Assembly: GCA_030615855.1 (NCBI GenBank)
Contig: JAUWYL010000010.1
Location: 1 to 37,375 of the forward strand
Reading direction: 5' to 3'
From: a bacterium
GTDB lineage: Bacteria; UBP18; UBA7526
Length of the DNA: 37,375 bases
Shown here: in pieces, positions 1-37,375 of the stretch
Layout: each line of letters starts with the position of its first letter
How positions within the stretch are numbered: position 1 is the first letter of the stretch
Notes under the pieces: model-generated
The model's database searches: none
Told to the model about the DNA's origin: nothing
Seen by the model: only the letters and a program-made list of their open reading frames with translations
Made by a program: the position numbers and the translations under genes

Positions 1-1226
1 GAGGCGATGAAAATGACTAAGAAGAAGATGAAGAAGGTCTTGAGTTTATAGAACAGAAGATAACAGCCGAAAAAGGCAAAAAGAGTATAAAGGAGAAAAC
101 CATCCTCCAGAGCAATCTTCTTCTGAAAGAGCTTCTTGAGAGAGGTAAATACCGGATAAGAAGCCAGAAGAACGAGAACTATAAACTCGTTTAAAAACCT
201 AAAGAGGGTAGGTGAGGAATAAGGAGGAGTCCAGTAGTGACGGGCTTCGAAGGGAAGGAGGGAGGGATCAGTCGGTTTTATTCCCAGATACCTTATCTTA
301 TAGAGCGTTGTCTGCCAGACGTGGTTATACTGCCCGGTCTTGGGAAAAAGGAAAAAGAGACCTGCTGCGATGATAAAGAAAAGAAAGAGACTCTCCACTT
401 TTTTTCCACGCCACTTCCTCCATCCCCAGGAGGCAAGGAGAGAATAGGATAGAAGCATAGGTAGAGAGAAGATAAAGTAATCCGTCTTTAGGTTTGTGGG
501 AAGGGTTAAGGCCCCAACGAAGTTAATAGCAGTAAAAAATGCTAGGGCCTGCATAGTCAAATAGTATCTATTACTAAAGAGATAGGCAAGGAAGATATAA
601 CTAAAAAGGATAAGATAGTAGAATCGAGCCAGTTTCCAGCTTACAAGGCCTAAAAAGAGGAAAAGGGAAGAAGCAAGGATATCTCTCCCTCTTCTACTCT
701 GTAGGAATTTATAAAAGAAGTAGACGTGAAGGAAAATAATAACTAAGGCAAACTGCTCCCTCTGGATATGATTTCCTAAAGAGCGCTCGATGGCCGGAAG
801 GGAGAGGGCATAGAAGGAGGCCCCAATAATCCCAGAGGTCCTGCTCTTCGTTGAAGCAAAAAGGAGAAAATAGACAATAAATATCGTCAGGCAGTACCAG
901 GAGCGGACGAAGTATCTTACGAAGAGGCTTAAAGGGATGTGCTTCAAGGGAAGGATACGATAGAGAGTACCTACAACATATTCCTCCAGATTGGTATCTG
1001 TCCTGGTATCGAAGCCCTCTGGCCAGGCAAGGAGTTTATCTATCTTAGGAATTCTTTTCCCCTGAGCAACGAGAGCGGTGTGGTAATAGTGCTGGGCGGA
1101 TTCTATGGTAAAGAGATGAGAGTTGCTATGACCCCGAATGGTGAAGCTCTCTGTGCGGATGAATATTCCCAAGCAATAGATCAGAATCAGAGCTAAAAAT
1201 ATTCCTATATTAACTTTCTTATTCAC
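1..1226 (-). CDS. GT-C superfamily multipass membrane glycosyltransferase, DPY19/STT3-like (3' end runs off the window)
   Basis: Not in the ORF track. Manually translated from GTG at 1226, with no stop found over the ~1,050 nt read: MNKKVNIGIFLALILIYCLGIFIR...FTIESAQHYYH...AWPEG...IERSLGNHIQREQFAL...VSWKLARFYY...YNHVWQTTLYKIRYLG. It has many TM segments and GT-C-like motif placement. Confidence 0.7.
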   Translation of the reverse strand, partial: MNKKVNIGIFLALILIYCLGIFIRTESFTIRGHSNSHLFTIESAQHYYHTALVAQGKRIPKIDKLLAWPEGFDTRTDTNLEEYVVGTLYRILPLKHIPLSLFVRYFVRSWYCLTIFIVYFLLFASTKSRTSGIIGASFYALSLPAIERSLGNHIQREQFALVIIFLHVYFFYKFLQSRRGRDILASSLFLFLGLVSWKLARFYYLILFSYIFLAYLFSNRYYLTMQALAFFTAINFVGALTLPTNLKTDYFIFSLPMLLSYSLLASWGWRKWRGKKVESLFLFFIIAAGLFFLFPKTGQYNHVWQTTLYKIRYLGIKPTDPSLLPFEARHYWTPPYSSPTLFRFLNEFIVLVLLASYPVFTSLKKLFQKKIALEDGFLLYTLFAFFGCYLLFYKLKTFFIFFLVIFIA

Positions 1227-1291
1227 ACTTTGTATTGTTAATTTTTCATTTTGCATTTTTCATTGATCTTCTTTCCCACTTTCTCACTTTC

Positions 1292-3670
1292 TCACTTTCC
1301 CATTACTACTCTCACCTTGTGACTCTTTCCATCTCTGTGAGGTTTGATCAGATTTCCCTCTATTCTCTTTCCATCTACATAGATCTCTTTTACCCCATAC
1401 TCAATTCCCTTTGGATTCTCAATCTCGATCTGATAGATTGCTTCTCGGAAGGGTCTTCTTATCTTGCACTTCTTCCAGGAAGAAGGAAGATGGGGATCAA
1501 TCCTTATTCCCTCCACATGCTTTCTAACACCCAGCATCCATTCAGTAACGATCATATAGACCCAGCCTACGGTGCCAGTAAGCCAGGAGAAGGCCCCTTC
1601 CCCAAAGAGATAGGGATGGCTAGGTCCCACCAGATATTCACTGAATACATAGGGCTCCATTTTATAAAGTTCGTAATCCTTCTGTTTATTGGGCATAATC
1701 TTCTTCAGTGTCTGCCAAGCTTTATTGGAATATCCCAGCATAAGATAGGCTACGATAAGAAAGGTTGCTGCATGACAGAAGATAGCGCCATTCTCCTTGG
1801 TTCCTGGAGCAAACATAGTCGCCCGACCCAACGAAGGCTCATATTGGCTATAGGTAGGATAGAATAAAGCCGGGCCATGGTCACTATCCAGATATTTGTC
1901 TATTGACTCCAAGAGTAACCTTAACCTCTTCTTGGGAACAATATCTGAAAGGATAGCCCAGGACTGGGTATTTAAAAAGATCTTTCCCTCTTTATTCCTA
2001 TTCGAACCAAAGGCCTCGCCAGTATCTTTAAATCCCCTGAGATACCACTCCCCATCCCAGGCATTCTCATTGATTATCTTAGTCATCTCCTCTGCCCGAT
2101 CCTTCGACTTCTGGGACATCTTTAAATCCTCTGTAAGAGCCGCTAAACGGGAGGCAACCTTAAGGGAACCCACAAAAGCTTGGGCAAGCATCACACTCTC
2201 TCCCTTCCCCTTAATCCCGCAGGCATCCAAACCATCGTTCCAGTCTCCCCGGCCTATAAGGGGAAGGCCGTGTGCCCCCCGATGAGAATAAGTATAGTCC
2301 AATTCCCGATAGATATGCTCTATAACCGTTCCTTCTCCCTCTTTAGGACACCACTTATCCACTAAATAGGGGGCCTTCTCCCCTAAGACCCCGATATCCC
2401 CGGTCTCCCGAATGTACTCAGAAACGAGGTAGGCCAGCCAGATGGTCTGACCTTTCATGGGTGGAGCATCCCCTGGTCCCCAGAGGGAGTAATTTACAGC
2501 ATTCGTCCCATCAGCACGCACCAAAGAGGCTAATTTCAAAATAGTCTCGCGCACCGATTGCGGTTCAAAAGCCGCCAAACTCTCAGCATCCTGTACTACT
2601 CCCCGGTATCCTCTTCCCGGACCCCCACCATGATAGTAGGAGGGGCTACGATTCCAGAGGTTATTAATATATAACTGATAGGGAAGCCAAGTATTTACTA
2701 AGATGTTGAAGTCCTTATCTGGGGTCTCAACCTTTATCCTTGAAGTTTTTTCCTGCCAATCCTTCCTTATGGCATCCAATTCTTTCCTTACCTGAATGAT
2801 ATCCTGATATTTGTTTAATATCTCTTTGACCTTATCCTTGTTCTCTGCTTGTCCCAGAATGAAGATAAATTCTTTTTCCTGTAATCCATCCAATCCAAAG
2901 TTATGCTGCAATACCCCTACCGCATCCTCTCCTTCACAATTAGAGTTCCCTAAAGCCTCGTTCTTTAGTCCATCGGGATTCGAGATATCATTATACCTTC
3001 CGGTGAAGGCTGTCTTAAGACACTCGTAGCCATCCACTTTAAAATTGGAGCCAAAGAAGACCAGCCCCTCAAAAGGTCTAATATCCCCTTCCTGCCACTG
3101 GGCAGACTTCCGCCCTAAGATGGCTTTTGCCTCACCATCCCACCAGACCTTATTATAAAGAGTAGTAACATTATGGATGCGCAACTCTAAAAAATATTGG
3201 CCGATGAGCCATTCAATAAAGCCATAAAGATGGAATCTTCTCTTTCTTCTGGTATCATTCTTTATCCTCACCTTCCAGATCTCACAGGGCTCTTTCCGGG
3301 GAACGAAGTAGGTTATCTCTCCTGTCACCCCAAAGGCCTTAGTAGTAATGGTGGTATATCCTAAACCATGCCTTCCCTCATAGAAGTCCAGTTCCCTCCT
3401 CATGGGCTGCCAGTTTAAAGACCAGTACTGCCCGGTAACTAAATCCTTCAGATAGACATACCTTCCCGGCCGATCAGTCAAGAAATTACTTGGGCCCCAT
3501 CTCAAAATCCTGTTTATCCCGCAGTCCTTATAGAAACTATAGCCTCCTCCAGTATGGGAGACCAGGGCACAGTAATCCTCATTGGTCAGATAATTGATCC
3601 AGGGCCGAGGCGTCGCTGGATTGGTTATCACATACTCCTGATTCTTCTCATCAAAATGTCCGTATTCCAT
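1292..3670 (-). CDS. GH94 glycoside phosphorylase (cellobiose/chitobiose phosphorylase family)
   Basis: 792 aa. YGHFD..EYVIT.P.TPRPWINYL N-terminus, GDWNDGL catalytic motif, KENGAIFCHA, WLTGT. Confidence 0.92.
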   Translation of the reverse strand: MEYGHFDEKNQEYVITNPATPRPWINYLTNEDYCALVSHTGGGYSFYKDCGINRILRWGPSNFLTDRPGRYVYLKDLVTGQYWSLNWQPMRRELDFYEGRHGLGYTTITTKAFGVTGEITYFVPRKEPCEIWKVRIKNDTRRKRRFHLYGFIEWLIGQYFLELRIHNVTTLYNKVWWDGEAKAILGRKSAQWQEGDIRPFEGLVFFGSNFKVDGYECLKTAFTGRYNDISNPDGLKNEALGNSNCEGEDAVGVLQHNFGLDGLQEKEFIFILGQAENKDKVKEILNKYQDIIQVRKELDAIRKDWQEKTSRIKVETPDKDFNILVNTWLPYQLYINNLWNRSPSYYHGGGPGRGYRGVVQDAESLAAFEPQSVRETILKLASLVRADGTNAVNYSLWGPGDAPPMKGQTIWLAYLVSEYIRETGDIGVLGEKAPYLVDKWCPKEGEGTVIEHIYRELDYTYSHRGAHGLPLIGRGDWNDGLDACGIKGKGESVMLAQAFVGSLKVASRLAALTEDLKMSQKSKDRAEEMTKIINENAWDGEWYLRGFKDTGEAFGSNRNKEGKIFLNTQSWAILSDIVPKKRLRLLLESIDKYLDSDHGPALFYPTYSQYEPSLGRATMFAPGTKENGAIFCHAATFLIVAYLMLGYSNKAWQTLKKIMPNKQKDYELYKMEPYVFSEYLVGPSHPYLFGEGAFSWLTGTVGWVYMIVTEWMLGVRKHVEGIRIDPHLPSSWKKCKIRRPFREAIYQIEIENPKGIEYGVKEIYVDGKRIEGNLIKPHRDGKSHKVRVVMGK

Positions 3671-3783
3671 CTTTAAACCCCCTTATCGATTAATGTTGAA
3701 TATTTTACATTGAGCATTGAACAATGAACATTGAACAATTAAAAATAAAAACTAAGTTAGTTGTTTTGGGAGAAAATTATTAG

Positions 3784-4113
3784 TTACTTAACTTTATCTA
3801 ATTTTTGCTGCATTTCTTCACGAAGTTTTGTTGCTGCTTTCTGAGCCCGCATCATAGCTTCTAGTGCCTCTTTCCACTCTTTCGGGCATTTTTTTATCTC
3901 TTCTTCTGGAACGTCTGTAATTTTCTGTAATAAGACGGGTAGAAGCTGAACAATTTGCATCTGCAGATTAAGTTCTGCGGTGAGCTTCATCACTTTTTTT
4001 ATAGATTTATTTATCTTCAAATTGACTACTGTTGCCCCTGCTATAACTATCGTAGCTATCGCCACTATTCCACCAACTACACAATTAATTATTACCGGTA
4101 TTTCCATTTTCAA
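3784..4113 (-). CDS. Hypothetical protein with N-terminal TM helix and helical tail
   Basis: 109 aa ORF with a hydrophobic N-terminus and a GGAGG RBS upstream. Confidence 0.65.
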   Translation of the reverse strand: MKMEIPVIINCVVGGIVAIATIVIAGATVVNLKINKSIKKVMKLTAELNLQMQIVQLLPVLLQKITDVPEEEIKKCPKEWKEALEAMMRAQKAATKLREEMQQKLDKVK

Positions 4114-4139
4114 CCCTCCGTATTAGTATTCCTAGAATT

Positions 4140-4829
4140 TTAATTAATTTTTTCGAATATCTCGGCTACAAGATCTAAAAGTATTATGTATAAGATTAAT
4201 CCCTTCAGTAATACCTTTAATAATTCTTTTCCTGAAGTAGCTTTGATATTAATTCTTGTTTCTTTCACCTCTCTTTTATAAAGTCGCATTAGAATACCAT
4301 CTTTGTCTAAAAGCGTAGGAAGAATTTTATGACTTAACTGGTGTCGGACTCGTTGTAACTTAACAAATGCTGGAGATTTCCTGATGTCATTCAATAAACT
4401 TACAAACTCATGGTTTCTATACTCTTTATGTAATCTAAGTTTATTTATACAGTTAGAAAGACTTATCTCTTTTCTTGTATCATCTAACATAAGATTTAAA
4501 TAGGTATTTAGGGTAAAACCTATTTTATTAAAGGCATCATACAGTCGTATTATACCGTTTTCTGCTTCAATAATAGCGATTTCTTCGTTCCTTGCGGATA
4601 AAATTTGCTCAATTATAATAACAATTTTTGCAGATTCAGAAACGTTTTCCCAATATAAAATAAAACTTTCGAAGTTATTAGCTTTACTCAACTTTTTAGC
4701 AATATTTGCACTATAAAAAATATCGCTTACTACTTTTGGTAGTTCTATGCCAAGTTTTTTAACGGTGCCATAAGCAGCAATTAAATCTTTCTGTATTTTG
4801 TCAGATGACATTTCATCCATATAGTACAC
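4140..4829 (-). CDS. HEPN-domain protein (Cthe_2314-like), putative RNase
   Basis: RHQLSH matches the RxxxxH HEPN motif, preceded by a LYDAFNKIGFTLNTYLNL helix. The DNA is visibly AT-rich. Confidence 0.6.
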   Translation of the reverse strand: MYYMDEMSSDKIQKDLIAAYGTVKKLGIELPKVVSDIFYSANIAKKLSKANNFESFILYWENVSESAKIVIIIEQILSARNEEIAIIEAENGIIRLYDAFNKIGFTLNTYLNLMLDDTRKEISLSNCINKLRLHKEYRNHEFVSLLNDIRKSPAFVKLQRVRHQLSHKILPTLLDKDGILMRLYKREVKETRINIKATSGKELLKVLLKGLILYIILLDLVAEIFEKIN

Positions 4830-4922
4830 CTGTTACAAATTCGGCATTTTATTGGAAATTAGGAATTAGAAACTTAACATGTATCTTGTCTCTTGGTTAT
4901 TGGTGATTGCTTATAATGAGTC

Positions 4923-6134
4923 TTAATCCCACAACTCCACTTCCACCATCTGGTCTTTCTCGATTCCCTCACTTAAACGCGGTATCCTTAATAGTCCATC
5001 AGCTTTTACTAAGGAGACGATATTCGCTGAACCCCTATGTAACGGGATAGCAATTAATTTCCCCTCTTTTTCTTCCAGTCTTATCCGAATATACTCCTCC
5101 CTTCCTGTAGAAGAGGTAACAGTTCTTGCTAATCGGACATTTACTACTTTTATCTTCTCTTTGGCATTCATCATGGCCAAGATAGTAGGCTCCACTATCT
5201 TCCTGAAGACGATCATGACGCTCACTGGATTTCCCGGCAGCCCAAAGATAATTTTTTCTTTTATTTTTGCAATAATGGTAGGCTTTCCAGGCTTTATGGC
5301 TACCCCTTGAGTTAGGACCTTTCCTTGGGTTAAAGAATTCATTACCTTTAAGGTAAGATCATAAGCACCAACTGAACTTCCTCCAGAGATGAGAACCATG
5401 TCTGCCTTAGACAATGCCTTTTCTATCTTCTCTCTTAGAATTTTAGGATCGTCTTTAATAATCCCAAAGGGAATGGGTTCTCCTCCACATTTTTCGATTT
5501 GAGCAGACAGGGAATAGGTATTCATATTCCTAATCTGTCCAGATTCTGGTTTCCTTTTCGGCTCAACCAACTCGTCCCCAGTAGGAATAATGGCTACCTT
5601 GGGCCTTTTGAATATCTTTATCTCTGTAATCCCCAATCCGCTCAAGGCACCGATATCCTGTGCCCTTATCCTGTGCCCTTTTGCTAACAGGACCTCGCCC
5701 TTTCGAATATCCTCTCCTCTCTTAGCAACGTTCTCTCCGGGGGTTAAAGCCTTCCTTATTTTTACTCTTTTTCCCTCAACTTCTATATATTCCAACATCT
5801 CAACGCTATCTCCCCCTCTGGGCATTATGGCCCCAGTATCAATCTTTATCGCCTCGCCCTTCTCGACCTCTTTCTTGGAAATCTCGCCGATCTTTATTTC
5901 ACCAATTAAAGATAAAGAAATAGGATTCTCTTCAGAAGCCCCAAAGGTATCTTTTGCTCTTACCGCATAGCCATCCATCATAGCTTTATTGAATGGTGGC
6001 AGGTCCTCGGGAGAGATGACATCAGTAGCCACGAACCTATCCAGACTATCAGCAACCTCTATGGTCTCATTCCCCATAGGTTTTATTTTCCCAACTATCT
6101 TCCTTGCCTCACTTACTGTCTTCAGTTCTAACAT
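4923..6134 (-). CDS. moeA: Molybdopterin molybdo/tungstotransferase MoeA
   Basis: PPF.KAMMDGYAV, TGDEL, SGGSSVG, KPGKP and GLPGNPVS motifs. Confidence 0.95.
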   Translation of the reverse strand: MLELKTVSEARKIVGKIKPMGNETIEVADSLDRFVATDVISPEDLPPFNKAMMDGYAVRAKDTFGASEENPISLSLIGEIKIGEISKKEVEKGEAIKIDTGAIMPRGGDSVEMLEYIEVEGKRVKIRKALTPGENVAKRGEDIRKGEVLLAKGHRIRAQDIGALSGLGITEIKIFKRPKVAIIPTGDELVEPKRKPESGQIRNMNTYSLSAQIEKCGGEPIPFGIIKDDPKILREKIEKALSKADMVLISGGSSVGAYDLTLKVMNSLTQGKVLTQGVAIKPGKPTIIAKIKEKIIFGLPGNPVSVMIVFRKIVEPTILAMMNAKEKIKVVNVRLARTVTSSTGREEYIRIRLEEKEGKLIAIPLHRGSANIVSLVKADGLLRIPRLSEGIEKDQMVEVELWD

Positions 6135-6209
6135 CCCAACCTCGTTCTACTTAGAATAGTGAGTCTTTATCTGCGATAATCTGCATCTATATCTGCGGTT
6201 ATCTGCGTC

Positions 6210-6941
6210 TCAAAAGATCATCTTTCCTTCAATGAATCTCAAGATGCGCTTGTCTTTGGGACTGGTAAAGATTTCTTGAGCATTTCTTGATTCAATGATC
6301 CGGCCCTTAAATAGGAAGCTGGCCTCATGGGCTAGGCGCCTTGCCTGGAACATATTATGGGTAGCAATAACGATGGTAGTCTTGAATTCTCTATTAATGT
6401 ATTTTATCAATTCCTCAATTATGGCTACATTCCTGGGATCGAGATCACTCGTGGGTTCATCGAGAAAGAGGATCTCTGGTTCCAAGACCATGGCCCTTGC
6501 TATAGCCACCCTCTGCTTCTCGCCTCCAGAGAGATCCCTTGCCCTTTTATGCTCATAGCCTTTAAGGCCTATTACTTCTAAGGCCTTCTTTACTTTCTCA
6601 AGGATCGAGCTCCTATTCTCTTTTCTCACCTTCAATCCATAGGCCACGTTCTCATAGACAGAGGTATTAAAAAGGGCGGGCTTCTGGAAGACCAGAGTCA
6701 TCCTGCGATGTAGGTTCAGGCGGTTATTCTCTCTTAGTGCTTTTCCATCGAAGTGGATCTCTCCAGAGGTTGGTTCTTCCAGGAGATTTAAGAGGCGCAG
6801 AAGGACGCTTTTACCCACACCGCTTGGGCCTATTATAGCATGTATTCTTCCCCTTTCCAATTGAAGATTTATCTCTTTTAGAACGGCCTCTCCATTATAT
6901 TCCTTGGATAGATTGTGGGTTTGTATGGTATAGTTTTTCAT
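6210..6941 (-). CDS. tupC: Tungstate ABC transporter ATP-binding protein
   Basis: Walker A GPSGVGKS, LSGGE signature, FLDEPT; in an operon with tupAB. Confidence 0.88.
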   Translation of the reverse strand: MKNYTIQTHNLSKEYNGEAVLKEINLQLERGRIHAIIGPSGVGKSVLLRLLNLLEEPTSGEIHFDGKALRENNRLNLHRRMTLVFQKPALFNTSVYENVAYGLKVRKENRSSILEKVKKALEVIGLKGYEHKRARDLSGGEKQRVAIARAMVLEPEILFLDEPTSDLDPRNVAIIEELIKYINREFKTTIVIATHNMFQARRLAHEASFLFKGRIIESRNAQEIFTSPKDKRILRFIEGKMIF

Positions 6942-7078
6942 CCCGCACCTTTTTTATAATTCACCCCGCTCCTTCTTTTCCCTAAATCCCGACCGCGTGC
7001 AAGGAAGGGGCGGGGTTCACAAGGCTTTTTCTTTTGCTTTTTAAAAGATAAGTAGAAAACACGATAAAAGGTGCGGGA
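6941..7078. repeat. Nested palindromic (REP/MITE-like) element
   Basis: Outer inverted repeat TCCCGCACCTTTT...AAAAGGTGCGGGA. The inner hairpin TTCACCCCGC...CAAGGAAGGGGCGGGGTTCA is also present at ~10438-10497. Confidence 0.75.
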
Positions 7079-7079
7079 C

Positions 7080-7772
7080 TCATTCTCTAATCCTCTGTAA
7101 ATAATAAAGTCCGGTGTTAATTAGAAAAGCAACGGCCAAAAGTATAATCCCTAAGGCCAAAGCGAGCTCAAACCTTCCTTTCCCGGTCTCCAAGGCGATG
7201 GCCGTAGACATCACCCGGGTAGTTCCCTTTATATTCCCTCCCACGATCATGGCTGCTCCGATCTCAGTGACCACCCTTCCAAACCCAGCGATTAAAGCTG
7301 CTAAAATGGCCACTCTCGCCTCTCTTAAGACAGTGAGCGTCGTCTGGACCTTTGTTGCCCCAAGGGAGATGGCACTCTTAGTAATGGCAGGGTCCACGCC
7401 TTTTACTGCTACCAAGGAAAGAGCGCCGATAATGGGGGTAGCTAAGATAGTCTGGGCAGTGATCATGGCACCTGGGGTATAGAGAAGTCCTAACATGCCC
7501 AAAGGGCCCCTGTGGGATAGGAAGAGATAGACGAAGAGCCCCACCACTACTGTGGGAAGAGCGAAGCAGGTATTGAGTAGGGTAGTTATCACTCCTCTTC
7601 CCGGAAACTTGTGGAGTCCGACCAATGCTCCCAGGGGGATACCAAGGCATGAGGCCAGAAGAACTGCAATTCCTGAGATGCGCAGGGATAGGAATATAAC
7701 GGTATAAGTCCCTCTATCAAAACTGAAGAGTAAGCGGAAGGCCTCTTTAAGTCCCGCCAATATGTAATCCAT
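7080..7772 (-). CDS. tupB: Tungstate ABC transporter permease
   Basis: LPTVVVGL, GPLG.LGLLYTP, AGFGR..TEIGAAMIVGGNI...TRVMSTAIALET motifs. Confidence 0.92.
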   Translation of the reverse strand: MDYILAGLKEAFRLLFSFDRGTYTVIFLSLRISGIAVLLASCLGIPLGALVGLHKFPGRGVITTLLNTCFALPTVVVGLFVYLFLSHRGPLGMLGLLYTPGAMITAQTILATPIIGALSLVAVKGVDPAITKSAISLGATKVQTTLTVLREARVAILAALIAGFGRVVTEIGAAMIVGGNIKGTTRVMSTAIALETGKGRFELALALGIILLAVAFLINTGLYYLQRIRE

Positions 7773-7773
7773 A

Positions 7774-8604
7774 CTATTCCCCTATGGGATGGAAGAGTGG
7801 CTCTCCGAACTTTTCCTTGCCAAACTCCCTTATTATCTTTTGTCCTTTAACTGAAATTAGAAAGTTGATAAATTCTATACCCCTTCTATACTTAATGTGA
7901 CCATGCTTTTTAGGATTAACCAATATTATGCTATATGGATTATGTAATAGTCGATCTTTTTCATATAAAGTAACTAGGACTAACCTATCTTTACAGGATA
8001 AATGGGTAGCACGATCTGTTAGACAATAGGCCTGCTTCTGACTTGCGATAACTAAAGTGGCTCCCATCCCCTGTCCCGTTTCTTGATACCATTCACCCTC
8101 TGGGATTAAACCTGCTCTTTCCCAGAGTCCCCTCTCCCTCTTATGCGTTCCAGAATCATCTCCCCGGGAGATGAAGGACGCTTTCTTGTGAGCAATGGCA
8201 GATAAAGCAGGTATTACTCCAGTCATCCCCTTAATCTTCGCTGGATCATCCTCTGGTCCTGCAATGACAAAGTCGTTATACATGATGCTCCTTCTATTTA
8301 CCCCATACCCTTCCCTTACAAATCTTTCCTCTGCCTCCGGATCGTGGACCAGAATGAGATCGCAATCCCCATTCTTTGCCAATCGGATGGCCTTCCCCGT
8401 TCCGCAGGCGATGACGTCCACCTTTACTTTTGCTTCTTTCTCAAAAGAAGGGATTAAGGCATCGAGGAGACCAGAGTTCTCTACACTTGTGGTAGTAGCC
8501 AGAACGAGATGAGGGATTTCTCTTCTGCACCCCAGGGTAAAAACCATAACGCAGATTACCGCAGATAACAAAACGCAGATGACCATATTCCTCCCCATTT
8601 TCAT
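7774..8604 (-). CDS. tupA: Tungstate ABC transporter substrate-binding lipoprotein
   Basis: LATTTSVENSGL (TTTS motif), SRGDDSGTH, GQGMG, lipobox TLGC. Confidence 0.93.
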   Translation of the reverse strand: MKMGRNMVICVLLSAVICVMVFTLGCRREIPHLVLATTTSVENSGLLDALIPSFEKEAKVKVDVIACGTGKAIRLAKNGDCDLILVHDPEAEERFVREGYGVNRRSIMYNDFVIAGPEDDPAKIKGMTGVIPALSAIAHKKASFISRGDDSGTHKRERGLWERAGLIPEGEWYQETGQGMGATLVIASQKQAYCLTDRATHLSCKDRLVLVTLYEKDRLLHNPYSIILVNPKKHGHIKYRRGIEFINFLISVKGQKIIREFGKEKFGEPLFHPIGE

Positions 8605-8698
8605 CTCATTTCCTCTCTCTCCTAAAACCGCACTTAAAAAAGAGGTAAGTCTTTTTATCCGTGATAATCTGTAACAAATCCGTGCTAATCTGTGTCAT

Positions 8699-8736
8699 AA
8701 AAAAACCAGCTCCCGTGGGTTTAAAGAAGCTGGTTT
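8699..8736 (-). terminator. Intrinsic terminator forming the riboswitch expression platform
   Basis: Minus strand AAACCAGCTTC-TTTAAACCCAC-GGGAGCTGGTTTTTTT: a stem followed by a U tract. Confidence 0.8.
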
Positions 8737-8737
8737 A

Positions 8738-8845
8738 AATCTCCTTTCCAAACACGGGAGGTATGGCCGTTTCCCGCCATGCCCTATCGCCCCGATATCA
8801 TATCCCTTAATTGGGATTTAGAACATTGGGGTCGGAACAATATTC
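8738..8845 (-). ncRNA. Moco RNA motif riboswitch, P3-less (tungsten-cofactor-associated) variant
   Basis: Minus strand TTCCGA-CCCC...CTAA...TATG...GGGG-CGATAGG-GCATGGCGGGAAACGGCCATAC-CTCCCGTGTTTGGAAAGGAG matches the Moco motif core (GAAA-loop P4; CUCCCGU.UUUGGAAAGG). It lies upstream of tupABC-moeA. Confidence 0.85.
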
Positions 8846-8858
8846 AGTTTTTAAATCA

Positions 8859-8887
8859 AGTCTAACTTAATTTTTCGGATTTGTCAA
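8859..8887 (-). promoter_or_regulatory. Sigma70-type promoter for the riboswitch-tup operon
   Basis: TTGACA, 17 bp spacer, TAGACT, immediately upstream of the riboswitch. Confidence 0.75.
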
Positions 8888-8890
8888 GAA

Positions 8891-9472
8891 TTACTTTATC
8901 AGTTTTGCTATCTCGTTCTTTACCCTTATCCAATCTTCTTCAGAGGATTCTTTGACTTTGATGGCTGCTATTCCGCAGGTTTGGTAAGCGGTGATATCCC
9001 GGTCCCTATCGCCAACCCCAAAGATGACATCATAACTTTTCTGGATGGTTCTGACAGTATCGATCTTGTATTCCAGACTCCGAGTAAAGGGCCTTCTATG
9101 ATATACTTCTCCTTGAGGGAAGTTATGTGCCTTTAACCACCACTTGGACGCCTTGAGGACCGTGGTCTCTCTACTACTTACATAGAATATCTTAATCCCT
9201 TTCTGCTCCACCCACCTCAATACTTCTCGGGATTTAAGAATCGGTTTATCCTTCTTTACCAGTTCAGGATTAAAATACTTTCTCCAGTTTGTACTGCCAT
9301 CTGGATTAGTGGCAATCGCTCTTCTCTCATTTTCATTAGCTATCGTTCCATCGATATCAATAATGCAGGCCTTGGGCTTAGGTAGTTGAGTAAAAGCCTT
9401 TTGAACTCCGCCAAATAAGACAGAAACAATAACTAACCCCAGAACCCCAATCCATAGATACCTTCTTCTCAT
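8891..9472 (-). CDS. Exported HAD-superfamily phosphatase
   Basis: Signal/TM N-terminus; DIDGT motif I, SSR motif II, GDRDRD motif IV. Confidence 0.8.
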   Translation of the reverse strand: MRRRYLWIGVLGLVIVSVLFGGVQKAFTQLPKPKACIIDIDGTIANENERRAIATNPDGSTNWRKYFNPELVKKDKPILKSREVLRWVEQKGIKIFYVSSRETTVLKASKWWLKAHNFPQGEVYHRRPFTRSLEYKIDTVRTIQKSYDVIFGVGDRDRDITAYQTCGIAAIKVKESSEEDWIRVKNEIAKLIK

Positions 9473-9559
9473 ATCCTTCCCCTCCTTTGCAACCGCAAAA
9501 GCGCAAAATTATAAACAAAAACGCAAAATTAATTTATAGGATTTTTAGTTGCTGTTGAT

Positions 9560-9720
9560 AATCTGCGATCATCTGCGTCTTAATCTGCGCCTTAATCTGC
9601 GCCTTGCTTTTAGTTTTTAGTCTCCGAACTCCGAACTATTAACTCCGAACTAACTTATCTGTGCTCATCTGCGGTCTTTTTCTGTGGCCATCTGTGGTTC
9701 TCATCTGCGGTCATCTGCGT
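9560..9720. repeat. Degenerate ATCTGCG/ATCTGTG tandem repeats with a CTCCGAA sub-array
   Basis: About 9 ATCTG(C/T)G copies. The same motif occurs at ~6165-6209, 8548-8584, 8655-8696 and 32912-32954. Confidence 0.8.
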
Positions 9721-9884
9721 CTACCGAAGCAGCCTAACTGACAGTCAGTAATCTTAATCCCCAACTCATTCGCTGCCTTACCAATCTCTATAGGCTTCAC
9801 CTTCAACCTTTTAGCCAGAGCCAAGGCTTCAACACAGGGAAGTCTCTTGTTCTGTGCTACTTTTAAAACTTCATCTTTAATCAT
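9711..9884 (-). CDS. Small 57 aa Cys protein with C-terminal CQLGCF motif (below the ORF-track cutoff)
   Basis: Manually translated: MIKDEVLKVAQNKRLPCVEALALAKRLKVKPIEIGKAANELGIKITDCQLGCFGRRR, with a GAGGG RBS. Confidence 0.75.
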   Translation of the reverse strand: MIKDEVLKVAQNKRLPCVEALALAKRLKVKPIEIGKAANELGIKITDCQLGCFGRRR

Positions 9885-9957
9885 TTCATTTCCCTCTTGA
9901 CAAGTCTTACGGCAAACCTAATTAACACCGCGTAGGTGTTAACGGTTAACTTCTCAA

Positions 9958-10419
9958 TTACCTGATCCTCTTTTTAACGAACTTTACTGCCTTATCAAAT
10001 TCATTAGATGAGATTATCAAATCTACTTTCTTTAGTACTCTCTTGGCACTCTCCTTTATCCTCTTTCCCTCTGCCTTAATCATTACAGCAACGTCTGGTT
10101 TAATATAATCTAAGACGCTCGTTCCTTCAATGATTACTCCCTTGCATCCCGAGACCATTCCCAGGGCAACCTTAAGCGCCCAGCCTAAGTCTTTTCTGGG
10201 AGAACTAACCAAGACCACCTTCTCTGCTCCGGCTTCCTTTAGTAAAGCAGTATCCTTTCCCGGAGCCTCGATCGCCTCCTCTTTAGAAGTGACGGAGATA
10301 TTCTCTTTGGAAACCGTGGTCTTTATTGCTCCGAAGTCCTTCAGACTTTTAAGAATCTTACAGGCCAAAGCGGTCTTCCCCACCCCCTTATGCGCCCCTG
10401 ATATCGTAATAATCTTCAC
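9958..10419 (-). CDS. MobB-like P-loop NTPase
   Basis: ITISGAHKGVGKT Walker A, GKDT, VIIEG. The likely start is GTG at 10419 rather than 10449. Confidence 0.7.
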   Translation of the reverse strand: MKIITISGAHKGVGKTALACKILKSLKDFGAIKTTVSKENISVTSKEEAIEAPGKDTALLKEAGAEKVVLVSSPRKDLGWALKVALGMVSGCKGVIIEGTSVLDYIKPDVAVMIKAEGKRIKESAKRVLKKVDLIISSNEFDKAVKFVKKRIR

Positions 10420-10497
10420 CCCGCACCTTCTACCATCTTCACCCCGCACCCTCTCCTCTCCAAATCCTAACCGCGGACAAGGAAGGGGCGGGGTTCA
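10417..10497. repeat. Second copy of the CACCCCGC...AAGGGGCGGGGTTCA palindromic element
   Basis: Direct sequence similarity to 6961-7019. Confidence 0.7.
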
Positions 10498-10507
10498 TCT
10501 TTATTCC

Positions 10508-10711
10508 TTAGAGAGAGTTGATGTAGCTCTCAATCAATGCTTTTGCCTCTTCTGCCTGCTCTTTTGAAGTTAGAATATCTACCTTACCCATAGGACCTAA
10601 GTGAGGGATATCTGCAGAACGAAGCATTACCAGAATCCCATTCTTCTCCAACAAGTCTTCCAACATCTCGGCAATCGACCTATTCGGTGCAAGGTAAACT
10701 ATTTCCCACAT
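10508..10711 (-). CDS. Small DUF2007-like (PII-fold-like) protein
   Basis: MWEIVYLAPN..IAEMLEDLLEKNGI.V......V.I....E.AEEA pattern. Confidence 0.7.
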   Translation of the reverse strand: MWEIVYLAPNRSIAEMLEDLLEKNGILVMLRSADIPHLGPMGKVDILTSKEQAEEAKALIESYINSL

Positions 10712-10741
10712 TTAATATTTCCCTTCATCTCCCTTTGGATT

Positions 10742-12025
10742 TTAGTTCTGGAATTCTGCAGTTTTTACAGAGATCACTTTTCCGGAACTTACTGAGGAGT
10801 AAAAGATCATGGTGGCAGCAATTACTACTAAGTTAAAAAGAACAACCAAGGCCGTAGTAAAGGGTCTTATGGATAGGTTCATCCAGGGACGCCAAGCTAA
10901 TAAACAGCGTAAGATGTTATCAATTTTAAGGGGAATGAAGAGAATAATAGCCCCGCAGATAATAAAGAAAGAACACTTCACAAAATTCCTCTTCCAGAGG
11001 ATGAAATTAGATTTCAGAGCAGATGAAAATCCCAGACCTTCTTTCACAATTATACAAGGGATGAATATGATAAAAAGGTTAATAATGTGGGGGATAAAAG
11101 TATGATAAAATTGATAAATTTGGAGGAAGCTTCCCGAAGGCCGCCAATAGGTTTTGCCCAGACTAACGGATAGAAGAAAAGGCAATTCAGGGATTAGCAG
11201 GATGACGGCAAGGATTATATGAAAGAGAAACAGAGGTTTAAAATATCTGAGGGCATAAGACATAATCCCAGATCTCATTAATTTCTCACCCTTTATTGCT
11301 CTATCGATAATGGATAATATACCTCCTTCAAGCAATGAAATGAATCCAGCACCGAACCATAGCCCAGGAAGAACCAGGGCCACCGGCCAAGCAGCAAGCT
11401 CTCTGAATTTGCCCCGGCAGAATAAAAACATACCGGCAAAAAATAAGACCGAAAAGACCAAAGAAGGAAGGAGCAATTTATCTACAAATACAACAGATTC
11501 TTTAAGATCGGTTTCTTTGAATCGGTTGAGATATTTCTTTATGAGGCTAATGCCAAACAAAACTATTAAAAAGAATATTATAGCCTCTATTTGATAGTTA
11601 CGGGTTCCAAGGCGAAAGTATTCTAAACCATGCAAGAGAATCTGCCGCCAAGATTTGAATCCCCATATTAATGGTATAATTTTTGTTTTACCTTCTGCTG
11701 CTTCCTCTACAGACTTTGCTATCTTTTCTGCATGCTTGTGATACCAAGAGACACGTATAAGAGCGCCATATAGAAAATTTAATAGGGTAATAAATAAAGG
11801 AACTAAGAATATCCAGATATGTTTTCTGACTATGTAAAAGCCTTCTTTGAACATCAGGAAGTAGGTCTTTATCTTTCGAAACTCTTCATTCTTCTCCCTG
11901 GCAAGCAGTTTACGTAATCCAAGAATAACAATGATTGCTATTACCAAAATTAACAGAATATCCATAAGAATATCTATGGGGGTCAATAGAGCAAACGGCT
12001 GGGTAAAGATTCTTATAGAAGGCAT
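10742..12025 (-). CDS. Multipass membrane protein, paralog of 15276..16553
   Basis: 427 aa with about 8-9 hydrophobic segments; N- and C-termini closely match the paralog. Confidence 0.8.
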   Translation of the reverse strand: MPSIRIFTQPFALLTPIDILMDILLILVIAIIVILGLRKLLAREKNEEFRKIKTYFLMFKEGFYIVRKHIWIFLVPLFITLLNFLYGALIRVSWYHKHAEKIAKSVEEAAEGKTKIIPLIWGFKSWRQILLHGLEYFRLGTRNYQIEAIIFFLIVLFGISLIKKYLNRFKETDLKESVVFVDKLLLPSLVFSVLFFAGMFLFCRGKFRELAAWPVALVLPGLWFGAGFISLLEGGILSIIDRAIKGEKLMRSGIMSYALRYFKPLFLFHIILAVILLIPELPFLLSVSLGKTYWRPSGSFLQIYQFYHTFIPHIINLFIIFIPCIIVKEGLGFSSALKSNFILWKRNFVKCSFFIICGAIILFIPLKIDNILRCLLAWRPWMNLSIRPFTTALVVLFNLVVIAATMIFYSSVSSGKVISVKTAEFQN

Positions 12026-12055
12026 CGATTATTTCCTTTCATTTCCCTTTGGATT

Positions 12056-12631
12056 TTAGTTCTTCAGAGTTAGTGTTATTTCTCTCTCTTTTTCTGGCAC
12101 TCTAAAGACTATTTTCTCATCGGAGAGCCATTTAGCATCTGTCTCAAATCTGTCTGGAGTATTAGTTAATTGGGTTTGATTAGTACCGTCAGCATTTATT
12201 GCCCAGATATCTCGGTTAAATGTCTGGTGGCCGTCCTCCCAAATGATGGAAAAAAGAACCCTTTGCCCATCGGGTGACCAGCGAGGATAGTCGGCATAAG
12301 CATATTCCCTTCCGGTAGAAGACCTAGTACTGGGAATGGTTTCTGGAGTATGGGTTAACTGTTTTTTATTGCTACCGTCAATATTCATCACCCAGATTTC
12401 AGCATTAAAAGTAAATAGTGCCTTCTTCCCATCTGGAGATATTGCTTTCCTTCCTATTGCTTCTAGTGAGATCGGTTTCACTATTTCTATTTTAACCCCT
12501 GGCTTTATTTCAACCTTTTCCATTTCTTTAACTTCTCTTGTTTTTCTGGAAAGATGCCATTGATATCCTCTAATCGCCCCTAATATTAAAATAACGGCTA
12601 AAATTATAAGCAATGTCTTCTTTATCTTCAT
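12056..12631 (-). CDS. Membrane-anchored TolB/PD40-repeat protein
   Basis: SPDGKK and PRWSPDGQR repeats, IW.MN.DG.N..QLT twice, N-terminal TM. Confidence 0.8.
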   Translation of the reverse strand: MKIKKTLLIILAVILILGAIRGYQWHLSRKTREVKEMEKVEIKPGVKIEIVKPISLEAIGRKAISPDGKKALFTFNAEIWVMNIDGSNKKQLTHTPETIPSTRSSTGREYAYADYPRWSPDGQRVLFSIIWEDGHQTFNRDIWAINADGTNQTQLTNTPDRFETDAKWLSDEKIVFRVPEKEREITLTLKN

Positions 12632-13749
12632 TTCCCTTTAGGCTTTAGTTCTTGGATTCGCTTTTTGGCTTTCTCTACTAAGTATTTTTTCTTGGGGTAA
12701 TTATCTATTGCCTTTTGATAGGATTGGATTGCCTGGGGATATTTTTTCTGCTTTTCGTAAAGGCTTCCTATCTCATACTGGTCCATGGGGGCTCGCCTAT
12801 CCTGAGGATAATTCTTTAAAACCTTTTGATAGGTCCTGATAGCTTCTTCATAATTGTTTGTTTCTTTATAGCATTCAGCAAGTCTACGATAAGCAGAGGT
12901 TATCAAAGGGTTCTCCTGACCCTTTTCTATTATCTTCTGGTATGCTTTTATGGCAGGCTCATAATCGTTTAATGCCGGAGAACAATGTTTCTTAATCGTT
13001 GTTGCTGCCATTAGTGCTATTCTATCCTGGGAATAGTTATCAATGACTTTATTGAATTCTATCACGGCCTGTTTGTAATCCCCCCGATCCCTCCAATAGA
13101 TAAAAGCGATATTATATTGAACTAAAGCAGCGAGGTTTACATTTGATGATCCAATAAAATAAGAATGCCGAAACACCCAATCTTCAAAATCATCAAAGTT
13201 ATGTTGAGGATACTTCGCGATAAACTTTCTCATTTCCTTTATTTGCTCATCAGGTTTTTCTTGAAGATAGAGAAACATAATAATAAAGTATTGTGCTTCA
13301 TCAGCCCATTTGCTCTCTGGATGATTGTCAATAACTTCTCGCAGGGATTTTATGGCTCTATTGACTCTTTCTTGCCATTTTTCGTTCTTCTGTACTTGGG
13401 AAATTCTGGCCTCTAACACTTCCTGTGGCGGAATCTCAATTCTTGGATGGGTTTTAGACTCTCTGATTTTTGGATAAGGACAACGAACATATCTGGCGAT
13501 ATCATTATTGATCCTAATGGCATACTTAAAATGCTCCTCTGGAGTCCTCGGCCTCTTTAGATATTTAATCCCCCAGTAGAGGTTCGACCTTAAACAATTA
13601 TACTCTACCATTCGCTTCAGTTTCTTATGGGGATATTCCATAGATTTCAAATTGGTAAAGAAACTATTTACCCAATAGCTCCATCCTACAATGGCTAGAA
13701 CTCCAATGCTCAACAGAATAATTAATCTTTTCTTAGTAGGCTTCCTCAC
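12628..13749 (-). CDS. Membrane-anchored TPR protein (BamD/YbgF-like repeats)
   Basis: Repeated A...Y.K.I.NYP TPR motifs. The likely start is GTG at 13749, with the RBS AAAGGGGG coming from the degenerate junction repeat. Confidence 0.8.
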   Translation of the reverse strand: MRKPTKKRLIILLSIGVLAIVGWSYWVNSFFTNLKSMEYPHKKLKRMVEYNCLRSNLYWGIKYLKRPRTPEEHFKYAIRINNDIARYVRCPYPKIRESKTHPRIEIPPQEVLEARISQVQKNEKWQERVNRAIKSLREVIDNHPESKWADEAQYFIIMFLYLQEKPDEQIKEMRKFIAKYPQHNFDDFEDWVFRHSYFIGSSNVNLAALVQYNIAFIYWRDRGDYKQAVIEFNKVIDNYSQDRIALMAATTIKKHCSPALNDYEPAIKAYQKIIEKGQENPLITSAYRRLAECYKETNNYEEAIRTYQKVLKNYPQDRRAPMDQYEIGSLYEKQKKYPQAIQSYQKAIDNYPKKKYLVEKAKKRIQELKPKGK

Positions 13750-13798
13750 TCGTCCCCCTTTAGACTTCAGCAAGCGAAATAAATAATAGTAAATATAG

Positions 13799-15262
13799 TT
13801 ATGAATTTGGCTGTAAGGGATGCCTTTCTCTGAATTTTATTGCTTTAATTCGCTTATCTACTTGCCGTTGAGCAGACCAACTATCTGGATATTTACTCTT
13901 TAATGTCTGATAAGTGGCAATTGCCTTTTGGTGTTCGCCCTTTTCTTCGTAGCACTCTCCAATCTTAAAGTAAGCCTCAGCGACATTATGGGCTTCGGGA
14001 TAATCTTCTATGAATTTCTGGTAGGCTTCTATTGCCTTATCAAATTCTCCTAATTTCTGATAGCACTCTCCAATTCTAAATTGAGAATGGATAGTCTGAA
14101 ATTTCTTAAGCGCTTTCTGGTAGTTTCTTTCAGGAAAAAAGAAGATTCGCCCTAAGCCAGCGTGGGCTGATACCGCTTCTTTGCTTTTTGGATACTCATT
14201 TATAATCTTTTGGTAGGTTTCTTTAGCTTCTTCATACATCCGTAGTTGTCTATAGATTCTGCCCAAGTTTAGATAGATTCCCGGAATGCGGGTAGGGTCT
14301 TGCTTCTCAGTAAGTTCTTTCTTAAGCCTATAGATTTCTTCCCTCCTCCACCAATCGCTTCCCCATTTAGATTCCACCTTGGTGATTTTCCAGAGACCAC
14401 TCTTCTTAGTAAGGGTAAAATCAGCATGACCATAGTGCCTTGTAGGAACTTTGGTCTCTCCTTTTACTAAAATAGACTTCCATTGGAAGTGAGTATTTAC
14501 CCTTGCCTTGTCGTCTTCGAACCAGATACTATCCCAAGGATTCAAGAAGAGGGGAAAGGCGACTAATTTAAGGGAGATTTGCTCATGATTGTCAAAATAA
14601 TCTTTTAAGACTATTCTCTGTATTTCTCTGGGCTCAGCAAAGCAGAATAGATATGAATCAATGTCTTCGTTTTCAAAGGCTTTTACATAAGAATCAAGAA
14701 ATTTCAAAATCGGGGCTGCTCTTACTTCTCTTATTATAATACGAGAAACAACAGTTCCTATGATTAAGAGCATTATGATTAAAAGAGAAAGTTTAACTTT
14801 TCTATTCAGCCTTTTTATGCCTCTTATAATAATGGCCGGGAAAGAAAAGAGAAAGTATAGAGCTAAATAACTCCATAAGACCCAGCCGAAGTTTACACCC
14901 AAATCCAGATACCAAATAGTAGTAATATCTTCATGATATACTCCCCATAAAAACGAATAGATATAGTTATTGAAACGAAATAGGCCAATCAAAATAATCA
15001 GAGTAATAAAAGATGTTATTCCTAAAATCTTGGTCTTTCGTCTTGCTGACAAGAAAGCAATCCAAGCAGCCACACAGATTACAAGGTTACTGAGAAAAAG
15101 GGATACTATTACCAATATATTTTTGGTCTGCCAATAATGACGATATGCTTCCCAGCTGCCTAATATAACTATTCCAAATATGGCAAGAAAGGCTAAGGCA
15201 GATAAGATTATTAACCAGCGTGGTTTGAGCAGACTTTTAAGGTGTCCTTTTTTCATCTTCAT
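13799..15262 (-). CDS. Membrane protein with NTF2-like domain and C-terminal TPRs
   Basis: About 5 N-terminal TMs, a Y..AFE.EDID.Y...WKI NTF2-like segment, and TPR repeats. Confidence 0.75.
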   Translation of the reverse strand: MKMKKGHLKSLLKPRWLIILSALAFLAIFGIVILGSWEAYRHYWQTKNILVIVSLFLSNLVICVAAWIAFLSARRKTKILGITSFITLIILIGLFRFNNYIYSFLWGVYHEDITTIWYLDLGVNFGWVLWSYLALYFLFSFPAIIIRGIKRLNRKVKLSLLIIMLLIIGTVVSRIIIREVRAAPILKFLDSYVKAFENEDIDSYLFCFAEPREIQRIVLKDYFDNHEQISLKLVAFPLFLNPWDSIWFEDDKARVNTHFQWKSILVKGETKVPTRHYGHADFTLTKKSGLWKITKVESKWGSDWWRREEIYRLKKELTEKQDPTRIPGIYLNLGRIYRQLRMYEEAKETYQKIINEYPKSKEAVSAHAGLGRIFFFPERNYQKALKKFQTIHSQFRIGECYQKLGEFDKAIEAYQKFIEDYPEAHNVAEAYFKIGECYEEKGEHQKAIATYQTLKSKYPDSWSAQRQVDKRIKAIKFRERHPLQPNS

Positions 15263-15275
15263 TGGCCTTTGGATT

Positions 15276-16553
15276 TTAGTTCTTGGATTCTTCAGCTTTT
15301 AGAGAAATTACTTTTCTTGAAGTTACTGAGGAGTAAAAGATCATGGTGGCGGCAATTAGTATTAAATTAACAAAGGTCAACAATAAAGTTGTAAATAAAG
15401 GGCCTAATAGACCTATTCCTATAGGCGTGGTAACCAACCGTCTTATTGAACTAGAAATTATAAAGGGAATCAATAATATAGCCGCTCCACAAAAAATAAA
15501 AACAACGATCTTGGCAAAATGGTTTTTCCAGAAAAGAAAATTTTCTTTGAGTGCCGGTTTAAAGTTCAGGCTTTTACTAACAATAATATAGGGTATAAAG
15601 AGGACCAAAAGATAAAGGAGAGGCATTATAAAATCAACATAGGCTCTGGATAAATGTTGGGTAAATAATCTTATATATTCACTGTAACTAAATATACGTA
15701 ACCTCAAAATACCAGGTAAAATAAAAATCCATGTAACTATAGCAAGAAATAAATGGAGCATAAACAAAGGTCTAAAATGTCTGAGAATATCTGAAATAAT
15801 ATTACTCTTTGTAACTTCTTTTTTATTTATTATTCTTTCAACTGTTCCTAATATTCCAGCCATAACTAGAGTGAGCAAAATAATACTAAACCAAGAAAGG
15901 AATGGAGTCAAAAGGATTAGGTTTTTTGGAAAAAAGGGACAAGAGATGCGAAGTATAATACTTATTAATATTCCTAAGGCAATAGCAGAAGAAAGAGGCA
16001 ATATCTTTTTGATAAATGATACAGATTCTTTAAGTTCAGGTGCTTCACTTTTGTCCAAATATCTTTTAATATATCTTCCTCCTAAAAGAACTACTAAAAC
16101 AAGTAATAGGGGTACCAAACGACCTTGGCTACGAAATTGAAAATATTTTAAAGAAGAAGGGATAACCCTTCTAATAGTCAATAGTAAAAAGTGCCATAAA
16201 CTACTAAAAAACCCTCTCCAGCCTATCCCTTGAGGAAGTCTCTCCTTATAAATTTTAAGCCAATGAATATGCATAAGGCTACTATACAGGCAATCAGTTA
16301 AATTTATAAAAAGAGGTATTAGTACCAACCAGATGTATTTTTCCAACATACGGAATCCGTCCCGAAACATTAGGAAGTAGGTCTTTATTTTTCGGAACTC
16401 TTCGTTCTTCTCCTTAGCAAGTAGTCTAGCAAGTAGTTTGTGCAATCCAATAATAGCGAGGGCTACTATTACTAAAATTAACAAAACTTTCATGAGAATA
16501 TCTATGGGGGTCATTAAAGCAGTGGGTTGAGTAAAGATTCTTATAGGAGGCAT
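15276..16553 (-). CDS. Multipass membrane protein, paralog of 10742..12025
   Basis: MPPIRIFTQP...KNEEFRKIKTYFLMF and IAATMIFYSSV are shared with the paralog. Confidence 0.8.
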   Translation of the reverse strand: MPPIRIFTQPTALMTPIDILMKVLLILVIVALAIIGLHKLLARLLAKEKNEEFRKIKTYFLMFRDGFRMLEKYIWLVLIPLFINLTDCLYSSLMHIHWLKIYKERLPQGIGWRGFFSSLWHFLLLTIRRVIPSSLKYFQFRSQGRLVPLLLVLVVLLGGRYIKRYLDKSEAPELKESVSFIKKILPLSSAIALGILISIILRISCPFFPKNLILLTPFLSWFSIILLTLVMAGILGTVERIINKKEVTKSNIISDILRHFRPLFMLHLFLAIVTWIFILPGILRLRIFSYSEYIRLFTQHLSRAYVDFIMPLLYLLVLFIPYIIVSKSLNFKPALKENFLFWKNHFAKIVVFIFCGAAILLIPFIISSSIRRLVTTPIGIGLLGPLFTTLLLTFVNLILIAATMIFYSSVTSRKVISLKAEESKN

Positions 16554-16597
16554 CGACTACTTCCTTTCATTTCCCTTTGGATTTTAGTTCTCTGGAA

Positions 16598-17509
16598 TTA
16601 TTTTACTAAGGAGGGATTAGATTTATATCGATGTATTCTTATTTTCGTTTCTATCCTTTTTAGGGAATCAACAGATTCTATGAAAAAATCATCGTAGGAT
16701 ATTTTCAGTTTTCTTACTGTCTTTAATGGAATGCTATCAATGTTTGTAATCTGCTTAAGTTCCTGTTTCTCCTTATCAAATCTTATGATTCCATCTCCTC
16801 CAGTTCCAATCCATAGAAAACATTCATCAGCCACTAATGGTCCAGGACCTTTATAAATATTGGCTGGGACGTAAACTATAAAATGGGTGTTTTTACTTTT
16901 ATTATATCCTATTACTGGCCCTTTAAAATAGCCTGTCCATACATAGTCTCCATCCACAATTTCTCCAGTCTTAGAAACGTCTAAACGACTTTCACCAAGA
17001 TATTGCCGTATCTTTACTTTACCACTTTTAATGTAGCCGTTATCTTTTAGCCACTGGGCATGTTCTATCCCATGGTTATATTTACATTTCTTAAACTCTT
17101 TTATTGCTTTATCATACTCTCCTACATTAATATAAGATTGACCAAAAATAAAATAACGGTTCTCCTCGTTCTTTAATTTGATACCGCTCTTATTAAAGCA
17201 GCTAATATATTTCTCTAACATCTTTATTTTTTCACTTGGTAAACAATATCCACCTGATCCGCTGTGGCCACCTATAATATGATATTCTAATCTGTAATAT
17301 GCCTCGGTGGCAATTTTACTCTCCGGATAATTGTCTAAAATCCTTTGATAAATCTCTACCGCCTGATGGCGTGTATCATAGTTTTTCCAGAGTTTTTCTG
17401 CTTCGTTATATAACTTTTCAGCTTCTGAAATTGCAGCAGATTCTTCAATATAGATAAAAGAAGAAACTAAAAATATCAAGATTACTGAAATTATTAAACT
17501 ATGCTTCAT
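16598..17509 (-). CDS. Secreted TPR-containing protein with beta-rich C-terminus
   Basis: Likely start MKHSL at 17509 after the RBS AAGGAA. Signal peptide, YQRILDNYPES TPR, LWIGTGGDG motif. Confidence 0.75.
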   Translation of the reverse strand: MKHSLIISVILIFLVSSFIYIEESAAISEAEKLYNEAEKLWKNYDTRHQAVEIYQRILDNYPESKIATEAYYRLEYHIIGGHSGSGGYCLPSEKIKMLEKYISCFNKSGIKLKNEENRYFIFGQSYINVGEYDKAIKEFKKCKYNHGIEHAQWLKDNGYIKSGKVKIRQYLGESRLDVSKTGEIVDGDYVWTGYFKGPVIGYNKSKNTHFIVYVPANIYKGPGPLVADECFLWIGTGGDGIIRFDKEKQELKQITNIDSIPLKTVRKLKISYDDFFIESVDSLKRIETKIRIHRYKSNPSLVK

Positions 17510-17628
17510 TTCCTTTTCCCTTTGGATTTTGGTCCTTTCATTTATTGTCTTGCATATTTGCAAAGTGCCGAAGGTATTCGGGTAAGTGCCGTAAGACACG
17601 AACCTTTTATGCTGTGTTATATACTGTT

Positions 17629-17976
17629 TTAATCGATAACAGCATAATCGAGATATAATTTTGAGAGCTCAACAATAATATCATTAGGATTCTCAAAGTC
17701 ATTCTTATTTTCGTCGGATGCCTTAAACACTAAGTCGATCTTGATATAAGGGGAACTCTTATGGGTATACGTCACATGCGTTCTAGTATAAATACCACCC
17801 TGAATTGTAAAATTTTTAAGAACCTCCGCTCTTTTCATACCAGGTTTTAACTGACGATAATTAGATATTACCTTGAGTAATTTTTTATCGAAATCAAATT
17901 CCTTTTGGCAAGAGGTTAGCGAGATAATGGAAAAAATAAATATGGTTGAAATGACAATATAAAATAATTTTTTCAT
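17629..17976 (-). CDS. Small lipoprotein, probable integron-cassette origin
   Basis: MKKLF start with GAGGAGG RBS, lipobox LTSC, flanked by attC-like core sites. Confidence 0.7.
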   Translation of the reverse strand: MKKLFYIVISTIFIFSIISLTSCQKEFDFDKKLLKVISNYRQLKPGMKRAEVLKNFTIQGGIYTRTHVTYTHKSSPYIKIDLVFKASDENKNDFENPNDIIVELSKLYLDYAVID

Positions 17977-18029
17977 GGTTCCTCCTCTCAAGATTAAAAT
18001 GGTGTATAACTCCTCTTATATGAACTTTC

Positions 18030-18686
18030 TCATTTCCCTTTGGATTTTATTTCTTCTTCTTGAATATATTTTTGCTTCCGATTTTCACACTCTTTTAAGT
18101 ACTTGGAATAAGAACCTTTAAAGTAAGCCCAATATTCTCCTAGAGTGCCCTTACCGGGACTTTCTTTATAAAGCCACTTTTCCGCTTTCTCAATATCAGC
18201 AGAAGTGCCGTGAAAGGTACAAATAACAACCGGCCATTCTGTACCCCACTCGCTACTAGGCATTATTATGTATTCTCGTCCACTTGGACATTTACTATAA
18301 CGTGATTTTAAATATTCCCCATCAACTAATTCAGTTGCTCCACTGGGAAGTTCAGAGTAGAAATGATCTTTCTGCCATTTCTCAACAGCCATATGGATGG
18401 CATACATATTATGGTCACAATCCACCAAATCCCAATGGACTGGGGCAATTTTAGCAAATAACACATAAAATAAGTAAGCCCCTATAATTAATGAAACAAC
18501 TAAGATAATAAGTGGAATCTTAATTATTTTTCTCATCTTTTTTCTTATTAAAGATACCAGTCCAAGGATAACCGCCAAAGGCACGCAGATAAAGCCAACC
18601 CACAGGAACAAACCATTCGCAGAGGGACCGTATGATAGTATTGCAATGATGCCGATTACTCCCAATAATAAACTGGCAATACCCAT
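18030..18686 (-). CDS. Membrane protein with pilin/ComGC-like C-terminal domain
   Basis: Three TMs followed by C..N...I..AVE.W..D, CPSG.EY and VIC..HG; no prepilin cleavage motif. Confidence 0.6.
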   Translation of the reverse strand: MGIASLLLGVIGIIAILSYGPSANGLFLWVGFICVPLAVILGLVSLIRKKMRKIIKIPLIILVVSLIIGAYLFYVLFAKIAPVHWDLVDCDHNMYAIHMAVEKWQKDHFYSELPSGATELVDGEYLKSRYSKCPSGREYIIMPSSEWGTEWPVVICTFHGTSADIEKAEKWLYKESPGKGTLGEYWAYFKGSYSKYLKECENRKQKYIQEEEIKSKGK

Positions 18687-18687
18687 T

Positions 18688-19533
18688 CTATCCCTTCATC
18701 TTCAGGCTTACTTGATAGACTTCTCTTTTGGGGATTCTCCGTAATTGGGCGACTCTTTTGGTGGCCTCTTTTTTGGAGAGGTTCTCCTCTCTCATCACTA
18801 ATTTCAGATGGTCGAGGATTGGTAAATTCTGCCACTTCTCTTTTAAGATCTCTTTCTCTTGAGCACCTTTTAAGATAATGGTGAATTCTCCCTTTGGCTT
18901 AACAAACTTCTCTATCGCTTCGCTTGTCCTTCCTCTGAATGTCTCTTCAAACTTCTTGGTCAGTTCCCTGGTCAGAGAGACTTCCCTATCCCCTAAAACC
19001 TCCAGAATATCCTTTAAGGCAGGAATCAATCGATGGGGTGCTTCGTAGAAGATAATGGTTCTTGTCTCAGACTTTAATTCCTTTAACTTGTCACATCTTG
19101 CCTTCTTCCTAGAGGGAAGGAATCCCCCGAAGATGAAACTGTCTGTAGGAAGGCCGGAGATGACTAAGGAAGAGATTAAAGCAGTTGGGCCAGGAATAGG
19201 AATAATAGAAATATTCTCTTTTAATACTTTCTGGATAATAAAATAGCCCGGATCAGATATTCCGGGCATCCCGGCATCAGAGACCAGGGCAATATTCTTC
19301 CCTTCTTTTAATCTCCTAATTAAGAAATCAGCCTTGGTTATCTTATTATGTTCAAAGTAAGAAGTTAACGGGGTATGGATATTGTATCTACTTAATAGTT
19401 TCCTTGTCCTTCTTGTATCCTCACAGGCTATCAGGTCGACTTCTCTTAAGATTCTTAAGGCTCTTAGAGTAATATCCTCTAAGTTCCCAATAGGTGTTCC
19501 CACGATATAAAGAATGCCTGATCCATGATCCAT
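18688..19533 (-). CDS. rsmI: 16S rRNA C1402 2'-O-methyltransferase
   Basis: TPIGNLEDITLRA, CEDTR, SDAGMPGISDPG, FYEAPHR, RELTK.FE. Confidence 0.96.
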   Translation of the reverse strand: MDHGSGILYIVGTPIGNLEDITLRALRILREVDLIACEDTRRTRKLLSRYNIHTPLTSYFEHNKITKADFLIRRLKEGKNIALVSDAGMPGISDPGYFIIQKVLKENISIIPIPGPTALISSLVISGLPTDSFIFGGFLPSRKKARCDKLKELKSETRTIIFYEAPHRLIPALKDILEVLGDREVSLTRELTKKFEETFRGRTSEAIEKFVKPKGEFTIILKGAQEKEILKEKWQNLPILDHLKLVMREENLSKKEATKRVAQLRRIPKREVYQVSLKMKG

Positions 19534-19539
19534 GATATA

Positions 19540-20319
19540 TCACAGTTTAGCAATTGGGACTAGTTTTCTCTTGTGTTCTGTATTTTTAATCTTATCTCTC
19601 ACTTTTTCGATGAATTCTTCTTTGAATCCTAGATTTATCAACTCCTCATCATTCTTCTTCTCATCGAGCATATGATAGAGGAGTCTATCTACTTCTTCGT
19701 AGGTAAAGCCCAGTTCCCCCTCATCTGTCTGGCCAGGCCAGAGGCCTGCGGTAGGTGTCTTTTTGATGATTCTATCTGGAACTCCTAAATCCTTTGCCAA
19801 TTGCCTCACCTGAGTCTTGTAGAGGTCTCCTAAGGGTTCAATATCTACTCCGCCATCACCATACTTTGTAAAATATCCTAAGAGTAGCTCTGTCTTATTG
19901 CTCGTTCCCAAGACAAGTGCCTTATACTTTGCTGCCTGATCATATAAGAAAATCATCCTCGTTCGGGCCATTATATTTCCCTTTCTAGTTTTGTCTGTAT
20001 CTTTCGAAGAAGTCGATAAACTATCAACCATTTGTGTAATATCTACCTCAATAAGATTAATCCCCAACGTCTTTATTATTTCCTTAGTATCCCCGATATC
20101 TTCCTTATTTGTTGTCTTGTAAGGTAGAACTACGCCATAGACATTCTCTCTTCCCAGGGCCTCCTTCGCAAGATAGGCAACTGTTGAGGAGTCAACCCCA
20201 CCAGATAATCCAATCACGGCTCTACTAAGACCGGCTCCCTTCACCTGCTTGCGAATAAACTCAATGATCTTCTCTTTTACTCTCTTGATATCAATCCTCA
20301 ACCCTTCCATCCTGATCAC
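19540..20319 (-). CDS. nadE: NH3-dependent NAD+ synthetase
   Basis: GLSGGVDS, GN.MAR.RM, GYFTKYGDG, PTAGLW.GQTDE. Confidence 0.96.
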   Translation of the reverse strand: MIRMEGLRIDIKRVKEKIIEFIRKQVKGAGLSRAVIGLSGGVDSSTVAYLAKEALGRENVYGVVLPYKTTNKEDIGDTKEIIKTLGINLIEVDITQMVDSLSTSSKDTDKTRKGNIMARTRMIFLYDQAAKYKALVLGTSNKTELLLGYFTKYGDGGVDIEPLGDLYKTQVRQLAKDLGVPDRIIKKTPTAGLWPGQTDEGELGFTYEEVDRLLYHMLDEKKNDEELINLGFKEEFIEKVRDKIKNTEHKRKLVPIAKL

Positions 20320-20339
20320 CTGATATTCAAACCTACAAT

Positions 20340-20442
20340 CGGTTACTAGCAGTTACTAACGGTTACAAAAGCAACTGATAGTAACAGCGAAGCGTAGTAA
20401 CCAATAGTAACAGTCCCAATTTATTGGGACGTAGTAGCCAGT
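20340..20442. repeat. Inverted GTTAC/GTAAC tandem-repeat hairpin containing a GTCCCAATTTATTGGGAC palindrome
   Basis: GGTTACT-type units followed by AGTAAC-type units. Confidence 0.7.
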
Positions 20443-20450
20443 ATTTATTT

Positions 20451-21071
20451 TTAGTGCGCTCTTATGATCTCCTTAATCCTCATGAGTCTGGTCAAATCCG
20501 CCCTCTCCATTTCGGAAAGTTTCATAGTAATATACTTTATGGTCTCTTCTAAATTGGGGATGAAGATGTACTCTAAGGCGTTCACCCTTCTTCTTGTCCT
20601 TTCTATCTCAGCAGCCAAAAGTTCCATTGTTTTCTCTAAAGAGGCTAATTTTACTAAGGAAGGTAATAGGTCAGAATAGGCTTTTAAAGCAACATCCAAC
20701 TCCGATGAGGTAGTTACCAGACCATAGTTATGAATATCTTCTTCTTTCTTAATCTCATATTCTGGAACTTTAACACCTACAATATATCTGTAAGAAACCT
20801 CAAGAGTTATTCTCTCTCCGGGCCACATTAAGGACTCCTCGACAAATTCTAGAGGCATAAGCATCCGAGCAATAACGAGACTCTGGAAGGCTTTCTTCAG
20901 GCCTTCTTCTACTTCTTTCCTCAAGTTTATTACTTCTTTCACCAGAGGCATGAACTGCTTTATCAATTCATCCTGCTTGTCTTTAAGAAGTCTGTGGCCT
21001 CTTTGAGCAAGGAGGATCCTCTTCTTCAGTCTCAATAACTCCATTCGGGTAGGACTAACACTCAAACGCAT
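20451..21071 (-). CDS. ntpD: V/A-type ATPase subunit D
   Basis: PTRMELL.LK, RGH.LLKDK, T.RRVNALE. Confidence 0.96.
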   Translation of the reverse strand: MRLSVSPTRMELLRLKKRILLAQRGHRLLKDKQDELIKQFMPLVKEVINLRKEVEEGLKKAFQSLVIARMLMPLEFVEESLMWPGERITLEVSYRYIVGVKVPEYEIKKEEDIHNYGLVTTSSELDVALKAYSDLLPSLVKLASLEKTMELLAAEIERTRRRVNALEYIFIPNLEETIKYITMKLSEMERADLTRLMRIKEIIRAH

Positions 21072-21145
21072 CCTTCACTCCATTCAGATAGTTTATAGTA
21101 ACCAGCGAACAGTAACCAGTCTTTTTACTGTAATCTGTAAACTGG

Positions 21146-22525
21146 TTACTGGTTACTCTGTTTGAGGTATTTCTTTATGTATTCGTCTCTTATTCTCTTC
21201 AAGTCACTAGTGGGAATCATGGTGAGGAGTTTCCAGCCGAGGTCTAAGGTCTCTTCGATGCTTCTATTCTCGTCCCCGCCCTGAGCAACAAACTCCTCCT
21301 CAAATTTATCGCTGAGCTTTGCATATATCTTATCCAATTCTGTCAAGGCTGCTTCACCAAGAATGATGGCTAATTCCTTGGCCTCCTTCCCTCGGGCATA
21401 ACAGGCAAATAGCTGATTGGTAACATCCCCATGGTCCTCCCGGGTCTTATCCTTTCCAACCCCCTTTTCCTTCAATCTCGATAATGAAGGAAGGACATCT
21501 ATGGGAGGATAGACCCCTCTTCTATGTAGTGGTCGAGAGAGAATAATCTGTCCCTCTGTAATATATCCTGTTAAATCCGGAATGGGATGGGTCTTGTCAT
21601 CCTCGGGCATGGTGAGTATGGGGATCTGGGTGATAGAGCCCTTCTTTCCCTTTATTCTTCCTGCCCTTTCATATATGGTGGATAAATCGGTATACATATA
21701 TCCGGGATAGCCCCTTCTTCCCGGGACCTCCTTACGGGCAGCCGATATCTCCCTTAGAGCATTGGCATAATTGGTCATATCGGTTAATATCACTAAGACA
21801 TGCATATCCTTTTCAAAGGCAAGATACTCAGCGCAAGTCAAGGCCAACCGGGGAGTAGCAATTCTCTCAATGGCCGGGTCATCTGCTAAGTTGACGAATA
21901 GGACCGCCCTCTCAATGGCTCCGGTCCTTCTAAAGTCAGTGATGAAGTAGTTTGCCTCTTCGAAGGTAATACCCATGGCAGCAAAGACCACAGCGAATTT
22001 CTCCTCTTTCCCCAAGACCCTTGCTTGCCTGGCGATCTGGGCAGCAATCTGGGGATGGGGAAGTCCGGCACCAGAGAAGATGGGAAGTTTCTGTCCCCTC
22101 ACTAAGGTATTCATGCCATCGATGGCAGAGATCCCGGTCTGGATGAACTCTGTAGGATAGTCCCTTGCTGTGGGATTGATGGGGTTACCATTAATATCAA
22201 TCCTCTTCTCCGGTATAATCTTGGGGCCACCATCTATGGGCCTTCCCAATCCATCGAATATTCTTCCCAATAAGTCCATCGAAACACCGAGTTCAATTCC
22301 CTTACCTAAAAACCTCACCCTTGACTGATAAACATTGAGTCCCGTTGTCCCCTCAAATAGTTGAACCAAGGCCTTATCTGCGGTGATCTCTAATACCTTC
22401 CCTCTCCTCACCTCTTTGGTAGCCAGTTCAATCTCGGCAATCTCACCATACTTAATCCCGCTTGTCTCCTCTACCAAGATTAAGGGACCGGCAATATGGG
22501 ATATAGTCAGATATTCTTTTACCAC
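21146..22525 (-). CDS. ntpB: V/A-type ATPase subunit B
   Basis: [43 protein letters not shown]. Confidence 0.97.
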
Positions 22526-22539
22526 TATTTACTCCTTAT

Positions 22540-22612
22540 TTGTTTGGCCAGTTGACCAGTTTGCCAGTTTGCCAGTTAGACAAGTTAACAGGCTAACCGA
22601 CTAACCGGCTAA
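22540..22612. repeat. Inverted CCAGTT/AAC(C/A)GG tandem-repeat hairpin
   Basis: TTGGCCAGTTGACCAGTTTGCCAGTTTGCCAGTT...AACAGGCTAACCGACTAACCGGCTAAC. Confidence 0.7.
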
Positions 22613-24415
22613 CTATTTCGTTAATCCTTCTATTTCTCTTTTTATTTCTTTCTCTATGCTATCGAACTCTCTTATATTCTTCTCCTCTATATACTTCATC
22701 CTATCAATCTTCTCCTTAATCTTCAAAGTAAGTAACTTCTCCAAGAACACTCCCTTCTCCAGGGCATGCTCAGAAGAATGGTGGAGCTCTAAGATCACTT
22801 TTAGCATGCGATACTGCTTTGCCAATGGAGCATAGACATCTATCTCATGGAAAGCATCCTGCATAAGGTAGTCCTCCCGGATGGACTTGGCGGTCTCCAC
22901 GACCAGCTGTTCTCTTGGAGAGAGGGCTTCCTTTCCCACCAATCTTACAATCTCCTGTAAGGAGTCCTCTTCCTGCAATATGGCCATAGCGATATTCCTT
23001 AACTTCATCCAATCGTTAGCAATCTCCTTTCCCAGATATGCCTCTACATTATCAAGGTATAAGGAGTAACTATTGAGCCAGTTGATTGCCGGGAAGTGCC
23101 TCATATAGGCCAACCTATCCTCTAAGGCCCAGAAGACCTTCACCGTCCTCAAGGTTGCCTGAACCACAGGATCTGATAGGTCCCCTCCCGGGGGAGAGAC
23201 GGCCCCCATCACAGTAAGCGTCCCTTCCCGGTTCTTCGTTCCCTGACAGACGACCCTTCCCGCCCTCTCATAGAACTCAGCCACCCTGGTCCCCAGATAG
23301 GCGGGATAGCCCTCTTCACCAGGCATCTCTTCCAATCTTCCTGAAATCTCCCTCAGGGCCTCAGCCCATCTCGAGGTGGAGTCAGCCATAACCGCCACAT
23401 TATATCCCATATCCCGATAGTACTCGGCAATGGTGATCCCGGTATAGATTGAGGCCTCCCTGGCCGCAACGGGCATATTGGAGGTATTGGCGATCATGAT
23501 TGTTCTTTCAATTAAGGGTCTTCCTGTCTTGGGATCCTTCAGTTTGGGGAATTCTAATAGGACATCGGTCATCTCATTCCCTCTCTCACCACATCCAATA
23601 TAGACGATGATCTGGGCATCTGCCCAGGCGGCGATGGCATGAAGGATGACCGTCTTTCCGCTCCCAAATGGCCCAGGGATACAGGCCGTTCCTCCTTTTG
23701 CCACTGGGAAGAAGGTGTCAATCACCCTCTGACCAGTAACCAGGGGGATCTCTGGAGGAAGCTTCTTCTGAACCATTCTTTCTCGTCTCACTGGCCACTT
23801 CTGCAACATCCTGATCTCTTTTATTCCACCTGCCCGCCGAAGCCTCGGCGCAGGCGGGGAGGAGGTCCTCACCTTAGCAATAGTTTGAGTAACAGTGAAC
23901 CTTCCTTTCTTAATTACCCTTATCTCTCCTTCTATTCCCGAAGGAACTAAGACCTTATGAATAACAAGGGGGGTCTCCTGGACAGTGCCCAGGATATCCC
24001 CTGTCCTTACCTCATCTCCCTCCTTTACTAAAGGAATAAAGTCCCACTTCTTCTTCCTATTTACTGCAGGTAAAGTAATCCCCCGGGTAATGTAACTACC
24101 TGTTTTATCTCTAATAATATCCAGCGGCCTCTGGATGCCATCGTATATCCCGCTCATCAGTCCCGGGCCCAGTTCAACGCTCAAGGGTGCCAGGGTAGTC
24201 TCTACCGGCTCACCTGGCCCCAAGCCACTTGTCTCTTCATAGACCTGGATGCTCGCCCTATCCTCTTTAATCTCGATGATCTCACCAATGAGACCCATCC
24301 TGCCCACTCTTACCATATCATACATCTTGGCCTTCACCATCCCCTCGGCAACTACCAAGGGGCCAGAGACCTTAATTATTCTCGCTTTGGTTGGAGAGGT
24401 TGTAACTCTTTCCAT
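22613..24415 (-). CDS. ntpA: V/A-type ATPase catalytic subunit A
   Basis: GPFGSGKT, GCGERGNEM, NTSNMPVAAREAS. Carries a 10 aa palindrome-derived insertion. Confidence 0.97.
   Translation of the reverse strand: MERVTTSPTKARIIKVSGPLVVAEGMVKAKMYDMVRVGRMGLIGEIIEIKEDRASIQVYEETSGLGPGEPVETTLAPLSVELGPGLMSGIYDGIQRPLDIIRDKTGSYITRGITLPAVNRKKKWDFIPLVKEGDEVRTGDILGTVQETPLVIHKVLVPSGIEGEIRVIKKGRFTVTQTIAKVRTSSPPAPRLRRAGGIKEIRMLQKWPVRRERMVQKKLPPEIPLVTGQRVIDTFFPVAKGGTACIPGPFGSGKTVILHAIAAWADAQIIVYIGCGERGNEMTDVLLEFPKLKDPKTGRPLIERTIMIANTSNMPVAAREASIYTGITIAEYYRDMGYNVAVMADSTSRWAEALREISGRLEEMPGEEGYPAYLGTRVAEFYERAGRVVCQGTKNREGTLTVMGAVSPPGGDLSDPVVQATLRTVKVFWALEDRLAYMRHFPAINWLNSYSLYLDNVEAYLGKEIANDWMKLRNIAMAILQEEDSLQEIVRLVGKEALSPREQLVVETAKSIREDYLMQDAFHEIDVYAPLAKQYRMLKVILELHHSSEHALEKGVFLEKLLTLKIKEKIDRMKYIEEKNIREFDSIEKEIKREIEGLTK
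23828..23857 (-). repeat. REP-like palindrome inserted in frame in subunit A
   Basis: CCGCCTGCGCCGAGGCTTCGGCGGGCAGGT is a GC-rich hairpin encoding PPAPRLRRAG. Confidence 0.75.
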
Positions 24416-24894
24416 TTTTTCTTCTCCATCACTGGTTTAGGTTTCTCTATTTCTTTTTTAAAGGGTTTTTCAATCTCAGGTTCGGGTGGTTTGGGAACCT
24501 TTTCCCCTATGCCCAAAAATTCCATTATCTTATCAATCTTCCCTATTGTCTCTTCTGTGTCCATTTGAAGGGAAGCTATTGTTTCCTGAATAACAATGCT
24601 TCCCTTCCTCAGGTGCCTGAGTTCCTCAAGGTTATTCCTTATCTTTATAGAAAGGGCTTTGGTTTCTTCCCTCAAGTCTTTCAATAAGTCCTTTAATTCC
24701 TCTTTTTTGAAGGGGGGTTCCTCTGGTTCTTTCATCTCTACTTTCTGAGAAGATAGAGAAATGACCTTTTGCTCTAAAGTAGTAATCTTCTTCTCCATGA
24801 GGCCTACCCCCTGGCTTATCCTTATACTAAGATAGAGAAGGAAGAAGAGAATAAGAAGTAAAAAGGAATAGGCGAGAATATTAGCCTTCTTCAT
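24376..24894 (-). CDS. Hypothetical single-TM coiled-coil protein inside the ATPase operon
   Basis: 172 aa; overlaps the subunit F stop (ATGA) and the subunit A start. Confidence 0.7.
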   Translation of the reverse strand: MKKANILAYSFLLLILFFLLYLSIRISQGVGLMEKKITTLEQKVISLSSQKVEMKEPEEPPFKKEELKDLLKDLREETKALSIKIRNNLEELRHLRKGSIVIQETIASLQMDTEETIGKIDKIMEFLGIGEKVPKPPEPEIEKPFKKEIEKPKPVMEKKKWKELQPLQPKRE

Positions 24895-25208
24895 TTCTCT
24901 TCCGCCTTTAGGATATCTGTGCCCAATGCCTTCTCAGATATTTTCTTTAATCTCTCTCTTGCCAGACCTAAAGCCTCACCTTTTGCAGGAATGACAACAA
25001 TGTTTGAGAATTTGCTAAGATCTGTTATCGATTCCTTAATCTGAGACGATAGGCTCTCTGTGATGTAGATGGTAGCATAATCCCTATTTTGGGCGAGACT
25101 CTTTAATCTCTCTTCTGCTCCCTTGGAATCGGTTACAGGATAGATCTCGATCCCTAAGGGCTTGAAGCCTAAAATAGTATCCTTCTCACCAATTATGGCA
25201 ATCTTCAC
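24891..25208 (-). CDS. V/A-type ATPase subunit F
   Basis: KIAIIG.KDTILGFK.LG, I.ITE, VIP, EKALG.DI. Confidence 0.92.
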   Translation of the reverse strand: MKIAIIGEKDTILGFKPLGIEIYPVTDSKGAEERLKSLAQNRDYATIYITESLSSQIKESITDLSKFSNIVVIPAKGEALGLARERLKKISEKALGTDILKAEEK

Positions 25209-25224
25209 CCCACATCTTCCTCCG

Positions 25225-26187
25225 TTAGATAAAGGTCTCTCTCATCCTTTCCCTGATCATCTGGGCAGGAATCTCGCTTATCTTCCCCGTCAACACACTC
25301 CTTAAGAGTTTTATCTCATTCTCTTTAGCAATTAGGTAGGCGATGAGCACTTCCAGGCCAGCAGTAACAAGTTTTGTCTTCTTTATATACTCCAAGAGAA
25401 AGTTATCACAGGAAAGCTCCAATCCTTTCAAGCCTTCTTTCTCATATCCCATAATGACCTTAGCATAAGGAGTGAAGGAGAGCTTTCTCAAGAAGGCGTT
25501 CTCTTCCTTCTCATAGAATTCCAGGAAGAGTTTCTTGGTTAAACATCCTCCCTCAAGAAAGACTTTTGAAAAGAATACTTTATCTCTTTTTAAAGCTCGA
25601 CAGCGGAAGAATGTCTTTATATTAATGAGGTCGATCTCCCTACGAAAAAGGTTTATTACGAATTTATCTTCAGATTCTCTTGCCTTTCCCAGACAGAGTT
25701 TATAGTACTCCTTATCTAAGATTATATCAATGTCCTGGGGATTCTTGCTCTTTTCAAAAGCCTCTGTTGTCTTTTTCTGGGTCTCTAAAAGTTCTTCTGC
25801 CTTTTCTATCTCTTTAGGATCGACGGTTCCCAGATTAACGAATGGTAATTTTTCCAAAGGAAGGGGTTTCTCTTTAAACTTATTCTTTAGAAAGACTTTC
25901 AGGTTATGAAAATCGTAACGCATCCTGAATAGATCGGTCAATTCCCTGTTTAAAGACCACTTATCAATGAAGAAATAGAGTCTCCTTAATTCATCGTGAA
26001 GTAATTCTTCAAAGTTGTTAATATCCTTTAGTTGTGAAACGTAGGAGCCATAGTCTGTCTCCTCAAGCTCTGAGAAGCTGGCTTTGACCGAGGTAGCAGC
26101 GACCATCCTCTCCATTTTTAATTTATCGAGAAGCCGTACCTCAAGGGCTCTTACTCTTCCTGTGATATAGGCGTATCTTGTGTCCAT
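25225..26187 (-). CDS. ntpC: V/A-type ATPase subunit C (d)
   Basis: YAY..GRVRALE..LL, YDFHNLK, EIDLIN, KENEIK.LR. Confidence 0.92.
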   Translation of the reverse strand: MDTRYAYITGRVRALEVRLLDKLKMERMVAATSVKASFSELEETDYGSYVSQLKDINNFEELLHDELRRLYFFIDKWSLNRELTDLFRMRYDFHNLKVFLKNKFKEKPLPLEKLPFVNLGTVDPKEIEKAEELLETQKKTTEAFEKSKNPQDIDIILDKEYYKLCLGKARESEDKFVINLFRREIDLINIKTFFRCRALKRDKVFFSKVFLEGGCLTKKLFLEFYEKEENAFLRKLSFTPYAKVIMGYEKEGLKGLELSCDNFLLEYIKKTKLVTAGLEVLIAYLIAKENEIKLLRSVLTGKISEIPAQMIRERMRETFI

Positions 26188-26233
26188 CCTACTTCCTCAG
26201 TGATCAATGATTCGAAGTTTACAGTAACCAGCG

Positions 26234-26263
26234 TCCGCCAGAGGCGGATCAGCCTTTGGCTGA
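26234..26263. repeat. REP-like double hairpin
   Basis: TCCGCCAGAGGCGGA-TCAGCCTTTGGCTGA; a variant copy is at 29958-29987. Confidence 0.7.
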
Positions 26264-26406
26264 AACAGTTTACAGTAAAAAGAAGGAAAGATAGATAAAG
26301 ACAATGTGTGATATGTGATGTGCGATGAAAAAATCTCAAATCCCACATCACATTACTCATATCATCATTCACCGACCACCGTCCACTGTTAACTGGTTAC
26401 TGGTTA

Positions 26407-26982
26407 CTACTTAAAGAGTATTCTCACCAAGCGGGATTCCAGTTTCTCGCGCTGGGAGCGAAAGAGGGATTCAAAAGAATTATTTATCTCTATCTTCTCT
26501 CTTTTCAGGATAAATCCTCCACTAATTTCCCTATCTTCTTTGGAGATTCTCAGGTTTTTATTAATGCTTTTAATGAAAGAAGGGGTGATTCTCTTTTTAT
26601 CTTCCTTGGAAAGGATAATCGCGCCCGACCCACTCTTTGCTACTTTGAGAAGCATCTTCTTAATCAGTTCCTGATATGGTCTTTTACCAAGCTTTTTAAG
26701 TTTCGCTAAGGCCTTCCCATAGGCCTCCTCAATGAGTCGTTCCTTCTCCTCCAGGACCGTTCTCCTGGCCTCTAAGTTGGCCATGGTAAGGATATGGTCT
26801 CTTCTCCTTTGGGCTTCGAAAGAGGCTGCCCTTAGGATCTCCTCTTTAATGGAGGCTGCTTTCTCCTGGGCCTCTTTTGAGATCTGGCTTACTTTTTCCT
26901 GAGCCTCTCGCTCAAGCGTCTTTATCTCGAGCGCAGACTCTTCATCAATGCGCTCAATAATCTTCTCTAAAGGCATTCTCAA
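26407..26982 (-). CDS. ntpE: V/A-type ATPase subunit E
   Basis: N-terminal coiled coil, ISGGFIL...IEINNSFE, operon position. Confidence 0.9.
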   Translation of the reverse strand: MRMPLEKIIERIDEESALEIKTLEREAQEKVSQISKEAQEKAASIKEEILRAASFEAQRRRDHILTMANLEARRTVLEEKERLIEEAYGKALAKLKKLGKRPYQELIKKMLLKVAKSGSGAIILSKEDKKRITPSFIKSINKNLRISKEDREISGGFILKREKIEINNSFESLFRSQREKLESRLVRILFK

Positions 26983-26989
26983 CCCCTAA

Positions 26990-27092
26990 GATAGTTAATA
27001 ACAGTTAACAGCGGTTAATAGTGGTTAATATCAGTTGCTCTTTTTAAATGCAACCGATTTTAACCGTTGTTAACAATTTTAACCGATATTAA

Positions 27093-27093
<1 letters not shown>
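26990..27093. repeat. Inverted GTTAA/TTAAC tandem-repeat hairpin
   Basis: (G/A)GTTAA units followed by TTAACCG units. Confidence 0.7.
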
Positions 27094-27563
<470 letters not shown>

Positions 27564-27579
27564 TTAATTCCACCTCCTT

Positions 27580-27872
27580 TTGAACACAGATTCACACAGA
27601 TTTAATACAGATGGCCACAGATCACAGATATTTGCGCAACTTGGAGAATAGACGCCAGGCAAGCTGGCTAGATTCTTCGCAAGGCTCAGAATACAGAACA
27701 TCAGAGTATCAGAATGAGAATTCAGAAATCAGATTTCAGATTCAATCTGACTTTCTGATATCTGGCCTTCTTTATCTGATATTCTGGTTATCTGATGCTC
27801 TTTTCATTTTGCATTTTGCATTTTGCATGTTTCATTGTTAATTTTGCATTTTTCATTGTTCAATGTTAATTG
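27580..27872. repeat. Composite intergenic repeat module (ACAGAT array, ATCAG/CTGAT hairpin, CATTTTG array)
   Basis: Visible tandem units; the same module order recurs at 30675-30900. Confidence 0.75.
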
Positions 27873-29807
27873 TTACTTAATAGTGGTATATTCCTCTCTC
27901 CTCTTGAAGGGTGTAAAGGGTCTTCCTCCTCCCTCAAAGAAGTAGGGGAAGAATTCCACGAACTGAAGACGAGCGGTATGGACGAATCCTCCTAAGGTAT
28001 TGATGGCAATAACGAAGAGATGTCCCAGAATGAGGATAATAAACATAAATAGATAGCCGATCACCGGGATTTGATGGGCCATCTTGGCGATGAGATTGAC
28101 CACCATGGCCATGGCGCTCGTGGCCAGTCCCAAGGCCATGAGACGGGAATAGGAGAGGATGTTAGAGAGGAAGTCCTTCGATCCATTGAGAATATCGGCC
28201 AACCCCTTTCCCATCTCTAATAACTTTTTCTTCTGAAAGAGGCCAACTAAAATGATCCGAGAGAAGACCCCGAGATAAACAGACCACAGACCTATTCTCA
28301 TTATCATCTCTTCCATTCTTAATCTACCCAAAACAAAGCACAAGATCCCGAGATAGATTACCACCCAAGAGCCTTGGTGGAAGAGGGCTTGAGAAAAATT
28401 CTTATTTTTTAGGTTCTTATACATCTTAACAAGGGTAGCAAACCAAATCTGGATGAAGCCTAAAGAGAGAGCGAGAATAAAGAAGATCATGGGCTCTTTC
28501 AAGGGAATGAAGAGCCTCAACCTTTCTAAGGAAGGGGGGAGTTGTTCCAGTCCAAACCAGCCACCAGTGAATGCTCCGCAGATGACCGCTGCCAAGCCAC
28601 CTAAGATTAATAGCTGGAAGAGTCTCCTTCCAACTTTTATCTTCCATAAGAAGAAGAGGCTTATTAAAACAAGGATTATCCCATAGCCAGCATCTGTCAG
28701 GCAGAGACCGAAGAAGAGAAAGAAAAAGGGAGCAAAAAGTGGTGTAGGATCGACCTCCCAGTACCTGGGAGCGCCATAGAGATTGGTGACAAACTCGAAA
28801 GGTCTAATTACCCTTCTATTCTCCAAAGCAATGGGAACCCTTTCTCCAGGAGAGGGGTCTTTGGTAATAACTTCGATCTCCTTAAATCTTTTCTCTAAAG
28901 CGGACTTTAATCCTTTGACATCCTCTTTTCTTATCCAGCCGGCAATGCGAAATGTTCCATAGGTCTGGCTGAAGGAGTTCTGGATGTCCCTCTGGGCCTT
29001 GAGGTTAGTAAGATAATCGTATAGTGCGACTACTTTTACCTTTGACTTCTTTAAGAGGGCCTTGCCCTTGGTAATGAGTTCTTCTCTCTCCCTTTCTGCT
29101 TTTACCAATCTCTCATCAATGAAAGAGTTGAGCTGAAAGGGAGTGATACCCAGCTTGGGATAGAGAACCCTCTCAAAGTTGTATCCCTTTAAGGTCTCGT
29201 TTACTTTTTGATTATTCTCTTTCAAATGGATTAGAAGGATGTACCTCTTGACCTTGCTTTCGCTTATTATCTTAAAGGAGAGATGCTCCTCTGTTACCTT
29301 CTTTAAATCCTTCAGTAAATTCTCCATCATGCGGAAGGATATGGCACCAAGAATAACTTCTGTCTTCTCTGTGGGACGGACATCGGAGAGGAGCATATCG
29401 AGACCCAGCCAGGGGAGGACCTCCTCCCTCCAGCTATGGAGTTTTCTGAAAGTATGTTTCAGCCTATTTAAGCGCTTCTCCAACCTCTGGCACTTCTCAT
29501 AGACCTCCTGGTAATTAAACTCTTTGGTAACCTTCTCAAATTCTTTCCTGGATAAGGAAAACTTCGGCTTGACAAAACTCTCTAATATTCCTTTCTTCTC
29601 TTCAAATCTGGAGAGGAACTTAAGGATATAGGTGAGACTTCCTAATTCCTTCTCAATGTCCCTTTCTTCTTCAACAGGAAGGGAGACCTTCTCTTCTCTG
29701 ATATCCACTATCTGGACTAATCCTCTATCCTGCAGGTATTTTACTATTTCTTTCCGGTGCTCCTTATAAGTGATGATGTCTATCTTTTGTATGGGTGTTA
29801 TAGCCAT
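27873..29807 (-). CDS. ntpI: V/A-type ATPase subunit I (a)
   Basis: EVDPTP, FFG....DAGYG, LSYSRLMALGL, H..RLQFVEFF..FFEGGG. Confidence 0.96.
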   Translation of the reverse strand: MAITPIQKIDIITYKEHRKEIVKYLQDRGLVQIVDIREEKVSLPVEEERDIEKELGSLTYILKFLSRFEEKKGILESFVKPKFSLSRKEFEKVTKEFNYQEVYEKCQRLEKRLNRLKHTFRKLHSWREEVLPWLGLDMLLSDVRPTEKTEVILGAISFRMMENLLKDLKKVTEEHLSFKIISESKVKRYILLIHLKENNQKVNETLKGYNFERVLYPKLGITPFQLNSFIDERLVKAEREREELITKGKALLKKSKVKVVALYDYLTNLKAQRDIQNSFSQTYGTFRIAGWIRKEDVKGLKSALEKRFKEIEVITKDPSPGERVPIALENRRVIRPFEFVTNLYGAPRYWEVDPTPLFAPFFFLFFGLCLTDAGYGIILVLISLFFLWKIKVGRRLFQLLILGGLAAVICGAFTGGWFGLEQLPPSLERLRLFIPLKEPMIFFILALSLGFIQIWFATLVKMYKNLKNKNFSQALFHQGSWVVIYLGILCFVLGRLRMEEMIMRIGLWSVYLGVFSRIILVGLFQKKKLLEMGKGLADILNGSKDFLSNILSYSRLMALGLATSAMAMVVNLIAKMAHQIPVIGYLFMFIILILGHLFVIAINTLGGFVHTARLQFVEFFPYFFEGGGRPFTPFKRREEYTTIK

Positions 29808-29957
29808 CTGGCATCTCCTATTAGGAGATTTCGTTTACCGTTGAGCGGTGCGTTTTACTTACCCCGCTGGTGAATAGCTGCTATTCAATTTGCCCGTCCC
29901 GACAGCCGTCGGGACTGTTTACCGTTAACCGTTTTTTATCGTACACCGTAAACCGTT

Positions 29958-29987
29958 CCAGCCAGAGGCTGGTCCGCCTTTGGCGGA
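29958..29987. repeat. REP-like double hairpin
   Basis: CCAGCCAGAGGCTGG-TCCGCCTTTGGCGGA embedded in AACCGT repeats. Confidence 0.7.
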
Positions 29988-29999
29988 AACCGTAAACCT

Positions 30000-30311
30000 T
30001 TATTTAACGATCTCCCGTGCAATAAAAGAGGCGGCCTTCTTCATCCTTTTTCTGGCCGCTTTCTTTATCTTCTCTCTCTCTTTTAAGGACTTCTTCTTTA
30101 TTTCCTGGGCTTCCTTATTTGCCGTCTCTCCTTCCTTTTTAACTAATCTATCTCCTTCTTCCCGTGCTTTTACTTCTGTCTCTTTTAATAACTCCCCTGC
30201 CTTCTCTTGAGCTTCCTTTATCCTCTTAATGCTTTTTTCCTTTGCCTCTTCCAAGGCCTTGGCGCAAGCAGCCTCTTTCTCCTTTATCTTTTTAATCGCT
30301 TCCTCAACCAT
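30000..30311 (-). CDS. V/A-type ATPase subunit G/H (peripheral stalk)
   Basis: 103 aa K/E/A-rich coiled coil; first gene of the operon. Confidence 0.85.
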   Translation of the reverse strand: MVEEAIKKIKEKEAACAKALEEAKEKSIKRIKEAQEKAGELLKETEVKAREEGDRLVKKEGETANKEAQEIKKKSLKEREKIKKAARKRMKKAASFIAREIVK

Positions 30312-30459
30312 TAGCTAAGCCTCACTCCGTTCGGCAAGACACAGATTCAAACAGATGTAAGTAGATTCATGCGGATTTAGTTCTAACCACTTTTTCCGTT
30401 TGCATCCGTTGCCATCCGTCTGAATCCCTTCTTCATAATTTATTGAGATTCCGATGCTT

Positions 30460-30678
30460 CTAGCCGGTTTTCCTCTTGAGGTCATGGAACCATATTCTAT
30501 AGCAGCCCCTTATCCTGAGGCAACTGGCACAATCAATGGACTTTGCCCATTTGAGATGGTAACAAGAAGGCTTCTCTATAGGATGGGCTCTATCCCTCTT
30601 TCTTCTCTTTCCATGGGATATCCCCTTTGGCCACTTAGCCTTCCCTCTCTTAGGTTTCATCCCTTTTCTCCCAACCAC
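30460..30678 (-). CDS. Small basic protein with CYHLKW-x-KSIDCxxCxxIRxCY motif (paralog 2; start uncertain)
   Basis: Motif shared with 30903..31100. Confidence 0.65.
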   Translation of the reverse strand: MVGRKGMKPKRGKAKWPKGISHGKRRKRDRAHPIEKPSCYHLKWAKSIDCASCLRIRGCYRIWFHDLKRKTG

Positions 30679-30900
30679 AGATCATCACAGATTTATTATC
30701 CCAAAGGGATCCCTTCGGGACAGATTGACACAGATTATTCTGGATAAAGCATATCAGGATATCAGTAAATCAGTTGGCAGAATATCAACCTGTCAGATAA
30801 AATTTTCTACCTGATATCCTGATCTTCTGATACTCTTCCTACTGGTATTCTGGTAATCTGATACTCTTTTCATTTTGCATTTTAAATTTTGCATTGATGT
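30675..30900. repeat. Composite intergenic repeat module, second copy
   Basis: CACAGAT array, ATCCCAAAGGGATCCCTTCGGGA palindrome, ATCAG/CTGAT hairpin, CATTTTG array. Confidence 0.72.
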
Positions 30901-30902
30901 TT

Positions 30903-31100
30903 TTAGTCCCCCCTCTTCCTTTCCTTCACCTCATGAATCATTACTGCATAGCAATTCCTAATATGGCCGCAGGTAGTGCAGTCAATACTCTTTCCCCACT
31001 TAAGATGATAACAGTCCTTTCTCTCTACCTCACTTAGAGGCCCTTTCTTTTCACCCTTCTTCCTCTCTTCAAGATATCGAAAGGCATCTGCCTTACGCAT
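30903..31100 (-). CDS. Small protein with CYHLKW-x-KSIDCxxCxxIRxCY motif (paralog 1)
   Basis: GAGGAG RBS directly after the NIL-ferredoxin stop; motif shared with 30460..30678. Confidence 0.72.
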   Translation of the reverse strand: MRKADAFRYLEERKKGEKKGPLSEVERKDCYHLKWGKSIDCTTCGHIRNCYAVMIHEVKERKRGD

Positions 31101-31109
31101 ATCTACTCC

Positions 31110-31520
31110 TCAGAACTTTATTTCCATTGCTCGATAGGGGCAGGCCTTGATGCATAGTTCACAGACAATGCACTTCTTCTTATCAAAAGAGACCTTACGT
31201 GTCTTGGGGTCTACAGTAAAGGCCTGGGTAGGACAGATGGCAATACAGGCCCCACAGTGGGTACATCTAGCCTCAATCCATCTGATATCCTGGGCAAGGG
31301 GCTCGATCCTTATTCCCAGGTCTTTCAAAAACTTGATCCCTTTATTGAGGTTTTTTCTTTCCCCTTCTATCTCAAGGACCAGCCGTCCCTCCTCCCGGGG
31401 AGTGACCCGAGCCTTTAAAATATTGAAGACCAATCCATAGTCCTTCACCAGATGATAGGTAATCGGCTTATCAACTAAGGAATGAGGAAAGGTCAGGACT
31501 ACTCTTTTCTTTCTTACCAT
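31110..31520 (-). CDS. NIL-domain 2x[4Fe-4S] ferredoxin (MA1822-like partner of DUF39)
   Basis: N-terminal NIL domain (FNILKA), CTHCGACIAICP and CIVCELCIKACP. Confidence 0.9.
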   Translation of the reverse strand: MVRKKRVVLTFPHSLVDKPITYHLVKDYGLVFNILKARVTPREEGRLVLEIEGERKNLNKGIKFLKDLGIRIEPLAQDIRWIEARCTHCGACIAICPTQAFTVDPKTRKVSFDKKKCIVCELCIKACPYRAMEIKF

Positions 31521-32900
31521 TTAAGTACTCCTCCTCTTTTTCGCTTCTGCCTTTTTCTTATACTCCTTCTCCCAGATGGGATCCGCCACCTTCTTCCATT
31601 CCCGGGCATAATCGTCCAGCGAAGGGGCAAGGTCATTGATAATGTGCTCTGCCCCTTCATATGTAGGATGGGCTTTCGCCTCCTTCACCACTTCTCTTAG
31701 GATCCAGGGGTGGTCGTGCAAGGGACAGGGGCGGAGGAAGTTATCACAGAAGGGCATCCGGGAACGAAGGGCTCTGAAGTAGGGAGAGTTTATTGCCTCT
31801 TTTAAAGATTTTTCTTTGATATTATCCGTAGCAAAGTGCAAAAAGACGCAGGGCTCCACCTTTCCCTGATTATTGATATGAAAGTACTTTCTCCCGGCAG
31901 CCATACATCCTCCCACGATCTGCCCCTCATTGAAGAAGCTGGCCAAAAGGATGGGCTTCGTTCCCCGATAGTAATTTATTTTATCTAAGAGTTCCTTCCT
32001 CTGCTGGGTATTGGCCATGAGTCCCATATGGGGATGACGGCCGATGGGAACATAGGAGAAGTACCAGCCCAAGATACAACCTTTCTCTATGAGCATATCT
32101 ATGAACTCCTCGCTGGTGACCACATCAGCATTCCTCCTAGTATGGGTAACAGAGAAGCCAAATAAGACCCGGTTCCCCTTCAGGATATCCATGGCCTCCA
32201 TCACCTTATCGAAGACCCTTTCCCCCCTTCTCTCATCCGTCTCCTTCTTGAATCCTTCCAGACTCAGGATGGTGAGGACATTCCCTACTTTGAGAAGACG
32301 CTTGGCAAAGGTCTCATCGATCATGGTCCCATTGGTGTAGACCATGAAGGCAGTCTCTGGATGCCGGGCAAAGATATCGAATAAGTCCTCTCTTAAGAAG
32401 GGCTCCCCACCGATGACCACCACATAATAACTACCCATCTGGTTAGACTCTCTTATTACCCGGTCGATAACTCCGGCATCCAGGTCTTCTTTCTTAGAGT
32501 AATTCCCGGCATAGCATCCGTGGCAATGGAGGTTACACCTCATGGTGGGACTGATGGCGAAGAATCCTGGAGGATAGAAGCCGTTCTCTTCACTGAACTT
32601 CTTCCTCTCATTGGACCCTTTGAGCATCTGATTGATGACAAAGGCCTTGATGATTCTCTTGCGGTGATGGGGGTGGCTGAAATTGATGATGCGTCTGGTA
32701 ATCTCTAAGATGGGATGGCCCATCCTGTATAGTCTCCTTATTTTCCTAATCCAAACCAGATAATGCTTCCTCTTGGTGATTCTTTCTGTCAAGTAGGTGA
32801 GGCGCATAATATTTTTCTCTGGATTCCTCGCCAAGAGAGTGAGGAAGGCATTTATCGCCTGAGTCAGGGTATAGCTCTTAATCTTCTCTAAATACTTCAT
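31521..32900 (-). CDS. Radical SAM protein with SPASM/twitch domain
   Basis: CNLHCHGC, GGEP, GGCMAAGRKYFHIN..G.VEPC, RPC. Confidence 0.9.
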   Translation of the reverse strand: MKYLEKIKSYTLTQAINAFLTLLARNPEKNIMRLTYLTERITKRKHYLVWIRKIRRLYRMGHPILEITRRIINFSHPHHRKRIIKAFVINQMLKGSNERKKFSEENGFYPPGFFAISPTMRCNLHCHGCYAGNYSKKEDLDAGVIDRVIRESNQMGSYYVVVIGGEPFLREDLFDIFARHPETAFMVYTNGTMIDETFAKRLLKVGNVLTILSLEGFKKETDERRGERVFDKVMEAMDILKGNRVLFGFSVTHTRRNADVVTSEEFIDMLIEKGCILGWYFSYVPIGRHPHMGLMANTQQRKELLDKINYYRGTKPILLASFFNEGQIVGGCMAAGRKYFHINNQGKVEPCVFLHFATDNIKEKSLKEAINSPYFRALRSRMPFCDNFLRPCPLHDHPWILREVVKEAKAHPTYEGAEHIINDLAPSLDDYAREWKKVADPIWEKEYKKKAEAKKRRST

Positions 32901-32954
32901 CGTAAATCTCTTTATCTGCGTTCATCTGCGTTTTGATCTGCGGCCATCTGCGTT

Positions 32955-34109
32955 TCAGGGGAGAGGAGCAACAGGCTCTGTCAAGAGGAACTTCTTCCTC
33001 CTTATCCAATCCTTCAAGATATTAGCAATTTCCCTCGCCTTAGCATAGCTCGATAGACTGGAAGTAGGAACCTCCTTCCCTCTTATTCTAATAGAGCCTG
33101 AGCGAAGTTGGGCATAGCTCACCTCTTTTATAATGGTCTCCTTGCCCAGAGGATAGGCCTTGCTATAATCGATGACCGGGGCATATATCTGGGAATCCTC
33201 TACCGCAGTGAACCTCAGTATCCTTTCATTCAAGATAGGTATCGGTATTCCTATCCCTACCGTCAAGGTAGCTCCATACCCGGTAAAGGAAGTCCCTCTT
33301 AGCCACTTGGGGCTCATCTTCTTCAGATTCCCGATTAGGGCCAGAGTCCCGGCGGGCGATCTTGGAATACCTTTAGAAGTTCTCTTCACCCTTGGGTTAT
33401 GCTGGGTTCCGCTAAAGGCAACATAACCTATTCCTCCTCCTAAGAAGATCCTGGTTCCGATGCCTATGGTCTCATAGTAAGGATCGTTAAAGAGAGGGCT
33501 CAATTGGCCAGCGGAACAATAATTGGCATTCCCTAATCTGGGCTGCAGAACGCCCATATAGGTATAGATTACTCTATCTGATAGGTTAACCGCCACATTG
33601 TAATTCTGATAGACATTCCTGGGATTATAGAGAATGGCCTTATCCAAATCTCTTATATTAATCTTGGTCTCTAGTTCCTTTTTAGGATAGCAGTCCGTTC
33701 CATAGCCTGAGGCCTTTAGCCTGATATCCTTCCCTGCTACCAGTTCCTCTATGACATGTCCTCCTCCATACCTGAACTCCCCAGGATAGACCCTATTGCG
33801 GGGATCGTCATCTGGTAAAGCGCTGGCACCCAGATAGAGGTCTACCGCTGCCAGACCTCCATAGGCCGGGACATCATTGAGATAGACCTTACCCCCTCCT
33901 ACCTTAATCTTTGGTTTGGTATGGCCGAAATTGATAAAGACACCACTTGAACACATGGGTCCAAAGGTAGCGGTAGTCACCACATCCACCTCTCTGGCAC
34001 ACCTCTTCATTCCTCTTTTCTTCACTAAATCTATGATCTCCTCTGCAGTGACTACTACCGCTTTGCCCCTCTTTATCTTCTCATTTATCTTCTTTATGGT
34101 CTTGGCCAT
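32955..34109 (-). CDS. DUF39 homocysteine biosynthesis protein (aspartate semialdehyde sulfurtransferase, MA1821/MJ0100-like, no CBS domains)
   Basis: VDVVTT.TFGPMCSSG, YGGGHVIEEL, NPRN.YQNY, SAGQLSPL.NDP, GTQHNP. Confidence 0.92.
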   Translation of the reverse strand: MAKTIKKINEKIKRGKAVVVTAEEIIDLVKKRGMKRCAREVDVVTTATFGPMCSSGVFINFGHTKPKIKVGGGKVYLNDVPAYGGLAAVDLYLGASALPDDDPRNRVYPGEFRYGGGHVIEELVAGKDIRLKASGYGTDCYPKKELETKINIRDLDKAILYNPRNVYQNYNVAVNLSDRVIYTYMGVLQPRLGNANYCSAGQLSPLFNDPYYETIGIGTRIFLGGGIGYVAFSGTQHNPRVKRTSKGIPRSPAGTLALIGNLKKMSPKWLRGTSFTGYGATLTVGIGIPIPILNERILRFTAVEDSQIYAPVIDYSKAYPLGKETIIKEVSYAQLRSGSIRIRGKEVPTSSLSSYAKAREIANILKDWIRRKKFLLTEPVAPLP

Positions 34110-34134
34110 TTCTTGAACCTCTCTATAGTCTCTT

Positions 34135-34390
34135 TATTAGTAATCAGTGATCGGTGACCAGTACCTCGCTATCGCTCGGAGTAAGAAAGTATCAAAGTAG
34201 GAAAGTAATGGCTGGGAATGGGTAGTAAGTAGTGAGTCGGGTAGTGAGTAGTGGGGGTGGGGTAAAGAGACCTCACAACTCACCCCCACAACTCGACTCA
34301 CAACCCATAACTCACCCTCATCCTTTGCTGTTACTCTCTTACTCTTCTTCTCTTCTACTTCTCTACTTTTCTATTGGTTACTGGTTACTA
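34135..34390. repeat. Intergenic degenerate heptamer repeats arranged as a long inverted hairpin
   Basis: G-rich GAGT/GGGT units mirrored by ACTCAC/ACCC units, followed by TGGTTAC units overlapping the cysK stop. Confidence 0.65.
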
Positions 34391-35307
34391 CTGAAGAGTT
34401 CAGTGCTCAGGTATCTCTCTCCAGTATCTGGTAAGATAACAACGATTAACTTTTCCTTATTCTCTTTTCTCTTCCCCACCTCTAAGGCAGCATGGACAGC
34501 AGCACCAGATGATATACCGGCCAATATCCCTTCTTCCTTTGCCAGTCTCCTGGCCATTTTAAAAGCCTCTTCATCGCTCACCTGGAAGACCTCATCAATC
34601 AATGACCTATCCAGAACCTTGGGGATGAATCCCGCTCCGATTCCCTCGATCCTGTGGGAACCGGGCTTACCACCCGAGAGAACATTAGAAGAGGAAGGTT
34701 CGACAGCAATTACTTTAATCCCTAGCTTCTTTTTCTTTAGATAGCGGGAGGTGCCAGTAATTGTCCCTCCCGTTCCCGCTCCTGCTACTAAGATATCTAT
34801 CTTCCCTTGAGTATCTTTCCAGATTTCTGGTCCGGTGGTTCTTGCATGGGCTAAAGGATTGACTGGGTTCTCAAACTGATTCAGAATAAAGGAATCTGGG
34901 TTCTCCTTCGCCAATTCTCTTGCCTTTTCTATGGCTCTCTTTATCCCCTTCTCCTTCGGGGTTAAGACTATCTCCGCCCCCAGGAAGGAGAGAATCTTCT
35001 TCCTCTCTTCACTCACGTTCTCAAGCATGGTGAGGATCAGTCTATAGCCACGGGAAGCAGAGAGAGAGGCTAAAGCAATGCCTGTATTACCACTGGTAGC
35101 CTCAATGAGGGTTGTTTTCCCTGGGGTAATCCTCCCTTCCTTCTCTGCCTCATCAATCATGGCCACCCCGATCCTATCCTTTACGCTCCCTAAAGGGTTG
35201 AAGGACTCCAACTTGGCCACTATCTCGGCTTCTAATCCTTCAGTTATTCTATTCATCCTCACTAAGGGTGTCTTGCCAATGGTCTTAGTTATATCAGAGT
35301 AGATCAT
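34378..35307 (-). CDS. cysK: Cysteine synthase A
   Basis: SVKDR PLP lysine, [27 protein letters not shown]. Confidence 0.96.
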
Positions 35308-35945
35308 CTCTTCTTTTCTAATCTCTTTACTCTCTTCTCTAACTTCTCCTGCTTCTCTAAGAGGATATTCACCGCCTCTGCTACTGGATCAGGAAGTCTT
35401 CCATGCTCCAAGTCAATTCTAGGTTTCACCTTGGGTCTTTCCACTGTTCTTCCCGGAACACCGACCACTACCGCTCCCGAGGGGACATCCTTCACTACCA
35501 CAGAGCCAGCACCGATCCGCGCTCCCTCACCAATCTCTATGGCTCCCAGGACAATGGCATCCGCACCCACTACCACCTTATTCCTGATGGTGGGATGCCT
35601 CTTCCCCTTCTCCTTCCCTGTTCCTCCTAAGGTTACTCCCTGATAGAGAAGGACATCATCCCCTATTTCAGTCGTCTCACCGATGACCACTCCCGAGCCA
35701 TGATCGATAAAGAACCTTCTTCCGATCCTCGCCCCAGGATGGATCTCAACATCTGTCAAGTGGCGACTGATGTGGGAGATAATCCTTCCCAAGAAGCGCA
35801 TTCTATGGTTCCAGAAGAAGTGGGCTATCCGATGGAGCCAGAGGGCATGGAGACCAGGATAGCAGAAGAGAACCTCTAAGAGATTCCTTGCTGCTGGATC
35901 CTCATCAAAGACCGTCCTGATATCCTCAGCTATTCTTCTAAACAC
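35304..35945 (-). CDS. cysE: Serine O-acetyltransferase
   Basis: DPAA, YPGLHA, EIHPGA.IG, FIDHG.GVVIGET, KRHPT. Confidence 0.96.
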
Positions 35946-35994
35946 TTATCTCTCCTTACATAAAAACATATTTTATCATAATTTCTTAGTTAAC

Positions 35995-36768
35995 TCAAAG
36001 TCTTTTTATGATTGACTGGGCGACCTTCTTCCCGGAGAGAAGCATCCCTCCGAATATGGGACCCATCCTGGGACCACCGAAGACGGCATTGGCTGCCATG
36101 CCTGCCACATATGCTCCAGGATAGAACTCCTTGGTATTCTTAACGATGGCCTTCTCACCGACATCGGCCCACATGGGCTCCTCTCCCACAATTCCTCCTG
36201 TTCTGGTCTTTAATCTTGTTCCCAGTTTCCTTTGAATAATACTTGCTACCTCACAGTCATGGCCCGTAGCATCTACTATAAACTTTGCCCTGACGGTCAT
36301 GGGATCAACATGGAGATTTGCCAATTCCACGCTACTCCAGTTTAGGACAAAGCCCGTTACCCTATTCTGCCTCATCTCAACATCCTCAATGCTCATGAGA
36401 TTAAATACCTGGGCCCTAGCCTTGACCGCCTTAGAAGCCAAAGTAGTCACAGCCTCAATGGCATCCGCCACATAGTATCCCTTCTTATATTCTTTATTTC
36501 TAATTCCGAACTCATCTAAGATCTTTTTGCCTTCAGAGCAGACCACGATGCTATTGAACATCATTCCTCCGCCCCACATGCCGCCACCAATAGATAACTT
36601 CCTCTCAAATAGAGCCACCTTCTTCTTTGCCTTTGCCAGATAATAGGCAGCGCAGAGGCCCGCCGGTCCTCCACCAGCAATGGCCACATCAGAGGATAGA
36701 TAATCCCTGAACTTCTTGGTAAAAGTCTCTATAATGGCTTCGGTTATGATGATCTCATCCAGTTTCAT
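35995..36768 (-). CDS. thi4: Sulfide-dependent thiazole synthase Thi4 (non-Cys type)
   Basis: [40 protein letters not shown]. Confidence 0.93.
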
Positions 36769-36809
36769 TTCTCGCTCCTTTCAGTCACTCGTGTCCAAAG
36801 TCCAATGTC

Positions 36810-37375
36810 CTATGTCTGATGTTGACTTTGGACTTTGGACTTTTTTAGTTCTTTTAAGACACCTTTGCGAATTTCCTGGACCTTGGGAAGTTTAGTGACT
36901 AACCTTCCCCTTCTCATTAATGGTCTAATCAACCCTTCAAACCTTCCTCCACAGGAGCATCTGATGAGTCTCTTGTTGGCCAGAGTAATCTCTCTCTTTC
37001 CGCACTTAGAACATCGCCAAAGCTGTTTTTTACCCGATAACTTTCCCCTCTTGGCAAAGAGCTTTCTCTCGATCTCAACGATATCTAAAGAGAAGTCAAT
37101 TACTCTGGCATTGCTTATTGCTGTCCCCACACCATAGGCATCGGCACATGGGTTTAGTTTCAGAATCTCATCCTCATCCATTCCTCCGCTTAAGAATAAT
37201 TTTACATCCTTAAATCCCCTCTGATCTAACTCCCATCTCACCTCTTCTAGTAGTCTTAAGAAGTCTCCTCTCCTCGACCCCGGAGTATCAAGCCTTACAG
37301 CAAAGAGATTTTTTCCTAGGGCCTTAGCCACTTTTAGGGCTTCAAACTTCTCATCCCCTAAGGTATCGATTAATG
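36810..37375 (-). CDS. pncB: Nicotinate phosphoribosyltransferase, C-terminal part (5' end outside the window)
   Basis: The frame stays open to the window edge: LIDTLGDEKFEA..., VRLDTPGSRRG, SGG, YGVGT, AKRGKLSG.KQ. Confidence 0.9.
   Translation of the reverse strand, partial: LIDTLGDEKFEALKVAKALGKNLFAVRLDTPGSRRGDFLRLLEEVRWELDQRGFKDVKLFLSGGMDEDEILKLNPCADAYGVGTAISNARVIDFSLDIVEIERKLFAKRGKLSGKKQLWRCSKCGKREITLANKRLIRCSCGGRFEGLIRPLMRRGRLVTKLPKVQEIRKGVLKELKKSKVQSQHQT

Follow-up and report, generated by a model that had tools for sequence, protein, structure and literature searches.

Between rsmI and a DUF2007 gene of an uncultured sediment bacterium, each of eight envelope-protein genes is followed by a copy of one short direct repeat, raising the question of what this sequence does at gene junctions and whether it takes part in rearranging the genes that it separates. 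We analysed a stretch of 37,375 nucleotides carrying the array (the window), from an assembly of 1,375,042 bases in 45 contigs that is 93.6% complete, together with the six species genomes that the collection has for the phylum, five of them 53–85% complete, and four metagenome contigs.

A repeated junction between array genes

The repeat lies on the minus strand, with a core of AAAATCCAAAGGGAAATGA and a long form of about 32–45 nt. One copy follows every one of the eight genes, seven of them good and one decayed, in agreement with the initial annotation. The 24-mer GAACTAAAATCCAAAGGGAAATGA, allowed up to three mismatches, has six matches in the window, all on the minus strand (positions 10725, 12039, 12628, 15259, 16567 and 18030), and is expected 0.00 times by chance in dinucleotide shuffles. 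A repeat finder returns a seven-copy family by adding position 17512, a variant with a 5-nt insertion ahead of its ATG, and sequence reading and comparison of the copies place the eighth, degenerate copy at the junction of genes E and F (13746–13767; AAGTCTAAAGGGGGACGAGTGA). Rather than being scattered through the 1.375-Mb genome, the motif is confined to the array: a 32-mer with up to eight substitutions finds seven sites in the whole assembly, all in the array, and a 19-mer with up to two mismatches finds the array copies and one match at position 1401, which lies within another gene and lacks the repeat's flanking part. Outside the lineage there are single matches only (21 of 25 loci in metagenomes and 28 of 29 in the genome collection). 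A junction sequence of 30–45 nt is reused at 8 junctions in the source genome and at 14 in eight other sources.

All features described here are on the minus strand. The conserved left flank, rsmI (18688–19533; Pfam TP_methylase, 1.7e-33), precedes gene A (18030–18686, 218 aa), which has a membrane N-terminus resembling DUF4190 and ends in the A–B repeat copy (18030–18061), the TGA of the repeat being its stop codon. An earlier description of pilin-like cargo is unsupported for this gene, which matches no Pfam family and whose N-terminus shares 33% identity with a 76-aa DUF4190 gene of relative G002 and 45% with an A-like gene of L068; A-like genes of relatives do contain a T2SSG domain. Gene B (17629–17976, 115 aa), with a lipoprotein-type signal peptide and no Pfam family, starts 53 nt downstream of the A–B copy behind its own GAGGAGG site. 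A different dispersed repeat in the B–C spacer (17576–17619), marked in four of four runs by approximately doubled depth and loose ends at 17576–17585 and 17619, displaces the junction repeat from the B stop; a copy is present downstream of B as of every other gene, but it lies 86 nt past the stop, behind the second repeat. This B–C copy (17512–17543) is the variant …AAAGGGAAAAGGAAATG, and the ATG of gene C is at 17509. Gene C (16598–17509, 303 aa) encodes a TPR protein with an N-terminal membrane or signal segment, its weak TPR matches all falling under the curated Pfam cut-offs, and is followed by the C–D copy (16567–16598).

Gene D (15276–16553, 425 aa) encodes a multipass membrane protein of no Pfam family and is a paralog of gene H (10742–12025, 427 aa), likewise a multipass membrane protein, for which a protein-atlas search returned uncharacterised membrane-protein clusters only, as a lead. 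The D–E copy (15259–15290) precedes gene E (13799–15262, 487 aa), which joins a membrane N-terminal part to TPR repeats (TPR families up to 1.5e-30). Where the source copy is degenerate, at E–F, a homolog of gene F on a run X2 contig is preceded by a well-preserved copy (joint 13739 to 15266, the short side comprising only 25 letters). Gene F (12628–13749, 373 aa from GTG; TPR families up to 1.8e-27) encodes a TPR protein whose last 13 codons and stop (KKRIQELKPKGK) are the repeat's long form, and the F–G copy (12628–12659) leads into gene G (12056–12631, 191 aa), a PD40 beta-propeller repeat protein (PD40, 4e-06). The G–H copy (12039–12070) was recovered by the 24-mer search, the repeat finder and the 32-mer search alike. 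The copy between H and the DUF2007 gene (10725–10756) bounds the variable region on the right and is retained in 'empty' relatives; beyond it lies the conserved right flank, the DUF2007 gene itself (10508–10711; Pfam DUF2007, 2.6e-06).

Upstream genes end within the repeat in two frames, as the initial annotation had noted. A and F terminate on its TGA (…EIKSKGK and …ELKPKGK), whereas D, G and H terminate on AAC-TAA (…ESKN, …LKN and …FQN), 16–19 nt upstream of the repeat's ATG; gene C departs from this pattern, its stop lying at the repeat's left edge, outside the core. The repeat's ATG is the start of G (MKIKK) and E (MKMKK), the C start (MKHS) is 5 nt past that ATG, and the starts of D, H and the DUF2007 gene are 14 nt past the repeat. 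Stop and start overlap as ATGA at F–G and, in L068, between an A-like gene and a 230-aa gene. Across nine sources, the upstream gene stops within the repeat in 11 of 21 copies (TAA in 7, TGA in 4), and the next start falls at the repeat's ATG or at most 17 nt away in 17 of 21. Because the repeat is read in two frames and also occurs in non-coding spacers, it acts at the DNA or RNA level and not as a peptide. The arrangement of these signals suggests that the junction works in translation, and the proposal that it supplies stop, ribosome-binding and start signals to array genes gains support from sequence comparison. The usual ribosome site of this genome is AAGGAGG, and AAAGGG occurs in 26 of 866 upstream regions. 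Intrinsic terminators between array genes are no more numerous than chance predicts (7 against an expected 9.0, each of them within coding sequence). No RNA hairpin was detected at six of six junctions (z-scores −0.24 to +1.71), several of which are less structured than shuffled sequence, and no single-stranded DNA folding on eight of eight strands (z-scores −0.23 to +1.95). The repeat has no inverted-repeat character and no Rfam match, bearing out the view that it is not palindromic and not an attC site.

Gene content in relatives and at a second locus

The rsmI–DUF2007 interval holds eight genes in the source genome (G000), one small gene in G002 and none in G001, the latter two belonging to the same genus. 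L069 and L068 carry other genes in this interval. G001, G002 and L069 have an rsmI of 85–92% identity, adjoining the DUF2007 gene or other genes. In G001 and G002 the right breakpoint relative to the source lies at the repeat, where homology resumes, directly followed by a DUF2007 gene of 90–94% identity. Contigs of runs X2 and X3 join positions 10743 to 18701 and 10742 to 18707, respectively, and in all of the rsmI–DUF2007 comparisons the break falls between …CT and AAAATCC. Metagenome contigs have other genes in other orders, with the repeat again at the joins: L064 and L068 share 95% identity through a gene X and cease to be homologous immediately past the repeat, and L064 carries an 88% identical H homolog that two other genes flank, a repeat copy standing at either end. 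Gene order is therefore not fixed, and the earlier picture of a variable, cassette-like locus with breakpoints at the repeat is upheld. Gains, losses, replacements and relocations of genes have breakpoints at the repeat or at most about 20 nt away, apart from edges without the repeat at rsmI–A in G000 and G002, at the right edge of the G001 insert and after a B homolog with different downstream DNA in a contig of run X4, this last break being at another repeat.

Of 76 internal BLAST-block ends, 19 are no more than 30 nt from a copy, against 2–7% of positions per sequence, for blocks unfiltered for independence; many of the remaining ends lie in the flanking spacers. Where the repeat stands at every junction of an array, a change of whole genes necessarily breaks close to some copy, and the association is partly built in. 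The sample is small, with few separate events among six genomes and four contigs whose kin are not independent.

Gene G also occurs at a second locus. On contig C155 of G004, from another genus, it lies between proC and yggT, flanked by two copies of the repeat (91% nucleotide and 87% amino-acid identity), and in G001 a lipoprotein gene of 289 aa follows the repeat in the same interval. In G000, G002 and G003 neither a gene nor the repeat stands between proC and yggT, the site retaining AAAAGGTAAAG…ATG. Since empty sites have no repeat before yggT, the copy downstream of G in G004 arrived with G and was not the leader of yggT. An empty site offers no full copy, its resemblance being limited to an AAGAACT match and to an A-rich similarity of 13 nt, found on both sides of the insert; homologous exchange alone does not explain the first insertion here.

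Traces suggestive of homologous exchange lie beside the repeat. L068 retains a 15-nt remnant of the start of gene G behind a copy, and an F tail of about 40 nt stands without the body of an F gene after X (L064 and L068), proC (G001 and G004) and a gene Z (L068). Across codons about 26–65, the L064 copy of H agrees with the paralog D at 16 sites and with its ortholog at 8, against 2:11 and 0:17 in the flanking segments, a gene-conversion mosaic that adjoins the junction repeat.

Explanations for the shuffling

On balance, we favour cassette shuffling that is driven by homology at a repeatedly used translational junction and carried out by ordinary recombination. The repeat would constitute a portable gene junction, its right half (AAAATCCAAAGGGAAATGA) an unstructured, A-rich leader with a weak ribosome site and an ATGA stop/start, and its left half (…AAAAAG.GAATCCAAGAACT) the end of whichever gene precedes it, derived in origin from the last codons of a TPR gene. 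As the sequence combines a start signal with stops in two frames out of three, a gene placed between copies would be terminated and the next gene still translated, so that the junction may behave as a natural linker for gene shuffling. Because near-identical direct repeats of 30–45 nt stand at each junction, we propose that the general recombination machinery acts on them. RecA and a ComEC channel are both present, and imported DNA could be involved. Exchange between copies would delete genes, convert sequence and re-insert genes, each gene travelling with one or two junction copies, perhaps by way of a circular intermediate. Recombination between copies, and not a dedicated enzyme, would then drive the changes. 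For RecA-dependent exchange, 30–45 nt is short.

It is possible, though we consider it unlikely, that the repeat is solely a selected leader for translation or regulation that couples or co-regulates envelope genes, and that ordinary indels or exchange through flanking genes change the content without any part played by the repeat. Such a role fits the close spacing of start codons to the right half, the low structure of several junctions and the unremarkable number of terminators, as well as the divergence of orthologous copies at about the rate of nearby coding DNA (2 and 5 differences per 35 nt between G000 and G001 or G002) and the resemblance of the rsmI–DUF2007 interval to a replaceable islet between conserved genes. 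It agrees with shuffling at the junction on what the repeat does and differs only on whether the copies drive exchange. On that point, the copy that came with G to proC–yggT, the F tails at sites without an F gene, the loss of L064–L068 homology exactly at the repeat and the conversion tract all argue against a leader alone, as does the lack of any CsrA-type regulator or Rfam match in our searches.

A dedicated site-specific system, in which a trans-acting recombinase or nuclease excises and inserts single genes like an integron without hairpins, seems improbable. The occurrence of cassette G, flanked by copies, at two loci, the constant …CT and AAAATCC break at rsmI–DUF2007 and the similar left edge of the long form at several junctions would suit such a system, as would the proC–yggT insertion, where the 13-nt flanking similarity could be a target duplication. 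Nevertheless, neither the window nor the surroundings of any array seen contain an integrase, transposase or reverse transcriptase; among the six phylum genomes, RVT_1 is found in none, a serine recombinase in one and IS110 only in G003, which lacks the repeat, and the shared tyrosine recombinases are Xer-like only. As the assemblies are incomplete, absence of an enzyme is not proven. The G remnant in L068, the edges without the repeat and the break at another repeat show that breakpoints are not at one fixed base and argue against precise cutting, and the repeat has neither inverted-repeat nor hairpin character. Contigs of the source run, X1, contain no variant joint and no circle and simply end at repeats. 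The earlier suggestion of site-specific capture with a recombinase acting in trans accordingly finds no support.

Serial tandem duplication of one ancestral gene pair whose ends alone stayed alike is highly improbable: D and H are paralogs (41% identity, with ends 82–85% identical at the nucleotide level), partly explaining four repeat copies by one duplication, and C, E and F all encode TPR proteins, but the other copies are not so explained, A, B and G resemble none of the others, relatives have the repeat beside unrelated genes (YdjM-like, T2SSG, an FG-GAP neighbour and a lipoprotein), the repeat is read in two frames and in spacers, and G sits at another locus with both copies.

Comparison with known systems

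The PeSL cassettes of T4-type phages, reportedly the subject of Comeau et al. 2014, appear to be the closest known analogue. There, too, a repeated signal stands between genes and relatives differ by whole genes bounded by it. In Arbiol et al. 2010, PeSL cassettes are described as a repeated expression signal between non-essential genes of a hyperplastic region, with close relatives differing by whole genes bounded by the signal; the signal, of about 100 bp, comprises a sigma-70 promoter and a terminator stem-loop and acts on transcription (PMC2839356). The same study proposes that exchange deletes a gene as a circle with one chimeric copy and re-inserts it at any other copy, bringing expression signals, and mini-circles were shown (PMC2839356). 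By contrast, the junction described here is 30–45 nt long and unstructured, is predicted to carry a stop, ribosome site and start acting translationally within one transcript, overlaps coding sequence in two frames and resides in a bacterial chromosome, with no mini-circle seen.

Integron cassettes depend on IntI, attI and attC, the attC sites sharing structure more than sequence, and clusters of attC sites also exist without an integrase. Like them, the array consists of co-directional, mostly promoter-less single genes each followed by a repeat copy, with variable content and one cassette in different places; unlike them, it has no IntI, and its repeat is no imperfect palindrome, shows no folding as single-stranded DNA, is almost the same in every cassette and contributes to both coding sequence and start region. 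In Neisseria, minimal mobile elements place different genes at the same site between conserved flanks, needing no internal repeat and exchanging through the flanking genes. The varying content of rsmI–DUF2007 and proC–yggT is similar, and a competent, RecA-proficient host could make such exchanges, but in the present array every gene is individually marked by a short repeat, which also accompanies a gene to a second locus. Translational coupling commonly involves an overlapping ATGA and an upstream Shine–Dalgarno site, to which the F–G and L068 pairs and the purine tract before the start correspond; ordinary coupled junctions are not conserved between unrelated gene pairs, whereas here one 30–45-nt sequence is reused.

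A junction repeat within an envelope gene array

Eight genes, A to H, lie on the minus strand between two conserved flanks of the same strand, rsmI on the left and a DUF2007 gene followed by MobB on the right. They encode proteins of 218 aa (A, membrane N-terminus), 115 aa (B, lipoprotein signal), 303 aa (C, TPR), 425 aa (D, multipass membrane), 487 aa (E, membrane and TPR), 373 aa (F, TPR), 191 aa (G, PD40) and 427 aa (H, multipass membrane). A minus-strand 24-mer, GAACTAAAATCCAAAGGGAAATGA, matches the window at 10725, 12039, 12628, 15259, 16567 and 18030 with at most three mismatches, against an expectation of 0.00 matches in dinucleotide-preserving shuffles; a repeat finder added a seventh copy at 17512, and an eighth, decayed copy occupies 13746–13767. 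These seven copies and the decayed one confirm the repeat-punctuated gene array described in the initial annotation. The repeat itself exists as reported there, but its extent was underestimated: the conserved stretch in register is longer, with the full form (C)AAAAAG.GAATCCAAGAACT-AAAATCCAAAGGGAAATGA, at times then AAGGAAAT.

Across the whole assembly of this genome (G000; 1,375,042 bases in 45 contigs, 93.6% complete), a 32-mer allowing up to eight substitutions was confined to seven array positions, and the absence of copies beyond the array locus rules out a genome-wide dispersed repeat. A MITE or REP-type repeat was likewise rejected, as there is no inverted repeat and all seven copies sit in one locus instead of many spread copies. 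In total we collected 21 copies and the decayed one from nine sources. The collection searched holds six species genomes of the phylum, and the repeat is present in four of the five besides G000; none was found in G003 (82% complete), in a search limited to three mismatches that decayed copies in relatives may escape. Four related metagenome contigs (L061, L064, L068 and L069) also carry it. In wider searches, an exact 19-mer, which diverged copies escape, matched 25 metagenome loci, of which 4 were these relatives and the other 21 single matches. A degenerate 23-mer matched 29 stretches in the genome collection; two copies occurred only in a record equal to contig C155 of G004, a genome of another genus, and the remaining 28 of 29 stretches were single matches in unrelated taxa. 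The 12 single matches of a 17-mer in viral contigs were taken as chance, and a phage carrier was set aside.

Array genes both end and begin at the repeat. Its TGA is the stop codon of A and F, and its TAA, one frame over, that of D, G and H, whose stops lie 16–19 nt ahead of the repeat's ATG, with an AAAGGG tract 3 nt ahead of the ATG. The ATG starts E and G; the start of C lies 5 nt further on, and those of D, H and the DUF2007 gene lie 14 nt past the repeat. F and G meet in an ATGA stop/start overlap, and by sequence features alone the hallmarks of an ATGA-type translational coupling junction (stop/start overlap or proximity, with an upstream ribosome site) are present here.

The right half, AAAATCCAAAGGGAAATGA, occurs in 21 of 21 copies, with a start codon at most 17 nt downstream in 17 of them, and the left half, GAATCCAAGAACT, often after AAAAAG, in about 12. 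The in-frame reading of the long form is KKRIQELK(S/P)KGK-stop, the natural tail of the TPR gene F; D and H read it one frame over (…ESKN-stop). A remnant of the F tail of about 40 nt, free of the F body, lies behind gene X (L064 and L068), proC (G001, a genome of the same genus, and G004) and gene Z (L068), and in L069 a YdjM-like gene has acquired the F tail as an in-frame fusion. This make-up of gene tail plus next start, recurring across junctions, indicates that the repeat is a gene end joined to the start region of the next gene, copied from junction to junction.

Structured and regulatory elements fitted the repeat poorly. RNA folds of six junctions (z from −0.24 to +1.71 in 6/6) and single-stranded DNA folds of four junctions on both strands (z from −0.23 to +1.95 in 8/8) rejected a hairpin or attC, and the sole Rfam match, below threshold (E 0.4), was located elsewhere, which dismisses a known RNA family. 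Nor is the repeat the ribosome site in general use by the organism, whose enriched upstream words are AAGGAG and AGGAGG (usual form AAGGAGG); of 866 upstream regions, 26 contain AAAGGG. No CsrA was found in the 93.6% complete G000 assembly, which argues against a CsrA-type regulator site. No promoter-like match in the array region coincides with the repeat, and no terminator-like site lies between array genes; the region has 7 such sites against 9.0 expected, all within coding sequence.

Gene content at two loci in relatives

The interval between rsmI and DUF2007 holds 0, 1, 8 or other genes in different relatives. In G001 the array is absent, and rsmI is followed by 64 nt, a single right-half copy and then DUF2007. 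Contigs of two other sequencing runs represent the empty form, connecting window position 10743 to 18701 and 10742 to 18707, with the right break at …CT/AAAATCC. G002, also of the same genus, has a single 76-aa DUF4190 gene that shares homology with the N-terminal part of A and stops at the repeat's TAA. Contig L069 carries a YdjM-like membrane gene that ends …NIQELKSKGK-stop inside the repeat, followed by a different DUF2007 gene, an ArsR gene and then MobB. The same DUF2007/ArsR/MobB arrangement forms the right end of L068, and ahead of it lie gene X, one TPR and one DUF4190-T2SSG gene and a membrane gene of 230 aa, with a repeat behind every one.

A second locus lies between proC and yggT. 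In G000 (contig C30, about 92,010), G002 and G003, proC runs directly into yggT and the site is repeat-free. In G004 it holds a gene G with 91% nucleotide identity to that of the window, a long-form repeat ahead of it and one copy behind. Because the empty sites are repeat-free, the copy behind G is not the leader of yggT itself and arrived with the gene. The 91% identity between G000 and G004 exceeds the 78–86% of neighbouring core genes, a hint that G may have been transferred later. At the same site, G001 carries a lipoprotein gene of 289 aa; its start codon is the ATG of a copy, and no copy follows the gene.

Other contexts extend this variation. In L064, a gene H (88% identical), flanked by two copies, has gene X and a TPR gene as its neighbours, and L064 and L068 share 95% identity over 650 nt of X, with similarity gone directly past the repeat. 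In G005, a copy serves as the leader of a DUF4190-T2SSG gene upstream of leuS, the end of which (…HELKSE-stop) includes the repeat's GAACTAAAATC. A contig of run X4 carries a B homolog with other downstream DNA, broken at a different dispersed repeat (17576–17619) and not at the junction repeat. A joint in run X2 from 13739 to 15266 shows just a good copy ahead of an F homolog; with 25 letters only on one side, we did not accept it as a deletion of E.

Breakpoints and competing mechanisms

By our own listing, 8 or 9 of 12 or 13 gene-content edges fall at a copy. Those that fall elsewhere are the rsmI/A edge, the point within A where A/A′ homology stops, the right side of the insert in G001 and the break that follows B. 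Internal ends of BLAST blocks lie within 30 nt of a copy in 19 of 76 cases, compared with 2–7% of positions per sequence, a crude all-pairwise measure in which blocks are not independent; many other block ends fall in diverged flank spacers. The data set behind these breakpoints is small and its sources are related. Variability at both loci and the placement of breakpoints in relatives support the cassette-like reading first proposed for the array.

Individual junctions preserve traces of exchange. L068 retains the first 15 nt of G, with ATG changed to ATA, behind a repeat, and G itself is absent. The junction between X and H in L064 joins the AAAGCC variant and long left part, both of the copy between F and G, to the right part of the copy between G and H, the remainder expected if G were deleted between the copies on its two sides. 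Over H codons ~26–65, the L064 gene matches the G000 paralog D at 16 sites, versus 8 for its ortholog H, compared with 2:11 and 0:17 in the flanking segments, a mosaic that is a conversion tract adjoining the junction. The G remnant, the composite junction and the mosaic point to homology-type exchange over precise cutting. The genome encodes RecA and a ComEC channel.

We favour, with moderate confidence, a reading in which homology drives shuffling at a stop/RBS/start junction that is reused from gene to gene. Against this account, the shared stretch is short, and the initial insertion between proC and yggT lacked a full copy as its pairing partner: the empty site has only AAGAACT in common, and the insert is bordered on either side by an A-rich stretch of 13 nt. 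Contigs of the source run X1 break at repeats and contain no variant joint, back-joint or circle, in assemblies that drop rare variants. A reading of the repeat as a leader only, which agrees with the start codons close behind most right halves, conflicts with the copy that accompanied G into a repeat-free site, and we give it a limited chance.

A dedicated site-specific system is unlikely. The recombinase-driven, site-specific mechanism of the initial annotation found no support, as the search yielded no dedicated enzyme: there are no recombinases among the window's open reading frames or in related arrays, and the PF00589 matches in 6/6 genomes are Xer-like frames of 271–353 aa on other contigs (one in G000, C30:194555). 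RVT_1 has matches in 0/6 genomes, and IS110 occurs in G003 alone of the six, the genome without the repeat; neither co-occurs with the repeat, and a reverse transcriptase or IS110 partner was rejected. A large serine recombinase is present in G000 only (1/6; C30:183960-184406, L117, open frame of 548 aa). G000 is also the sole genome with the eight-gene array, a single case that shows no link to the serine recombinase.

Quite doubtful, too, is a hairpin-free, integrase-free cassette system, in which a putative dedicated trans-acting enzyme or guide would read the non-palindromic junction of 30–45 nt, and single envelope genes would be excised and inserted at other copies or at junction-like ends such as the proC stop, rebuilding the stop, ribosome site and start. 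Such a system, if real, would be the integron's translational counterpart, varying the cell surface. That the repeats are duplication relics is very improbable, since the paralogy of D and H (41% identity) accounts in part for four copies and no relationship links A, B or G to other array genes.

Relation to described systems and to neighbouring elements

As in an integron, single-gene cassettes form an array whose content differs between relatives; unlike in one, no IntI-type tyrosine recombinase lies in the array or close to it, and the junctions do not show the imperfect inverted repeat of attC with its fold as single-stranded DNA. The closest match among described systems is found in T4-type phages: their PeSL cassettes are repeated promoter/stem-loop motifs on either side of non-essential genes, and exchange between the motifs accounts for gene differences among close phages and gives rise to mini-circles (PMC2839356). 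The likeness is that a repeated intergenic expression signal bounds genes that differ between relatives, and the difference lies in the signal: a sigma-70 promoter and terminator stem-loop there, and here, in a bacterial chromosome, a translational, unstructured signal of 30–45 nt that overlaps coding sequence in two frames, with no stem-loop or terminator-like site at the junctions. Neisseria-type minimal mobile elements also place alternative genes between conserved flanks, as seen here between rsmI and DUF2007-MobB and between proC and yggT, and require no internal repeat. We did not find shuffling at a stop/RBS/start junction in a bacterial chromosome described in the literature searched, which covered few subscription journals.

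If the homology-driven reading holds, then in a bacterial chromosome a single short translational junction serves as a linker that leaves no scar, and any gene bracketed by it can enter the operon, at once terminated, with a ribosome site ahead and a working start for the next gene. The cargo is envelope proteins (TPR, PD40, lipoprotein, pseudopilin-type and multipass membrane), the genome measures 1.4 Mb and its phylum has six known species, so the array may serve surface variation. It also offers a test case for the minimal homology sufficient for natural gene capture: laboratory recombineering uses arms of 35–50 nt, about equal in length to the junction repeat.

Paralogs D and H are 82–85% identical in nucleotides at both ends (10723–10839 with 15257–15373, and 11898–12072 with 16426–16600), and protein identity in the middle is only ~16–57% in 30-codon windows. 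Low synonymous divergence at these ends was considered and found weak, with identical codons at 29 of 43 sites in the first 60 codons versus 47 of 104 in the middle.

Several dispersed elements also occur in and around the window. The dispersed repeat in the spacer between B and C (17576–17619) has a summed depth about twice that of its neighbours and loose ends at both edges in 4/4 runs. The GC-rich spacer between DUF2007 and MobB (10408–10502) contains a direct repeat of 20 nt, with ATCTTCACCCCGCACC… present twice, and its matches to many other contigs of G002, G004 and G005 mark it as a dispersed element family. Window positions 34210–34321 and G000 contigs C2, C5, C26, C27, C30 and C44 match a dispersed repeat of the ftsZ–proC spacer in G004:C155, which has tens of copies in every genome of the family. 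About 228–238 nt at 9489–9716, between the HAD phosphatase gene and a 57-aa open reading frame, are absent from X2–X4 contigs, and this difference would be either an insertion specific to G000 or a deletion in relatives. About 566 nt separate yggT from mtnA in G000 (C30:92316-92882), and the two genes abut in G004:C155. Between MobB and the HAD gene, G002 (L017, contig C87) has an additional 125-aa gene with three homologs on C30 of G000 (61%, 32% and 34% identity), and by its repeated occurrence it looks like a small multi-copy insert.
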